This document shows, one piece after another, positions 1 through 64,000 of a stretch of 64,000 nucleotides of DNA (positions are counted from its first letter, which is position 1; every line of letters starts with the position of its first letter). The notes under the pieces are model-generated. The model was not told the DNA's origin, ran no database searches, and saw nothing but the letters and a program-made list of their open reading frames with translations. This DNA is from Candidatus Helarchaeota archaeon (lineage in GTDB: Archaea; Asgardarchaeota; Lokiarchaeia; Helarchaeales; RDOG01), in contig JAHPZH010000001.1 of NCBI GenBank assembly GCA_019058315.1, positions 945,432 to 1,009,431 on the forward strand, given 5' to 3'. A program made the position numbers and the translations under genes.

Positions 1-549
1 AATTCAAAAATAATTTTAGTTGCACTATTATTTTTTGGGACTTTATTAGCAATTTTTAGTACCGGTGTTTTTCTAACTTATGCAAGGGAACACATTTTTA
101 TGAATAATTTAAGAAATCTTTTTCAAGCTATTTTTGATACTTTACAGTCAAGTAAAAAGTTTCAAACTCCAGAAAATAAAGCCCATTTATTTAATATCTG
201 TATTTTTAATTTCTATTATACTAATTTTTTATTACTTTTTAGTCCCCAAAGTATATTTTCTATGATTTTTAGCTTTATCCCAAATATTGGAATAATTGAT
301 GTTGTGATTGGATATAGTCTAATATTGTTTTCTTCAATGAATTTGATTTTTTATAAGTTCAATTTATCTAAAATTTTTTCTAACCCTTTTGATCCTCAAG
401 TTTTGTTTGCAGCAAATTCTATTGCTATTCCATTCACCTTGATAGGGTATTTTCTTGAAAATATGTTTATTTTTGGATTTTGTGGATTATATTGGGCTTT
501 AATGTGTTTTTATATTATTAATTTAATTCCTTTTAGAAATAAACCATAA
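1..549 (+). CDS. Multi-pass membrane protein, 5'-truncated by the window edge
   Basis: Frame is open from base 1 (NSKIILVALLFFGTLLAIF...) into the 100..549 ORF; several hydrophobic segments. Confidence 0.7.
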   Translation, partial: NSKIILVALLFFGTLLAIFSTGVFLTYAREHIFMNNLRNLFQAIFDTLQSSKKFQTPENKAHLFNICIFNFYYTNFLLLFSPQSIFSMIFSFIPNIGIIDVVIGYSLILFSSMNLIFYKFNLSKIFSNPFDPQVLFAANSIAIPFTLIGYFLENMFIFGFCGLYWALMCFYIINLIPFRNKP

Positions 550-576
550 ATTAAAAATATTTTTAGAGGAAAATGA

Positions 577-1356
577 TTAATCTTTATACTCCCAACGCCC
601 AGTAAAACCTTTTTTTAATTCAAATTTAATGAGCCCAGGTGGATAATCCAAATTAAAAAATCTATATCTAAAAAATATGGTTTTTTTATTTTTAAAAACA
701 TTAGAAATGCGGACACCATATCCAAACATATGTTCTGTGGGATCAAATTTAATATTCCAAGTATCGAAGATTACTTCACCTTGAGGTGAAATAACCGCAA
801 AATTATCTGAGTGAATTATATAAAAATAATCCTCTAATTCTACAACCCCCGAACAATGACCGTTAAGTGTAAAATGAATACATTTACCGTTTCGATCTTC
901 CAGATATCCTTTTTGACTATCAACAACTAAAGTTAAATTATCTGATTTTACTATAGTTTTATAACCCCCTGCATTCCCGTAAGCTTTGTATCCAGATATC
1001 GTTTCAGGATTTTTATCTAAATTATCTAAATCTTTCAACGACTCATCTAAAGGTATGGTTTCTATAAAAAATCTTTTTTCAAGAACTTCTCTTTTTCTAT
1101 TTTGAAATTCAGGAAGTTTTCCTTTCATTGATAGCTTGACAACATTTATTACTTCATCTAAGATTTTTTGACCAAAGGTCTCCAAAATTAGATCTTGAAA
1201 TCTCCCATTTAAAAATTCTTTATATGAAGCAGCTCCTGCCATATCAGACATCCCAGTTCCATAATTATGACCAACTACTACTTCTTTGTAAGTAACATAA
1301 ACGTATTCAGTAAGGCGACCATCTTTTTTTTCCCAAGATGTCTTCAGTTTAGACAT
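577..1356 (-). CDS. Hypothetical protein, paralog of 1876..2646
   Basis: Shares KEFLxG, NAG...KSDN, VVELxDxFYIxHSxNFAVxSPxGE and PGLIKxELKxGxTGRWE with 1876..2646; GGAG SD upstream. Confidence 0.8.
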   Translation of the reverse strand: MSKLKTSWEKKDGRLTEYVYVTYKEVVVGHNYGTGMSDMAGAASYKEFLNGRFQDLILETFGQKILDEVINVVKLSMKGKLPEFQNRKREVLEKRFFIETIPLDESLKDLDNLDKNPETISGYKAYGNAGGYKTIVKSDNLTLVVDSQKGYLEDRNGKCIHFTLNGHCSGVVELEDYFYIIHSDNFAVISPQGEVIFDTWNIKFDPTEHMFGYGVRISNVFKNKKTIFFRYRFFNLDYPPGLIKFELKKGFTGRWEYKD

Positions 1357-1437
1357 CTCCTATGAATTGATTAGAAAATCAAATAGAAATAGGTTCAAAA
1401 TAAAAATAGAAAGTAAGTTTGGCAATTTGCCTTCTTT

Positions 1438-1722
1438 TTATTTGAATTTTAAAGTTATTTCGATTGTACTTACGCTAAATGTTCCTCTATCCCTACTTTG
1501 AAGTTCTTGTGTTCCAATTTCAATTTTATCGAGAGTAACTTGATCTTTCAAAAACCTATTTCTACAAATTTCTGCAACATCAACAGCTTTAGTAATAGCT
1601 CTACCTCTAGCTTTAATAATTATGTCTTTAGATCCGGATTGAACAGCTGTTACACATGCTAAAACATAATTCATAGTATTTTTTTTACCTATATAGATAG
1701 AATTATCTCTTTCATCACTCAA
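1438..1722 (-). CDS. albA: DNA/RNA-binding protein Alba
   Basis: IYIGKKNTMNYVLA, IIKARGRAITKAVDVAEI and VSTIEITL are Alba signatures; GGAGG SD, TTG start. Confidence 0.96.
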   Translation of the reverse strand: MSDERDNSIYIGKKNTMNYVLACVTAVQSGSKDIIIKARGRAITKAVDVAEICRNRFLKDQVTLDKIEIGTQELQSRDRGTFSVSTIEITLKFK

Positions 1723-1875
1723 TCTATTCTGCCTCCTAATTTAAGATTACACCCATTTTAAAATTCCTAATTTTAGCTCAGTTCTATGTTTTTTAGAATT
1801 ATCAAAGGATTTTTGGTATATTCTTGTATATTCATTATTATATATATAATATACTTAAATTCAAATACAATTAAT

Positions 1876-2646
1876 TTATTCCCACCTGCCAGTTAAACCT
1901 AGTTTCAATTCGTATTTAATCAATCCAGGTTTATAATAATTTCTATCCCAAATATATCTAAAAAAGATCATGTTTTTATTTTTGTAAACATTATCAATGG
2001 AGAATCGATAATCAAATAAATGATTTAATGGGTCTAAAGGAAGTTTTGGGTCCAATTTATAAAAGTATGTATCAGAAATTATCTCTCCTTCTGGTGAAAC
2101 AACTGCAAAATTGTTAGAATGAACTATATAAAAAAAATCATTTAATTCGACAACTGCTTGAATATAACCTTTAAGCTTAAAGGGAAATTTTTCACCATTA
2201 ATGTTTTCTAAACACGGTCCATCAAATTCTAGAATTAATTTAAAATTATCTGATTTTAAAAGGATATTTCCACTTCCAGCATTGCTTAAATTTAAATTAC
2301 CGTCCTCAGTATCTTTATGTTTTAGTATTTTCTTCATAGAAGTGTCTCTTGGAATTTGTTCCAAAAAGAATTTTCTTATTAACATTTTTTCTTTTTCCCT
2401 TTGAAAAGGGGGATAATTTGGGGCTTCTTTTACAGAAGCAATGACTTCATTTAATACGTCTTCCCCAAAATCCATTTTAATTCCTAATTGTAATTTTCCA
2501 TCTAAAAATTCTTTATGAGTACATGTGCTTTCAAACCAAGATCTTCCCCCCTCATAGAAAGATCTAGTTATTATATGGCTAAATGTAACGTCTATTTCAA
2601 GCCAATCTACATCTTTATGTATTATTTTTTTCCAATCTGTTTTCAT
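1876..2646 (-). CDS. Hypothetical protein, paralog of 577..1356
   Basis: Full-length motif similarity to 577..1356. Confidence 0.8.
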   Translation of the reverse strand: MKTDWKKIIHKDVDWLEIDVTFSHIITRSFYEGGRSWFESTCTHKEFLDGKLQLGIKMDFGEDVLNEVIASVKEAPNYPPFQREKEKMLIRKFFLEQIPRDTSMKKILKHKDTEDGNLNLSNAGSGNILLKSDNFKLILEFDGPCLENINGEKFPFKLKGYIQAVVELNDFFYIVHSNNFAVVSPEGEIISDTYFYKLDPKLPLDPLNHLFDYRFSIDNVYKNKNMIFFRYIWDRNYYKPGLIKYELKLGLTGRWE

Positions 2647-2763
2647 GATGTGTCAAATTAAAAAATGGAATTATAAAATGATAATTAATAAAATCTTATA
2701 ACCTAAAAAGTTAAATGATTCTATCCTTATATAAATTAAAACAAGATATCTCTTCAGAATTTT

Positions 2764-3720
2764 GTGATATACATGACTTTGAGTCAAAATTCTCTATTAC
2801 GAGCAATTTCTATAGATAATATTAAAAGAGCAATTCCATTAGGTATGGGGCAATTAAAAAGACATTTGATAAAAGTTCCCTTTGCAGTTAATTATGATCT
2901 TACTTACAAATGTAATTTAAAATGTGAGCATTGTTACTTTTTTTCATCAGTAGAAGAAAAAAGACGTGAAAATGCATTACGACCAGAATTAACAGATCCA
3001 CAATGGCTTGAAGTCTTTAAATATCACCGCTCTCGAGGTATTACATCCGCTGCAATTACAGGTGGAGAACCAACTTTAAGAATGAATTTACTCCATGAAG
3101 CAGTAAAAATTTTTCCTAGAATTCAAATTGCTACTAATGGAATCATTAAGATTCCTAGATTTCCTGGAAATAAGCAACCTCTAATTTGGACATCAATTGA
3201 TGGTCGTCCAGAGACACATAACGCTATTCGTGGAGCAGAGATTTATGATCGAGTTATTGAAAATATACGTGATGATAAACGTGTGTTAATTTCTACTACA
3301 TTGACTACTTCAAATTATGATGAAATTGAAGATATTGTCAAAGAAACGATAAAATCTAATGTTGCTGGAATTTTTTTCCTCTTTTATACTGGTTATCCAA
3401 AAGATCCTTTACTATTAAAAGGAAAATATCTTCGAAAAGCTATTCAATCAATTTCTAAAGTTATGAATGAATATGAAGATTTTATAGTGATTTCTAAAAT
3501 GATGATACAATGTTATATTACCAAGGCTCACGTATCGGATTGTATCTTTAAAAATGGTGGTGTCCAATCTTTCTATCCTAATGGTGAAAAAAAATTCTGC
3601 GTTATGGGAAATAGTCCATTATTATGCGCCAATTGCGGTTGTATAGTTCCAGTTGCTTCTCATTGTATAAGTAAATTTGATCCTGAGACAATTGAAAAAT
3701 TAAAAAAATTCCCTTTTTAA
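2764..3720 (+). CDS. Radical SAM protein
   Basis: CNLKCEHC cluster motif, ITGGEP, ATNG, SIDG; C-terminal cysteines (CANCGC). Confidence 0.9.
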   Translation: MIYMTLSQNSLLRAISIDNIKRAIPLGMGQLKRHLIKVPFAVNYDLTYKCNLKCEHCYFFSSVEEKRRENALRPELTDPQWLEVFKYHRSRGITSAAITGGEPTLRMNLLHEAVKIFPRIQIATNGIIKIPRFPGNKQPLIWTSIDGRPETHNAIRGAEIYDRVIENIRDDKRVLISTTLTTSNYDEIEDIVKETIKSNVAGIFFLFYTGYPKDPLLLKGKYLRKAIQSISKVMNEYEDFIVISKMMIQCYITKAHVSDCIFKNGGVQSFYPNGEKKFCVMGNSPLLCANCGCIVPVASHCISKFDPETIEKLKKFPF

Positions 3721-3759
3721 GAAAATTAAAACTTTTATATAATAAAGAAATTAAAAAAA

Positions 3760-4464
3760 ATGACTTTTGACTTTATAGCTCCCGGAATTCAATTGGTAGG
3801 GCGTTTCGGGCGTTTAAAAACCGGCATTTGGCTCCTTAAATATAAATCTGAATGTATGCTATTGGAAATGCCAGATCAATCAGATAAAGATCCATTTCGT
3901 AATCCTTGGGATCGAATAGCTAAGTATATTGAACAAGAAAATTTACACCTTAAATTCATGACTGCAACACATTCTCATACTGACCACTTCGATACTTATC
4001 CAAATTTTCATAATAGATTTCCAAAGGTGCCAATCGTTGTTAATAGGCTATTTTTTCATAAATATAATTTGATTAGTTTCATAAAACCTGAAGATTTGGA
4101 TATTATTGGGAATATTAATGCCTCTATTGAAATAGAAGGTGTCCCGATATATTGTTTTAATGAAAAATGTTTTGAGACCAACCTAGAAGGCGAACAACTT
4201 TTTTTAATCCGTGCACCTAAACATAGTTGGAGCGATACTATGGTTATATTTCGAGGTTGCATTATTTCAGGTGACTGGTGGATTGGACCTGGTGATCCTA
4301 ATAGAAATATGATACCCCTAAAAACTATAAATGAATCAATTGATTTTTTAGAGGCATTTATTCATAAAAAAAATTATCATATTCACTCTTTATTTTCTGT
4401 TCATGCAAATGAGTTTCGATATGGAATAGATTTTATTGAACTAATGGAACAAACTCGCCCTTAA
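3760..4464 (+). CDS. Metallo-beta-lactamase-fold hydrolase
   Basis: THSHTDH (HxHxDH) motif, later H (PKHS), SGD and a terminal H. Confidence 0.85.
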   Translation: MTFDFIAPGIQLVGRFGRLKTGIWLLKYKSECMLLEMPDQSDKDPFRNPWDRIAKYIEQENLHLKFMTATHSHTDHFDTYPNFHNRFPKVPIVVNRLFFHKYNLISFIKPEDLDIIGNINASIEIEGVPIYCFNEKCFETNLEGEQLFLIRAPKHSWSDTMVIFRGCIISGDWWIGPGDPNRNMIPLKTINESIDFLEAFIHKKNYHIHSLFSVHANEFRYGIDFIELMEQTRP

Positions 4465-4817
4465 TGATGATGGGAATGTGGAACAGGATGCCCCCCGGCT
4501 ATTATAAATGCGACTTCTTCTTCGGTTGTGTTCTCGATTTTTAGTTTTAAACCTTCCCTTAAAAAAAATGCATCACCTTTTTTCAATATTACCTCAATCC
4601 CATCTATCTTTAATTTCATTATCCCATTTAATGGCATAATAATTTCTTCATGGGCTTCACCTGAAGTATAATCTCTAATTTCTTTTGGATCTAGGTATGC
4701 ATAACCTAGATAGACATCTTTAATATCATTATTCAATAAAGCTCCGTAATAAAATTCCTTTTTTGGAGATTTTTTGCATTCCTCAATTATATTGATTTTT
4801 ATAACTTCCACCTCCAT
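4461..4817 (-). CDS. Cupin-domain protein
   Basis: HEEIIMPLNGxMxLxIDG...LKKGDAFFL...IENT cupin beta-barrel pattern. Confidence 0.75.
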   Translation of the reverse strand: MEVEVIKINIIEECKKSPKKEFYYGALLNNDIKDVYLGYAYLDPKEIRDYTSGEAHEEIIMPLNGIMKLKIDGIEVILKKGDAFFLREGLKLKIENTTEEEVAFIIAGGHPVPHSHHH

Positions 4818-4819
4818 AA

Positions 4820-4990
4820 TTATATTTCTTCTTCTTCATCCTCTACTTCATATTCTATAAAGATTTCATAAGTACCACATTTAGGGCATTTTATATCGTC
4901 TAAAGGTGTTCCATCCTCGAATTCAAAATGAAAATCACACACTTTACAATAAAATGCAATTGTTTCTTTTTCATTATTGGATTCAGTCAT
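4820..4990 (-). CDS. 56-aa Zn-ribbon microprotein (absent from the ORF track)
   Basis: Manual translation MTESNNEKETIAFYCKVCDFHFEFEDGTPLDDIKCPKCGTYEIFIEYEVEDEEEEI*; GAGG SD; stop lies 2 nt before the cupin start. Confidence 0.8.
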   Translation of the reverse strand: MTESNNEKETIAFYCKVCDFHFEFEDGTPLDDIKCPKCGTYEIFIEYEVEDEEEEI

Positions 4991-5111
4991 TTATTATTCC
5001 TCATACGATTGATTATAATAAATTTACTTAAAAAAAATAAAATTAAAAATGACGCTGACATAAATATTTCTAATTAAAATATAAGTTTTCAAATTATGAA
5101 GGATTGATAAA

Positions 5112-6014
5112 ATGCTTAAAAATATTACAATTTTTGGGGAAAAATTAACTTATTTGGATAAAGATTATGCAATAGCCTTTAAAAATCCAGATTTCTTACC
5201 TAAATTTCTCCGAGATGTGGATGAGGAAATGACTACAAGGGGATATTATGAAAAAGAAACAGTTATTAACTTATTAACTTTAAAAATTATCTGTTATAAA
5301 ATTAAAGATCCTTATCCACTATTCTTAGGCTTAACATTTGACGATTCAGCTGATCCTGAAAAAATCTTTGAACGAGTTCAAGATTTAATTGACATTACAT
5401 TAGATTACATCGAAAAAACAGATTCATTATATGAAGTTCATAATCCACAAGCTTTAGAGTCAGATTGTGATGAAATCACTAAAGAATTTTTAATGATTAG
5501 ACCTCCCAAAATTAGCATTATTGGTGCTGAGGGAGTAGGAAAAACAAGTATTTGTGAAATGTTAAAGAGCGGAATTCTTCCGGATGAAGGTATATACCCA
5601 TTTACAATAGAAAAATATTATGCACAATTATTTGATATACCAATAACTATTTGGGATGTAAAAATTACCGATGACTGGCGTGCTTCCTCTAAATATATTC
5701 TTGGCTCCGACGGAGTTATAATAGTTCTTGATTCAACTCTACAAAATGCGAGATATAGTAAAGCATTACTTGAAATGACAGAAGAAGTAATACCACACGC
5801 TGAAGTTTTAGTTGTTGCAAACAAGCAAGATGTTGAAGGTGCTTTGACTCCGGAAGACCTAGAAGAAATTCTTAATTGTAAAGTATTTCCATTCGATGCT
5901 AGTAAATTTGAAAACCAAAAGAAAATTCAAATTCAAGCTGCAAAACTGCTAGAAATAAAAGCATCAGAAATTGATTATTCTGAAGAAGATTATATAATTC
6001 AACGTACTGATTAA
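5112..6014 (+). CDS. Ras-superfamily (Arf/Rag-like) small GTPase with an N-terminal longin-like domain
   Basis: G1 GAEGVGKT, G4 NKQD, G5-like DAS; G3 reads WDVK; ~130-aa alpha/beta N-terminal extension. Confidence 0.8.
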   Translation: MLKNITIFGEKLTYLDKDYAIAFKNPDFLPKFLRDVDEEMTTRGYYEKETVINLLTLKIICYKIKDPYPLFLGLTFDDSADPEKIFERVQDLIDITLDYIEKTDSLYEVHNPQALESDCDEITKEFLMIRPPKISIIGAEGVGKTSICEMLKSGILPDEGIYPFTIEKYYAQLFDIPITIWDVKITDDWRASSKYILGSDGVIIVLDSTLQNARYSKALLEMTEEVIPHAEVLVVANKQDVEGALTPEDLEEILNCKVFPFDASKFENQKKIQIQAAKLLEIKASEIDYSEEDYIIQRTD

Positions 6015-6056
6015 CTAGCTAAAAGATAAAAAAATTAGGAGTAGTAAGAATTCTCC

Positions 6057-6797
6057 CTAATATTTATTATTAAATCGATCAAGATGGACAAAATCACTTA
6101 ATTCTCTGCGATATTTCGTGCCATATTTACCATATTTACCTTCATATCCCAGTCTGAAAATAAGCATCAATTTATATCCTTGATTTTCAGGAATTTTTAA
6201 GATTTTCATTATTTTTTTAACAGATTCAGGATTCATAAGTTGACCACTGATAAGCTGTGTACTTATACCGAGATCATTTGAAGCTAACCAGATGTTTTCC
6301 ATTACTGCCCCAATACTTAATATTCCCCATACATGTTTTAAGGGTCCTACACCAGGTTTATTTCTGTTATATATAACAAAGAGCAATACAGCAGAATTTT
6401 GAACCAGAATAGAATATAATTCCATCGATTTTTTCCAAAAGTTATCATCGGTGATTAACTTCGGATCATCTTTTAAATCATTTACAAATTTTGGTAAAAC
6501 ATCTATAAAGACACCATCTTTCTTTGATTCGAGCTCTTCTTTAGAATAACGAACCCAGTGAAAATGTTCATCTACATATTTTTTTGTTAATCGAAATCCA
6601 ACCATCGATAGTTCTTTAATTACATTACGATCTTTAACTACAATGATTTCAAATGGTTGTGAATTATGTGGTGTAGGTGCAAACCGTGCAGCTTCTAAAA
6701 TTTTTTTTAATTCAGAATCGGGAATTGGTTTATTATTAAAAAGCCATCTTGAACTTCTTCTAAATTTTACTAGCTCTTGAAAATCCATAATAGACAC
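6057..6797 (-). CDS. Nitroreductase-family protein
   Basis: RRSSR, ILEAARFAPTPHNSQPF, ENIWLA...LG motifs. Confidence 0.9.
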   Translation of the reverse strand: MSIMDFQELVKFRRSSRWLFNNKPIPDSELKKILEAARFAPTPHNSQPFEIIVVKDRNVIKELSMVGFRLTKKYVDEHFHWVRYSKEELESKKDGVFIDVLPKFVNDLKDDPKLITDDNFWKKSMELYSILVQNSAVLLFVIYNRNKPGVGPLKHVWGILSIGAVMENIWLASNDLGISTQLISGQLMNPESVKKIMKILKIPENQGYKLMLIFRLGYEGKYGKYGTKYRRELSDFVHLDRFNNKY

Positions 6798-6895
6798 TCC
6801 ATATTAAAATACTGTAGATTTAACTTTTTAGAAGTTTCATCACAGCCTAATTTCATTTTTTGTCTTACGCTTTCATAAATCCAATCAATACTCAT
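6770..6895 (-). pseudogene. Short ORF, probably an N-terminal remnant of a 4Fe-4S dicluster gene
   Basis: MSIDWIYESVRQKMKLG... resembles DYYELVREKLTLG at the start of 20166..21305, then similarity stops; purine-rich SD-like AGGGAGAAAGG upstream. Confidence 0.4.
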
Positions 6896-7042
6896 TTTTC
6901 CTTTCTCCCTTAGGAAATAATTATTATTTTTTTATGTTTCATACTTTAAAATTAGTAATTATAATTATGGATAATAATTTTTTGACAATTTAAAATGTTC
7001 AATATTTAAGTTTTATATCCAAATGAATATAATTTTGACTAA

Positions 7043-8137
7043 TTATGGAATGATTTCGCAGCCATTATATCGAAAGTATGAGAAATCTTCTAAATTTATT
7101 TTTTTATCATTAATCAATTTCTCAACTTCTGGTTTGATCCTTTGTAATTCTTTAATCAAATGTTTTACTGTTGAACAAACCATATTATAACCTTCCTCTC
7201 CCCAAGGTTTAGCGAAATTTGCATAAAGGCACCTACCCCCACAAATAGAATGAATTTCACAATCTAAACATGGCTGTTTTACATCTAAAGCATTTTCTAT
7301 TTCTTTATAATTAGATGTATTAATATTCCCAACTTGAAAAATTTCGAATTCAGAACAAACAGGACAAGCGGAAATAACACCATCAGTATTTATATTAAAC
7401 CAAATCCAACCAGAACCACATCGTAATTTAGAAGGTTCATGGTTTAAAAGGGATTCCATAATCGCAATAAAGGGATATAATTTTATTATCCTTTGTTCCT
7501 TTTTCATTTCTTCTAACCATTCATTTATAAGTCTTGTAATTTGAGGATTATAGCTTTTTTTTATCCAACATTCCAGATCTCGCCATTTTTCCCGTTCGTC
7601 AAACATCAGATTAAGTTGCCAATGTATAGAATCTATAAGTGGTCTTAGACCTAATAACCAATTAATAGCATCATAAATTTCTGTTTCTTCTGATATGGTC
7701 ATTCTGGCGATTAATTCTCCCTTGAAAAGTGGTCTAATTTTCTTTAAATTTTTAATAACTTTCCCATATGTGTTTTTTCCTCTATAAAAATTTGTTATTT
7801 TCTCATTTCCGTCAATTGAGACAAGAATAGTATGAAATTTCTTTAAAATTTCTGGTTTTAATTCCCCCAATAAAATTCCATTTGTTTGTAAGATAAATGC
7901 ATCTGCAGAAATATTATTCATGATTTCTTCCATTTTTTTCATTCTTAAAAGTGGTTCCCCACCGTAAAATAAAATAACAGGATGTGGATCTTTTTCGATG
8001 AACAATTTAAGATCTTTAATTTCATATTGTATCTCTTTAGGCAGTCGAGATAGCGAATAACCTCCTCCACAATATAAACAATTGAGATTGCATTTTAGGG
8101 TAAGAATCACATTATAAAACATATTAAATTTGACCAT
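7043..8137 (-). CDS. Radical SAM/SPASM protein, archaeal AF0577-like (TIGR04084-type)
   Basis: CNLNCLYC, FYGGEP; SPASM cysteines CGSG...ACPVC...CxxC...CGGRC; terminal GCEIIP. Confidence 0.85.
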   Translation of the reverse strand: MVKFNMFYNVILTLKCNLNCLYCGGGYSLSRLPKEIQYEIKDLKLFIEKDPHPVILFYGGEPLLRMKKMEEIMNNISADAFILQTNGILLGELKPEILKKFHTILVSIDGNEKITNFYRGKNTYGKVIKNLKKIRPLFKGELIARMTISEETEIYDAINWLLGLRPLIDSIHWQLNLMFDEREKWRDLECWIKKSYNPQITRLINEWLEEMKKEQRIIKLYPFIAIMESLLNHEPSKLRCGSGWIWFNINTDGVISACPVCSEFEIFQVGNINTSNYKEIENALDVKQPCLDCEIHSICGGRCLYANFAKPWGEEGYNMVCSTVKHLIKELQRIKPEVEKLINDKKINLEDFSYFRYNGCEIIP

Positions 8138-8172
8138 TATCGATTAGGTTTTAATAGTGGAATAAAATATGA

Positions 8173-9297
8173 TTAAAAACCCTTTAATTCGCGATTTGTT
8201 TCCTTTAGAATTCTTGCTGCCATTTCCAGAAGGTTTTTAAAAACTATTTCTCTCTCTTCTCGTTCTAATTTAATAATCTCTTGGGGACAATTCACCACAC
8301 ATATACCACAGCCCATACACTTACTTTTATCGATTACTGGACCTTCATCCTCCATTTGAATCGCTTTAAAATTACAATTTTGTATACAAGTTTCACATCT
8401 TGCACAGCTTTCTAAGTCGGTAATAGTGGCAAAAAAATTCGCTGCTGCAACCGCACGCGGATTATCCCATCTAGTAATACCACCTAATAAACTACAACAA
8501 CAATTACAACAATTACAAATTAAGCTATGTGCACCTTCTTGAAAATTTTCAGTCGTATGCACTAATCCCATCTGGTTAAATTCTTTTAATAATTTTTTAG
8601 CTTCTTCTTTAGTTATTTCGCGTGCACTTCCGCGTTCTATAAAAAATCTTGCGCCATCATTTACTCCAATACAAGATTCTAATGGATGATCACATTTTCT
8701 CGACCCTAGATACTCATATCGAGTTCTACATGCACATTTTTGAATGCTAATAATTTCTGCGTCTTCAACGATATTGATTACATCCTCATAAGGTAGGATT
8801 TTTTTAGTGGTGTCAACAGATTCTTGAACTGGAATTATACGTGTTAATGGTGTTTGGGGGGATCCTTCGAAATTTCTATACCATTCTTCATCAATTAAAA
8901 ATTTTAAACTTAATTCTGCTAATTTTTTTGCTTTTTCTTTAGGATATTTTTCATAACTCACTGGTGGAGCGTCAAACATCATAAAAGGCATATGAATTGC
9001 ATACTTTTTTGCACGAGATCCCATAACCATGACATTATCTTGTTTGATTAATCTTTCTAGAATCTCTTCTGCTTCTTCTTTTGATTTATTTATTTTTTTT
9101 GCAAATTTTTTTGCAGACATTACTGCAGGGAATACATCTAATTCAATTAAATATTTAACATCATTCGGATCTACAAGGACATGTAAGTATTCCTTCCAAG
9201 TCTCGCTAACATTATCTATTGTCCCTTGTTTGGATAAACCTTGAATAGCATTATCTAATTTCTTTATTAAAATATCATAATATTTTTCAGTTTCCAT
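8173..9297 (-). CDS. 4Fe-4S dicluster protein
   Basis: CACR, ICNCCNCCC, and two ferredoxin motifs CARCETCxxxC and CMGCGICxxxCP. Confidence 0.9.
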   Translation of the reverse strand: METEKYYDILIKKLDNAIQGLSKQGTIDNVSETWKEYLHVLVDPNDVKYLIELDVFPAVMSAKKFAKKINKSKEEAEEILERLIKQDNVMVMGSRAKKYAIHMPFMMFDAPPVSYEKYPKEKAKKLAELSLKFLIDEEWYRNFEGSPQTPLTRIIPVQESVDTTKKILPYEDVINIVEDAEIISIQKCACRTRYEYLGSRKCDHPLESCIGVNDGARFFIERGSAREITKEEAKKLLKEFNQMGLVHTTENFQEGAHSLICNCCNCCCSLLGGITRWDNPRAVAAANFFATITDLESCARCETCIQNCNFKAIQMEDEGPVIDKSKCMGCGICVVNCPQEIIKLEREEREIVFKNLLEMAARILKETNRELKGF

Positions 9298-9486
9298 TCA
9301 CTACACCTAAAATTAGATTTGATTTCATTTTATCATACTTAAAACATTCAACGTTATTTAATTTTTTCAAAATTAAAAGGTTAAATTCGAAATTAAGTTT
9401 TGCCTAAAAAAAAATCTTTTAAATGATAAAATGCATAAAATAAAAAAGCTTGATCTTAAAAATCAACTTTAAAAAAGTAAAATTAG

Positions 9487-10809
9487 GTGAAAAATATGGC
9501 TGAAGAGCCTGTAATAACAGATCTATATGTTTGTAAAGAAACTGGAAAGAAAAAAGGCGCAGGAACTAAAGAAGAACCACTAAAATTTTTATGGCAAGTG
9601 TTAGGCAAAATAGGAGACAATACGAGAGTACATGTAAGTGAAGGGCGTTATATGGGTCAAGGAAAAAAAGGAGCAATGCCAAAAATTGTAGCACATAATA
9701 TAAGCATAATTGGTGGGTATTCACAAGATTTCTCAAAAAGAAACCCTTTTGAATATCTCACAATAATTGGAACTGACGGTGAAGTTCAAGGTCCTCCTAC
9801 CGATACTACAATTAGAATTCAAGACGATAAAAGAGAACCCGGAGACATAGTTGTTGATGGTATTTGTATTGATCGTGGTGATTATTCAGTTTATTACGGA
9901 GAAGGTCCGCCAGGTGCAGGGAAAAAAATTGAAGGTTATAAAGATTGTACTGCTTGTGGTTATGGTGCATTGAATCGAAAAATGGCTGGAAGTTCACCCA
10001 CAATAGAAATAATGGCAAATACAAGCAACATAACGGTTAGAAACTGTCTTTTAATTAATAATATGTGGTGGGGAATTTATGTAAAAGCTGGTGGTGCTGT
10101 TCTAATCGAAAATAATCTAGTATTCATTTCCCAAGGTCGTGCGATAGAGGCTTTAGGTGCTTGGGGATCTCCAAAATTCACTATTAAGAATAACACGTTG
10201 GTATTTGGAAACTCGTTAAAAACTACAGAAGGACGAGCTATCTCCGCAAATCCCTCTGGAACCTATTCGTATGTTATTGAAAATAATGTAATTGCATTTA
10301 ACGATGGTGGAGGAGTTACAACGAAATTCGGAGCAGGCGAAGGAATGGAAATAAATGGCAATCTATTCTATTTTAACCGTAGGGCCGATTTTAACGAAAA
10401 AGCGGGTCAAGGCACTGCAAATGCAAATACATTTGAAGATGACCTGGAATTTGACGCCGAGGATAATGTTCATGAACTTCCTAAATTCCTTGCAGCATTA
10501 GGGGATGCCGCGAAGGATTGGTTTGATAGATACAGCCAAAATTCATTTGTGGACATGATAGCAGGAAATTATAATACAAATGACGAGTTGATGAAAGCTC
10601 GTGAAGTATTAGGATTAAAGGAATATCATCTTGTAGGTTACGATGACACATATGCTAGTTATCCGGATTTACCATCAAATAGACCTAAGTGGAACATGAG
10701 TCGTTATCCAAACCCCATGAAAATTGGCGAATTAATGGACTGGAAAGTTGCAATTCTACCAATAATTGGTGCCGATGGAAATAGAGGTATACAACCTTTT
10801 AAAGAATAA
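9487..10809 (+). CDS. Right-handed beta-helix (pectin-lyase-like, DUF1565-type N-terminus) protein
   Basis: LYV...G.GTKEEP...VHVSEGRY...IIGGY opening motif and repeated IENN/IKNN strands; no signal peptide visible. Confidence 0.7.
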   Translation: MKNMAEEPVITDLYVCKETGKKKGAGTKEEPLKFLWQVLGKIGDNTRVHVSEGRYMGQGKKGAMPKIVAHNISIIGGYSQDFSKRNPFEYLTIIGTDGEVQGPPTDTTIRIQDDKREPGDIVVDGICIDRGDYSVYYGEGPPGAGKKIEGYKDCTACGYGALNRKMAGSSPTIEIMANTSNITVRNCLLINNMWWGIYVKAGGAVLIENNLVFISQGRAIEALGAWGSPKFTIKNNTLVFGNSLKTTEGRAISANPSGTYSYVIENNVIAFNDGGGVTTKFGAGEGMEINGNLFYFNRRADFNEKAGQGTANANTFEDDLEFDAEDNVHELPKFLAALGDAAKDWFDRYSQNSFVDMIAGNYNTNDELMKAREVLGLKEYHLVGYDDTYASYPDLPSNRPKWNMSRYPNPMKIGELMDWKVAILPIIGADGNRGIQPFKE

Positions 10810-10915
10810 AGTTAAACTCTTCTTTTTTTTTAATTTTTTTGAGATTTCTATTAAATTTCCAAGGTAAATTCAAAATTTATGAAGATTTTTAAAATTTATT
10901 TTGTTATAGTTTGAT

Positions 10916-11089
10916 ATGGAACCTTCTACATTTGAAACCACTCACTATGTTTTTTGCCCAAGATGTAAAAAAAGAACAAAATTTACAGCATATATGCATT
11001 ATTCTAAATACGTCTGTGAGGAATGTGGTCTTTCATTTGATTCAAAAGACTACTCTAAAGTTCTAAAAGAATATAGTTCCAAGAAATAG
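10916..11089 (+). CDS. 57-aa Zn-ribbon microprotein (absent from the ORF track)
   Basis: Manual translation MEPSTFETTHYVFCPRCKKRTKFTAYMHYSKYVCEECGLSFDSKDYSKVLKEYSSKK*; two CxxC pairs. Confidence 0.75.
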   Translation: MEPSTFETTHYVFCPRCKKRTKFTAYMHYSKYVCEECGLSFDSKDYSKVLKEYSSKK

Positions 11090-11262
11090 TTCATTCTCTA
11101 AAGAAATTTTAATCAAAATCAGATTAGCCTTTAATTAAGTAACCAGTAAGCTAAAAATCAAATATCTAATTATAATTAATTCCGTAAAAGCAAGTATTAT
11201 TAATATTATGAAAATAATAAATAACATAAGTTCAAACAAATGAGAAAAGATGGTTAAAAAAA

Positions 11263-11907
11263 TTGACATTTGATAGATTTAAAAGAAGTCTTATATCAAG
11301 CATAAGATGGAGAGCTGAATCTTACCTAAGAAGAAAAGCTAATGACGTAATATCAAAAGGTTTCAATAAAATAAAAACAAAAGGTGTAAATAAGACTCTT
11401 GAAAAAAAAGTTGTCAAAGGTTTTGATGAATTCAAAGAGATGTTTGATGAAAAGGGAACTGATCCACGAGAAGTCATTCTACTATATTGTATTGCTGCCT
11501 TAGAATATGCAAATGGCAATGATGATGGAAAATATATGGCAACTCTTTGTCTTCCTAAGAATTTCTGTCATAAAGATCCAGGTTCACCCTCCGGATTTAC
11601 GATAGATATTAAAGGTGAGCTCTATTTTCTAAATCAAGTTAGAGAACATCCAAATAATATCAAATCATATTTAGGGGGTACACCCGATAACAACTATGAA
11701 ATTGACGAGGATAATTTAAAATTACATATAATTAAAGAAGGTATCGAGAAGAATAAAGCATTAATAATAATTCAAAGTGCTGGCAAAGATAATCCTACAC
11801 CTGTAGAATTGAAAAAAAATAAACATGGTTATTGGAAAATCTTTAAAGGAACAGGCTCCATAGCAACAGGCGTAAAGGTGACAGCGGAAGAACAAGATGA
11901 CTTTTAA
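11263..11907 (+). CDS. Hypothetical protein, DUF6935-like (possible NTF2-like fold)
   Basis: SYLGGTPDNNY and SAGKDNPTPVELKK...GYWKI recalled as DUF6935-like; not verified by search. Confidence 0.6.
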   Translation: MTFDRFKRSLISSIRWRAESYLRRKANDVISKGFNKIKTKGVNKTLEKKVVKGFDEFKEMFDEKGTDPREVILLYCIAALEYANGNDDGKYMATLCLPKNFCHKDPGSPSGFTIDIKGELYFLNQVREHPNNIKSYLGGTPDNNYEIDEDNLKLHIIKEGIEKNKALIIIQSAGKDNPTPVELKKNKHGYWKIFKGTGSIATGVKVTAEEQDDF

Positions 11908-12001
11908 TTTATTTGAGAAAAATTACATCTTTTTTTTATAATCTTTATAATTTTAAGACATATTAATCTCTTAATGTTAATCAGTAAATGGTGGTAAAAA
12001 A

Positions 12002-12466
12002 TTGAGTGAAGAAGTAGAAAAAGAGGTAGAGAATGAGGAAGTAGAGAAAGAATCAGTAGAAGAAAAGAAAGAGGAAGAAACTACCGAAGAAAAAATAGAA
12101 GAAGAAGTCGATTCTGTTAAACCAGGTCTGAGTCCCAAACAAATTGCTATTCTACATTATAAATTACTTATGGAAAATAATCAAGACGAATGGATAAAGA
12201 CGCTAAAAAAGGATCTTCGAGTAAATGCCAAGGATCCCGCTTCCTCACCGGGATTTTGGTGGTTAACAGGGAGACGTTGTGTAACAAAGCATGGATATTC
12301 ATATACTTTTAGACATGAAGAAACAAAACAAGAAAATTATGTAAAGTTCTTTTTTAATCGATTAGACAAAGATGGAAAACCTGCAATGACTGGTCAAGTC
12401 CCAATCCACGTAATAAGGGACGAAAAAACCGATGGTGAATGGAGAATCGACACAGCAAGTTATTAG
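12002..12466 (+). CDS. Hypothetical protein with Glu-rich N-terminal extension, paralog of 12585..12935
   Basis: SVKPGLxPKxIAILHY, WWxTGR, FRHEET, KFFFxRL and EWR shared with the next gene. Confidence 0.8.
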   Translation: MSEEVEKEVENEEVEKESVEEKKEEETTEEKIEEEVDSVKPGLSPKQIAILHYKLLMENNQDEWIKTLKKDLRVNAKDPASSPGFWWLTGRRCVTKHGYSYTFRHEETKQENYVKFFFNRLDKDGKPAMTGQVPIHVIRDEKTDGEWRIDTASY

Positions 12467-12584
12467 AATACGCAATTATTATGAAATTTTAAAAAAATTA
12501 TTTTTTACATTTTTACCCAAAAAATTTTATTATTTAATGAAATCCAGTTAGTTATTATATACTGAATTTAAGGAAGTATTATAA

Positions 12585-12935
12585 ATGTCTGTAAAACCTG
12601 GTTTAGGTCCAAAGGAAATCGCAATACTGCATTATCAGTTAATAATGGAAAATAATAAGGAAGAATGGCTAAAAACAGTAATGAAGCAAAGAATTGGGAT
12701 ATCTTCGAATCAATGGTGGAAAACTGGGCGAAAATACATAGACAAAAAAGGCTGGTCCTATAAATTTCGACATGAAGAAACAAGACCTCAATTTAAAACA
12801 GAAACTAGCAGAAAATTTTTCTTCTATAGATTAAATGAAAAAGGAGAAGAACAAGGAGCCGGACCAGTCCCTATTATAATTGTTAAAGATCCCGATAACA
12901 ATGATGAATGGAGAGTAAAGGTCTCCTCTTGGTAA
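12585..12935 (+). CDS. Hypothetical protein, paralog of 12002..12466
   Basis: Same motif set without the acidic extension. Confidence 0.8.
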   Translation: MSVKPGLGPKEIAILHYQLIMENNKEEWLKTVMKQRIGISSNQWWKTGRKYIDKKGWSYKFRHEETRPQFKTETSRKFFFYRLNEKGEEQGAGPVPIIIVKDPDNNDEWRVKVSSW

Positions 12936-13010
12936 AATTTTTAATTCTTATTTTTTCTTTTTAAATATTTATGATAAATAAGAAAAGCTTGATTTGGAAG
13001 GAATGATAAT

Positions 13011-13655
13011 TTGAGTAATAAGATTTATGATTTTTTAACAAATCCTAAAACTGTGAAAATTTCTACGATTGCCGCTTTTATAACGGTATTTTCAGCATTG
13101 ATTATTGGTTATATTATAGCAGCATTTTTTGGTACGCAAGGATATAACATGATCGATAATTACATCAGTGATATGGGTTCTATAAAATATACCCCATTTC
13201 CATATATGAGGACAATTGCCAATGTAGGTTCAGGACCATTATTTTTACCAATTACATTTTATATGAAAAAACAGCTTGCATCCAGTGAAGATCAAAACAT
13301 CTCTAGGGGAAGACTGTTTTTAGGCAATATTGGCTTTGCTACAATGCTTGTGATCTTCCTTGGAATGGTATGCACCGGAATTATAACTGAAGATGTATCT
13401 ATGCTTATTCATATTATAATTGCAATTACTGCCATTTCAGCTGGATGGATTTCAATTCTCTCATATAGTATACTAATATTCAAGTATCAAACTGAAATTC
13501 ATAAAAATGTTGGTTTATATGGACTAATTAGTTTACCTACGATTCTTATTCTGGTGATTATCGGATTTCCTTCACGAATATTTTATGAATGGGTGTATCT
13601 ATTATCCTTTTATTTCTGGCTCATATTGTGTGCTCGAAATCTTCTTATTTCTTAA
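13011..13655 (+). CDS. DUF998/Frag1-like membrane protein
   Basis: GY...NYISDMG motif after the first TM; about six TMs; conserved H and E-W. Confidence 0.7.
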   Translation: MSNKIYDFLTNPKTVKISTIAAFITVFSALIIGYIIAAFFGTQGYNMIDNYISDMGSIKYTPFPYMRTIANVGSGPLFLPITFYMKKQLASSEDQNISRGRLFLGNIGFATMLVIFLGMVCTGIITEDVSMLIHIIIAITAISAGWISILSYSILIFKYQTEIHKNVGLYGLISLPTILILVIIGFPSRIFYEWVYLLSFYFWLILCARNLLIS

Positions 13656-13755
13656 CTATTTCTTTTGCAATATTTTTTTAAATCCCCAGTTTAGAATAAA
13701 AATTAAAAAATAAGTCTTATTTATAAATTAAATAAATAGGGGAGACGTCAATTAT

Positions 13756-15171
13756 ATGCCAACTAAGAAAAAATCCATAAAGAAAACAAAGGGAAAAAAA
13801 CAAGTAAAGAGCAAGAAAAAAAGTAAAAAAACAAAGAAAATGAAAGCAGCAAAACAAAAAAGAAAGCTTCTAGCAGAGTTAAATGCAAAAGAAAGAAAGA
13901 AAAAAGTAATTTTTGGAGGACAAACAATTACACTTGAAGAACAATACGCTCTTGAGGACATAGAAAAAGAATTTGGAAGAAAGTTCAGCAAATTTAAAAG
14001 GATAGAATATGAACAATTCGGATTTTATGCTCACAATGGGAATGTTGTTAATTTAGAAATTCGTAATGTGGGATTAAAAAAAGTTCCAGATTCGATTGGA
14101 CTTCTTAAATCGCTAAAAAACCTGACTTTAAGTTATAACAAATTATCAAGTCTCCCTGACTCGATTGGAAATTTAAAGTCTCTCCAAGAACTTTTATTAC
14201 ACGGGAACCAATTGACAGCCTTGCCTGATACAATTGGCAATTTGGAATCGCTCACAAGACTTTGGTTACAGGATAATAAATTAACCAAACTTCCTAAAAC
14301 CTTACTCAATTTGTCTAAATTAGGAATGTTAGAAATTAAAAATAATCCCTTGTCTAAAGATTCTATTAAAATTTGGGAAAAATTGATGAAGCAAACAGGA
14401 AGATTTGGAGATATTACAAATGAAGAAAAAAAAGCTTTAGCAGATCTGGAGAAAGAAATTGGACAACCTATTCCTAAAAAGAAATATTTATCATTTCATC
14501 CATTTGGATTTGTAATTGAAAATGGGCATGTTACAGAATTGGGGATCGATAATAAAGGATTATCAAAAGTCCCTGATTCGATTGGTAATTTAAAATGGCT
14601 AAAATTGCTCAATTTGGGGTGGAATGGGGAGTTAAAAGCACTACCAGAAACGATTGGTAATTTGGATTTACTTGAAGTATTAGATATATGGGCTAGTAAA
14701 TTGACCACACTTCCGGAGACGATAGGCAACTTGAAATCTCTCAAAGATTTAGATGTAGGATGGAATCGTATAACTTTAATTCCTGAGTCGATTGGTGACC
14801 TAGAATCTCTTGAAAGTTTGAGTCTTGCACATAATATTGTACTAAAAGTACTCCCCGACTCAATTGGTAACTTAAAATCACTCCAAGAGCTACGATTAGA
14901 AGGTAATTTTTTAAACAATCTCCCAGAGTCTATCGGAGATCTTTCTAACCTTAAAACATTGACTTTAAAAAATTCTACTTTACCTAAGCTACCCAAATCG
15001 TTCGAGTCTCTTAATCTCAAGAAATTGGTATTGGGAGAATATCAGGTGAAGGATTTTCCAGAAGAATTGGCTAAAAAACTTAAAGCAAAAGGCTGTCGAA
15101 TTACTTATGAGGCACGAGAATGGATCGGTGGCTGGGGAGGAGATTGGGAAACAGTAACTTACGAACTTTAA
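13756..15171 (+). CDS. Leucine-rich-repeat protein, two LRR modules, Lys-rich leader
   Basis: 23-24 aa LPDSIGNLKSLxxLxLxxNxL repeats in two capped blocks; GGGGAG SD. Confidence 0.92.
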   Translation: MPTKKKSIKKTKGKKQVKSKKKSKKTKKMKAAKQKRKLLAELNAKERKKKVIFGGQTITLEEQYALEDIEKEFGRKFSKFKRIEYEQFGFYAHNGNVVNLEIRNVGLKKVPDSIGLLKSLKNLTLSYNKLSSLPDSIGNLKSLQELLLHGNQLTALPDTIGNLESLTRLWLQDNKLTKLPKTLLNLSKLGMLEIKNNPLSKDSIKIWEKLMKQTGRFGDITNEEKKALADLEKEIGQPIPKKKYLSFHPFGFVIENGHVTELGIDNKGLSKVPDSIGNLKWLKLLNLGWNGELKALPETIGNLDLLEVLDIWASKLTTLPETIGNLKSLKDLDVGWNRITLIPESIGDLESLESLSLAHNIVLKVLPDSIGNLKSLQELRLEGNFLNNLPESIGDLSNLKTLTLKNSTLPKLPKSFESLNLKKLVLGEYQVKDFPEELAKKLKAKGCRITYEAREWIGGWGGDWETVTYEL

Positions 15172-15186
15172 GGAGAGTTATATTTA

Positions 15187-18100
15187 ATGCCTAAAGGAAA
15201 AAAAACAACAAAAAAGAAGGAAAAGATAAAAAAACAAGTAAAAAGAAAGAAAAAAAGTAAAACCACAAAGAAAAAGAAAACCGAAACGCAACAAAGAAAG
15301 CCTTTAGCAGAGATGTCAGCAGAAGAAAGAGAAAAAAAGGTGATTTTTCGAGGACAGACAATTTCACTTGAAGAGCAATATGCTCTTGAAGATTTGGAAA
15401 AAGAACTTAATATGAAAATTGGTAAATTCACAAGGATAGAGTATAAACAATTTGGATTTTTTGCTCATAATGGAAGTGTCAGGAACTTAGAGATTCGAAA
15501 TGTGGGATTAAAGAAAGTACCAGAATCAATTGGTCTTCTGAAGTCTCTAAAAGACCTGACTCTAAGTTATAATACATTAAAGATTCTTCCAGAGTCGATT
15601 GGGGATCTCGAATCGCTTGAAGTACTCTATTTACATGGTAATCAATTGACAACTTTACCGAAATCAATGTTGAAATTATCTAATCTACGAGGTATAAAGA
15701 TTGAAGAAAAAAATGTTCCAAATAACAATCCATTGGATAAAGCTTCTCAAAAACTCTTGGCACAATTGAGAGAGAGAACAAGTAAAAGGATCGAAAAAAA
15801 GCCGATTACAGATAAATATCAAGGAATAACGGTCACAGTTGAGGAAAAGAAATCGTTGAAGGATCTTGAAAAATTAATTAAAAAGCCAATCCCCTACCAA
15901 TCTGTCCCCCAAAGAGTTTATGCATTAAACATTCCATTCGATTCCAGAAGAGTTAATTATGATTTCGGGTTTAGAACTTCAGGGGGGAATATTATTGGAT
16001 TAGGTTTGCAGGAATTAGAATCACTCCCGGAGTCTATATCTCAATTAAAATGGCTCAAAGGATTGAGATTAACAGATAGCAATTTTAAAGCTCTCCCGGA
16101 ATCGGTTTTTAGTCTAAATTTACTCATCTTCCTAACTCTTAGTAATAATCAATTGATTAAAATCCAAGATTCCATCAAAAACTTGCAATTGCTCGAACGA
16201 CTAGATTTGAGTAATAACCAGTTAAAAACTCTTCCAGAGTCCATTGATAATTTAATTTCACTTCGAAGTTTATTTTTAAATAATAATGAACTAACTCAAC
16301 TACCCGATTCGATTACTAAGTTAAAGGAACTTCAAACTCTACATTTACATAATAACAAGTTGAAAACTCTCCCTGATTCGATTGGTGAATTAGAAAAAAT
16401 CAGGGATTTGAAATTAAACGATAATCTATTAGAAGAACTTCCAAAATCAATTCGTAAAATAAAGGATGTTAGTAATCTAAATCTATCTAACAATAAATTT
16501 TCTATTATCTCTAATGCTATTGGAGCATTCAAATCCCTCTATAAACTAAATTTAAGTAATAATCAGTTGGAGTCACTCCCCGAATCGATTGGAAAACTTA
16601 AATCTCTTGAAATATTAGATTTAAGTAATAATCAGTTAAAAAGTCTTCCTGAATCGTTTGGAAAATTGGGAAAACTCCTTGAATTAAATTTAGAGAATAA
16701 TCAATTAACGACTCTCCCCGATTCTTTTACCAAACCAGAGTCTTTTGGTAATATGAGATGGTTCCGTACCTTAGATTTAAGTAATAACCAATTAACAAAA
16801 TTACCAGAGGACATTGGTAACTTAGTGGAACTTACGACCTTGGATTTAAGTAACAATCAAATAACGACACTGCCTGAATCCTTATTAAAACTTTCCGAAT
16901 TGCATTTAATAATCTCTAACAACCCATTATCTAAAAAAGCTTTTAAAATCCTTGATAAGATGGAAAAAACAGGTGCCAGAATAGAAAGGACTGAACTTGC
17001 AAAGTTATCCATGAAATATCGAGGTAAGAAGGTTGCCTTTGAGGAAAAAGAAGCGCTCGAGAGTTTGGAAAAAGTTGTCAAAGGTGAGCGCATTACTTGC
17101 GTCATAAAAGAGCCTCACATTAATAGAATAAACTTATCTAATAAAGGGTTAACAACTTTTCCCGATATTATAACTAAATTTAAATTCCTTACTTCTCTGG
17201 ATTTATCTGATAACCAGTTAACGGTGCTTCCTGAGTCAATTGGTAATTTGAAATTGCTCAATTATCTTAATTTAAGTAATAACAAATTGACAACACTCCC
17301 CGATTCAATTGAAAATTTGAATTCGCTTAATAGACTTCAATTATCAAATAACAAATTGGAAAAACTACCTAATACAATAGGTAAACTAAAATCACTCAAG
17401 ATTTTGATGTTACAAAATAATCAACTAGCAACTCTCCCTGATTCCATTGGTGATCTTACCTCCCTCTCCACTTTACATGTTGAATATAACATTCTGACAA
17501 ATGTTCCAGAGTCAATTGGTAAATTAAAAAATCTTCTTGAATTTGAATTGAGTTTTAATAAATTAAAGACGATACCGAAATCAATAGGTATTCTGGAATC
17601 TCTTAGAGAATTACATTTAGGGATGAATGATTTAATAACTCTTCCCCCATTATCAAACTTAAATAAACTCAAGATATTATATTTAAGGGGTAACGAATCA
17701 TTAACATTACCGAAATCGATATCAGAGCTCAAAAACGTAATAGTTGATAGTATGATAGTACTGAGTGAGTCGAAGATAAAAACCTTAAATTTGAGTAAAT
17801 TGAAGGAATTCTTGCGTTTGGAAGAAGGTAGCTGTGGACAAGAAAGTGGGAAACCTAGTGTTACAATTGATGAGAAGTTCATCGGTCCTTGGCTTTGGAT
17901 AAAGGCACGCGTGGAAACTGAAGGGAAGGAGTGGACTCCATCTACCGATCGCGCTAGTGGAGATGATGTTAGTTGTACTACAGGATACGACTGGGTAGGT
18001 TTGGCTGAGACCGTACCAACGAATATTTTTCTCCCCAAAGAACTAGATCATTGGGCTGTTTATAAAACATGGCACTCATATGAATATTGTGACTGGGCTC

Positions 18101-18288
18101 GATATGAGAGTGGGAGTTGGGTAAAGGACGTTTCAGAAGACGGAAAAGTGACTATAGTAAAGGCAATTGAATATTTTAGCGAAAACCCTGATTGCATGGA
18201 ATATGTTCAACTAGAAAAACCAATAAATTCCACTATAAAACCCAAAAAGAAGGTCAAAACCAAGAAAAAAACTAAAGCTAAGGAATAG
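15187..18288 (+). CDS. Leucine-rich-repeat protein, three LRR modules, unique C-terminal domain, Lys-rich ends
   Basis: More than 20 LRRs in three capped blocks; Trp/Cys/acidic C-terminal domain; KPKKKVKTKKKTKAKE tail. Confidence 0.92.
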   Translation: MPKGKKTTKKKEKIKKQVKRKKKSKTTKKKKTETQQRKPLAEMSAEEREKKVIFRGQTISLEEQYALEDLEKELNMKIGKFTRIEYKQFGFFAHNGSVRNLEIRNVGLKKVPESIGLLKSLKDLTLSYNTLKILPESIGDLESLEVLYLHGNQLTTLPKSMLKLSNLRGIKIEEKNVPNNNPLDKASQKLLAQLRERTSKRIEKKPITDKYQGITVTVEEKKSLKDLEKLIKKPIPYQSVPQRVYALNIPFDSRRVNYDFGFRTSGGNIIGLGLQELESLPESISQLKWLKGLRLTDSNFKALPESVFSLNLLIFLTLSNNQLIKIQDSIKNLQLLERLDLSNNQLKTLPESIDNLISLRSLFLNNNELTQLPDSITKLKELQTLHLHNNKLKTLPDSIGELEKIRDLKLNDNLLEELPKSIRKIKDVSNLNLSNNKFSIISNAIGAFKSLYKLNLSNNQLESLPESIGKLKSLEILDLSNNQLKSLPESFGKLGKLLELNLENNQLTTLPDSFTKPESFGNMRWFRTLDLSNNQLTKLPEDIGNLVELTTLDLSNNQITTLPESLLKLSELHLIISNNPLSKKAFKILDKMEKTGARIERTELAKLSMKYRGKKVAFEEKEALESLEKVVKGERITCVIKEPHINRINLSNKGLTTFPDIITKFKFLTSLDLSDNQLTVLPESIGNLKLLNYLNLSNNKLTTLPDSIENLNSLNRLQLSNNKLEKLPNTIGKLKSLKILMLQNNQLATLPDSIGDLTSLSTLHVEYNILTNVPESIGKLKNLLEFELSFNKLKTIPKSIGILESLRELHLGMNDLITLPPLSNLNKLKILYLRGNESLTLPKSISELKNVIVDSMIVLSESKIKTLNLSKLKEFLRLEEGSCGQESGKPSVTIDEKFIGPWLWIKARVETEGKEWTPSTDRASGDDVSCTTGYDWVGLAETVPTNIFLPKELDHWAVYKTWHSYEYCDWARYESGSWVKDVSEDGKVTIVKAIEYFSENPDCMEYVQLEKPINSTIKPKKKVKTKKKTKAKE

Positions 18289-18505
18289 ATTAGTTAAAAA
18301 AAGCAGTATATTGGCGTATTTTTATTCCCTGTATTCCAAATAATATATTTTTCATCTATACTCTAGAGATTATTTAAATATAGAAAAATCGTCTTTTTAT
18401 TTCTCTTGAAGCATTACCCTGCCAAATTTAATAAAAATCAAAATAGAAAAATTAATTTTATAAAAAAAAATTAGAAAATACAGATGAAATTGAATCATTG
18501 AACAA

Positions 18506-18673
18506 CTAGTGTTGTGTAGTCAAAAAGATTAGCATAGCTAAAGCTCCCAAAGTTCCAAAATACCAGTCAGAGCGAGATAGGTTAGAAACAGTCCATAAGT
18601 ACACACCGAGAAATGCAATTCCTATTGATAATCCAAGTAATATATAACTTAATATTTCTTTAAATTCTACCAT
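18506..18673 (-). CDS. 55-aa two-TM membrane microprotein (absent from the ORF track)
   Basis: Manual translation MVEFKEILSYILLGLSIGIAFLGVYLWTVSNLSRSDWYFGTLGALAMLIFLTTQH*; GAGGA SD. Confidence 0.75.
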   Translation of the reverse strand: MVEFKEILSYILLGLSIGIAFLGVYLWTVSNLSRSDWYFGTLGALAMLIFLTTQH

Positions 18674-18687
18674 ATTTTTTCATTCCT

Positions 18688-18849
18688 CTAACTGGTAATT
18701 ATATAATGTAACGCAGTAAAAACTAAAGCTATTGTGATAATGGATACTTTGGAGATTTCAGATAAATTGAAAAAAGCTAATAGGAAGGTCACGAATGCAA
18801 TTGAACTAAATATTATTATTAAAATACTGATGAATTCATTTCGTTCCAT
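18688..18849 (-). CDS. 53-aa two-TM membrane microprotein
   Basis: MERNEFISILIII...HYIITS*; GGTGGT SD places the start at 18849. Confidence 0.75.
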   Translation of the reverse strand: MERNEFISILIIIFSSIAFVTFLLAFFNLSEISKVSIITIALVFTALHYIITS

Positions 18850-18865
18850 ATATACCACCACTGGC

Positions 18866-19027
18866 TTAGCCACCGAACCCCTTAAACATGAGATATAGAA
18901 GAATTGGGAATATTAAGCTTAATATTTGGTTTAAATTTGAAGCGATTCTTATACCTAAAAATGCAAAGACTAATGCTGCTGATGTAATGCCTAAAGCTAT
19001 GATAGTTAGTACATCTTCCCGTTCCAT
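18866..19027 (-). CDS. 53-aa two-TM membrane microprotein
   Basis: MEREDVLTIIALG...FKGFGG*; GGAGG SD inside the 3' end of the upstream gene; start 1 nt after the upstream stop. Confidence 0.75.
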   Translation of the reverse strand: MEREDVLTIIALGITSAALVFAFLGIRIASNLNQILSLIFPILLYLMFKGFGG

Positions 19028-19028
19028 A

Positions 19029-19226
19029 TTAACTTCCTCCTTCAACAAAAACTCTGAATAACCATGGACCATAAGCTGTTGTGTAAGATGTATAATACTG
19101 TCCAATAGTAGCTAGACGAGAAATTTGGAGTAACATCATGATTCCAAGAACAACAGTTGCTATTAAAACTCCGGTTAAAATATATCTTAAAATATTTGAT
19201 AAAATATCTGATGTTTCTGATGACAT
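19029..19226 (-). CDS. 65-aa membrane microprotein, first gene of a four-gene operon
   Basis: One strong TM (YILTGVLIATVVLGIMMLL) followed by a Tyr/Thr-rich segment; no SD, likely leaderless. Confidence 0.7.
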   Translation of the reverse strand: MSSETSDILSNILRYILTGVLIATVVLGIMMLLQISRLATIGQYYTSYTTAYGPWLFRVFVEGGS

Positions 19227-19231
19227 AATAT

Positions 19232-19259
19232 AATTTTAAATATTGAAATATTTAAAATT
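19232..19259. promoter_or_regulatory. Perfect 13-bp inverted repeat in a divergent promoter region
   Basis: AATTTTAAATATT-GA-AATATTTAAAATT; each arm contains TATA-like TTTAAATA, in opposite orientations. Confidence 0.55.
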
Positions 19260-19303
19260 TCAGTTTAAATAAAAATATTATATGTTAAAAAAAAGTATTT
19301 GAT

Positions 19304-20131
19304 ATGGTTATTATGCAAAGATTATTAAATAAAGTAGCTTTAATAACGGGCGGTGCTTCGGGTATTGGACATGGAATTGCAAGAAAATTTGCACAAGAAG
19401 GTGCCGATATAATTATTTCTGATATTTTTTTACGCTCTCCTGACGAAGTTGAAAAAATAAAAGCTGAACTTAAATCCGAAATAAAATCTTTTGGTCGGGA
19501 TGCTTTAATTTTAAAGGTTGATGTAACAAACAGTGATCAAGTTCAAGAAATGGTAAAACAATCAATTGAAAAATTCAATAAAATTGATATTTTGATAAAT
19601 AATGCGGGTATAATGCCTCCATCAGCGTTAAGAAGTATTACACATATAAAAGAAGAAGATTGGAAACGTATACTTGACGTCAACTTGAATGGTGTCTTTC
19701 TTTGTTCGAAATATGTGGCTAAAAAAATGATTAAACAAAAGGATAAATCAAATCCTAATAAAATTCGAGGTAGAATAATCAGTATGTCCTCTGTTGAAGG
19801 CCGACAAGGTCAACCATTAATGGGTCCTTATTGTGTTTCAAAATCTGGTGTAATTTCTTTAACTCAGACCTTAGCCAAAGAATTAGGATCAAAACATATT
19901 TTGGTAAATGCAATCTGCCCTGGTTTGGTGAAAACTCCATTATTAGGTCCACTTGCGGATATGTATCTTGATGAAAAAGTTCTTAATGATCAATTCAAGT
20001 TAGTACCTATTATTGACCGTTATGCATTACCTGAAGATATAGCAAAGATGGCAACTTTTCTAGCATCAGACGAATCTAGCTATATTACAGGACAGGCAAT
20101 TAATGTTTGTGGAGGAATGCAATTCTATTGA
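19304..20131 (+). CDS. Short-chain dehydrogenase/reductase (FabG-like)
   Basis: TGGASGIG, NNAG, YCVSK, VNAICPG, YITGQ. Confidence 0.95.
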   Translation: MVIMQRLLNKVALITGGASGIGHGIARKFAQEGADIIISDIFLRSPDEVEKIKAELKSEIKSFGRDALILKVDVTNSDQVQEMVKQSIEKFNKIDILINNAGIMPPSALRSITHIKEEDWKRILDVNLNGVFLCSKYVAKKMIKQKDKSNPNKIRGRIISMSSVEGRQGQPLMGPYCVSKSGVISLTQTLAKELGSKHILVNAICPGLVKTPLLGPLADMYLDEKVLNDQFKLVPIIDRYALPEDIAKMATFLASDESSYITGQAINVCGGMQFY

Positions 20132-20165
20132 TTGCATTTTTTAATGTTCAAATTAAATTTTTTAG

Positions 20166-21305
20166 ATGATTTGTATGGCTGAAACGGATTATTACGAGTT
20201 GGTAAGAGAAAAATTAACACTTGGTCCTATATTCGCTCCAAAGCATGAAAAAACCATTGAAGTTATGAAAATCCTTTGGAATGAGGAAGAAATTAAAATT
20301 CTCTCCCATTTTCCTAAAGCTGGAAAGAATATTTCAATAAGAAAATTATCTGCAATAGAAGGAATGCCATCACCAGAAAAACTTAAGACAATTTTAAATA
20401 AACTATCAGAAAAAGGGACTATATCTCAAAGTGGAACACGCTTTGGATTAATTCCACTTGCCCCAGGTGTTTTTGAAAAATATTTTCTTGCTCAAAAAGA
20501 TTCAAAGGAAAATATGTCAAGAATAGCCGTTATATTTCGCCAATTTTTTGATGAAGTCATACCACAATTAGTACTTAAAAATGATTTTCAATTACTCCGT
20601 CCTCTACTTCCATATGAGTCCCAAAGTAAAAAATTAATTGAAATTGATAAAACAATTGAGCATAAAACTAAGGTGCTCCCCTTCGAATTAGTAGAAGAAT
20701 TAATCAATAAATATGATATATTTGCTGTTGTGCCTTGTCAATGTAGATTATTAGGTAAATATGCGGGTGAACCTTGTGAATTAGTCTCTGAAGAAGATGG
20801 ATGTTTATTTGGCGGAATTGCAGCTGAAGGTATTTTAAGCACGGGACAAGGAAGAAAACTAAATAGAGAAGAAGCAATTGAATACGTTAAGAAATGTGAA
20901 AAAGCAGGTCTTGTTCATAATACTGTAGATGATATTTCTGGGGAATCTCAATTATTTATTTGTAACTGCTGCAGTTGCCATTGTGGAGTTTTATATCCTG
21001 CAAAGAAACACAGAGTTAAATCTTTAAGCCCTAGTAATTTTTCACCAATAATTAACAATGAACTCTGTGTAAAATGTGAAATATGCATGGAAAAATGTCC
21101 TATGGGTGCAATTTATCATATTTATCCCAATAAAACCGACTCATCAGATGAACATATGTTAATCAGGAAAGATTTTTGTATTGGATGCGGAGTATGTGCT
21201 ATTAACTGCCCTAACAATGCGATAGTCCTTGAAAAAACTAAGGATGACGTTCCTCAGAAAAAATTAACATTTGAAAATAAGAGTTTCTTAGAATTATTCT
21301 TGTAA
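20166..21305 (+). CDS. 4Fe-4S dicluster protein (same family as 8173..9297)
   Basis: CQCR, ICNCCSCHC, CVKCEICxxxCP, CIGCGVCxxxCP. Confidence 0.9.
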   Translation: MICMAETDYYELVREKLTLGPIFAPKHEKTIEVMKILWNEEEIKILSHFPKAGKNISIRKLSAIEGMPSPEKLKTILNKLSEKGTISQSGTRFGLIPLAPGVFEKYFLAQKDSKENMSRIAVIFRQFFDEVIPQLVLKNDFQLLRPLLPYESQSKKLIEIDKTIEHKTKVLPFELVEELINKYDIFAVVPCQCRLLGKYAGEPCELVSEEDGCLFGGIAAEGILSTGQGRKLNREEAIEYVKKCEKAGLVHNTVDDISGESQLFICNCCSCHCGVLYPAKKHRVKSLSPSNFSPIINNELCVKCEICMEKCPMGAIYHIYPNKTDSSDEHMLIRKDFCIGCGVCAINCPNNAIVLEKTKDDVPQKKLTFENKSFLELFL

Positions 21306-21425
21306 AAAAAGATAGATATTAAAAATGGACAAAAATTAAATATGGGAAAATAAAAAAAATGGAATTTTGTTTTCATTAATACAACATCATAAGAAAAAAA
21401 AAAATGGTAATTTAAACAATTTATT

Positions 21426-22451
21426 TTAAGCTGTTTTTGGAGTTTGAGGTTCACTTTTATAATTTATAATTCTATTTGTTTCAGGAACTATGATATTTTT
21501 TTTTAATTTTGTTTGTTGGTAATTAGAAAGATCAGTTTTTAAAGTTTCTGCAATTTCTCCTAGTTTACTAGATGTAGCTGAAATTTCTTCTATTGATGCT
21601 ATTTGTTCTTCAATAGAAGATGTTATTTCCTCCATAGAACTTGAGTTTTGTTCACTTAAAGCTAAAACTGATTGAATTTCATTTGTAATATTTCCAATAA
21701 GCATTACTGTTTTTTCAATTTGTTCTATAATATCCTTTATTCGATTTGAAGAATTGAGAACAGATTTTTTAGATTCTTCAGCGAGCTTACGGACTTCATC
21801 TGCAACAACTGCAAAGCCTCTACCATGTTCTCCTGCGCGTCCAGCTTCAATACTTGCATTTAATGCTAATAAATTTGTTTGTTCCGAAATATTTGTGATT
21901 ATATTCATAATATTACGAATCTCATCTGAAGAAATTAAGACATTATTTGCTTGCAGTTCTATATCTTTTGCCATAGTGTTAATATTTGTAATTTGTTTTA
22001 CTGTACTTTGAGTATTCAAGTTAATTTCTTGTGAAGTTGCACCGATTTCTTCCGAAGATGCATTGACCTCACTTGCACTAGCTGCTAATTCGGTTGCCAT
22101 ATTTGCTACATTTATTGAAATCTGCATTGAACTCTCTTGTCTGTTACTAAGCTCATTTTTCTGATTCCGAACTACATTCCAAATATAATTAGAGGTCCAA
22201 AATACCAAAATAGCACCACTAGGAATAATAAATAAGACAGAAATCAAACTATTCTGAAAAATGCCTAAAATTAAAAACACACATTCACTAAATAATATCA
22301 CATTCAACCACGTAAAGGCAGCTACCTTAAACTCCAGCAAACCTTGATCCCTTCCTGATCGGAGATAGAAAAAGATTATTACTATTGCTGCCATTAAGCC
22401 TGCTATTAACATTTCGTACGGGATTGGAATCGATAACGCATTTTCTTCCAC
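21426..22451 (-). CDS. Methyl-accepting chemotaxis-like protein
   Basis: [40 protein letters not shown] signalling hairpin; about three N-terminal TMs. Confidence 0.92.
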
Positions 22452-22911
22452 TATTCTCCACCAACTTCTAATAATTTATGGTCTTTTTGAATTTATTATT
22501 TGTCAAATTTCTTTATTATGAATTGTTAGCATTATTTAAAGATTAAAGTAAAGCTCGATTGAGTGGAATATTAGTCTAAAGTCAATTGAATTTTATTTAA
22601 AATATTACAATTAAAAATTGTTAAACTATTAAGTATGAATGAGAGATTGTGTATAGATACAATCCTTAAAATATAAAACAAAGACATTGAAATTGGTAAA
22701 CAGCATTTAAGCAAATTAAATATAATTTATTAAACTTTAATTTTGTATTTCTTAATATTTTAAACGCAAACGAAAATTTAAAGCTTTATAGTTAATTAAT
22801 TAATTTTTAAATTTCATATAATGCTTTAACTTTAGGAGCTTCTATTATTTTTCCATGAAAATCTTTCATTTCGCTTATTTTTGAAGGTTCGCAAATTCAT
22901 AATTCATTAAA

Positions 22912-23874
22912 TTATTTAAAAAGCTTAAGAAAATCTGGATTTTTCCATAATTTTTTAAAATATTTAGAAGTTTTAATACTTTCAAATGCAGGGTGCCCTG
23001 TTCTTTTAGCTTGTTTCAGATAGTAAATTACATTATCTATTTCATCTTTTTTCAAGTAGTACCATGCAATATTTTCAAAAATAACTGGATGTATTTTATC
23101 TATTTTGTCAAAGGCTTCAGTTATGATTTCTTCGAGAGTTTCATCAATTTTATCAGCAACTATGTAAGCATCTGTCATATTTACATAAAGTGTAGGAATA
23201 ATTTCACGATCTTCTTTATTCCAATAGTCTTTCGTTAATTTTAAGGCTATATCACTTGCTTCTTTTGTTTCTTTTCTGTTTAACGCATAAATTACATTGG
23301 ATAGTGAATATGGATTATTTAAGATTTTATCATTTTTTAAACATATATCAACGTATTTATCTATAATATCTTGCTTGCCTAAGGGAAATGCAGCATAAAA
23401 AATACCCGTAATGTACATCGGTGTGTATTTTGGGTGAAAAGGTTTTTGTTCGACTCCTTTTCCAAATACATTTATTGCTTCTTTCAATTTTTTCTTGTAT
23501 GAATAAATAACTCCCAAGATATTATATAATTCATGAGGACAATTAGGTAAATCGAAGGCTAGCTCCATAATTTGTGTCCCTAACTTTAAATTTGATTTAC
23601 TAGATTCTTTTACAACACTATAATAATCTTGAGTTATTATTTGTACATTCGCTACATTTTTACCAATTTTATATAATTCTTCAGCTCTCTCATCAAGAGG
23701 AATATCCTTAATATATTCTTTTATATATTGAATTGGATCCTTCAATTTTTTAATTTCTTCGACACTTTTTAATTTCATTTTTATTTTCCCTTTTTTTGTA
23801 ACTTTCTTCACTTTTTTAGTGACTTTCTTTCCTTTTTTTGAAATTTTCTTTTTACTTTTTGTAATTTTATTCAT
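22912..23874 (-). CDS. TPR-like protein with a Lys-rich heptad leader
   Basis: LYNILGVIYSY...EAINVFGKG and ENIAWYY...YYLKQA TPR-like helices; GGAGG SD. Confidence 0.75.
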   Translation of the reverse strand: MNKITKSKKKISKKGKKVTKKVKKVTKKGKIKMKLKSVEEIKKLKDPIQYIKEYIKDIPLDERAEELYKIGKNVANVQIITQDYYSVVKESSKSNLKLGTQIMELAFDLPNCPHELYNILGVIYSYKKKLKEAINVFGKGVEQKPFHPKYTPMYITGIFYAAFPLGKQDIIDKYVDICLKNDKILNNPYSLSNVIYALNRKETKEASDIALKLTKDYWNKEDREIIPTLYVNMTDAYIVADKIDETLEEIITEAFDKIDKIHPVIFENIAWYYLKKDEIDNVIYYLKQAKRTGHPAFESIKTSKYFKKLWKNPDFLKLFK

Positions 23875-23899
23875 CCTCCTATTTCATAGATCATTAATC

Positions 23900-25342
23900 T
23901 CATGTTGTTACATCACAACCTTTCTTCTTCAAGTCTGATATCCATTTTTTTATCTTGCTCGGCAACTTGCTTGTTGACATGAGTGGAGTAGATCGTAAAT
24001 TCAATTGTTTAAGTGAGGTTAAATTACCAATTGACTCTGGGAGTTTAGATAAATTTTTATTATATTTTAGGTGAAGATGTGTAAGGTTAGTAAGATTTCC
24101 AATAGAATCAGGAAGATTGGTTAATTGGTTGGAAGATAAATCGAGTCCTTGAAGTGAATTTAAATTACCTATTTCCTCGGGAAGTGTAGTTAATTTGTTA
24201 CTCTCTAAACTCAACATTCGAAGTAAAGGTAAATCGCCAATCGTCTTAGGTAGAGAAGTCAATTCGTTATTCTTCAGTATTAGTATTTCAATCGCCTTTA
24301 GATTCCCAATCTCATTAGGAAGAGTAGATAATTTATTATTCTCAAGCCCTAATAGCTTAAGGGATTTTAAACCACCTATTGACTTTGGTAGACTCTCTAA
24401 ATGATTATTGTCTAAAAAGCATTCTTTCATATTCTCTAAATTACCAAATGACTCTGGAAGTTCTGTTACATAATTTTGTTGTATATCGAATAAATAAAGG
24501 TCCTTTAAATTTCCAATTACATCAGGAAGTGCGCTCAATCCCCTTCCTGCCAATCCAACTCCATTTACATGCTCTTTTTTTATCATTATTCCAACCATAC
24601 CCGCCTCGATGAACTCAACAACATTTAGTTCTCTCCTAATTAAATCTTCTAACACTTCAATTACTTCAATTTCATAAGCGGGTAATTTTATTCCACGAAA
24701 ATCTTTCATATCTTTTATTAATTCTTTTTCTTTAATCTCAGATATTAAAATTTCTCCATTCACATTTTTAGGGGGTTTAGCGAAATTTTGACTTTTTAGC
24801 ACCTTAATTACATCCGGGAATTTTTTCCTATCATTCTTACAAACTACACTAAACAATATATATGGCCCAATAAAACATCTCTTTAAACTAGTTTCGTATT
24901 CTTTATTGTTTTTAGGTATCATTTTATTCAATTGTTGGTCTAATGCCTCAAAGAATTTAGGAATCTTTTCCCAGCCATATTTCGGGTCAAATGTTATTTG
25001 AAAAGATTTTCCCTCAACAACATTCAATTTTATGATTCCCTTAAATGGAATGATTCCTTTAATTTCCATACGAGAATTTCCTTTAATTGCCAACGATCCT
25101 TTCTTATACAATTCAATATAACTATCATAAATACTGAAATTGAGCTCTGTAGGGGGAAAAACAAACTTTATATTTTCTTTATCCTCTGCATCAGCTCCCA
25201 GAATCAATAACGCAGTGCCTTCTCTAAAAGTTATAAGAGGTGAATCTTTTTTTAAGACTTTCTTCTCTTTTTTTATCACTTTCTTTCCTTTTTTAGAGGT
25301 CTTTTTCTTTTTTTTTGTAACTTTCTTGCTTTTTTTTGGAAT
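23900..25342 (-). CDS. LRR protein with an N-terminal beta-rich domain and Lys-rich heptad leader (probable ATT start; ORF track starts at GTG 25279)
   Basis: About eight LRRs; frame stays open upstream as I-P-KKSKKVTKKKKKTSKKGKKV behind a GGGAG SD. Confidence 0.85.
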   Translation of the reverse strand: MPKKSKKVTKKKKKTSKKGKKVIKKEKKVLKKDSPLITFREGTALLILGADAEDKENIKFVFPPTELNFSIYDSYIELYKKGSLAIKGNSRMEIKGIIPFKGIIKLNVVEGKSFQITFDPKYGWEKIPKFFEALDQQLNKMIPKNNKEYETSLKRCFIGPYILFSVVCKNDRKKFPDVIKVLKSQNFAKPPKNVNGEILISEIKEKELIKDMKDFRGIKLPAYEIEVIEVLEDLIRRELNVVEFIEAGMVGIMIKKEHVNGVGLAGRGLSALPDVIGNLKDLYLFDIQQNYVTELPESFGNLENMKECFLDNNHLESLPKSIGGLKSLKLLGLENNKLSTLPNEIGNLKAIEILILKNNELTSLPKTIGDLPLLRMLSLESNKLTTLPEEIGNLNSLQGLDLSSNQLTNLPDSIGNLTNLTHLHLKYNKNLSKLPESIGNLTSLKQLNLRSTPLMSTSKLPSKIKKWISDLKKKGCDVTT

Positions 25343-25445
25343 TATAATCGTCTCCCAATTTAAACAATTAGTAATTATTAAATGGATATTGATTTAATCT
25401 TTTCCGAAAAAATAAAAATAAGTAAATTTTTTGTATAAAAAAAGT

Positions 25446-26240
25446 TTAGTCTTTAAATCCAGCTTCAAAATAACAAATAGAATTATCTTTTTGAATTTCT
25501 AAAACTCTTGTAAAAAGATTTTCTCCAAAATTTTCATGAAGTTTTTGTTCATAAAATCCTGAAATCATGTGATAAAAGAATTCGGTATTCTCAAAATCCA
25601 TCGTATATTTTATTCTGATAACTAATGAAGTGGCATTTAATGGAGGAGGAATGATTTCTGCATCAATTACCTTTCCAAACTGGTTAAAAACTTCGAAATG
25701 CTGCAGACATACCTTGCCGATTTGAATTAAATAAGCTCTTTTATCTTTTTCTGGATTTGTTTTAGCTGAAATCTCTACAATTGGCCAATCAATAGTTTTA
25801 CTCATCTGCCGACCAATTTCTTTTATTAGTTCTTCTAAATTTGTATGAAGAGGCGAAAATACTTTTTCAAATGCTTTAAAAAAACTGATCATAAAATCGT
25901 TAGCGAAAAATCCCACTCTATTTAAAATATCTCTAGAGCTATCTTGTATCTTATCACGTTTAATTAAACATATATTAGATCGTCCTATTTCCATTATTAA
26001 TATTTTATCTTCCTTCTTTAAAGCTTCTATATATTTTTTCACAGTATTTCTACTTAGCCCAAGACGTTCAGCAATTTGGGTATAATTTAAACCAAATTTA
26101 GCATTATCTAATAGAGTTAAAATATTTTTCCTAATACTTTTTCCGCCTCTCTTCTTTAAAAATTCAGTTTTAATATGTTTTTGGTTATTTTGAATTGACA
26201 ATTTAATCAAATCTTCATATATATTAATTTTCTTTTTCAA
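25446..26240 (-). CDS. HTH transcriptional regulator with a C-terminal V4R/HNOB-like ligand domain
   Basis: LNYTQIAERLGLSRNTVKKYI HTH; IKEIGRQM...FYHMISGFYE...CYFE V4R-like pattern; divergent from a catabolic operon. Confidence 0.75.
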   Translation of the reverse strand: MKKKINIYEDLIKLSIQNNQKHIKTEFLKKRGGKSIRKNILTLLDNAKFGLNYTQIAERLGLSRNTVKKYIEALKKEDKILIMEIGRSNICLIKRDKIQDSSRDILNRVGFFANDFMISFFKAFEKVFSPLHTNLEELIKEIGRQMSKTIDWPIVEISAKTNPEKDKRAYLIQIGKVCLQHFEVFNQFGKVIDAEIIPPPLNATSLVIRIKYTMDFENTEFFYHMISGFYEQKLHENFGENLFTRVLEIQKDNSICYFEAGFKD

Positions 26241-26280
26241 TAATTTTTAATCAAAAAGTTTATAATTTAATTTTGCCCAC

Positions 26281-26313
26281 ATTGATCAAAAAAATGCCGA
26301 TATTGATCAAAAA
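26281..26313. promoter_or_regulatory. Putative operator: two ATTGATCAAAAA direct repeats with a 21-bp period
   Basis: Each copy holds the palindrome TTGATCAA (26282-26289, 26303-26310), between the regulator and the operon. Confidence 0.6.
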
Positions 26314-26429
26314 TATATTGTTAAAAATTTATTAATAACTCTTTGCATTAGTTTGTCTAAATCATAATTATTGAATAATTCAATATTCGGAAAAAAATAG
26401 AGAGGTTAGAACATAGGATGTGATAATAA

Positions 26430-27989
26430 ATGTCCAAAGTGAAAAGTTTATATGATGAATCGAAAGTTAAAAGTGCATATAAAGAAATTGAGGATATTAT
26501 CGGATCAGACTATATTACCGATAAAGATTTTATGAAAGCTGCTTATTCTAGAAATGTCGACCCAGCATTTCCTGATAGATGGGCCGATATGATTGTTAGA
26601 CCAGAAACTTCAGAAGAAATTTCTGGAATTGTAAAAGTGGCTAATAAATATAAAATACATATGGTTCCTAGAGGCGGAGGCGCAGATTTAGTTGGTGGCT
26701 CTGTTACTCAAAGTGGAATACTTTTAGATCTTACAAGAATAAATCAGATTTTTGAAGTCAGTGAAACTGATTTTTATGCTGTGGTAGGATGTGGAATAAC
26801 TTGGGGGATATTGGTTTCAGAATTACAGAAAAAAGGTTTAACTACTGGAGTTTTAGGACCAGGAAGCGGATATTCAGCAACCATTGGCGGAGGATTATCA
26901 AATAGTACTGCTGGATTTGGTTCTACAAAATATGGTCTAGTTCCAGATATATGTTTAGGTGTCGAAGTAGTTTTACCTAACCCAAAAGGAACAATTCTAA
27001 GAACTGGGGCTGCAGCTAATAAATATGCACGGCCATTTTGTAGATATGGAGTTGCACCTGACTTTACAGGACTTTTTATGGGTGATGTTGGAACTTTAGG
27101 TATTAAATCAAAGGCTTTCTTAAAATTATCTCCTGACGCTCCATATAAAACTCGAAGAGATTTTATGCTTAAAAATGATGATTACGATCTAACAACTAAG
27201 TTAATGCACCGTTTACAGACTGAAATACGGGAAGGTTTAACTGATTTATTGGTTGTTCCATCTGTTATAGTAGATCTCAAAAGCCTTGTGCCAAAGGAAA
27301 GAGCCCCAGATAAAAAACCAGAGATAACAGGACCTATATTCCAAGTTGGGTTAGAAGCATTCGATGAACGGATATTAGATATATATATTGAAAAGGCTAA
27401 GGAAATCTTAAAAAATGATAGCAGACCTTTTGAATGGCAAGAAATAGATTTGGCTGAACCTTTAGCTAAGGATTTTGAATTCAACCTTAAATATGCCTTT
27501 AATTATTTTAATCAATACATTTCTCCGAGTCCACCATTAGTCGCTTGCACCACATGCCATAAAGTGCCTATTTCACACATTTCGGAAGCTAAAAGAAAGG
27601 CGGATGAGTATGCAATAAAAGCTGAAGAAAAATTTGGTGTAGGAAGTGCTGGGATGTTTGCTACTGTCATTTTTACCTTACCTAATGGTCATTGTGTAAT
27701 AGTAGGCGGTCTGAGTGGTGAAAATGTTGATGAAAAAAGACAAGCTTCAATGGAAGCTTGGCATAGCAAAATAAGAAATCAAGTAAAATATGGAGGCGTA
27801 CATTATTGGCTCGGCGAGTCAATTTCCCAATCAATTGTCGAAGCAGATGCATATTCTCCAGACTTTATCCAGTTTTTCAAAGATATAAAGAAAACTGTTG
27901 ATCCAAATTTCCTCTTGAGTCCAAAAAAATTTCATTTATACAGTTATGAAGATGATTATACTAAATACATAGTAAAAGATGAGGAATAA
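26430..27989 (+). CDS. FAD-binding oxidoreductase (GlcD/D-lactate dehydrogenase/VAO superfamily), copy 1
   Basis: IVRPET, PRGGG, ATIGG, GxxGTLGI, VDPxFLLSP. Confidence 0.88.
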   Translation: MSKVKSLYDESKVKSAYKEIEDIIGSDYITDKDFMKAAYSRNVDPAFPDRWADMIVRPETSEEISGIVKVANKYKIHMVPRGGGADLVGGSVTQSGILLDLTRINQIFEVSETDFYAVVGCGITWGILVSELQKKGLTTGVLGPGSGYSATIGGGLSNSTAGFGSTKYGLVPDICLGVEVVLPNPKGTILRTGAAANKYARPFCRYGVAPDFTGLFMGDVGTLGIKSKAFLKLSPDAPYKTRRDFMLKNDDYDLTTKLMHRLQTEIREGLTDLLVVPSVIVDLKSLVPKERAPDKKPEITGPIFQVGLEAFDERILDIYIEKAKEILKNDSRPFEWQEIDLAEPLAKDFEFNLKYAFNYFNQYISPSPPLVACTTCHKVPISHISEAKRKADEYAIKAEEKFGVGSAGMFATVIFTLPNGHCVIVGGLSGENVDEKRQASMEAWHSKIRNQVKYGGVHYWLGESISQSIVEADAYSPDFIQFFKDIKKTVDPNFLLSPKKFHLYSYEDDYTKYIVKDEE

Positions 27990-28006
27990 TTTGAGAATGA
28001 AATATT

Positions 28007-29560
28007 ATGACCGAAGTTAAAAGTATTTATGATAAATCCATAATTAAAAAAGCATATAAAGAAATTGAAGATGTAGTTGGACCAGATTATATTACTGATA
28101 AGGACTTTATGAAGGCTTCATACTCGCGAAATGTAGATCCAGCATTTCCAGATCGATGGGCGGACATGATTATACGACCAAACACGACAAAAGAAGTATC
28201 TGGAATTGTAAAAGTAGCCAATAAATATAAGATAAAAATTATTCCTAGAGGCGGAGGAGCTGATCTTGTTGGTGGATCCGTTACACAAGATGGTATTCTC
28301 CTCGACCTTACAAGGATGAATCGTATTATTGAAATAAATGAGAATGATTTTTATTGTGTAGTAGAAACTGGAATTACATGGGGTATTTTACTCTCAGAAT
28401 TACAGAAAAAAGGTCTAACAACCGGTGTAATAGGTCCTGGTAGTGGGTATTCGGCTACTATTGGTGGTGGACTATCGAACGCCACAGCTGGAGGAGGATC
28501 AACAAAATATGGTTTAGTGCCAGATGTATGTATTGGAGTTGAGGTTGTTCTTCCTAATCCAGACGGGACAATTATAAGAACGGGAGCTGCAGCTAATCAA
28601 TATGCACAGCCTTTTTGCCGTTATGGTTTAGCCCCTGACTTCACAGGTCTCTTTATGGGAGACGTGGGAACTATGGGCATTAAAACGAAGGCATATTTAA
28701 AGCTAGTTCGAGATCCTCCAATAAAAACATCAAGCAATTATATGGTTAATACTAAAGATTACAATCTTACAGCAAAATTAATCTATGAACTACAAAAAGA
28801 AGTAAAAGAGGGAATTTACAATCTATCCATTTTACCTTATGAAATGGTCATGTTATTTAAAGATATGTTAGGAGGAGAACAACTTAAGGATATTGAGGTC
28901 ACCGGTCCAATCATCTCAGTCTCACTAGAAGCCGTTAATCAACAGATAGTAGATATTTATCAGAAAATTGTAGATGAAATCATGAAAGATGATGCTAGGC
29001 CATTCGAATTCCCAGATATGGAATCAGGAAGAGCTTTTTCTAGGAGTGGTGAATTCAAATTAAGGGATCTTTATAATGCATTTCATGGGATTATTTCATT
29101 TGTTCCTAATCAAATAACATGCACTACATGCCATAAAATTCCAATGTCCGGTTTGGCAAAGGTAGTAGAAATGGCAGATCAATTTGAAAAGCAATACAAA
29201 AAAGAATACCCTCCCGGTGGAGTGTCTATACTTGCGGGGGTGATCGCTGTGCTTAATAACGGGCATTGTATCATGGTAGGAGGTTTTCATGGTATGAATA
29301 CTGATGAACAACGTAAAATAGCAATGGATATGTGGCATAAAAAATTAAGATTCCAGGTCCAATACGGTGCTATTCACTACTGGTTGGGCGAAGCCATATC
29401 TCAATCAATAGTGGAATCTGGAGCATATACTCCTCAATTTGCAAAATTTTTTAAAGATATGAAAAGGGCTGTAGACCCCAATTTTCTATTAAGCCCAAAT
29501 AAATTTCACATGTATAGTTATGAAGATGATATTTCAAAATATATTGTTAAAGATGAATAA
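28007..29560 (+). CDS. FAD-binding oxidoreductase (GlcD/VAO superfamily), copy 2
   Basis: Tandem paralog of 26430..27989 with the same motifs. Confidence 0.88.
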   Translation: MTEVKSIYDKSIIKKAYKEIEDVVGPDYITDKDFMKASYSRNVDPAFPDRWADMIIRPNTTKEVSGIVKVANKYKIKIIPRGGGADLVGGSVTQDGILLDLTRMNRIIEINENDFYCVVETGITWGILLSELQKKGLTTGVIGPGSGYSATIGGGLSNATAGGGSTKYGLVPDVCIGVEVVLPNPDGTIIRTGAAANQYAQPFCRYGLAPDFTGLFMGDVGTMGIKTKAYLKLVRDPPIKTSSNYMVNTKDYNLTAKLIYELQKEVKEGIYNLSILPYEMVMLFKDMLGGEQLKDIEVTGPIISVSLEAVNQQIVDIYQKIVDEIMKDDARPFEFPDMESGRAFSRSGEFKLRDLYNAFHGIISFVPNQITCTTCHKIPMSGLAKVVEMADQFEKQYKKEYPPGGVSILAGVIAVLNNGHCIMVGGFHGMNTDEQRKIAMDMWHKKLRFQVQYGAIHYWLGEAISQSIVESGAYTPQFAKFFKDMKRAVDPNFLLSPNKFHMYSYEDDISKYIVKDE

Positions 29561-29589
29561 TTAAGGATGAGTAAAAAAGGTGATAAATT

Positions 29590-30798
29590 ATGACAGAAGC
29601 AGATACTAAATTTGATCCAAAAAAGAAATATAAATATTTGAAAAAAGTTAAAAATTTAATATTACAATGTATTAGTTGCGGAGATTGCAGAGAAGCAACT
29701 GATTATACTTCGGTCCCCAAGAAGTGGGGAGTCTGTGTCGCAAGGGAACATAGTACAGGGTTCGAACCTTTCTTTGGGCGAGGGAAAATGCAAATAGCTC
29801 GTTCAATTTGGCAAGGAAAATTAGAATTGAGCAAAGATCTCGCAGAAGTGCTATACCAATGTCCTACTTGTAATGCTTGTTCAACAACATGTTATTATGA
29901 TATGGACAATGCAGCCGTTTATGAGGCGTTGAGAGCAGAATTAGTCGATCGTGAACTGGGATTAGAAGATCATTTAATTATGAATCGAGCAATGGTAGAA
30001 AAATTAAATCCTTACCAACGAGATAATAAAGAAAAAGGCGAATGGTTAAAGCAATTAGATTTTAAGGTAAAAGATGCGAGTAAAGAGAAAGCAGAAGTTC
30101 TTTATTTTGTTGGATGTACAGCAGGATTAACACCAGAAATTAAAAATGTCGCAATTAATACAGCAAAAGTACTTAATAAACTTGGAGTCGATTTCGCAGT
30201 TTTCGGAGAAAATGAAGTATGTTGTGGTAGTGTTGCTATGCGAACTGGAGATCGGAAAGCTTATGATTCTGTTGTTGAAAAAAATATTGAATTATTTCAA
30301 AATTCTGGTTTAAAAACAATTGTTACAAGCTGCGCAGGTTGTTATAAAACGCTTAAAAAGGATTATCGTAAAAAAATGAAAAAGCTAGGTATTGAAGTTC
30401 TTCATACTATTGAATTTATTGATAAAAAAAATCCAAAATTAAAAAATCTAGGTATAACTGCAACATATCATGATCCCTGTCATACTGGCAGGGGAGTAGA
30501 TGAGCCATTATATGAACTACCAAGAAAGCTTTTAGCGCAAATGGCAGAAATAAAAGAGATGCAAACTATAAAAGAAAATGCAAAATGTTGTGGAGCTGGA
30601 GGTGGCGTTAAAAAAGCATTTCCAGATTTCTCTTTAGAAATTGCTAAAAGTAGAATAGAGGAAGCAGAGGAAACAGGAGCAGAATATCTTGTAAGTATTT
30701 GTCCTTTTTGCTATCGAAATTTATCCGATGCAATTAAAGCCAAAGGTTCTAAATTAAAGATGGTTGATCTGCTAGAATTGATTATCCAAGCTTTATAA
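29590..30798 (+). CDS. Fe-S oxidoreductase with CCG domains (GlcF/HdrD-like)
   Basis: CISCGDC, CPTCNAC, FVGC, CCG, SCAGC, YHDPC, CCGAGGG, CPFC. Confidence 0.92.
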   Translation: MTEADTKFDPKKKYKYLKKVKNLILQCISCGDCREATDYTSVPKKWGVCVAREHSTGFEPFFGRGKMQIARSIWQGKLELSKDLAEVLYQCPTCNACSTTCYYDMDNAAVYEALRAELVDRELGLEDHLIMNRAMVEKLNPYQRDNKEKGEWLKQLDFKVKDASKEKAEVLYFVGCTAGLTPEIKNVAINTAKVLNKLGVDFAVFGENEVCCGSVAMRTGDRKAYDSVVEKNIELFQNSGLKTIVTSCAGCYKTLKKDYRKKMKKLGIEVLHTIEFIDKKNPKLKNLGITATYHDPCHTGRGVDEPLYELPRKLLAQMAEIKEMQTIKENAKCCGAGGGVKKAFPDFSLEIAKSRIEEAEETGAEYLVSICPFCYRNLSDAIKAKGSKLKMVDLLELIIQAL

Positions 30799-30852
30799 TC
30801 TATTTTTTTATTTTAAAATCTTATTTAAATCAAAGATAGGAAAAGTGGATAT

Positions 30853-32841
30853 ATGACTACTTTAAAGGATCCAATAACTATTAGAAAAATGGAAGTTAAA
30901 AATAGGTGGGGACTCCCTCCTATGCTTACTTTTTCATCTGATCCAAAGGGTTGTCCCTCTGACAAAACAATTATGATATATGAACAAAAAGCTCGTGGTG
31001 GAGTAGGTTTAATTACTTTTGAAGCAACTGCAGTGGATACATCCTCTGTTCTGGGTGGGGGCGGAGCTTTTTTAGGAACGGATGATAATATTTCGTGTTA
31101 TAAGAAATTAACTGATATAATACATAAACATGGTGCTAAAATTGGAGTACAATTAGCTGAAAATGGGATAATTGGATTTATAGGAAAGGTCTTATTAAAT
31201 CTCGATGTACAGATATTTGGACCATCAAAAGTAGATCCAGTTATGGCAACTTCAGCTTATGATGTTATGATGCCGGATTGGACTAATAAAATTAAAGAAA
31301 CTGATACTGAAATCATTGAATTTGACAAAAAAACAATAATTAGATATGAAAATGAATTTGCAGATGCAGCAAAAAGAGCGATTCAAGCTGGATTTGATTT
31401 TGTTGAGATCCATTCTGCTCATGGAACTACGCATGCATCTTTTTTAGCTCCTTATTATAATAAAAGAACTGACGAATATGGAGGAACATTAGAAAAAAGG
31501 ACTCTTTTTACTGTCAATACTATTAAGAAAATAAGAAAAAGTATAGGTGAAAAACCACCAATATTTGTTCGAATTTCCGCTGATGAGCTTTTGGAGGATG
31601 GAAATCGGCTTGATGATTCAATAAAAATTGCTAAAATTTTAGAAAAAGCTGGAACTGATTGTCTTGACGTAAGTCAAGGCAATATGATTCGAACTCCTCA
31701 TGGTATTCAAATCCCCACTTATATAGACCATGGAGAATTCGTTTATCTAGCCGAGGCGATTAAGAAAGAGATTAATATTCCTGTAATCACAGTTGGTAGA
31801 ATTACTGATCCTAAAATGGCGGATGAGATTATTCAACAAGGAAAAGCTGATATTGTTTATACAGGTCGTCAGTTAATATGCGATCCTGAAACCCCAAATA
31901 AATATTTTAGTGGTCAGCTTGATGATATTATGCCTTGTCTAGGGTGTTTACAAGGTTGTAATGTAGCACCACAACTTTGTGTTTATGATGCATTTGGTGG
32001 TCGAAATTATCAAGAAATAGAGTCAACAACTGAACCAAAGAAAATTGTTATTTTAGGTGCTGGGATTGCTGGAATGGAAGCAGCTAGAGTTGCAAAAATA
32101 AGAGGACACGATGTTTCAATTTATGAAAAGTCCGATAAAGTAGGAGGAATAATACCTATCGTAGCAAAGGAATATAAAAAAGAAGATTTCATAAAAATTA
32201 TAAATTATTTAAAAACTCAATTAAAAAAACTAAATATCCCTATTTATTTTAATAAAATTCTTAATAAAGATGATATTAATTCACTAAAACCAGATATTTT
32301 AGTTTTAGCATGCGGGTCAACCGAATTTTTACCTGACAACTTTAAAGATTCTCCAAATGTCTTTACACAAGAAGAAGCAATTTTAAAAACAAGACCATTA
32401 GGGAAAAATATTGTTATTAGAGGAGTTAATACCTATTGGAAGGGTGGTGTAGAAACAGCTATTACTTTAAGTGAAGAAGGATATAATATTAAAGCAATAA
32501 TTGGACCAGGACCTCTAGTAGCGAGTGATATTTTATGGGCAACGGGTAGAAGATTCTGGATTCTTAATTATTTTAAAAGAAAAAATATCCCAATATATAC
32601 AAAAGCTAAAATTTTAGACGTATTGGAGAATGGGGTTAAATTTATTGATAACGATGGGAAAGAACAATTTATCGAAGCTGATACATTTATTTACTGTGGT
32701 GCTCGTAGAGGTAATAATAAAGAATTAAAAAAAGAATTCAAAGGAATAGTTCCTGAAATTGTAAGTATTGGTGATGGTAAAAGGCCTAGTAATATTCAAG
32801 AAGTAATGAAAGATGCCCAAAAATTTGCAAGGAAGGTTTAA
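30853..32841 (+). CDS. NADH:flavin oxidoreductase, 2,4-dienoyl-CoA reductase/BaiCD-like architecture
   Basis: OYE barrel (AGFDFVEIH, NKRTDEYGG), CLGCLQGC cluster motif, GAGIAG Rossmann motif. Confidence 0.9.
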   Translation: MTTLKDPITIRKMEVKNRWGLPPMLTFSSDPKGCPSDKTIMIYEQKARGGVGLITFEATAVDTSSVLGGGGAFLGTDDNISCYKKLTDIIHKHGAKIGVQLAENGIIGFIGKVLLNLDVQIFGPSKVDPVMATSAYDVMMPDWTNKIKETDTEIIEFDKKTIIRYENEFADAAKRAIQAGFDFVEIHSAHGTTHASFLAPYYNKRTDEYGGTLEKRTLFTVNTIKKIRKSIGEKPPIFVRISADELLEDGNRLDDSIKIAKILEKAGTDCLDVSQGNMIRTPHGIQIPTYIDHGEFVYLAEAIKKEINIPVITVGRITDPKMADEIIQQGKADIVYTGRQLICDPETPNKYFSGQLDDIMPCLGCLQGCNVAPQLCVYDAFGGRNYQEIESTTEPKKIVILGAGIAGMEAARVAKIRGHDVSIYEKSDKVGGIIPIVAKEYKKEDFIKIINYLKTQLKKLNIPIYFNKILNKDDINSLKPDILVLACGSTEFLPDNFKDSPNVFTQEEAILKTRPLGKNIVIRGVNTYWKGGVETAITLSEEGYNIKAIIGPGPLVASDILWATGRRFWILNYFKRKNIPIYTKAKILDVLENGVKFIDNDGKEQFIEADTFIYCGARRGNNKELKKEFKGIVPEIVSIGDGKRPSNIQEVMKDAQKFARKV

Positions 32842-32846
32842 TAAAA

Positions 32847-34511
32847 ATGTCAAAGAAAAAATTTAGATTAAGAAAATCATCCATTCTAAGAGATGCCATA
32901 AAAGGTAAGGCGGAAACTGTTGGAGAAAAGGAATGGCTTACTTATATTAAAGATTTTGATAAAGGGATTGATAAAAAATATACTTATTTGGATTCACATT
33001 TAATTTCGAACCGTATTGGGAATGGTTTATTAAAATTAGGCTTAAAAAGAGGAGATGGAATTGCCTTAATGGAGGTAAATTCTCCAGAATTTATACATTC
33101 TGTATTTGCTTCTTTTAAAATTGGAGCTTACATTGTATTAGTTAATACTGGGTTAAAAGGAGACGGTTTAGCCTTTATTATAAATCATTCTGATGCAGTG
33201 GCAGTACTTATTAATCATACGTATTTAGAGAGAATATTAGAGATTAAGGATCAATTAAAGAATATAAAATATATTATTGTTGATATAAATGAAGCTCCAG
33301 AAGATTTTAAACTGCCTGACGATGCGGTTTCTATTCAAGAATTGATGAAGGCACCCGATGACGATATAGATGCTGAGATCAGTCTTGATGATTTGGCTAT
33401 GCTTATGTACACAGCAGGCACAACTGGATTACCAAAGGGTGTAGTTTTTTTACAGGGAAAATTATTAGGTGGCATGAATGTTAAATCACTCGCAGCAATG
33501 GGCGGAATAACTGCTGATAAAGGTGATGTTCTATTTACTTGTTTACCTCTTTTTCATTCTAATGCGCTATTCCTTACAACTTTAAATGGTTATTTTAGCG
33601 AATTACCTGTAGTCCTCGCTAAAAGATTTAGTGCTAGCAGACATTGGAATATTTGTCGAAAATATAATATTACATCTTTTAATGCTCTTGGAGCAATGAT
33701 TCCAATTTTAATGAAACAACCAGAAAGACCAAATGATAAAGAACATAAAGTTAGGAGAATTAATAGCGCTGCATGTCCGAAAGAAATTTGGGAAGCATTT
33801 GAAAAAAGATTTAATGTTCCTTTAAACGAAGCTTATGGAGCAACAGACGGTGGGGGATTTATGCTAGCTAATTTTGGAGGAGATAAACAGCCAGTAGGTT
33901 CAATGGGAAAGGCAGTACCTGGCACTAATGCATCGGTTCTAGACTATGATGGAACTCATTTAGGTCCTAATGAAATTGGTGAGCTTGTTTTTGAATGGAA
34001 AGATACTGAGGCAAAACAAAGAGAAGTTAAATATTATAAGAATGTAGAGGCATCAAAAAAATTAATTATACAAGATAAAGATGGAAACAATTGGTTTAGT
34101 ACAGGAGATTTAGTTTATAAAGACGAAGATGGCTGGTTCTATTATGTAGATAGAAAAAAAGACGTTATTAGAAGAAGAGGTGAAAATATTGCCTCATTTA
34201 GTATTGAAAAAATAATTAATTTACAAGATAAAGTATTAGAATCTGCCGCTTATGGAGTCAAATCTGAACTAGGAGAAGATGAAGTTATGGTCGCTGTTGT
34301 TTTGAAACCAGGTGAAACTATGACCCCAGAAGAACTTCTAGATTTTTGTCAAGATAAAATGGCACATTTTATGGTTCCCAGATATGTCGAATTTATGCTA
34401 CAATTGCCAAAAAGTCCAGTTCATAGAGTATTAAAAAGGGAACTTAAAAAAATTGGTGTAACCGAAAATACCTGGGATCGGGAAAAAGCAGGTTATAAAG
34501 TAAAACGTTGA
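32847..34511 (+). CDS. ATP-dependent acyl-CoA ligase (CaiC-like)
   Basis: YTAGTTGLPKG, YGATD, TGD, DRKKDVIRRRGENI. Confidence 0.92.
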   Translation: MSKKKFRLRKSSILRDAIKGKAETVGEKEWLTYIKDFDKGIDKKYTYLDSHLISNRIGNGLLKLGLKRGDGIALMEVNSPEFIHSVFASFKIGAYIVLVNTGLKGDGLAFIINHSDAVAVLINHTYLERILEIKDQLKNIKYIIVDINEAPEDFKLPDDAVSIQELMKAPDDDIDAEISLDDLAMLMYTAGTTGLPKGVVFLQGKLLGGMNVKSLAAMGGITADKGDVLFTCLPLFHSNALFLTTLNGYFSELPVVLAKRFSASRHWNICRKYNITSFNALGAMIPILMKQPERPNDKEHKVRRINSAACPKEIWEAFEKRFNVPLNEAYGATDGGGFMLANFGGDKQPVGSMGKAVPGTNASVLDYDGTHLGPNEIGELVFEWKDTEAKQREVKYYKNVEASKKLIIQDKDGNNWFSTGDLVYKDEDGWFYYVDRKKDVIRRRGENIASFSIEKIINLQDKVLESAAYGVKSELGEDEVMVAVVLKPGETMTPEELLDFCQDKMAHFMVPRYVEFMLQLPKSPVHRVLKRELKKIGVTENTWDREKAGYKVKR

Positions 34512-34527
34512 CGTGGTGTTGTTATTA

Positions 34528-34893
34528 ATGAGTTTATACATTAATGGTAAGTTAAATGGAGTCAAATGTAATGATTGTGGACATATTAGATTTCCATTCA
34601 CAAACTATTGTAATAAATGCCAATCTGAAAATGTATCATCATATCTTATTGGTCCAAAAGGTCAGTTAATGAGTTATACTATTTCATATACAAGACCAAT
34701 GATGGGTAAATTTAAAGCTCCATATGCTTATGGAGTTTCAAGGTTTTTAGTGGATGAAGGAAAACATGTTGATGTTTTGGGTATAATAAATCCAAAGATT
34801 CCATTTGAAGATATTAAAATTGACGACGAAATTGAACTTATTGAAGATAAATTATTTGTTATATTTAATATGGCAGGTGTTGAAGAAAAATGA
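34528..34893 (+). CDS. DUF35 Zn-ribbon/OB-fold protein (thiolase partner)
   Basis: CNDC...FP...CNKC, G-x-L-x-SYT, PY; overlaps the thiolase start by 4 nt. Confidence 0.88.
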   Translation: MSLYINGKLNGVKCNDCGHIRFPFTNYCNKCQSENVSSYLIGPKGQLMSYTISYTRPMMGKFKAPYAYGVSRFLVDEGKHVDVLGIINPKIPFEDIKIDDEIELIEDKLFVIFNMAGVEEK

Positions 34894-36080
34894 GAAATGT
34901 TGCAGTTGTTGGCGCAGGAGTATTTCCATTCGGTCGCCACGATGATCTTTTATATATGAATATGGGACGTCCAGCAGTTCTTGAAGCTATTCAAGACGCT
35001 GGTATAGATAAAAAACAAATTGAAGCATGCTATTGTGGTACTACTGGTGGTGTTGGAGTAGCACATGATATCTTGAATGAAATAGATATCTTAGGCATAC
35101 CTATTACAAGAGTAGAAAATGCTTGTGTATCTGGTTCAAATGCAATTCGACAAGCTTGGATGGATATTGCTTTAGGTCTTCATGATATTATGTTAGTTAT
35201 TGGTATCGAGAAAATGAAAGATAATTCTATGGCAGCTGTATCAGGAGGTCAAGGACGTATTCAACTTGAAATGAAGGCAATTAGAAAATTTCAAGTTTTC
35301 TCAAGCATGGGAATTGTCGGACCACCTGGTTATTTCGCATTAGCTGCGCAACGACATATGGTAGAATTTGGAACTACAAAAGAACAGCTTGCAAAAGTCG
35401 TGATTAAAAGCAGAAATAATGCAAAAAATAATTCTAAGGCTGAACATAGAAAGCCTATGACAATAGATGAAGTTTTAAATGATAAAATGATTAATCCGCC
35501 ATTAACAAGAAGCCAATGTTGCCCAAAAACCGATGGTGCTGCGGCTGCAATTTTAATGAGCGAAGAACTAGCTAAAAAATATACAGATACTCCTGTGTGG
35601 ATTAAAGGATCTGCTATGGGATCTGATTATACATTAAACTTAATGTCTAATTTAACAACTATGCCTAATACTGAAGTAGCTAAAAAAGCATTTAAAATGG
35701 CCAAATTAGAACCTAAAGATTTCTTTAAAAATGGATTTGCAGAAGTTCACGATTGTTTTTCAATTTCAGAGTATTTACATTATGAAGATTTCGGTTTTTG
35801 TAAAAAAGGAGAAGGTCCAAAAATGTTGGAGGAAGGTATTACTGAAATTGATGGTACCCTTCCCATAAATCCTTCTGGAGGATTATTATCATGTGGTCAT
35901 CCACTTGGAGCAACTGGAGTTCGACAAGTTGCGGAGATACTTTATCAAATGCGAAAAGATAAAGAAGTAGCAAAACGTCAAATCCCAGACAGCAATCTTA
36001 ATCTTGCACTAACACACACAATGGGGCAACCTGTCTTAGGATGGACCGGGTGTATTCATATATTTACTCGAGAACTCTAA
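34890..36080 (+). CDS. SCP-x-type thiolase-family protein
   Basis: VENACVSG (nucleophilic Cys retained), DGAAA, EVHDCF, NPSGGLL, GHPLGATG. Confidence 0.93.
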   Translation: MRNVAVVGAGVFPFGRHDDLLYMNMGRPAVLEAIQDAGIDKKQIEACYCGTTGGVGVAHDILNEIDILGIPITRVENACVSGSNAIRQAWMDIALGLHDIMLVIGIEKMKDNSMAAVSGGQGRIQLEMKAIRKFQVFSSMGIVGPPGYFALAAQRHMVEFGTTKEQLAKVVIKSRNNAKNNSKAEHRKPMTIDEVLNDKMINPPLTRSQCCPKTDGAAAAILMSEELAKKYTDTPVWIKGSAMGSDYTLNLMSNLTTMPNTEVAKKAFKMAKLEPKDFFKNGFAEVHDCFSISEYLHYEDFGFCKKGEGPKMLEEGITEIDGTLPINPSGGLLSCGHPLGATGVRQVAEILYQMRKDKEVAKRQIPDSNLNLALTHTMGQPVLGWTGCIHIFTREL

Positions 36081-36177
36081 ATCTAATTAAAAATTTAAAA
36101 TAGTCAATTTTTTCTCTTTATAAAACCTTGTTTTTATGATGTAAACTTTATAAAATTAAAATTATTTAATTTGGTAT

Positions 36178-37200
36178 ATGGATAATATCACACCAAAAGA
36201 ACGTGTATTTCGAGCATTAAATTGCGAAGAAGTTGATAAAATACCCGTTGTCCCACAATTAACGTTTGCAGCTGCAAAATATAGAGATAAATCCATATCA
36301 GAGGTTTTGGTTGATCCTCAACTACAGCTGGAGGCACTTTTATATGCACAAAAACAATGTGGATATGATGGGATATATGCAAATTGGGAAAGTAGTAGCG
36401 TTCTTTTAGCTTCTGCAATGGGTTGTAGTATAATTACTTTTGAAGATATTTCGCCAAGAATAAAAAACCCATTAGTAAGTACTCTAGAAAGTGCAAAAAA
36501 TTTATTCATACCTCACCCTAAAAAAGCAGGACGACTTCCTTTGAATCTTGAGTTAACTAAAAATTTAATTGAGAAAGTTGGAAATAATTTGGCAATTTTT
36601 AATTATTTACCAGGTCCATTTTCATTTGCAGCAGTACTTATGGGTGTAGATGAAGCTTTAACTAAAATTTTTAATGATCCAGAATTATTAAAAATTGTTA
36701 TGGAATCTGCAAGACTTGCAGCAGTCACATTTGGTGTTACTAAAATTCAAATGGGAGCTGAAATTTTAACCATTGTAGAACCATTTTCCAATTTTGATAA
36801 TCTTTCTCCAAAACAATTTGAAGATATTTGTCTTCCTTCTATCAAAAAAATGGTTAATGAATTACGTCTTAAAAAAACTAAAATTGGACTTCATGTTTGT
36901 GGGAACTCGTTTCCTTTAATTGATCTTTTAGTAGATACGGGTATAGATTTTCTAGAACTAGATTCAAAAGTTGATTTAGCTGCAATTCGTAAAAAAATCA
37001 AATCAGATATTTGTCTTATTGGTAATATCGATACAACTAATCTATTTATGAAACCTGCAGTTGAAATCGAGAATGAATGTAAAGACCTAATTAATAAAAT
37101 GGGGGATAGAGGATTTATATTAAGTTCGAGTTGTGAAATTAGATTCCGGACTCCCCTTGAAAATATTTGTAGTATGGTGAAAAGTACAAATCTCAAATAA
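36178..37200 (+). CDS. MtaA/CmuA-like methyltransferase (URO-D family)
   Basis: PKERV...DKIPVVP, GPFS, LHVCG and terminal SSSCE Zn ligands. Confidence 0.82.
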   Translation: MDNITPKERVFRALNCEEVDKIPVVPQLTFAAAKYRDKSISEVLVDPQLQLEALLYAQKQCGYDGIYANWESSSVLLASAMGCSIITFEDISPRIKNPLVSTLESAKNLFIPHPKKAGRLPLNLELTKNLIEKVGNNLAIFNYLPGPFSFAAVLMGVDEALTKIFNDPELLKIVMESARLAAVTFGVTKIQMGAEILTIVEPFSNFDNLSPKQFEDICLPSIKKMVNELRLKKTKIGLHVCGNSFPLIDLLVDTGIDFLELDSKVDLAAIRKKIKSDICLIGNIDTTNLFMKPAVEIENECKDLINKMGDRGFILSSSCEIRFRTPLENICSMVKSTNLK

Positions 37201-37233
37201 CACTACAGATATTTATTTCTTGGTATAAATTAT

Positions 37234-37578
37234 TTAATAACCATATTTTATAGTTTCATTAAATAAGTGATCGAAATTAATTTGATACATTGGTTCTTTC
37301 CAAAAGTCAGATACAATTTTAATTATTCTTCCATATGCAATAATTCTATCACTCTTTCGTAAATGAGGTATAATAAGTTCTCCGGCTACACGCCCCGCCA
37401 CGCCTAATGCTGGGATTTCATCCGGTAATCCGTCAGGAAGACCATCTATATCATTATCTACGTTAAACATAAAACTTAATCTAATTGATTGATGACTACG
37501 AATAAAATGAATATCAGAAGTTGTTATATTTCCTCTTAAAATTCCTTCAAATAAAATCTGTTTAGATAACCCAAACAC
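37234..37578 (-). CDS. Small OB-fold-like hypothetical protein
   Basis: ILFEG...GxIT...P(D/E)EI...LRKSDRIxxYGRI...FW...HLFNET aligns with both halves of 39159..39749. Confidence 0.7.
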   Translation of the reverse strand: MFGLSKQILFEGILRGNITTSDIHFIRSHQSIRLSFMFNVDNDIDGLPDGLPDEIPALGVAGRVAGELIIPHLRKSDRIIAYGRIIKIVSDFWKEPMYQINFDHLFNETIKYGY

Positions 37579-37719
37579 CTCCTTTTTAATATTTTTATTT
37601 CTATTTTATATTGAAATAAAGTAATTAAAAACAATATATAATATGTGCTTTTTTAATAAATTGGATTTTTAATAATTATTTTAATGAACAATTAAATTTA
37701 AATGGAATAAGGCATTAAA

Positions 37720-39141
37720 ATGGCAAGCGATTATGAGACCATGATAAAATTTAGGGAACGACAAGATCCTTTAAGCCAAGATGAATTCGATAAAATTTTA
37801 AAGGAGCATATGAAATTTATAAAATCGGGGGGAGCTGGCGTAAATTTGAAAACTCGTCTACTTTGGAAGTCTTGGGTTGTGAAAAAAGTAGTTTTTGGTC
37901 AATATTTAGGACCAGAGGGGACTGATGGTAAACAAATTGCTTTGAGTTACAATAATCTTGAAAATATTAAATTTGATAACATTTCTTTGACCTACGCTGA
38001 TTTAGTAGGAGTTCGATGCCGAAAAAACAGTTTTAAAAAAACCAATCTGACAGGAAGTATTCTTATCGATTCTAATTTTACTGGCTCTAGCTTTGAAGGT
38101 GCAAATCTTTCTAAGACTGATTTTTCAAGATCTATTATGGTTGACTGTAGTTTAAGAAATGTAAATCTTACTGATGCAGATTTTGAGAATGTGGACCTTA
38201 CAGGAGCAGATTTGACTGGAGCTATCATTACACCCGAAACAAATTTTAAAGGAACTATATTTAAAGATGCAGTTAAAGATTTCAAAAAAGTACAAACAAC
38301 TAAAAAAAATATAAAAACCAAAAAAACTAAGCACACTCTTGTTAAGTCATATATGAATTGTTCAATATGTAAAACTCTACCTGATAACTATGGAGCTTAT
38401 TGGAAGGGGGGAGATCTTCAATCAAAACCAATGCCTGCTTCAGCAGCTAAGCTTGAGGTTGTAGGGGCCCCAATATATAATAAAAGTACAAGTTATTCAC
38501 ATACAGTTATACAACGTTGTCCAGAATGTGGAACTTGTTATAGGTGGCAATTTGAATATGAATATCTTGTGGGTGGTTCTGAAGATGAAATAGATGTAAC
38601 TCGTTTAAGTAGAGATGAGGGGGAAAAAGAAGTTAGAAAGATTATTTTGGATGTTAGAATGCAATATGCTCAACTCAGGGCAGAGGGAGTAGCAAAACTC
38701 CAGTTGCTAAAGGACGTAAAGAAGTTAGATAATGAACAACTTCATGATGCAGTTAATATATTTCATCATAATCAATTGGTTAAAAGTTTTGACATTTCTT
38801 ATGCGATCAAACATCTTGTTGAAGCATTAATTAACCACAGACATATAAAAGATGATTGTAATGGACAATATATTTATTGGACTTTAAGTGAATTTAAAAG
38901 TAAAAACGAAAAAAATGGAGAAAAATTACTCAATCTTATTCTAAGCCATAAGGGAAAGATCTTTCCACCCGAAGTTCAAGATCTTGTTAAAGAGTGTAAA
39001 CTCGAACAACTTGAGAAACTTACTAAGAAAGTAAAAATATTAGAGGAAAAATTAAGATCAGAAAATCTTGAAATGGAAGATTATAAACGAATAAATAGAC
39101 GAATCGAGCAATTATATAAAAAAATAAAAGATTTTAGCTAA
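37720..39141 (+). CDS. Pentapeptide-repeat protein fused to a Zn-ribbon domain and helical C-terminus
   Basis: A/S-N/D-L/F-T-G pentapeptide repeats at about aa 75-185; CSIC and CPEC motifs. Confidence 0.82.
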   Translation: MASDYETMIKFRERQDPLSQDEFDKILKEHMKFIKSGGAGVNLKTRLLWKSWVVKKVVFGQYLGPEGTDGKQIALSYNNLENIKFDNISLTYADLVGVRCRKNSFKKTNLTGSILIDSNFTGSSFEGANLSKTDFSRSIMVDCSLRNVNLTDADFENVDLTGADLTGAIITPETNFKGTIFKDAVKDFKKVQTTKKNIKTKKTKHTLVKSYMNCSICKTLPDNYGAYWKGGDLQSKPMPASAAKLEVVGAPIYNKSTSYSHTVIQRCPECGTCYRWQFEYEYLVGGSEDEIDVTRLSRDEGEKEVRKIILDVRMQYAQLRAEGVAKLQLLKDVKKLDNEQLHDAVNIFHHNQLVKSFDISYAIKHLVEALINHRHIKDDCNGQYIYWTLSEFKSKNEKNGEKLLNLILSHKGKIFPPEVQDLVKECKLEQLEKLTKKVKILEEKLRSENLEMEDYKRINRRIEQLYKKIKDFS

Positions 39142-39158
39142 CAAAAAAGAAGGTTTCA

Positions 39159-39749
39159 ATAATCAGAGAAAAAATTTTATACAAAGGCATTATTCAAGGA
39201 GTAGTTACTTCAGTTTTATTGATTGGTAAAGGTTATTTATATTTTACAATTAAAATGGAAGCTGAACTAGATCAGATTCCAAATGAAATTCCAGTTTATG
39301 CAAGGGAAAGTATTCTTCTGCGACAAGGGGATAAAATAGACATATATGGAGAAATTTTTCGTGGAGATTTAAAGATCTGGGAAAAAGATATTGTTAGAAT
39401 GTTTCCCGAGCATATATATAATAAAACTCTCAAATGCGGCTTTAAAAAAGGGTCTAGAAAAAAAATTTTACATAAAGGAAGATTTCATGGGAAAATAACT
39501 TCAGTTTTTTTAATAAAAGGTCCAATTGGTGGCGATTTCATGTATTTTAGTATTAAACCTGATAGAAAAATTTATGATGTTCCAGAAGAAATCTTTGTTG
39601 ATGCTGATGAGATGACTTTATTACGAGAAGGAGATACTGTTTTAGTTGATGGAGAAATTTATTTACAAAGTTTGAAATTCTGGGAAGCTGATTCAATTGA
39701 AATGAGAGCAAAGCACGTCCAAAATGAGACCTTAAATTTAGGATTTTAA
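39159..39749 (+). CDS. Tandem OB-fold-like protein with two internal repeats; probable ATA/ATC start (ORF track starts at TTG 39219)
   Basis: Upstream in-frame IIREKILYKGIIQGVVTSV matches RKKILHKGRFHGKITSV at the start of repeat 2. Confidence 0.72.
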   Translation: MIREKILYKGIIQGVVTSVLLIGKGYLYFTIKMEAELDQIPNEIPVYARESILLRQGDKIDIYGEIFRGDLKIWEKDIVRMFPEHIYNKTLKCGFKKGSRKKILHKGRFHGKITSVFLIKGPIGGDFMYFSIKPDRKIYDVPEEIFVDADEMTLLREGDTVLVDGEIYLQSLKFWEADSIEMRAKHVQNETLNLGF

Positions 39750-39785
39750 TAAATTTGATAAATTTCGTTTCTTTGTTTAAAAAAC

Positions 39786-41003
39786 TTAGGTTACTGTAAA
39801 TCTATTAAATATTTTCAATTTATTTGCCAAATCTCTATCTGAAGAAAAAAAAGTAAGACCAAAGGTAATAGAAGTAATTAAGAACCCCAAAGAGCTTAAA
39901 TCAAATACACATAATAAAAATAGAATTATTGCACCCATAGATAATATTGTCCAACCAAATAGAATATTGGGGAGATCGTTTTTTGTAGGTTTTCTTCTTT
40001 GAGGAAATTTATTATAATAATTGATTAAAAAAGAAATCCCTAAAAGTGCGATTATAGCAATGGGCCAACTCAAAAATATACTCATTAATTCTCCATTTAA
40101 AAATGGCATGAAAAAATCTTCAAAAACATAGTCTTCAGTATAAATATCAAATAGACTTGATTCAATTGGTCTTGGAATTATTAGATACCGATCATTATAC
40201 ATTAAATAAGGTTCACCAACTCCAGGCCACCAATTAAGGTATATTGGATTAATTGGTAGGAATAAATACATACGAAATGGTTCAAAACGTATTTGATCTT
40301 GTATTATTAATATACTAGTTCCGTTGATGAAGACTACTGGAAAATCATGAGAATCACCCTCTGCCATATAAGCATCATATCCCATAAATTTAAGAAATGA
40401 TACACTAAATACAGCAATTCCAGTACAATCTGAAGTAAATCCATTACTTATTATCTCAGAAACAGTAGGGAGATGGTCGAAAGCAAGTCTAGGTGGATTA
40501 AAATCATAAGTATAACGTATTAAGCTGAAATATTTTGGATCTAGAGTATATCTTCTCCACCAAGGATTATAAATAAAATTACTAATGTTTTGCAATTTAT
40601 TTATTTCATCTTTAACTTCATTAAATTGTATTCCATAGGTATCATTAAACCAGTTATGAAATGTTGTATTTAATCCAAAAAAGAAAGGATGATACGTTTC
40701 TATCACAGATTTACGATTCATTCTTCGATAAATCTGATTTCCCCAATCAGTGACATTAGGAAATGTGATGAGAAATATTAGAAATAAAAAAATAGACAGT
40801 TTTGTGGCTCTCAAAAAGAAATCTTTCCGTCTTAACGTTGCTAATGCTACAATTAGAAAGGGTAAAAAATAAAGCGCAGAAGCTATTAAATAAAATTGGG
40901 AAATGATAAAGAAATAGAAAATAAAACATGGAATGCCAATAATTATAAAAAAAAGTTTCTTTTTTCCTATTTTTTTTATAAAATCTCCTAATTTTCCTTT
41001 CAA
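39786..41003 (-). CDS. Membrane protein with a transglutaminase-like Cys-His domain
   Basis: About three N-terminal and three C-terminal TMs; SDCTGIAVxxxSxLxxMG...H pattern. Confidence 0.62.
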   Translation of the reverse strand: MKGKLGDFIKKIGKKKLFFIIIGIPCFIFYFFIISQFYLIASALYFLPFLIVALATLRRKDFFLRATKLSIFLFLIFLITFPNVTDWGNQIYRRMNRKSVIETYHPFFFGLNTTFHNWFNDTYGIQFNEVKDEINKLQNISNFIYNPWWRRYTLDPKYFSLIRYTYDFNPPRLAFDHLPTVSEIISNGFTSDCTGIAVFSVSFLKFMGYDAYMAEGDSHDFPVVFINGTSILIIQDQIRFEPFRMYLFLPINPIYLNWWPGVGEPYLMYNDRYLIIPRPIESSLFDIYTEDYVFEDFFMPFLNGELMSIFLSWPIAIIALLGISFLINYYNKFPQRRKPTKNDLPNILFGWTILSMGAIILFLLCVFDLSSLGFLITSITFGLTFFSSDRDLANKLKIFNRFTVT

Positions 41004-41213
41004 TGATTTACCTCAATTTAATATGATAGCTCAAAATAATTTTAAATTTAACGTTCGACTTCTAAAAAAGCAATTGAGAAATAAATTAATAAATATCCTA
41101 GTGTTAATTAAAAGAATAATATATCGATTTTTAAAGATTTTTTAATTATAGTCTTTATGAATTGATTGATTTACGCATTATTCGATTGTACAAGTCGTTT
41201 TATAGGTGAATTC

Positions 41214-42971
41214 ATGTCATTTATATTGAAAATTGCCTACGTTTTTTCTCCTTTTATTAAATTGGGTAACTCAGTGAAAAGGGCTGTTGTTCCATTTTTT
41301 AACCGTTTATCTGCTCCAAAACCCTCTGAGACCACTTTCGAGCTTGGTAAATGGAATAATGAAAAACTCGTTCAGACTAAATATGGTTTATTATCTGGTT
41401 TTTCAGACAAAAATTCTTGGTGTTGGAAGGGAATTCCTTATGCCACACCCCCTACTGGTCCCCTCCGTTGGAAAGCGCCACTTGATTGCATTCCCTGGAT
41501 TGGTGAACGTAAAGCAAAAAAATTTGGAAATTGGGCTGTCCAAGTAATGCCAATATTAGGTTCAATGGGTTCAGAGGACTGCCTTTACCTCAATATTTGG
41601 CGTCCTAAAAGCTCAGAAAGGGAATTACCTGTCTACCTTTTTATCCATGGAGGAGGAAATTCAATAGGTACATCTGCGCAATCAGACTATCATGGTAATG
41701 TGGTAGCAGATAAATCAAACATGGTCTATGTTTCAGTTAACTACCGTCTTGGAGCAATGGGCTGGTTTAAACACCCTGCAGTAACAAATTCTGGTTCACC
41801 TGAAGATCAAAGTGGGAATTTTGGAACTCTTGATATAATAAAATCACTGGAGTGGATACGAGATAATATAAGAGCATTTGGAGGTGATCCAAATAATGTT
41901 ACTATTGCAGGCGAGTCTGGTGGTGCCTTTAATGTGCTATCACTCCTTATTTCTCCTACTGCTAAAGGACTCTTCCATCGTGCTGTCGCAGAAAGTGGAT
42001 TATCTCTTATATGGAGTACTGAAACTGCAGAAGCTCAAAGTAACACTCTCCTAGCAACTCTCCTCGTAAAAGACCATAAAGCGAAGAATCAAGATAAAGC
42101 TGCTCAATTAATCAATGAAATGTCGGATGAAGAAATTAATGATTACTTTCGTTCACAATCTCCCTATAAAATCACAAAATACATCCCTACATTTGATTTT
42201 GGGATGGCACAATGGCTAAACATTTTCACCGATGGCACTGTAATACCCAAAGCTGGATATGATGTATTTTCATCTGGAGAATGGGCTAATAAAGTTCCAT
42301 TAATAATTGGCTGTACCAAGGATGAATTGAAGTTATTTGGCTGTTTTAGAAAAGATCCCCCGCGAAATTCCAGAGAATATGACTTGGTTTGGGGATATCG
42401 TTCCCTAATTTGGCGCGCGAGTGGTCTTGATTCTGTGGTTAGTAAAATGAATTCAAATTCCGAAGTTCCCATCTACGCATATCGATTTGATTGGGGAAGT
42501 CTTGACAATGATGGTATAAGTGTTCTACCAAAAACCAGGGGTCGAACCTTAGGTGCTCATCACGCCTCAGAAATCCCATTCTTTCTAGGGACAGGAATGG
42601 GTCAAATAGCCTGGTTAATTGGGAAAACCCATACTAAGCATAATCGAATCGGACGTGAGAAATTAAAGAAATTATGCATGAAGTATCTCGCCAATTTTGC
42701 CAGAACTGGCAATCCCAACAGTGAAAATCTTCCCCTTTGGTTTACTTGGGATAATACTGAAAAGAAAAATAAGGTTATTCTACTTGACGCAGGACTTAAA
42801 GATCTCAAAATTTCATACTTAACGGATATAATTACGGTTCAAACTGTTGTAAATCTCATTAATTCAGAGCTCAAAGAACCTGAACTGGGGAAAATTCTAT
42901 CATATCTCGATGAAAATATACCCTTTGGTATTAAAGAGGAAGAATATGAGTCTCACTTTTTTGCTCATTAG
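41214..42971 (+). CDS. Carboxylesterase type B
   Basis: KGIPYA, LRWKAP, SEDCLYLNIW, HGGG, NYRLG, GESGG, GAHHASE; GGTGA SD before ATG 41214. Confidence 0.95.
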   Translation: MSFILKIAYVFSPFIKLGNSVKRAVVPFFNRLSAPKPSETTFELGKWNNEKLVQTKYGLLSGFSDKNSWCWKGIPYATPPTGPLRWKAPLDCIPWIGERKAKKFGNWAVQVMPILGSMGSEDCLYLNIWRPKSSERELPVYLFIHGGGNSIGTSAQSDYHGNVVADKSNMVYVSVNYRLGAMGWFKHPAVTNSGSPEDQSGNFGTLDIIKSLEWIRDNIRAFGGDPNNVTIAGESGGAFNVLSLLISPTAKGLFHRAVAESGLSLIWSTETAEAQSNTLLATLLVKDHKAKNQDKAAQLINEMSDEEINDYFRSQSPYKITKYIPTFDFGMAQWLNIFTDGTVIPKAGYDVFSSGEWANKVPLIIGCTKDELKLFGCFRKDPPRNSREYDLVWGYRSLIWRASGLDSVVSKMNSNSEVPIYAYRFDWGSLDNDGISVLPKTRGRTLGAHHASEIPFFLGTGMGQIAWLIGKTHTKHNRIGREKLKKLCMKYLANFARTGNPNSENLPLWFTWDNTEKKNKVILLDAGLKDLKISYLTDIITVQTVVNLINSELKEPELGKILSYLDENIPFGIKEEEYESHFFAH

Positions 42972-43017
42972 TGAGTCACCCAATATTATAAATAAGAATT
43001 TTAATATTTGTTTCATT

Positions 43018-43425
43018 ATGAGTAAAAAGAAAATTGCATATTGCGGAGATGTCTGCAGCTTTTGCCCCAGGTATGTGGCGACACAAAGTGGCAGCGAGGA
43101 AGAACTTAAAAAAGTCGCCATCCTATTAAAAAAAGTCGGCTGGAGAGACAAAATTTTACCCCCAGAAAAAATAAAGTGCCACGGCTGTCAAGACATCGAA
43201 ACCTGCGAATACGACGTTAAAGACTGCTGCATAGCACAGAATATCCCTAATTGCGGAAAATGCCCAAAATACCCCTGCCCTAAAATCGAACGTGCATTCG
43301 AAATCACTATGGCTAATATGGCTCGGTTTCGGATGATCCTGACGGAATCTGAATTTGCAACGTTTATGAGAGCATTTTTCTGGAAAAAAGCAAATTTAGA
43401 TGCTGAAAGAAATAAAGTCATTTAA
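43018..43425 (+). CDS. DUF3795-type Cys-rich protein
   Basis: IAYCGxxCxxCP...CHGC...C-x4-CC...CGKCxxYPC. Confidence 0.85.
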   Translation: MSKKKIAYCGDVCSFCPRYVATQSGSEEELKKVAILLKKVGWRDKILPPEKIKCHGCQDIETCEYDVKDCCIAQNIPNCGKCPKYPCPKIERAFEITMANMARFRMILTESEFATFMRAFFWKKANLDAERNKVI

Positions 43426-43536
43426 TTATTTTAACATTTAATTTTAAAGGTAGATATCACTATCGTTTATAAGATCATCTATCAACAATTTTCATGGATT
43501 TCAGCATTTTCGTATCAATTTTTGTTCTAACAATTT

Positions 43537-45045
43537 TTAAAGATTTAATTTAATTTTATTTTCTAGCCAGTCTATCAAATCCCCTACATTTACTCGAATT
43601 TGTTCTTTAGAATCTCTGAATCTTATTGTGACTGTATCAAAGTCCGGATTTTTTTTATCCAAAGTCTCATAATCTACAGTAATGCAATATGGTACACCAA
43701 TCTCATCTAGGCGTGCATACCTTTTACCAATAGACCCAACTTCGTCATAAAAAGCTCTAAACTTTTTCCGCAAAGTTCTATAAATCTCTTTAGCTTTTTC
43801 ATCAAGATTGTCCTTCTTCTGTAGTGGAAATATGCCAACATGATATGGAGCTAAATATGGGGGAATTCTGAGAATATTTCGACCATCTTCAATATAAAAA
43901 TTAGAATCTAATAATGCTAAAACATTTCTATCAACTCCAAAACTAAGCTCCAGCACGTTTAACAAGATTTTCCTTCCATCATCGATTTTAATGCTTAATT
44001 TCTTACTTGATCCTTTTTGATGACAAGATAAATCATAATCTCCGCGGTAGTGAAGACCGCCTACCTCTTTAAATCCTTTCAATTGTTGGAAATTAACCTC
44101 AAGATCAAAATGAATTTGGTTATAAAATGCCCTTTCCTTATCTGATTTTTCATAAAAACGGAATTTCTCTTTTGGTATTTGTAAGATGTCAAAATAGAAT
44201 TGTTGAATTTTAGCCATATGATAGATATAGAATTCGGGCAAACCTGTTATTTTTAATAATTCTTTACAACTTATTTTTTTAAATTCCCCTTCTACTCTAT
44301 CCTTAACTAAACAAACATTCATTTTATAATCTTTTACTGATTTAAAATCAAATAGTTCATTGAAATTTTTAGGATCATGAAATATTTGAAGTTCTGCTTG
44401 TGTAAATTCACGAACACGAAAAAAACCTTGACGAGGAGAAATCTCATTCCTAAATGCTTTGCCTATAATTGCTAATCCCATTGGAATTTTTCTTCTTAAA
44501 GCATTAAATTCTCGATAAAAATTTAAATATGCTCCTTGAGCAGTTTCTGGGCGTAAATATCCTTTATCTTTCCCTGTAGAACCCACAATCAATGGAAACA
44601 TCATATTAAAATCCATAGGTTTCCTTAAAGTTCCTCCACATTTGTCACATACAATTTTAAGATCTTGAATATATTTAAAAATTACATCTAAATCAGTTAA
44701 TTCTTCTTTTAATTCTATTTTCTCTTCTATTAGATGATCCCCTCTATATGTTTCTTTACATTTTGAACATTCTACTAAAACATCAGTAAAATGATCTACG
44801 TGCCCTGAAGCTTTTAATACCGCTTCTGGCAGAATATTGCTCGATTCGATAAGATAATAATTATCACCGAGATTTAAAAAGTAATCAATCCAAATGGTTT
44901 CCCAATTGCGCTTGATTAACGTTCCTAAATGTCCATAATCATAAAATCCCGCAAGACCACCATATAGATCCGCAGTTTGCCAAAAAAAGCCCCGCTTCTT
45001 AATGAACTCATTGAATGCAATATCGTAATCACTCAAGGAAAACAC
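43537..45045 (-). CDS. glyS: Glycine--tRNA ligase (alpha2, archaeal/eukaryotic type)
   Basis: YGGLAGFYDYG, ASGHVDHF, FNMMF, LRPETAQG, FRNEISPR, GSIGKRYARxDEIG. Confidence 0.96.
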   Translation of the reverse strand: MFSLSDYDIAFNEFIKKRGFFWQTADLYGGLAGFYDYGHLGTLIKRNWETIWIDYFLNLGDNYYLIESSNILPEAVLKASGHVDHFTDVLVECSKCKETYRGDHLIEEKIELKEELTDLDVIFKYIQDLKIVCDKCGGTLRKPMDFNMMFPLIVGSTGKDKGYLRPETAQGAYLNFYREFNALRRKIPMGLAIIGKAFRNEISPRQGFFRVREFTQAELQIFHDPKNFNELFDFKSVKDYKMNVCLVKDRVEGEFKKISCKELLKITGLPEFYIYHMAKIQQFYFDILQIPKEKFRFYEKSDKERAFYNQIHFDLEVNFQQLKGFKEVGGLHYRGDYDLSCHQKGSSKKLSIKIDDGRKILLNVLELSFGVDRNVLALLDSNFYIEDGRNILRIPPYLAPYHVGIFPLQKKDNLDEKAKEIYRTLRKKFRAFYDEVGSIGKRYARLDEIGVPYCITVDYETLDKKNPDFDTVTIRFRDSKEQIRVNVGDLIDWLENKIKLNL

Positions 45046-45195
45046 CTTAATTTAATTCGAATCTTATTTTTTATCCAACATTGAAAAATAATATTATAAA
45101 TTGTGTTTATCAATTTAATACAACAAATTATTTTTTCGGGTAGATGATTTTTTTCAAGCTGTCATCATATTAACACAAATAATAAGGTATTTAAA

Positions 45196-45621
45196 ATGAC
45201 GGAAAGTGAAGAAACGGATAGTGAAGAAATTACAGGTGTAATTAAGGCGATAGATGACTTAAAGGGTATAGCAAACTTCTTTGATGAGTTTAAAGATGAC
45301 TACGTAAAGATTTCAAGAGAATTATCAAAAATGTCTAAAGAATTTGAAAGTATGGCAAAAGTAAAGGGAGAAAAAATCAAATTACGTGAAATTTTAGCTC
45401 TTTCAATGACTTTATTGACTGAAGTGTTTGGTGCACAACCACATTCGAAAATACTTTTCTTATTACATGGTGTTGAGGAAATGTCAAGGGATTCATTAAC
45501 TAAAGCTTCTGGAATTTCTGCAGCAGCGATTAGACATGCTTTAGCTGATCTAAACTCCGCTAAGCTTGTAGAATATGATGTAGAAAAAGAAACCGCAAAA
45601 TTACTTAAACGCATCTATTAA
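45196..45621 (+). CDS. Coiled-coil plus winged-helix protein
   Basis: KILFLLH...SRDSLTKASGISxAAIRHALADLxxxxLVEY wHTH pattern. Confidence 0.72.
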   Translation: MTESEETDSEEITGVIKAIDDLKGIANFFDEFKDDYVKISRELSKMSKEFESMAKVKGEKIKLREILALSMTLLTEVFGAQPHSKILFLLHGVEEMSRDSLTKASGISAAAIRHALADLNSAKLVEYDVEKETAKLLKRIY

Positions 45622-45708
45622 TTTCTTTTTTTATAAAATAAAAAAGATAAAATATTTGTTCTTACTAATAATTAATAACCACCTTCAAAAGAGGAGGATT
45701 AATTAAAT

Positions 45709-45864
45709 ATGGTATTATGTTATTTTTGTAATAATAAGGCTGAAAATAATTGTAATGATTGTAATATGCCAGTTTGTAAATTGCATAGCGTGATTATTGA
45801 AAAACAATCATCGACAGGAGAGACTATAGCGGCTCCATATTGTCCAAATTGTTCAACAAAATGA
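45709..45864 (+). CDS. 51-aa double Zn-finger microprotein (B-box/AN1-like; absent from the ORF track)
   Basis: Manual translation MVLCYFCNNKAENNCNDCNMPVCKLHSVIIEKQSSTGETIAAPYCPNCSTK*; GAGGAGG SD. Confidence 0.82.
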   Translation: MVLCYFCNNKAENNCNDCNMPVCKLHSVIIEKQSSTGETIAAPYCPNCSTK

Positions 45865-45896
45865 ATTAATTCTTTTTCTCTTATATCTCTTCATAG

Positions 45897-46148
45897 TTGA
45901 ATTTATCAGAGTTAAACAAAATGGTCAATTCATCAAATGATAATCCTCTAAATGAAAAAGATAAGAAGAAATTTGTCAAAGAGATGATGAAACTAGCGAC
46001 AAAGACAAAAAAAAGCTCAAAGGAAGAAATTAGCATTCACGTTGATAAAAAAATTCGGAGATTTGAATCAATACAGGAATTAATTTATATTATCACTGTC
46101 ATTTTAGCTTTCATATTAACTTATATAATTTTAATGTCCAATTATTAG
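45897..46148 (+). CDS. Small protein with a single C-terminal TM (tail-anchored topology)
   Basis: Hydrophilic Lys-rich N-terminus, then LIYIITVILAFILTYIILM at the end. Confidence 0.6.
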   Translation: MNLSELNKMVNSSNDNPLNEKDKKKFVKEMMKLATKTKKSSKEEISIHVDKKIRRFESIQELIYIITVILAFILTYIILMSNY

Positions 46149-46175
46149 TAGGATACAATTAAAAAGTGATAAGGT

Positions 46176-47345
46176 ATGGACTCCCGAGAAAGAATTTTAA
46201 CCGCTTTGGATGGAGATCAACCCGATAGAGTCCCGATTTTTGAATTAGGAATTGATAACACACATCAATCTTATAGTTCTTTCTATAATATACTACCTGG
46301 ATTACAAGGGTATATGCAAAATAGGTTTAATAACACATTACTTCGTTTTCTCGCTAAAATAGGTGGAAAATCAATCCTTAGGAGAGCCATGAGATGGATT
46401 GGAATGACAGTGGGAAAAATTGCAAATTTAGAATTGCTAAAAACAGCTCTGCGTTTTGGAATTGATGGAACCTCTCTTATGATAGGCAGTTTATTTGCTA
46501 CAAATAGTAAGATATCCAGTAAAATCGATTATTATGTTGATGAATATGGAAGAATGGGCTCAATTTCAAAAAATACTTTTGCTTGGTATAAAGGAGGTAT
46601 AATGACTCCAGAATTACTAGATGAATGGGGTTTTCCAAATCCTCTTGATCCTACCCGTTTAGCTATTTTCCACCATGCCCAAGAAATAAATAAAGATAAT
46701 AAACTTTTATTGTCTATTATGCCAGGAGGCTTATTTGAAACCTTATATGAAGCCGTAGGGCTTGAAAAATTCTTTTATTATCTTTACGATAATCCTTCTT
46801 TTATTAGAAGACTTTTTGATCTTCAAAAAAAATTCCTTATAGAACTTGGGAAATATGTTATAGATCATGGAACGGAAGTAATAGTATTAGGGGATGATTC
46901 AGCTTATAAGAATGGACCGATGATGAGCCCAAAATTATTTGAAAAATATTTATTCCCAAGATATAAGGAAATTTGTGACACATTTCATAAAAAAGGTGCA
47001 AAAGTCTTATTGCATTCAGATGGGGATACTCATTTGCTAATAGATGGTTGGATCAAATCTGGGGTTGATGCAATTCATCCTTGGGAACCACCGATGATGA
47101 ATTTAAAGGAAGCAAAAGAAAAATGGGGTAATAAAATCTGTATTTGTGGAAATGTAGATTGTGGAATTACTTTAATGTATGGTCCAAAGCAGAGAATAAT
47201 TGATGAGGTAAAGCAATGCATTAAAGATGCCGCTAATGGAGGAGGTTACATGCTGAGTAGTTCAAATTCAATTCATTTTGGCATTCCTATTAAAAATTTT
47301 CAGATTATGCTTGATGCTGGTAGAAAATTTGGTGTATATGATTAA
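46176..47345 (+). CDS. Uroporphyrinogen decarboxylase-family protein
   Basis: SRERI...PDRVPIFE, LGDD, LHSDG, GNVD, GGYMLSSSNSIH. Confidence 0.85.
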   Translation: MDSRERILTALDGDQPDRVPIFELGIDNTHQSYSSFYNILPGLQGYMQNRFNNTLLRFLAKIGGKSILRRAMRWIGMTVGKIANLELLKTALRFGIDGTSLMIGSLFATNSKISSKIDYYVDEYGRMGSISKNTFAWYKGGIMTPELLDEWGFPNPLDPTRLAIFHHAQEINKDNKLLLSIMPGGLFETLYEAVGLEKFFYYLYDNPSFIRRLFDLQKKFLIELGKYVIDHGTEVIVLGDDSAYKNGPMMSPKLFEKYLFPRYKEICDTFHKKGAKVLLHSDGDTHLLIDGWIKSGVDAIHPWEPPMMNLKEAKEKWGNKICICGNVDCGITLMYGPKQRIIDEVKQCIKDAANGGGYMLSSSNSIHFGIPIKNFQIMLDAGRKFGVYD

Positions 47346-47404
47346 AATGAATAATAAAGGATGAAATTAGAAATATTAAAATGGAAGAAAAAACGAGCTA
47401 GGAT

Positions 47405-50400
47405 TTATTCGGATAACTCTGAAATTTTATTTTTAATATCTCTAAATGTCTGATAAAATAATTCATCAAAAAAGTCTTTTTCAAATTTACTATGAAGAGT
47501 ATTCCCTATATCTGCAAGTTCTTCTAGGATATCGTTATAATTTTCACGTAAAATATTAAAACTATGTGATAGGATTAAATTACCAAAATTTTCTTCTTTT
47601 TCTTCTAATTTTATTGAATCGAATAATATTCCGATAATATCTGTTTTATTTTCACTTTTCAATATGCTTTTTCCAAATATATTATCTAATTCATCTTCAG
47701 TTAGGGTCTCTGTCAGTGTAGAACTTAATTTTAATGGAAAGGAATAAATTGGAACACTATCTTGATAATTAATCTTTGAAATCAAGAAGGGTCTTAACGA
47801 TTCGTCATTAAGTACTTCTAAAATTAGCATTTTTCTTAAAGTCACTAATGATTCGACATTTATCTTAATTTCATCTAACTTTTCATTATAGTTTATTTTT
47901 TGATTTTTTACTTTTTGGTCAAGTTCAAAGGGAAGTAAATTTCTATCATCAAATATTAATGATCTAATGAAAATTTTATCACAAAGAGCAAAATAAGGTA
48001 TGTCAAATAACTTTTTATTCTTTTTCAACAACCTATTTTGGATTTCAGCTATAGTTTTTGCATCAGGATATTTCTTGGGGGTATATTTTAAGTATTTCTT
48101 TTGAATAACACTATTTAAGTTCTTTTCAAGTATATCAAATTCTTTTTCTGCACTCTTTCTGATATTCTTTTGCACTTTTAAATAGGTATTTTTAATTTTT
48201 TTAAGGTTTATATCCTTAAAATCGTCATCACTTTTTCCTTCCGGAAAAGCATAAAGAGCATCAACGTTGAATTTTTTTTCTTTAACCATAGAAATTAATT
48301 TTTCATTTAATTTATGTAGATCATAATATTCAAGAATAATTTCAAGATTTTTAATTGAGTTTAATTTAAAATTTTTGTTTTTTCTCCTCAATTCATTCGG
48401 AATTGTTGAAAAAGAATCCATAAAATAGGATTCGCTCTCTCCAATTATTTTAAATACTTCTCTTTTCATAATTTTAAATATCTCATCTAATTCTTTCCCC
48501 TCAATCAAACACTCAATGCAACTTGAACATTGGAAATTAGGAGGAATGAGTGGAAGAACTTTAGGGAAGTATATGGTTTTAAATTGAGAATTTTCAACTT
48601 CTGAAATTAAAGCTTTTAAAACATAAAAGTATTTTAAAATATTAATAAAAAATATCAATTGATCAAGAAAAATTTTCAGTAATTCACTAGAAGTAAAAAT
48701 GAAATTATTATTTTCTTCTTTGACAGATCCAAAAATTTCATTATAAATATCTAAATATATCATTAATAAAGAATTAAGAAAATCTTCTCTTACACTAGCT
48801 AAGCCCTCAGGAGTTGATTTAGGAATATTTTTAATAGTTTTTTCTATTAATGCAGATTGGAAAACTTCAATAAAAAAAGATTGATTTCCTTTTGTTAATT
48901 CTTTATCATTTATTTCATATTTTTTTAGTTCATTTAAAAATTCATTCTGTAAATTAGCTTTTTTAATTATATCAAAAAATGTATTAATTGCATGACTTTC
49001 AATAGGCTTATTTAAATAATTTTCGAGAAATAAAATCGCAAGATCTAAAAGTTTTCTTTGTTTTGCTTGTTTCCTATCAGTTTGTTTATCTAATTTTTCA
49101 ATTATATCTGAAAGAATACTTACAGGTCCAATCTCTTTAAAAAACAAATCTGAAAAATTTTTGAATTCGGTCATCAAAGATTTTTCTATTAAGCCAAAAT
49201 ATTCAGGATTGTTTATAAAAATCTCAATATTTTCATTAAAATCATCAAAAACTAAATTTATTGCATTTTGAATATAATTCATCTTTAGATCTTTAGAAAT
49301 TTCTTGAATTTTTTCATTTTGATCTATTAATTCCATATAAAGATCTGGAATTTTTTTCAATTCGCCCATAAGGTCTCCGAATTTCTTTTCAAAATGCATT
49401 TTTGTTTGGTTTAATACATGAATTTCAGTCAATGCAGAAATAAGATTATCAATTTCAGAAACATCTTGATGATTTCGAACGAGTTCTTCTTTTTCCTTTT
49501 CTAATTGTGATTTTATTTTCTTTATATTTAAGTCTTCTAATGAATTAGATAATTCAATATTATATTTTGATAAACTTTCTTGATTTAAACCTGTTGTTCT
49601 AAATTCTGCTTGATTTAATATCTTAATTTCTTCTTCGTTTAATTCTTTTATTGCCTCAATCATATCAATTTGTTCTAGATTAAATGAATGGTTAGAAATA
49701 TTAGATGTACCCAAAAATTCAGCGTTTAAACAAGTTATTGTAAATGTCAAATTTTCATGATATTTATTTAATTCATCTTTTAAATTTGGTAGGGAATTTA
49801 TTAATTGAAGAAATTTTTTCATGATTATTTTTTCTTTTTGCTCCCTAATTTCGTTTAGCACTTTAGTTTGTCCAATAAATTTATCAATATCATTTTCTAT
49901 CGATTTAATTATTTGTTTTTGTGCTTTTTCTGCCTCATAACTATTAAAAAAGATAATTGGTTCTATTTGCTTAAATTTTGTATAATAGACCCTTTTTATG
50001 ATTGAAGGAATTTTATTTTTTAATTCTTCTTTAAAATTTATTTTTAATTGTTCTGATGTGAACCAAGAATTATATCCCTCAGATATCCATCTTTTAATTG
50101 AATTTCTAAACACATTAATTACAGATTCTTGAGAGGGGACTCTAGTAGCTGAAAATTCCCCAATTAATTTCCGAATAAGAATTTGTTCACTTAATATCTC
50201 ACCGAATCGTCTGATTTTAGTTGTATCTTCATCTTTAATTTCTGGAGGACCTACATGAAAAACTGTAATTAATTCTGGAAATTTAGGGAATGGTATTTGC
50301 TGCCCTACATCTTTATAAATGTCATTTGCAAAGTTGAAACCTTCTAATAGATTGGAACTTGAATAAATTACCCTGCTTCCATCTTCTAAAATATCCCCTC

Positions 50401-50545
50401 CTTTTAATTTTATCTTAGTTGACAAAGCTTCTTCTGTTGCGGAGATTGAGCCACTAGTTAAACCTGAAAAAATTTCTTGGTCTGTCCAATTTAATGAAAT
50501 TAAATCCATGCCATTGTCTTTATCAATAACAGTAAGTTTTGTCAT
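47405..50545 (-). CDS. Large (1046 aa) mostly helical protein with a longin-like N-terminus
   Basis: Long intact ORF; LTVIDKDNGMDLIS...IFSGL start; coiled-coil-like middle region. Confidence 0.65.
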   Translation of the reverse strand: MTKLTVIDKDNGMDLISLNWTDQEIFSGLTSGSISATEEALSTKIKLKGGDILEDGSRVIYSSSNLLEGFNFANDIYKDVGQQIPFPKFPELITVFHVGPPEIKDEDTTKIRRFGEILSEQILIRKLIGEFSATRVPSQESVINVFRNSIKRWISEGYNSWFTSEQLKINFKEELKNKIPSIIKRVYYTKFKQIEPIIFFNSYEAEKAQKQIIKSIENDIDKFIGQTKVLNEIREQKEKIIMKKFLQLINSLPNLKDELNKYHENLTFTITCLNAEFLGTSNISNHSFNLEQIDMIEAIKELNEEEIKILNQAEFRTTGLNQESLSKYNIELSNSLEDLNIKKIKSQLEKEKEELVRNHQDVSEIDNLISALTEIHVLNQTKMHFEKKFGDLMGELKKIPDLYMELIDQNEKIQEISKDLKMNYIQNAINLVFDDFNENIEIFINNPEYFGLIEKSLMTEFKNFSDLFFKEIGPVSILSDIIEKLDKQTDRKQAKQRKLLDLAILFLENYLNKPIESHAINTFFDIIKKANLQNEFLNELKKYEINDKELTKGNQSFFIEVFQSALIEKTIKNIPKSTPEGLASVREDFLNSLLMIYLDIYNEIFGSVKEENNNFIFTSSELLKIFLDQLIFFINILKYFYVLKALISEVENSQFKTIYFPKVLPLIPPNFQCSSCIECLIEGKELDEIFKIMKREVFKIIGESESYFMDSFSTIPNELRRKNKNFKLNSIKNLEIILEYYDLHKLNEKLISMVKEKKFNVDALYAFPEGKSDDDFKDINLKKIKNTYLKVQKNIRKSAEKEFDILEKNLNSVIQKKYLKYTPKKYPDAKTIAEIQNRLLKKNKKLFDIPYFALCDKIFIRSLIFDDRNLLPFELDQKVKNQKINYNEKLDEIKINVESLVTLRKMLILEVLNDESLRPFLISKINYQDSVPIYSFPLKLSSTLTETLTEDELDNIFGKSILKSENKTDIIGILFDSIKLEEKEENFGNLILSHSFNILRENYNDILEELADIGNTLHSKFEKDFFDELFYQTFRDIKNKISELSE

Positions 50546-50826
50546 CTAAATCAACGTGCTATAGAGATTTTCTAGCCATTTAATTATTCTTTTTTATAAT
50601 ATTAATTACATAATCTTCAAAATATAATTCAATTTTTAAATAAATTCGCGACAATACAATTTTGGAGATGTTTTTCTACTCTAATTCAATTGTAATGTTT
50701 CAAATAATTTAAAGTTTTTTAGAAATCTTATTAACAGTTTTTTTAGATTATCTTTAAAACATATAATTAAATTTTTATTCAAATTCCTATCATCTTTCAA
50801 TTATTATATAATGGAGAAAAATAACG

Positions 50827-52086
50827 ATGAGTGAAAACTATTATCCTCTTGAAAATGTATTATCATCTGAAGAAGAAAACAAATTTAGAAAAGAAGTCCG
50901 CGAATGGGTATTAAATGAAGTATTACCAGAATCTGATCGCATAGAACATGAAAAGTTATTCCCCAGACATCTATTTAAAAAAATGGGTGAAAGAGGTTAT
51001 TTAAAAGCTCTATTTCCAAAATCAGTCGGAGGAACAGAATTAGGAATCAAATACGGTTTTATTTTATGTGAAGAGATTTCATGGGCATGTAGACCTCTAG
51101 TTGCAGCTTTCGATTGCACAATTTTTGGCTCAATTCCAATTATGCGTTTTGGAACACCTGAACAAATTAAGAAATATCTTCCTGGTGCAATAAATGGAGA
51201 TAAAATAGGTGCAATTGGTATGACCGAACCCAATGCTGGGTCAGATGTGTTTTCAATGAAAACTTATGCAAAAAAAGATTCCAATGGCGATTATATTATT
51301 AATGGAGAGAAGAGATTTATCACAAATGGTTCTCAAGCAGATTTTTTAACTCTTTGGTGTTTGACTGATACAAACGTAAAACCTCACCTAGGGATGAGTG
51401 CATTTATTATAGAACCTTCATTTCAGGGATTTGAAATCGTAGGAGATTTCGAATTAATGGGCTGCCACGGTTTAAAAAATACATATATGCGGTTCAATAA
51501 TATGAAGGTTCCAAAAGAGAATTTAATAGGGCTCAAAGAAGGATTAGGAGCGAAAATTCTCTTAGATGAACTTGATAGTGAACGCACTTTGGCAGCCTCG
51601 TCCGCTTGTGGGGGAGCTAGAAGGGCTATAGAAATTGCAGCAAAACATGCTAATGAGAGAAAACAATTTAAAAAAGCATTAAAAAGCTTTGAATGGGTCA
51701 GTTTTACAATTGCAGATATGGCAATTAGATTAGAGGCTGCAAGAAACCTGACATATCAAGCAGCTTGTGTTATTGACGCTGGAAAAGATGCAAGTAAAAT
51801 TGCGGCGATTGCTAAAGTTTATTCAACAGATATTGGTTTCGAATGTGCTAACCTTGCTTTACAGATTTGCGGTGGTTTGGGTTATATGAAAGGAGAATAC
51901 AATAAAGACGCAGGTTCTTATCTTAATCCAAATGGTAGTCCTGCTTATGTAATAGAAAGAGTTTTTCGAGCTACGAGATTAAGTTCAATTACAGCAGGTA
52001 CTAATCAAATATTAAGATACTTGATACAAAGGGAAGTCTTTAAAGAAATGAATCTAAAAACACCAGAAGAAAGTCAAAATTGGTAA
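50827..52086 (+). CDS. Acyl-CoA dehydrogenase
   Basis: GMTEPNAGSD, INGEKRFITNG, RKQF, ALQICGGLGY, ITAGTNQI. Confidence 0.95.
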   Translation: MSENYYPLENVLSSEEENKFRKEVREWVLNEVLPESDRIEHEKLFPRHLFKKMGERGYLKALFPKSVGGTELGIKYGFILCEEISWACRPLVAAFDCTIFGSIPIMRFGTPEQIKKYLPGAINGDKIGAIGMTEPNAGSDVFSMKTYAKKDSNGDYIINGEKRFITNGSQADFLTLWCLTDTNVKPHLGMSAFIIEPSFQGFEIVGDFELMGCHGLKNTYMRFNNMKVPKENLIGLKEGLGAKILLDELDSERTLAASSACGGARRAIEIAAKHANERKQFKKALKSFEWVSFTIADMAIRLEAARNLTYQAACVIDAGKDASKIAAIAKVYSTDIGFECANLALQICGGLGYMKGEYNKDAGSYLNPNGSPAYVIERVFRATRLSSITAGTNQILRYLIQREVFKEMNLKTPEESQNW

Positions 52087-52264
52087 ATTGAATCTAGTAT
52101 TAAAATTAATTTATAATTTTTTTATTTTATTCCTTAAATGAATCCACTTGCCTTTTAAAATTCTAATATGAATAAAATAATTAAAGATCCTTTTTTTATT
52201 ATATAATTGACTATTAGATTCATTGATAAATGAATAAAAGGATTGACTGGGCGTTTAGTTATCA

Positions 52265-53413
52265 ATGGTTGATATTGATGAGCGAATTGCAGAATTAAAA
52301 GAAAGATTAAGACAAACCACTCCAAATAAAGCAACTATGAGATCGATATGCCAGATTAAGGCGCAAATAGCTAAGTTGGAGCGAAGAAGGCAAGATAGAA
52401 TCTTCGGTGGGATTGGAAAAGCCTCTGGAACCGGGACCTATGATGTTAAAAAAAGTGGTGATTCCTCTGTTGCTTTAGTGGGGTTTCCATCTGTGGGAAA
52501 AAGCACTTTATTAAACCAACTTACAAATGCTAAAAGCAAAGTTGCTGCTTATGAATTTACTACTTTAAGTGCAATTCCAGGATTAATGGAATATAAACAT
52601 GCCAGAATTATGGTTATAGATCTTCCAGGAATTATTCGAGGTGCAGCACACGGTAAAGGTTTTGGAAAGCGGGTTCTTTCAGTTGCAAAAACCTCAAATT
52701 TGATCCTTATTATGCTAGACATTTGGAATATGCCCCATTTACAATATCGCATGATTCTGGAAGAATTATACAATGTTGGGATACGATTGGATAAATTTCC
52801 CCCCTTAATTAAAATTACACCTTTAAAATCTGGAGGAATTTCTCTTGGATCAACTGTACAACTTAAATCATTGGATCTTGAATTAGCTAAAGAAATATGT
52901 AAAGAATTCCGAATTATAAATGCACAAATTATTGCTCATCAAGACATCACACCTGATGATCTAATTGACCATTTAAATGGTAATTGCGCCTATATACCTT
53001 CAATAATAGTATGTAACAAAATGGATGTTGCTACTCCTGAACAAGAAGAATTCCTTAAAGAATTAGAAAAAGAAGGACATCAAATAATCAGAATTTCAGC
53101 GGAGACCGGAATGAATTTGGGTTTGTTAAGAGAGGAAATATTTCATAAACTAGATCTGATACGAATTTATCTTAAACCAAAGGGAGAAAAAGCAGATTTA
53201 ATTGAACCTCTAATTGTTCCAAGAGATTCGAAAGTAGGTCAGGTTGCGGGAAAAATTCATCGAGATTTTGTAGATCGTTTCCGATATGCTTTTGTCCAAC
53301 ATGCAATAAAAAATGATGAAAATGTTCGTCCTATAGTAGAAAAACGAAAATGGAAAGTTGGATTAGATTATGTTTTACAAGATTACGATGTTCTGCAAAT
53401 CAATATCAAATAG
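52265..53413 (+). CDS. drg: DRG/Rbg-family OBG GTPase with a TGS domain
   Basis: VKKSGD, GFPSVGKS, YEFTTL, DLPGII, NKMD; C-terminal TGS. Confidence 0.92.
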   Translation: MVDIDERIAELKERLRQTTPNKATMRSICQIKAQIAKLERRRQDRIFGGIGKASGTGTYDVKKSGDSSVALVGFPSVGKSTLLNQLTNAKSKVAAYEFTTLSAIPGLMEYKHARIMVIDLPGIIRGAAHGKGFGKRVLSVAKTSNLILIMLDIWNMPHLQYRMILEELYNVGIRLDKFPPLIKITPLKSGGISLGSTVQLKSLDLELAKEICKEFRIINAQIIAHQDITPDDLIDHLNGNCAYIPSIIVCNKMDVATPEQEEFLKELEKEGHQIIRISAETGMNLGLLREEIFHKLDLIRIYLKPKGEKADLIEPLIVPRDSKVGQVAGKIHRDFVDRFRYAFVQHAIKNDENVRPIVEKRKWKVGLDYVLQDYDVLQINIK

Positions 53414-53569
53414 ATGAATTTTGATCCATTTAGGTTAAATCATATATTTTTAATATAATGCAATAAAAATAAAATGATAAATAATATCTCATATATATGT
53501 AGTAATAAAGTAATTATATAATTAAATAATAATTCAAAATTTCAATTATTAATTAAGGAAGTAGTAGTT

Positions 53570-54262
53570 ATGGACTTATATGATATTTATGTTATTTACA
53601 AAGGAGGGCAGACAATATTCCATAAGAACTTCAGTACTGTAAAAGTTGATCCTGACCTTGTAACTGCGTTCCTTACAGCAGTTACCAATTTCTCCCAAGA
53701 AGTTCTACCTACTGGAGACCCTCTTCGAATTATTGAAAAAGGTTATTCAAAAATTATAATGTCATATGAAGCATTAATAATGAGCGCTTTAATATGCGGA
53801 TCAAATAATCCAGAGGATGTCGAACAATTAAAAGTAAGAATAGATGATATTGTAAAGGAACTACAAGCACAATATTATCCTATTCTTCGTAATTGGGGAG
53901 GAAAAACTTCAGACTTTATGGGTATGGGGGATGTTATTGATGACCATCTAAAAGATATTCTTAGAATTGCACTCCCTCCACCTTTGGAATTAATGTTCTC
54001 TACTCCTGATAAATTCACATTTACAATTGATGAGAGGGGTCTGAATCTATACAATTCATATTTGAGAAATAATAAGGGCTTTAATGCCTTTTTAGGAAAA
54101 CTGGGATTAGAAATCTCTTGGGTAGATAGAGCTTTAAATGCTTTGAGATCGGGAAAGGTCGGTTTACCGGATTTAGCAAATAAATTAGGCTTGGATTTAC
54201 AAATAACCATCGTTTTAATTAGAGATCTTAAACTACGTGGCTTATTGCTTATGGCATTATAA
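53570..54262 (+). CDS. Longin-like domain protein with a C-terminal winged helix
   Basis: IYVIYKGGQTIF...DPDLVTAFLTAVxNFSQE longin-type opening; LPDLANKLG...IRDLKLRGLL wHTH. Confidence 0.72.
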   Translation: MDLYDIYVIYKGGQTIFHKNFSTVKVDPDLVTAFLTAVTNFSQEVLPTGDPLRIIEKGYSKIIMSYEALIMSALICGSNNPEDVEQLKVRIDDIVKELQAQYYPILRNWGGKTSDFMGMGDVIDDHLKDILRIALPPPLELMFSTPDKFTFTIDERGLNLYNSYLRNNKGFNAFLGKLGLEISWVDRALNALRSGKVGLPDLANKLGLDLQITIVLIRDLKLRGLLLMAL

Positions 54263-54410
54263 AAATATAAAATTTTTAAGTTCAAAACATAAGACTTGCT
54301 TATAAAGATAGTTTTATCTTAAAAATGATATATTTAATATTGAAAAATTCGAAATTTATTTTAATTAAATTCATAATATATTTACAGCATAATATAAAAT
54401 AATTCAAAAT

Positions 54411-55448
54411 TTGGGACATAAAAAAAATTTAGGTATAGGCGTACCCTCTATGTCTGATGATTCTTTAAACCTCGAGTACGTGGCAGACGGTTTAAGATGG
54501 TTGATGAGAAGATTATATCTAAAAATCGCTAAAGATGAAAAATTAGATGAATATTTAAAAACTCCAAGAAGATTCATTGAAATTTTTGCGGCAAAAGGGT
54601 ATAAAAACTTAGGATTATCCGAAGCTTTTTTTAATTATCTTGCAGAATTAGATATTCTTAAACTAGAGGATGAGAAATATGAATGGGATCCTAAGTCAGA
54701 TTCACCATCAAGAAAAATGAGGACAATTGTTGAAAAGGAAGCTATTGCTCAGAAAATGGTTCAGGAAAAAGCAATGGCATTATACGGTATACTAAAAAAA
54801 TTCTCAGAAGGTTTTGTCCAAGTTTTAAAAGGAGAACGGGGAGACCGGGATCACGAATTAGCAATTTGGGATTCTTTATATGTATCGGATCTCTATACAT
54901 ATCTACGAAACGAAGCAATTAAAAGAGCAGGATTTAAAAAAGGTGGGACTTATATAGATCTGGGTTGCAGATCTGGTTGGAGCACAATTAGTCTCTTGGA
55001 AATTTTGCATCCTGAAAAAATTATCGCAATAGATCCCTCGGAAATTATGCTTGAATTGGCTTATGAAAATATACTATCTATGGGCTATAAAGGTAAAGTT
55101 CAACTAGTTCTTGCAGATATTAAAAAACCTATTCAACTTACAGAAAATGTCGATGGAATCTTTGCTAATCTCATTTTTAATAGATTTGAATCTACTGAAA
55201 TAATAGATATTTTGTTTAATATAGCTCCTTTATTAGATAATGAAGGAATATTTGCTGGTCTACAACCTGTTAAAGCAAGCGATACGATAAATTTTGCAGA
55301 ATTAATGCTTTACGCAGATAGCGAATTTAAAGGTTACCCGTCCTTTAATACTATCTATAGGGCCTTTGAAAAAGCAGGATTTGAAGAATTAAAAATTGAA
55401 AAATCAATGTTCTTTAAGGCTAAAATTAAAAAAGAGAAGAAAAAATAA
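54411..55448 (+). CDS. Class I SAM-dependent methyltransferase (start may be ATG 54450)
   Basis: YIDLGCRSG motif I, AIDPSEIML, VDGIF, LLxxEG. Confidence 0.85.
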   Translation: MGHKKNLGIGVPSMSDDSLNLEYVADGLRWLMRRLYLKIAKDEKLDEYLKTPRRFIEIFAAKGYKNLGLSEAFFNYLAELDILKLEDEKYEWDPKSDSPSRKMRTIVEKEAIAQKMVQEKAMALYGILKKFSEGFVQVLKGERGDRDHELAIWDSLYVSDLYTYLRNEAIKRAGFKKGGTYIDLGCRSGWSTISLLEILHPEKIIAIDPSEIMLELAYENILSMGYKGKVQLVLADIKKPIQLTENVDGIFANLIFNRFESTEIIDILFNIAPLLDNEGIFAGLQPVKASDTINFAELMLYADSEFKGYPSFNTIYRAFEKAGFEELKIEKSMFFKAKIKKEKKK

Positions 55449-55530
55449 ATCTTTTTTTTGAAAATCAATTTGATATAAATTTTCATTTAAATTTGTACTT
55501 AGTGCTATTGTACAAAAAAGAATAAAATAT

Positions 55531-55875
55531 TTAAAGTGGTAGGGGGATTATTTGCTCTAATTGCATTTCTCTAATAGAATCGTCCGAAAACTGATAGAAT
55601 ATTTTCCTACTTTTCTGGGTTATTTCACTTTCAGTCTCTACATAACTGCAGATCTCTTGCTTTTCCCACTTTCTTAAAATCTGCTTAATCATTTGATGAT
55701 ATATTCGATAATAACTCTTTGGCTTTTTTAATCTTGTTAGAACAACCTTGGCTAATTGTGAACTTGGAAATACATTACTATTCCATTTCTGGTAAACTTC
55801 GATAATATAGTCTCGGATGATTTCTATAACTATTGGATTGATTTTGATTTGTCTTTTTCTTCCTCGAGGTGACAT
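55531..55875 (-). CDS. Basic hypothetical protein, winged-helix-like
   Basis: FPSSQLAK...IKQILRKWEKQEI...YQF helix-helix-wing pattern. Confidence 0.6.
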   Translation of the reverse strand: MSPRGRKRQIKINPIVIEIIRDYIIEVYQKWNSNVFPSSQLAKVVLTRLKKPKSYYRIYHQMIKQILRKWEKQEICSYVETESEITQKSRKIFYQFSDDSIREMQLEQIIPLPL

Positions 55876-55912
55876 TTCTATCTATATCTTATTATCATTT
55901 ACATATAAAAAA

Positions 55913-58900
55913 TTATACTGGAAGAGGGATTAGCTCTTCTTGTTTATAACCAAGTTTCTTTGCCATGTCTGCAGGTCCTCGTCTTGCTATTGCTATTGAA
56001 ACAACCACAACTCCCGCAACAGCACCAATAAGTATATAAATGATCCATGTCTGGTCTTCTCCACCAAGTATAGGTGGAATGAAAGGTGGCTCTTCTTTAG
56101 GTGCAAATGTAACTACTGTGCGTGCTGATTGAGTACCATTTTGGTATTTTTCATCATATGGTGCAATCCAATAATAATAGGTAAGATAATTTGTAACAGG
56201 TAGACCAGAATCGAAATAGAAATTTTCAGTTGTGTTATCAATCCAAGTAGCATTTGGAAAATAATCTTCAATACCTCTATATATACGATATCCAGCAACG
56301 TCATAAGAATCAAGTGTCGCAGTCCAAGTTAGGTTAACGGAATCAGCACCAATTAAAGTATGGGAAAATCCTACACCACCAACAAAATTTGGTGGGGTTA
56401 TATCAATAATTTGGATTGAATCATACTCCCTTTCAGTTGAATTATCACCAGTCGAATTCCTTCCAATGACTGTATAATAGTAAATACCATCATCAACTCC
56501 CCTATCCCAATAATCAGTAGATGGTGCAGATACTGTTGCTATCAAGTTTGCTGCGTTGGGAGTGAATCCAGAGATGTTACTACGGTGAATATCATATTCA
56601 ATAGGGGTCCAATATATTGAAGTTGTCCATTCAATATGGATATCACCATCTTGATCCGGCAAAATAGGATTTGAAATATTAAGAGCTCTAATATTAATAA
56701 AAGTATCATCTCTATTAAATACAAAGGTATAAGAAGCCGAGTTATCTACGGTGTCATTGAGATATATGTCAATATAATTCAAGCCGAATATCAATTCGGG
56801 ATATAATGCGTCCAGGATTGTTATACTTAAAGAATACTCTTTAAGACGTATATTAGTTCCACTTGTATGATTGGTATAATCATTAATGCTAAACCAAACA
56901 GAATCCACCAACCAATTATCATAAGCAGTGAAATCTATTGTATCACCTGGTCCCTGCCATGTCCAAATGACGGAATTATTTGTATGGCTTGTCAGATTTA
57001 ATTTTGGGGGTTGAGATATCAAATTCCAAGTTATATTGACAATAAACATTTCAGGATTACCAAAATCGTTCTTTGAATCATTATACGAAATTCTAATCGT
57101 AGCTCCTTCAGTCACATTTAAAAGATCAAGAGCATCGTTCGTGCCGGAGGTGGTTAAATTAAAAGTACCTGTGAAAATATCAGTATTTAGACCTGATTCG
57201 GTAAGATTGACAAGAATGAAATCAGAACCGCTAGAAACATTTATTGTGACAGTCTGAACTGATAAATCATCTTTGTTTAAGTCCAAATCTGTAATGTTTA
57301 CATAAACGGTGACATTTTCCTGAGTATATTCTTCTAAATCAGTTACAACAATACCATCTTCGGGTCCCGATATTAAAATAAATACCACAGCTGATTCTCC
57401 ACTTTCTTGTGTTTTCTCGTCATATGCTGTTATCCAATAGAAATAAGGTCCACTACTTAAACCACTACTAGAATTTGAGTCTAGATATGTTAATGCGGTC
57501 ACGTTGTCAATCCAAGAACTTAGCATAAAATTATTTACAATACCTCGGTAGATATTAAACCCAGCCACATCATAGGAATCTGTCGAATTAGCCCAATTAA
57601 GACGGGAATTTTCTGCACCAACTGGAGTACCGGTAAACCCTGGTGAAATCCAGGTCGGTGGAGTTGTATCGATGATTGTTATTGATCGATTTTCCCAATG
57701 AGTTGAATTATCAGTTCCATTAAATCCAATAATTATATAATAGTGAATTCCATCGACAGTTCCATTATCTAAGAAATACATATCACTTATTCCTTGTGCT
57801 ATTCGGTTTGTGGCATTAGGAGTGAAATTCGCGGTGGTACTGCGGTAAATATCAAAGCTAATAGGATTCCATGAGGGCGAAGAGTTCCATTCAATGTGGA
57901 CATTGCCATCCGCATCTGGTTCAATATTTGTTTGATTAAGTGGTCTAATTCTAATTAGAGTGTCATCAATAGTAAATGCAAATGTTGCAAAAGTAACATT
58001 ATTTACGAAACCCACGGTGTCATTAGCAAAAATTTCAATATAATTTGATCCATATGTCCAGTCGGGAGCTGATAAATTAACTTGTATTCCAAATGAATAT
58101 TGATCGAATGGTATTGCAGTAGCATATGTCACATTATTACCACCATTAACTCTATACCAAACAGAATCTACCCGTGCATTGTCAGTTGCAGTGAAATATA
58201 GTAAATCTAAGTTCCAAATAATAGAATTATTTGCAGGATTGTCTAGAGCAATTGTTGGGGGACTTACATCTATACTCCAAGTTATATTGGCAGATTTGCT
58301 TTCAATTAAACCACTGCTATTCATTATATCTAAATAATAAATGAGAATATTAATTCCGCCTGTCACGTTCAACTCGTCAGCTGAATCATTAGTACCAGTG
58401 GTTACCAACGAAAAATTGCCTATAAAAACATTTCTATTAGGATTGGATTCAAAACAAATAATATTAATTTCGTCAGTTGTGGTATTGGCAATTATTGTTA
58501 TATTCTGAATTGATAAATCGTTCTTGTTTAAGTCCAAATCTGTAACGTTAACATAAACAATAACTCCATCACCAAAATACTCTGGTTTATCAGTGACAAT
58601 GACACCATCACCATGTGGGGGCATATCAACATCTCTGCTTGGTAATGATGGTCCACTTGCTTGCTCTTTCTCGTCATATGCTGTTATCCAATAATAATAA
58701 GTTGTTGAAACATTTAAACCTGTGTCCAAATATGTCAATTCGGTCACATTGGCAATCCATTCGCTTGTACCTACACTATCTACTATAGATCGGTTGATTG
58801 AAAATCCAGCTACATCATATGAATCTGTCGAATTGGTCCAAATAAGACGTGCCTGTTCTGCACCAACTGATGTAACGGTAAAAGTTAGTTCGCCTAGATT

Positions 58901-61900
58901 CCAAATTGGTGGAGTTGTATCAATAATTTGGATTGAATCATATTCCCAGCGGGTTGAATTATGAGTTCCATTAAATCCAATAATTGTATAATAATAAAGA
59001 CCATCATCAGTCCCATTATCTATATAATAGTTAGTTGGCCAAGGTATTCCAGTTGCTATTCGGTTTGTAGCGTTGGGTGTGAAGCCGGGGTTGGTACTGC
59101 GGTGAATATCAAAGCTAATAGGATTCCATGCTGATGAAGAGTTCCATTCAATGCGGATATTTCCATCCGGATCTGGAATTACTGGATTTGGAACATCAAG
59201 TGGAATAAGTTTAATTAAGGTATCATCAATAATGAATGAAACATCAAGCGAGGCTACAAGATTTCTAGTGTCATTAGCATAGATAGTAATATTATTTACA
59301 CCGGAAATCCACGGAGCTTCTCCTGTGGCATTTATTGCAAATGAATACTCCTTGAGGTCTACATTGGTAGGAGTAGAATTAGAACCTCCATTAACGCTAT
59401 ACCAAATAGAATCTACAAGCCAATTATCAGAGGCATTGAAATAAAGATAAGTTCCAGACCAAATTACGGAATTATTTGCAGGGCTTTCCAGATTTATTGT
59501 TGGGGATTGAGGTAGCAAATTCCAGGTTAAATCAACCGTCAAGGTTTCAGAAATACCAGAGCTATTCTTTTCATCAAGATATGAAATGGTGATAATGGCA
59601 CCATCAGTTACATTTAACAAATCAAGAGCATCGTTCGTACCAGTAGTAACTAATGTGAAGTTGCCCGTAAAAAGATTAGTATTCAGACTTACTTCAGTAA
59701 GATTGACAAGAATCCAGTCAGAACCACAACTAATGTTTATTGTGACTGTTTGAAGTGTTAAATCGTCTTGGTTTAAGTCCATATCTGTAATATTCACATA
59801 AACTATAGCATTTGCTCCATAATATTCTCCTTCATCACTTTCAACAAAACCGTCTTCTGGTCCAATAATGGTAACAAATCTAGAGAATGATGGTCCACTT
59901 GCTCGCCCTTTCTCGTCATATGCTGTTATCCAATAATAATGTGTCCCTATACTTAAACCTGTGTCTAGATATGTCAATTCGGTTACATTGGCAATCCAAA
60001 CGCTTGTATCTACATCATCTATTGTAGATCGATTGATTGAAAATCCAGCTACATCATAAGCGTCTGTCGAGTTAGTCCAGATAAGACGGGCATTTTCTGT
60101 TCCAACTAGAGTAACAGTAAAAGTTAGATCGCCTAAATTCCAATTCGGTCCGAATATATCGTTAATTAATATTGAACCATATTCCCAGCGAGTCGAATTT
60201 AGAGTCCCGTTAAATCCGATTATTGTATAATAATGAAGACCATCTACAGTTCCATTATCTAAATAATACATATCAGTTATTCCTTGTGCTAGGAGGTTTG
60301 CTGCATTAGGTGTGAATCCTGGGGTGGTGCTGCGGTAAATATAGAAACTTATAGGACTCCATTCTGGCGAAATTGTCCAATTAATAAGGATGTTGCCATC
60401 TGTATCTGGCTCAATATTGGTTTGATTGAGAGGTATAATTTTAATCAAAGTATTATCAATAATAAATGAAATTCTAAGTGTATCTAGAAGGTTAATTGAG
60501 TCATTAGCGTAAATGGTAAGATTATTTTGACCATTAATCCAGTAAGGATCATCTAATGAGGCGTTTATGTCAAATAAATGATCCTTTAGCCCTATGTTGG
60601 TAGCAACTGTAATATTAGGACCTCCATTAATATTATACCAAACTGAATCTAACTTCCAATTATCAGAGGCAGAGAAATGAAGTAAAGTTCCAGACCAATC
60701 AAAGGAATTATTTGCGGGGCTTATCAGATTTAAAGTTGGGGGTAATGGTAATGCGCTATAAGTAATATTAACAAATCTTATTTGAGATGTACCATTTATA
60801 TCTTTTTCATCGAAATATAAAATTGTAACATTTTCACCTATATTTACAAATAAATGATCATCAGGATCGGATGTAGCCAAGGATCCGAGGTCAAATTGAC
60901 CAATAAATGTATCACTATTTGTACCATTTTCGTAGATAATAATATGAATTAGATCTGAAGGACTACTTGTAGCATTAATTGTTGCTGTTTCTTGAGCAGT
61001 CGGAATTTGGTTTAGATCTTTATCTATAATTGCAACAGTAACAGTAACCGGATCTCCAAAATATTCTGGGGATGGTAGATAGATAATGCCATTCGCAGGT
61101 AGTAAGAATTGTGCCTGTCTAAATACATCAACTGGATCTCCTGTAATTTCATTTGCATCCTCATATTTTACTATAATGATAACATTATCATCTACATTTA
61201 TCATTTGCTTTGCATCATCCTTATCTCCTAATGTGAAGTTGAAGTAACCTATAAACTCATCAGTATCTATTCCATTTTCTATTAATTCAATTTTAATTGT
61301 ATTCAGTGATTCATTTCCTTGAGTATAAACACTTACAGGACTGAAAATTGCTGCAATAACATCTTGAGCTAATGGATTTTGGTTTAAATCCTGGTCTCTT
61401 ACTGTAATCATAGCCGTTGTACCCAATCCTTCAAAAGTAAAACCACCAGTTGCATTTGTACTAAGAGTACCCGTATAAGTTTTAATCCAAGTAGAAGTTG
61501 CTACTTGCCAAATCGGATAGCCCTCTGTTGTGTGATTATCATAATAATATACACCAATCGTATCTCCATCTTCAACATGTAAAAACTTTCCATAAGTTGG
61601 TCCATCTGTAAATGAAAAAACAGTAAAGAATTCGGCATCAGTTGGGAAAAGTTCTGACAATATCAAAGTAATACCATTCGGATCACTTGTACTATTTACT
61701 TTTGCTGTCAATGTATCTGGAATAAATGTGACTGCTATGACAGTGAAATCCATATCTATATCATCAATTTGTATTTGGTTATTTTCAGATAAACCATAAT
61801 AAAAAGCTGGTAAGGAAGCTATTGTGGCTGAATGAGTTTGATCCCATGTAGCTGTATCCTTTGGTTGTGCAGGTGCGCCAGAAACGTCATGAGCATCATA

Positions 61901-64000
61901 ATAAAGAACACTAATTTCATCTTCATCCGTTACGTTAATAATATCATTAAAATCATCACTGCCTCCCATAGTAAAAGTGAATGTTCCTGTAAATTCCCCT
62001 GTATTAATATTTGTCTCATTTAATGTAACTGTTATTCCTATTAAATCAGTAGAGCTATTCACAGTCACATCTGCCGTATCATTTACACCAGAGTCTACAT
62101 TCAAATCTTGATCAATTACTGTAATCTTTGCAACTGCTAAAGTGCCGTAATAAGTGCTAGAATTTAAAACTACTGTTCCTGTTTCAGTTTCTAGCCATGT
62201 CGCATTAGCTATAAGTTCAACGGGTATACCTTCTTCATTTCTAGCTTCAGAATATGTAACATTTATGGTATTTTGATTTGCAATTTTAATAATATTGCTA
62301 GGATCGTCACTGGCAGTTAAGCTTACAGTAAAAATTCCAGTAAAATTAGCTGATGTACCTGTTGTTTCAGACAATGTTACAGATATTCCAACAAGATCGC
62401 TATCACTTGTAACAGACACACTAACGGTATCTATTCCTCCAGTAATGTTTAAGTCCTCATCAAAAACCTTGACGAATATCACTGCATCTACTCCATAATA
62501 AACTGATGAATTAAGTTGAATAGAACCACTAAAGGTTTGAATCCAAGTAGCAGTATCAGTGGGGCTTGCAGAAGCTCCAGTCACTGTATATTGATCATCA
62601 TATCTTACAGTGACGGAATCACCACTTATAGCATGTATTATTTCCAAACCATCATTACTACCTGTTGTGTTAAACGTGAATAGTCCGATAAAGACGCCAG
62701 TGCTAGGTCCTGTTTCTGTACATGTTACATTTATACCTGCTGGATCACTTGTACTGGTTACATTTATTTCAACTATATCAGCTCCTCCAGTAACATCCAG
62801 ATCAGAATCACTAACCGTTATGTTTCCTACTGCAGCTGTTCCATAATAAATAACTTTATCTAAAGCAATACTACCGGTGTCTGTAGCAATCCAAATAGCT
62901 GTGTCATTTGGTCTTGCTGCGGGACCTATGGCAGTGTGAGAATCATTATACAAAGCCATAACTGTGTCACTATCTACGGCCCAAATAATATCAGAAGCGT
63001 CATCACTTGGAGATGATGTCTTAAAGGTAAAGGTTCCAGTAAAGATTCCAGTATTATTTCCCGTTTCATAAAGTCGAATTAAAATACCCGATGGATCTGA
63101 GCTACTATTTATATTGACCCTAAACCATTCGATATTTCCGGAATCAAGATTCATATCGTTATCATTCACTGTAACTGTAGCTTCAGCTCCTGTTCCATAA
63201 TAATATTCCTCATCCATCAAGATTGTTCCCGTAAAAGTCTCATCCCAAGTTGCGGTATCTGTAGGGTTCGCAGCAGGTCCAGAAGCTGTGTGTTCATCAT
63301 AATATTTAGCAGTAATTGTTTCTAAGTTAGATACTTGAAGTATATTACTTGCATTATCACTTATAGTAGTACTAAAAGTCACATTTCCAATGAATGTACC
63401 GGTATTAGGTCCAGTTTCAATTAAATCAACCATAATTCCAGCGGGAGTAGATGGACTTGTCACATTAACATAAATTACTTCGGTAGTTATTGAACTTCTA
63501 TTATGATCAAGATCATAAACAGTTATTTCCATAATTGCTCCTGTACCATAATATATAATATCATCTAAATTAATACTTCCTGTATATGTCTTTATCCAGT
63601 ATGCAGTATCAAAGTGATAATCAAGTATACCGGTTTCATTTCGTGTATCTGTACAATTTACTTGTATAATAGTGCCATTTCGAGCATAAATAATTCTACT
63701 TCCAGGAATGCTACCAGTTTGACTAAAGAAGAATGTATTAGTAAATATTCCAGTATTAATACCCGTTTCAGTTAATGTTAGTGAAAATCCTACTAAATCT
63801 AAAGTTGAACTTAAATATATTTGAGTAGTTTCAATTAATCCTGGGAAATTATTAAGATCTCGGTCGTCTAAACTTACTGTGGCTACAGTAGCTGTTCCAT
63901 AATAATATTGTGCATCCAAAGTCAAATTACCTGTAAATGTTTCAATCCATTGGCTAGTTGTCATTAAAATATTAGTTAAACCACTTCCATTAGATAGGTC
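55913..64000 (-). CDS. Giant modular cell-surface glycoprotein (Ig/FN3-like repeats, C-terminal TM), 5'-truncated
   Basis: Frame is open to base 64000; twelve ~115-aa DxDxN...ETGxNTGxF repeats, four Ig-FN3-FN3 units, many N-x-S/T sequons, TM WIIYILIGAVAGVVVVSIAIARR. Confidence 0.9.
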   Translation of the reverse strand, partial: DLSNGSGLTNILMTTSQWIETFTGNLTLDAQYYYGTATVATVSLDDRDLNNFPGLIETTQIYLSSTLDLVGFSLTLTETGINTGIFTNTFFFSQTGSIPGSRIIYARNGTIIQVNCTDTRNETGILDYHFDTAYWIKTYTGSINLDDIIYYGTGAIMEITVYDLDHNRSSITTEVIYVNVTSPSTPAGIMVDLIETGPNTGTFIGNVTFSTTISDNASNILQVSNLETITAKYYDEHTASGPAANPTDTATWDETFTGTILMDEEYYYGTGAEATVTVNDNDMNLDSGNIEWFRVNINSSSDPSGILIRLYETGNNTGIFTGTFTFKTSSPSDDASDIIWAVDSDTVMALYNDSHTAIGPAARPNDTAIWIATDTGSIALDKVIYYGTAAVGNITVSDSDLDVTGGADIVEINVTSTSDPAGINVTCTETGPSTGVFIGLFTFNTTGSNDGLEIIHAISGDSVTVRYDDQYTVTGASASPTDTATWIQTFSGSIQLNSSVYYGVDAVIFVKVFDEDLNITGGIDTVSVSVTSDSDLVGISVTLSETTGTSANFTGIFTVSLTASDDPSNIIKIANQNTINVTYSEARNEEGIPVELIANATWLETETGTVVLNSSTYYGTLAVAKITVIDQDLNVDSGVNDTADVTVNSSTDLIGITVTLNETNINTGEFTGTFTFTMGGSDDFNDIINVTDEDEISVLYYDAHDVSGAPAQPKDTATWDQTHSATIASLPAFYYGLSENNQIQIDDIDMDFTVIAVTFIPDTLTAKVNSTSDPNGITLILSELFPTDAEFFTVFSFTDGPTYGKFLHVEDGDTIGVYYYDNHTTEGYPIWQVATSTWIKTYTGTLSTNATGGFTFEGLGTTAMITVRDQDLNQNPLAQDVIAAIFSPVSVYTQGNESLNTIKIELIENGIDTDEFIGYFNFTLGDKDDAKQMINVDDNVIIIVKYEDANEITGDPVDVFRQAQFLLPANGIIYLPSPEYFGDPVTVTVAIIDKDLNQIPTAQETATINATSSPSDLIHIIIYENGTNSDTFIGQFDLGSLATSDPDDHLFVNIGENVTILYFDEKDINGTSQIRFVNITYSALPLPPTLNLISPANNSFDWSGTLLHFSASDNWKLDSVWYNINGGPNITVATNIGLKDHLFDINASLDDPYWINGQNNLTIYANDSINLLDTLRISFIIDNTLIKIIPLNQTNIEPDTDGNILINWTISPEWSPISFYIYRSTTPGFTPNAANLLAQGITDMYYLDNGTVDGLHYYTIIGFNGTLNSTRWEYGSILINDIFGPNWNLGDLTFTVTLVGTENARLIWTNSTDAYDVAGFSINRSTIDDVDTSVWIANVTELTYLDTGLSIGTHYYWITAYDEKGRASGPSFSRFVTIIGPEDGFVESDEGEYYGANAIVYVNITDMDLNQDDLTLQTVTINISCGSDWILVNLTEVSLNTNLFTGNFTLVTTGTNDALDLLNVTDGAIITISYLDEKNSSGISETLTVDLTWNLLPQSPTINLESPANNSVIWSGTYLYFNASDNWLVDSIWYSVNGGSNSTPTNVDLKEYSFAINATGEAPWISGVNNITIYANDTRNLVASLDVSFIIDDTLIKLIPLDVPNPVIPDPDGNIRIEWNSSSAWNPISFDIHRSTNPGFTPNATNRIATGIPWPTNYYIDNGTDDGLYYYTIIGFNGTHNSTRWEYDSIQIIDTTPPIWNLGELTFTVTSVGAEQARLIWTNSTDSYDVAGFSINRSIVDSVGTSEWIANVTELTYLDTGLNVSTTYYYWITAYDEKEQASGPSLPSRDVDMPPHGDGVIVTDKPEYFGDGVIVYVNVTDLDLNKNDLSIQNITIIANTTTDEINIICFESNPNRNVFIGNFSLVTTGTNDSADELNVTGGINILIYYLDIMNSSGLIESKSANITWSIDVSPPTIALDNPANNSIIWNLDLLYFTATDNARVDSVWYRVNGGNNVTYATAIPFDQYSFGIQVNLSAPDWTYGSNYIEIFANDTVGFVNNVTFATFAFTIDDTLIRIRPLNQTNIEPDADGNVHIEWNSSPSWNPISFDIYRSTTANFTPNATNRIAQGISDMYFLDNGTVDGIHYYIIIGFNGTDNSTHWENRSITIIDTTPPTWISPGFTGTPVGAENSRLNWANSTDSYDVAGFNIYRGIVNNFMLSSWIDNVTALTYLDSNSSSGLSSGPYFYWITAYDEKTQESGESAVVFILISGPEDGIVVTDLEEYTQENVTVYVNITDLDLNKDDLSVQTVTINVSSGSDFILVNLTESGLNTDIFTGTFNLTTSGTNDALDLLNVTEGATIRISYNDSKNDFGNPEMFIVNITWNLISQPPKLNLTSHTNNSVIWTWQGPGDTIDFTAYDNWLVDSVWFSINDYTNHTSGTNIRLKEYSLSITILDALYPELIFGLNYIDIYLNDTVDNSASYTFVFNRDDTFINIRALNISNPILPDQDGDIHIEWTTSIYWTPIEYDIHRSNISGFTPNAANLIATVSAPSTDYWDRGVDDGIYYYTVIGRNSTGDNSTEREYDSIQIIDITPPNFVGGVGFSHTLIGADSVNLTWTATLDSYDVAGYRIYRGIEDYFPNATWIDNTTENFYFDSGLPVTNYLTYYYWIAPYDEKYQNGTQSARTVVTFAPKEEPPFIPPILGGEDQTWIIYILIGAVAGVVVVSIAIARRGPADMAKKLGYKQEELIPLPV

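Follow-up and report, generated by a model that had tools for sequence, protein, structure and literature searches.

Four genes in a stretch of 64,000 nucleotides (the window) from the genome of a Candidatus Helarchaeota archaeon code for repeat-scaffold proteins, P1 to P4, whose N-termini are the most lysine-rich among about 4,970 open reading frames (ORFs) of this genome. Our present results indicate that common composition is not a common module here: the leaders fall into two distinct low-complexity tails of known kind, each the product of recent expansion. We propose, with evenly divided confidence, that they are lineage-specific, fast-evolving and disordered polybasic tails, which would act as electrostatic tethers to a nucleic acid or chromatin polyanion.

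Four scaffold genes and their lysine-rich leaders

The host genome (5.8 Mb, 30% GC) has an overall lysine content of 8.9% in a crude whole-genome set of 4,968 ORFs. All four ORFs, reported previously in a sequence-only reading as two gene pairs, are present in the ORF listing of the window. P1 (13756-15171, forward strand; 471 aa) consists of a leader, a cap module and SHOC2-type leucine-rich repeats (LRRs), organised as two cap+LRR cassettes. It matches Pfam LRR_14 (1.9e-39) and LRR_8 (6e-29), and among proteins of solved structure Leptospira LIC11098 and human SHOC2 come closest (E 2e-57). P2 (15187-18288, forward strand; 1033 aa) is the tandem paralog of P1, alike over the first ~140 residues (73% identity over residues 2-138), with additional LRR cassettes, a C-terminal domain of unknown kind and a lysine-rich C-tail, which had been claimed earlier and is found at 18232-18285 on the forward strand (the last 18 residues, 10 of them Lys). 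P3 (23900-25342, reverse strand) joins its leader to a rare N-domain of ~170 aa and unknown fold, a cap and LRRs; Pfam matches on P1-P3 belong to LRR_8, LRR_14 and LRR_4. AlphaFold2 (AF2) modelling of P3 from a seven-row alignment stayed below pLDDT 50 for residues 1-264 and is uninformative on the leader and N-domain, and an ESM Atlas search with the N-domain gave chance-level matches only (0.81). P4 (22912-23874, reverse strand; 320 aa) combines a leader with a TPR-like alpha-solenoid domain. Its Pfam matches to TPR_1/2/8 all lie below cut-off, NCBIfam TPR_END_plus scores 33.3 bits (cut-off 32), and the AF2 model is made of all-helical repeats (pLDDT 88.6), for which the best Foldseek matches are the TPR proteins NlpI, KLC and OGT at a TM of only 0.33-0.47. 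A contig search for related loci returned only the contig from genome G146 and generic LRR genes, and none among metagenome contigs. A scan for sigma-70 promoters and terminators stayed at shuffle level, the sigma-70 model not being applicable to archaea.

The leaders hold 18-24 Lys in 32-51 residues, with 0-6 Asp+Glu. On the forward strand, that of P1 (13756-13905) has 50 codons, 24 Lys and a net charge of +24, and that of P2 (15187-15339) has 51 codons, 21 Lys and a net charge of +18. On the reverse strand, 32 codons with 19 Lys form the leader of P3 (25247-25342) and 34 codons with 18 Lys that of P4 (23773-23874). The first 30 residues contain 17 Lys in P1, P2 and P3 (counted from ATT 25342) and 16 in P4, in agreement with the earlier description of the leaders as roughly half lysine. 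At least 12 Lys in the first 30 residues occur in only 13 of the 4,968 ORFs, with P2, P1 and P4 as ranks 1-3; the remaining 43 ORFs of the window have 0-8. Nearly all net charge comes from the leader (for example, +21 of +24 in P1 and +17 of +21 in P4).

A period of seven residues, also noticed earlier, is real in P3 and P4. Both leaders repeat the heptad x-K-K-hydrophobic-x-K-K, encoded in 21-nt tandem repeats: Tandem Repeats Finder reports 4.4 copies at 25245-25337 in P3 and 3.1 copies at 23786-23850 in P4. Comparing the Lys pattern with itself at lag 7 gives an agreement of 0.86 in P3, reached by none of 5000 shuffles, and 0.81 in P4, reached by 15 of 5000; the same test finds no such period in the leaders of P1 and P2.

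The leaders are real and very probably translated, as judged from start sites, codon usage and in-frame conservation in orthologs. P1, P2 and P4 begin with ATG, and SD-like GGAG lies 9-11 nt upstream of each leader start (in P1 as GGGGAG at 13739-13744, 11 nt ahead of ATG). Since P3 has no ATG, GTG or TTG upstream of GTG 25279, its leader needs a near-cognate start, namely ATT 25342 (in the order GGAG, 9 nt, ATT) or possibly ACG 25351. The ATT is supported by the G146 ortholog, where ATT directly follows an in-frame TAA. One alternative for P3, in which translation begins in the neighbouring frame at a TTG further upstream (an ATG in G146) and slips +1 on an A-run, was set aside; direct initiation at ATT is favoured because, in both genomes, this TTG/ATG either overlaps or precedes the SD-like motif, which stands 9 nt before ATT. 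Internal starts at Met29 of P1 and Met33 of P4, which would skip the leader, were rejected since neither Met is conserved in orthologs (Met29 is not conserved in P0002, the P1 ortholog). Lysine codons of the leaders are AAG in 30% of cases versus 18.5% genome-wide (p = 0.013). The leaders hold A-runs of 6-9, the longest being 9; runs of A8-A9 are commonplace in the genome, with 2815 runs of 8.

The earlier judgement that the leaders are not Sec/Tat signals holds. The maximal Kyte-Doolittle mean over 19 residues within the first 120 residues is 0.28-0.86 (the membrane-span level is about 1.6), so that no hydrophobic segment follows the leaders; they contain 0-3 Arg each and no RR, hence no twin-arginine motif; and the junctions KKVIFGG, KKVIFRG, KKDSPL and KMKLKS share no cleavage motif. 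In common with H1-like tails, the leaders are terminal, contain at least 40% Lys+Arg and have few acidic residues. A sign of disorder, another feature of such tails, comes from P4, where pLDDT falls below 50 over residues 1-29 of an AF2 model that is confident elsewhere; low pLDDT on a shallow alignment is a weak sign. Intrinsic disorder is the most likely state of all the leaders.

Two leader types and their relatives

Only composition is common to all four leaders, and sequence similarity is confined to each pair. At the DNA level the leaders of P3 and P4 score 79 against each other, compared with a background of 32.8 +/- 8.2, the third highest value of 1431 pairs, while comparisons between the P1/P2 type and the P3/P4 type give 32-36, like any two Lys tracts. 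Homology at the DNA level links the leader of P3 with that of P4, and neither of them with those of P1 and P2, whose common leader is due to tandem gene duplication. The proposal of one portable module on four proteins therefore does not stand. What remains of portability is one leader on two folds, in P3 and P4, and these are not independent: each is one half of an LRR+TPR-like protein, which other Asgard genomes encode in fused form (L002:1495-3252(-), at 63% identity; P0125; P0126). In the alignment, the P4 leader corresponds in position to the linker that joins the two domains in the fused orthologs. Another relative, P0130, fuses actin (E 7e-104), LRR and a P4-type domain. The two leader pairs are 8 genes apart, and this closeness is not significant (simulated p about 0.19 once paralogy is allowed for).

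The leaders are unusual for this genome and LRR-enriched, as had been suggested: with the paralog pair counted once, LRR proteins are enriched for N-terminal leaders (Fisher p = 0.008) and for any Lys tract (Fisher p = 0.002). About 50 further LRR proteins encoded in the genome are without a leader, and in 160 genomes of the class no LRR/TPR protein was found to begin with a heptad leader. The heptad motif has no other occurrence in this genome, and 118 of 119 database homologs of P1 have no leader. Nothing points to the sensor system imagined earlier, or to defence: PADLOC models gave no match to P1-P4 at E up to 0.01.

Lys tracts in general (at least 13 Lys in some 30-residue segment) are found in 53 ORFs, about 1% of the proteome, at N-termini, C-termini and linkers. 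About a third of these ORFs have no Pfam match. The annotated ones mostly act on DNA or RNA: Pfam matches include Topo VI A and B, type IA topoisomerase and ATP-dependent DNA ligase, and further members are an HhH-GPD glycosylase, an HNH nuclease, RNA polymerase A'', Nop5 and ribosomal protein S25e. Tract-bearing proteins outside nucleic acid metabolism are gelsolin-like, JAB/MPN, radical SAM, GyrI-like and LRR+ankyrin proteins.

Close orthologs carry the leaders; more distant ones have only 10-12 basic residues at the N-terminus. In close orthologs, at 79-89% identity, the leaders are in frame and 23 to 50 residues long, with length steps of whole heptads; P0002, P0122, P0124 and P0127 are among these orthologs. 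P0002 is 89% identical to P1 and keeps its leader in frame at 70% identity, versus 90% for the body, and the P3 orthologs P0122, P0124 and P0123 are 86, 79 and 80% identical over the N-domain. Overall, leader identity is 59-70% where bodies are 79-90% identical. Leader lengths are 10, 23, 32, 40 and 49 residues in the P3 family, whose orthologs differ by exactly 7 or 14 residues, and 12 to 51 residues in the P1/P2 family; leaders of 23-49 residues go with body identities of 76-83%. In all four genomes with the split pair or P1, the leader is in frame with a charge of +9 to +26. The P2 ortholog L006 (genome G006) has only MPSGKKPTKEKK ahead of the same cap, so the P2 leader is an expansion of about 37 residues. 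Codon differences between P1 and P2 number 4 synonymous and 17 non-synonymous in the leader, versus 30 and 21 in the body, a pattern that would fit relaxed constraint or gene conversion as well as selection for charge.

Possible origin and role of the leaders

A short basic N-terminus already present in the LRR family, MPSGKKPTKEKK or (M)SKTKKGGKK, may have been the starting point. Two separate expansion events would have followed: tandem duplication of an A-rich 21-nt unit encoding roughly G-K-K-V-T-K-K, giving the P3 and P4 leaders a single common origin, and growth by less regular slippage in the P1/P2 leader, which then would have spread through tandem gene duplication. Selection would maintain charge and reading frame rather than sequence. 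The role of such a leader would be non-specific electrostatic tethering, its charges, about +18 to +24, holding on a polyanion both a cytoplasmic LRR scaffold that is otherwise near-neutral and the TPR-like partner split off from it. Binding of a polyanion, nucleic acid or membrane, would be the most reasonable function of the leaders, and nucleic acid or chromatin is the most probable target because of the company such tails keep in this genome. Composition, genome rank, repeat structure, variation among orthologs, gene fission and the low model confidence of the P4 leader are shown by the analysis; translation, disorder, binding and target are all points that we infer. To our knowledge, LRR/TPR scaffolds have no need for nucleic acid, which counts against this choice of target, and the long form of the leader may be dispensable, as lengths vary five-fold and distant orthologs manage with 10-12 residues. 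Among prokaryotic proteins, lysine-rich low-complexity regions show enrichment in those that bind DNA (PMC6821194), and in another AT-rich genome Lys-rich tandem repeats can, by expanding, give rise to localisation sequences whose effect depends on their length (PMC5207086).

The leaders could instead be a neutral by-product of slippage-prone A-rich tracts at tolerant protein ends in a genome of 30% GC, without function of their own, which we regard as unlikely but worth serious attention. Whole-unit length differences between close orthologs, the short leaders of distant ones, the scatter of Lys tracts over about 1% of ORFs at both termini and in linkers, the faster evolution of leader than body, the non-synonymous excess between P1 and P2 and the non-significant proximity of the two pairs all agree with it. 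Yet AT bias alone would also give runs of Asn, Ile, Phe or Tyr, and these tracts are almost pure Lys; AAG codons are enriched and interrupt the A-runs; frame and positive charge persist in four genomes; both halves of a split protein have the same leader; and Lys tracts of the genome are concentrated on enzymes acting on nucleic acids, with an enrichment on LRR proteins as well. A tether to the acidic membrane leaflet or to actin filaments, with the heptad folding on contact into a narrow-faced cationic amphipathic helix, seems improbable to us. It draws on the two hydrophobic residues (V/I/L/T) per seven among the Lys of P3 and P4, on the actin-LRR-P4-type fusion P0130, which points to cytoskeleton rather than DNA, and on a gelsolin-like protein of the same genome with a Lys-rich C-tail; moreover, Lys-rich repeats of Plasmodium target the cell periphery and cytoskeleton (PMC5207086), and the Lys-rich region of K-Ras4B is a membrane anchor (PMC6888304). 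Such a tether is at odds with the absence of an amphipathic period from P1 and P2, of lipidation motifs and hydrophobic anchors from the leaders, and with the DNA- or RNA-related work of most Lys-tailed proteins in the genome.

An effect at the level of RNA or translation, in which an unstructured A-rich 5' coding region boosts initiation and offsets the weak ATT, or A-tracts attenuate or phase-vary expression, is very unlikely. The ATT start shared by P3 and its G146 ortholog, the A-runs of 6-9 and the synonymous conservation of K-K codon pairs between P1 and P2 (14 same, 2 changed) would suit it, but leaders of 100-150 nt extend far beyond the part of a coding region that influences initiation, the other three genes start at ATG, AAG keeps the A-runs short in a genome where A8-A9 is commonplace, and the C-terminal tail of P2 is left unexplained. 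Hardly credible, finally, is the cleavable or machine-recognised export or loading tag suggested in the sequence-only reading. Extreme N-terminal position on four proteins and one leader on two different folds speak for it; against it are the missing h-region, the junctions KKVIFGG, KKVIFRG and KKDSPL with neither common cleavage site nor conserved motif, the absence from the other ~50 LRR proteins and from distant orthologs, the variable length, and the lack of dedicated machinery encoded nearby.

The polybasic tether admits a more specific and quite doubtful extension: when the ancestral fusion gene split in this lineage, the P4 half may have acquired a copy of the P3 heptad leader with its start context, restoring co-localisation on one polyanionic surface and so compensating the fission, and the Lys-tail with LRRs would be a prokaryotic counterpart of the SHOC2 type. 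The expansion of LRR solenoids is common to Asgard archaea and eukaryotes (bioRxiv 10.64898/2026.10.28.762692), and a tail that places LRR scaffolds on chromatin, RNA, actin or membrane would, if true, be the first handle on their site. P3 and P4 offer a natural experiment, a split protein with the same tail on both halves beside relatives with the fused form. The main value at present is a clean case of Lys-rich tails arising by repeat expansion in an AT-rich archaeal genome, and a warning that common composition does not mean common module.

Comparison with known systems

The closest known parallel is found in repeats of exported Plasmodium proteins (GARP, KAHRP-family), where short Lys-rich units are likewise tandemly expanded in an AT-rich genome (PMC5207086). 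There, too, copy number varies between close relatives, and proteins with no other relationship bear the tails; the leaders of P3 and P4 are tandem Lys-rich units of this type, and those of P1 and P2 are not. Fusions to GFP have shown length-dependent electrostatic targeting by the Plasmodium repeats (Davies, Thalassinos and Osborne 2016, PMC5207086). These, however, belong to a eukaryotic parasite, are exported with their proteins into the host cell, are internal or C-terminal and have other unit lengths, whereas the Asgard leaders are N-terminal, on cytoplasmic LRR/TPR-like scaffolds, and known from sequence.

Linker histone H1, topoisomerase and Ku tails resemble the leaders in about 50% Lys, few acidic residues, terminal position and likely disorder (PMC6821194), and the tailed histones of Asgard archaea present another Lys-rich comparison (bioRxiv 10.64898/2026.07.02.735847). 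In the genome studied here, topoisomerases, DNA ligase, a glycosylase and RNA polymerase subunits carry tails of this sort. Unlike these DNA-binding tailed proteins, P1-P4 have protein-protein interaction solenoids as bodies and no nucleic-acid domain, and the leaders lack the richness in Ala and Pro that is typical of H1 tails. A basic N-terminal stretch or polybasic run is shared with the n-region of signal peptides and the hypervariable region of K-Ras4B; the hydrophobic core, twin-arginine motif and cleavage site of Sec/Tat signals and the lipidation motif of K-Ras4B are missing.

SHOC2 (SUR-8), a eukaryotic RAS-PP1C scaffold, also has a Lys-rich N-terminus before an LRR solenoid of the L-x-x-L-P-x-x-I-G type. 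SHOC2 chains match the P1 LRRs at E 2e-57 to 6e-50, a generic repeat similarity, as Leptospira (bacterial) and plant LRRs score alike. Its tail is a mixed K/E/S region, unlike the half-lysine leaders; the N-terminal region, which contains a short linear motif, was not part of the construct used for crystallisation (PMC9452295). At the P1/P2 junction, KKV[IV]F fits the RVxF consensus and occurs also in P0002 and G006. The Phe, however, is part of the FRG motif in the cap, found in P3 as well (KDFRG), and KKV[IV]F is probably the first strand of the cap; an RVxF/PP1 reading would be a weak lead.

Lysine-rich N-termini of four repeat proteins

The four repeat-scaffold proteins of the window, P1 to P4, are encoded by two gene pairs, co-oriented within each, in a 5.79-Mb assembly of 12 contigs with a GC content of about 30%. 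The gap between P1 (13756-15171, +) and P2 (15187-18288, +) is 15 nt, that between P3 (23900-25342, -) and P4 (22912-23874, -) 25 nt. P1, P2 and P3 are LRR proteins with high Pfam scores. P4 gives only sub-threshold TPR matches in Pfam; its AlphaFold2 model is an all-helical repeat domain (pLDDT 88.6) whose top structural matches are the TPR proteins NlpI, kinesin light chain and OGT (TM 0.33-0.47), and its C-terminus scores above the NCBIfam TPR_END_plus cut-off.

The sequence-only reading described N-termini that are roughly half lysine on all four proteins, with leaders of this length missing from the metabolic genes of the window. Both points were confirmed with a crude genome gene set (4,968 non-overlapping ORFs picked by codon-usage score, 89% of the DNA covered), where lysine makes up 8.9% of all residues. 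A typical ORF carries 2-4 lysines within its first 30 residues, and only 13 of the 4,968 carry at least 12. P2 (17), P1 (17) and P4 (16) take the first three ranks, P3 read from ATT 25342 has 17, and the window's remaining 43 ORFs have 0-8. Nearly all net positive charge of each of the four proteins comes from this leader.

The 7-residue period claimed for P3 and P4 also holds. Tandem Repeats Finder detects a 21-nt period in both leaders (P3, 4.4 copies, 25245-25337; P4, 3.1 copies, 23786-23850), and in a lag-7 test few or none of 5,000 shuffles match their lysine pattern. The leaders of P1 and P2 lack such a period, and when the genome is translated in all six frames, KK-h-x-KK-x-KK-h-x-KK turns up in P3 and P4 only. 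P1 is preceded, at a distance of 1.3 kb, by the gene of a small protein (12002-12466, +; start GGTGG, 7 nt, TTG) with a Glu-rich N-terminal leader of 38 residues that is missing from the protein's close paralog (12585-12935, +); this leader could be a charge partner of the lysine leaders or just another low-complexity expansion.

Two leader families and a split gene

The proposal of one shared module on four proteins did not survive pairwise DNA comparison of all 54 Lys-rich tracts in the genome (1,431 pairs, mean local score 32.8, sd 8.2). P1-P2 and P3-P4 leaders give the second and third highest scores (87 and 79, the latter over an 82-nt ungapped alignment), whereas P1/P2 against P3/P4 stays at background (32-36). 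The leaders form two families. P1 and P2 are tandem paralogs with 73% identity across their first 138 residues, and their leader is common by descent. Their leaders (13756-13896 and 15187-15330, +) differ by 4 synonymous and 17 non-synonymous codons, the next 93 codons by 30 and 21; this contrast may reflect gene conversion, or constraint acting on the leader DNA at the nucleotide level, with constraint on the protein relaxed.

The leader had further been seen as one module on unrelated LRR and TPR domains. The likeness of the P3 and P4 leaders stands, but the two genes are the halves of one split gene. LRRs followed by a P4-type domain occur in a single protein in G030 and G146, two further genomes, and in the database entries P0125 and P0126, at 61-67% identity to P3/P4, and in the alignment the P4 leader takes the position of their mixed-charge interdomain linker. 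The split form is found in at least two other assemblies. P3 ortholog P0122 and P0127 each come from a 6,267-nt contig, P3 ortholog P0124 and P0158 each from a 6,553-nt contig; judged by equal contig size alone, each pair probably shares one contig.

Between leader and LRR cap, P3 has a further domain (24706-25240, -; residues about 38-215) for which Pfam, Atlas search and AlphaFold2 modelling gave no confident answer. It occurs in 6 proteins of a 5.8-billion-protein collection and in one of 160 other genomes of the class; this sole carrier belongs to another family than the source genome, so the distribution is patchy.

Leaders and start codons in orthologs

The P3 frame has no ATG, GTG or TTG upstream of GTG 25279. 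Its start region (25342-25356, -) places ATT 9 nt behind an SD-like GGAG, and the context GGGAGACG..ATT-CCA-AAA resembles GGGGAGACG..ATG-CCA of P1. The G146 ortholog (56-66% identical; locus L052, about 1750-1790, -) reads an in-frame TAA directly before ATT-TCA-AAA, with GGTGG 9 nt upstream of ATT and no canonical start ahead of the conserved N-domain, which argues for a conserved near-cognate ATT start. Close orthologs, as annotated, have their initiator Met opposite ACG 25351 of P3, three codons upstream; the leader is included from either start.

The leaders appear to be recent expansions that are NEVERTHELESS kept. P0002, 89% identical to P1, has a 50-residue leader in frame (70% identity), and none of the remaining 118 listed LRR homologs of P1 exceeds 7 lysines in the first 30 residues. 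The P2 ortholog of genome G006 (cap 62% identical) has only MPSGKKPTKEKK ahead of the equivalent cap. Leaders of 49, 40 and 23 residues precede P3 orthologs whose bodies are 83, 79 and 76% identical; they differ from the P3 leader by whole heptads. The G146 ortholog has ten residues in this place. Annotated P4 orthologs begin with MKKVTKKGK or MKKTTKKA; P0128, a stand-alone P4 relative (50-53% identical), has its own Lys-rich head of 34 residues. Across orthologs, leader identity is 38-70% where body identity is 76-90%, and the leaders carry net charges between +4 and +26.

Where leader and cap meet, KKV[IV]F is found in P1 (13897-13914, +), P2 (15331-15348, +), P0002 and the G006 ortholog (L006, about 236-250). 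It fits the PP1-docking RVxF consensus, as in the SHOC2 tail; its role is probably structural, since the Phe belongs to the conserved FRG of the cap.

Lysine tracts in the genome and the role of the leaders

A repeat regex recognizes about 53 ORFs of the genome as LRR proteins, with 164 LRR_8 matches in support. N-terminal leaders are over-represented on them (Fisher p = 4e-4; 0.008 with P1/P2 as one); the window's three are the only cases. Two more, an LRR+ankyrin protein and a 1,657-residue protein, have Lys-rich C-tails, and enrichment of any lysine tract gives p = 2e-4 (0.002 with P1/P2 as one). With only two independent leader events, their spacing of 8 genes is unremarkable (p about 0.19). 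Heptad leaders on LRR or TPR proteins were not found elsewhere: none of 18 two-heptad DNA sites in 160 other genomes of the class is one, and a reversed-pattern control gave, by eye, at least as many sites.

At least 13 lysines in some 30-residue window occur in 53 ORFs (13 N-terminal, 18 C-terminal, 22 internal). Pfam was run on 33, and 14 had no match at the cut-offs used. Nucleic-acid proteins among them are Topo VI subunits A (N-tail) and B (internal), type IA topoisomerase (C-tail), ATP-dependent DNA ligase (linker), HhH-GPD glycosylase (C-tail), HNH nuclease (N-tail), RNA polymerase A'' (N-tail), Nop5 (C-tail) and ribosomal protein S25e; others are AAA_5 ATPase, GyrI-like, JAB/MPN, DUF2240, gelsolin-like, LRR+ankyrin and radical SAM proteins. 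This list agrees with the association of prokaryotic Lys-rich low-complexity regions with DNA binding (PMC6821194). The topoisomerases, ligase, glycosylase and RNA polymerase A'' (C11:805969-810972, C1:169159-171441, C3:362312-363811, C5:109801-110562, C10:154629-155981) carry 14-17 lysines per 30 residues, and such tails and linkers are a eukaryote-like habit.

In the best reading, expanding repeats would have turned a short basic N-terminus into the leaders, which would keep their charge while sequence and length drift, and act as polybasic, probably disordered tails, non-specific electrostatic tethers most likely to nucleic acid. That they are a neutral product of slippage is possible, if rather unlikely. 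Codon use in the leaders speaks, modestly, for an avoidance of long slippery runs: AAG makes up 30% of lysine codons there and 18.5% in the genome as a whole (p = 0.013), AAG-AAA pairs are over-used, and the longest A-run is at most 9. More doubtful is targeting to membrane or actin by an amphipathic heptad helix, a period that P1 and P2 lack. Asgard proteins repeatedly combine LRRs with a P4-type domain at the C-terminal side, and in metagenomic P0130 (843 aa) this TPR-like domain comes after a full actin domain (Pfam Actin, E 7e-104) and LRRs; this fusion hints that the LRR + P4-domain module may act with the Asgard actin cytoskeleton. A translation-level role is very improbable, and an export tag hardly credible; as the sequence-only reading had noted, no hydrophobic segment follows any of the four leaders.

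The original observation is confirmed and its interpretation partly supported. The leaders are Lys-rich tails of an already known kind. Their closest precedent is Plasmodium, where Lys-rich repeats expand into length-dependent localisation sequences (PMC5207086). In architecture SHOC2 comes nearest: its LRRs stand behind an N-terminal region rich in lysine (PMC9792188), and its tail has an RVxF motif for PP1C (PMC9452295); the match of P1 repeats to SHOC2 chains (E 2e-57) reflects generic LRR similarity, not orthology.
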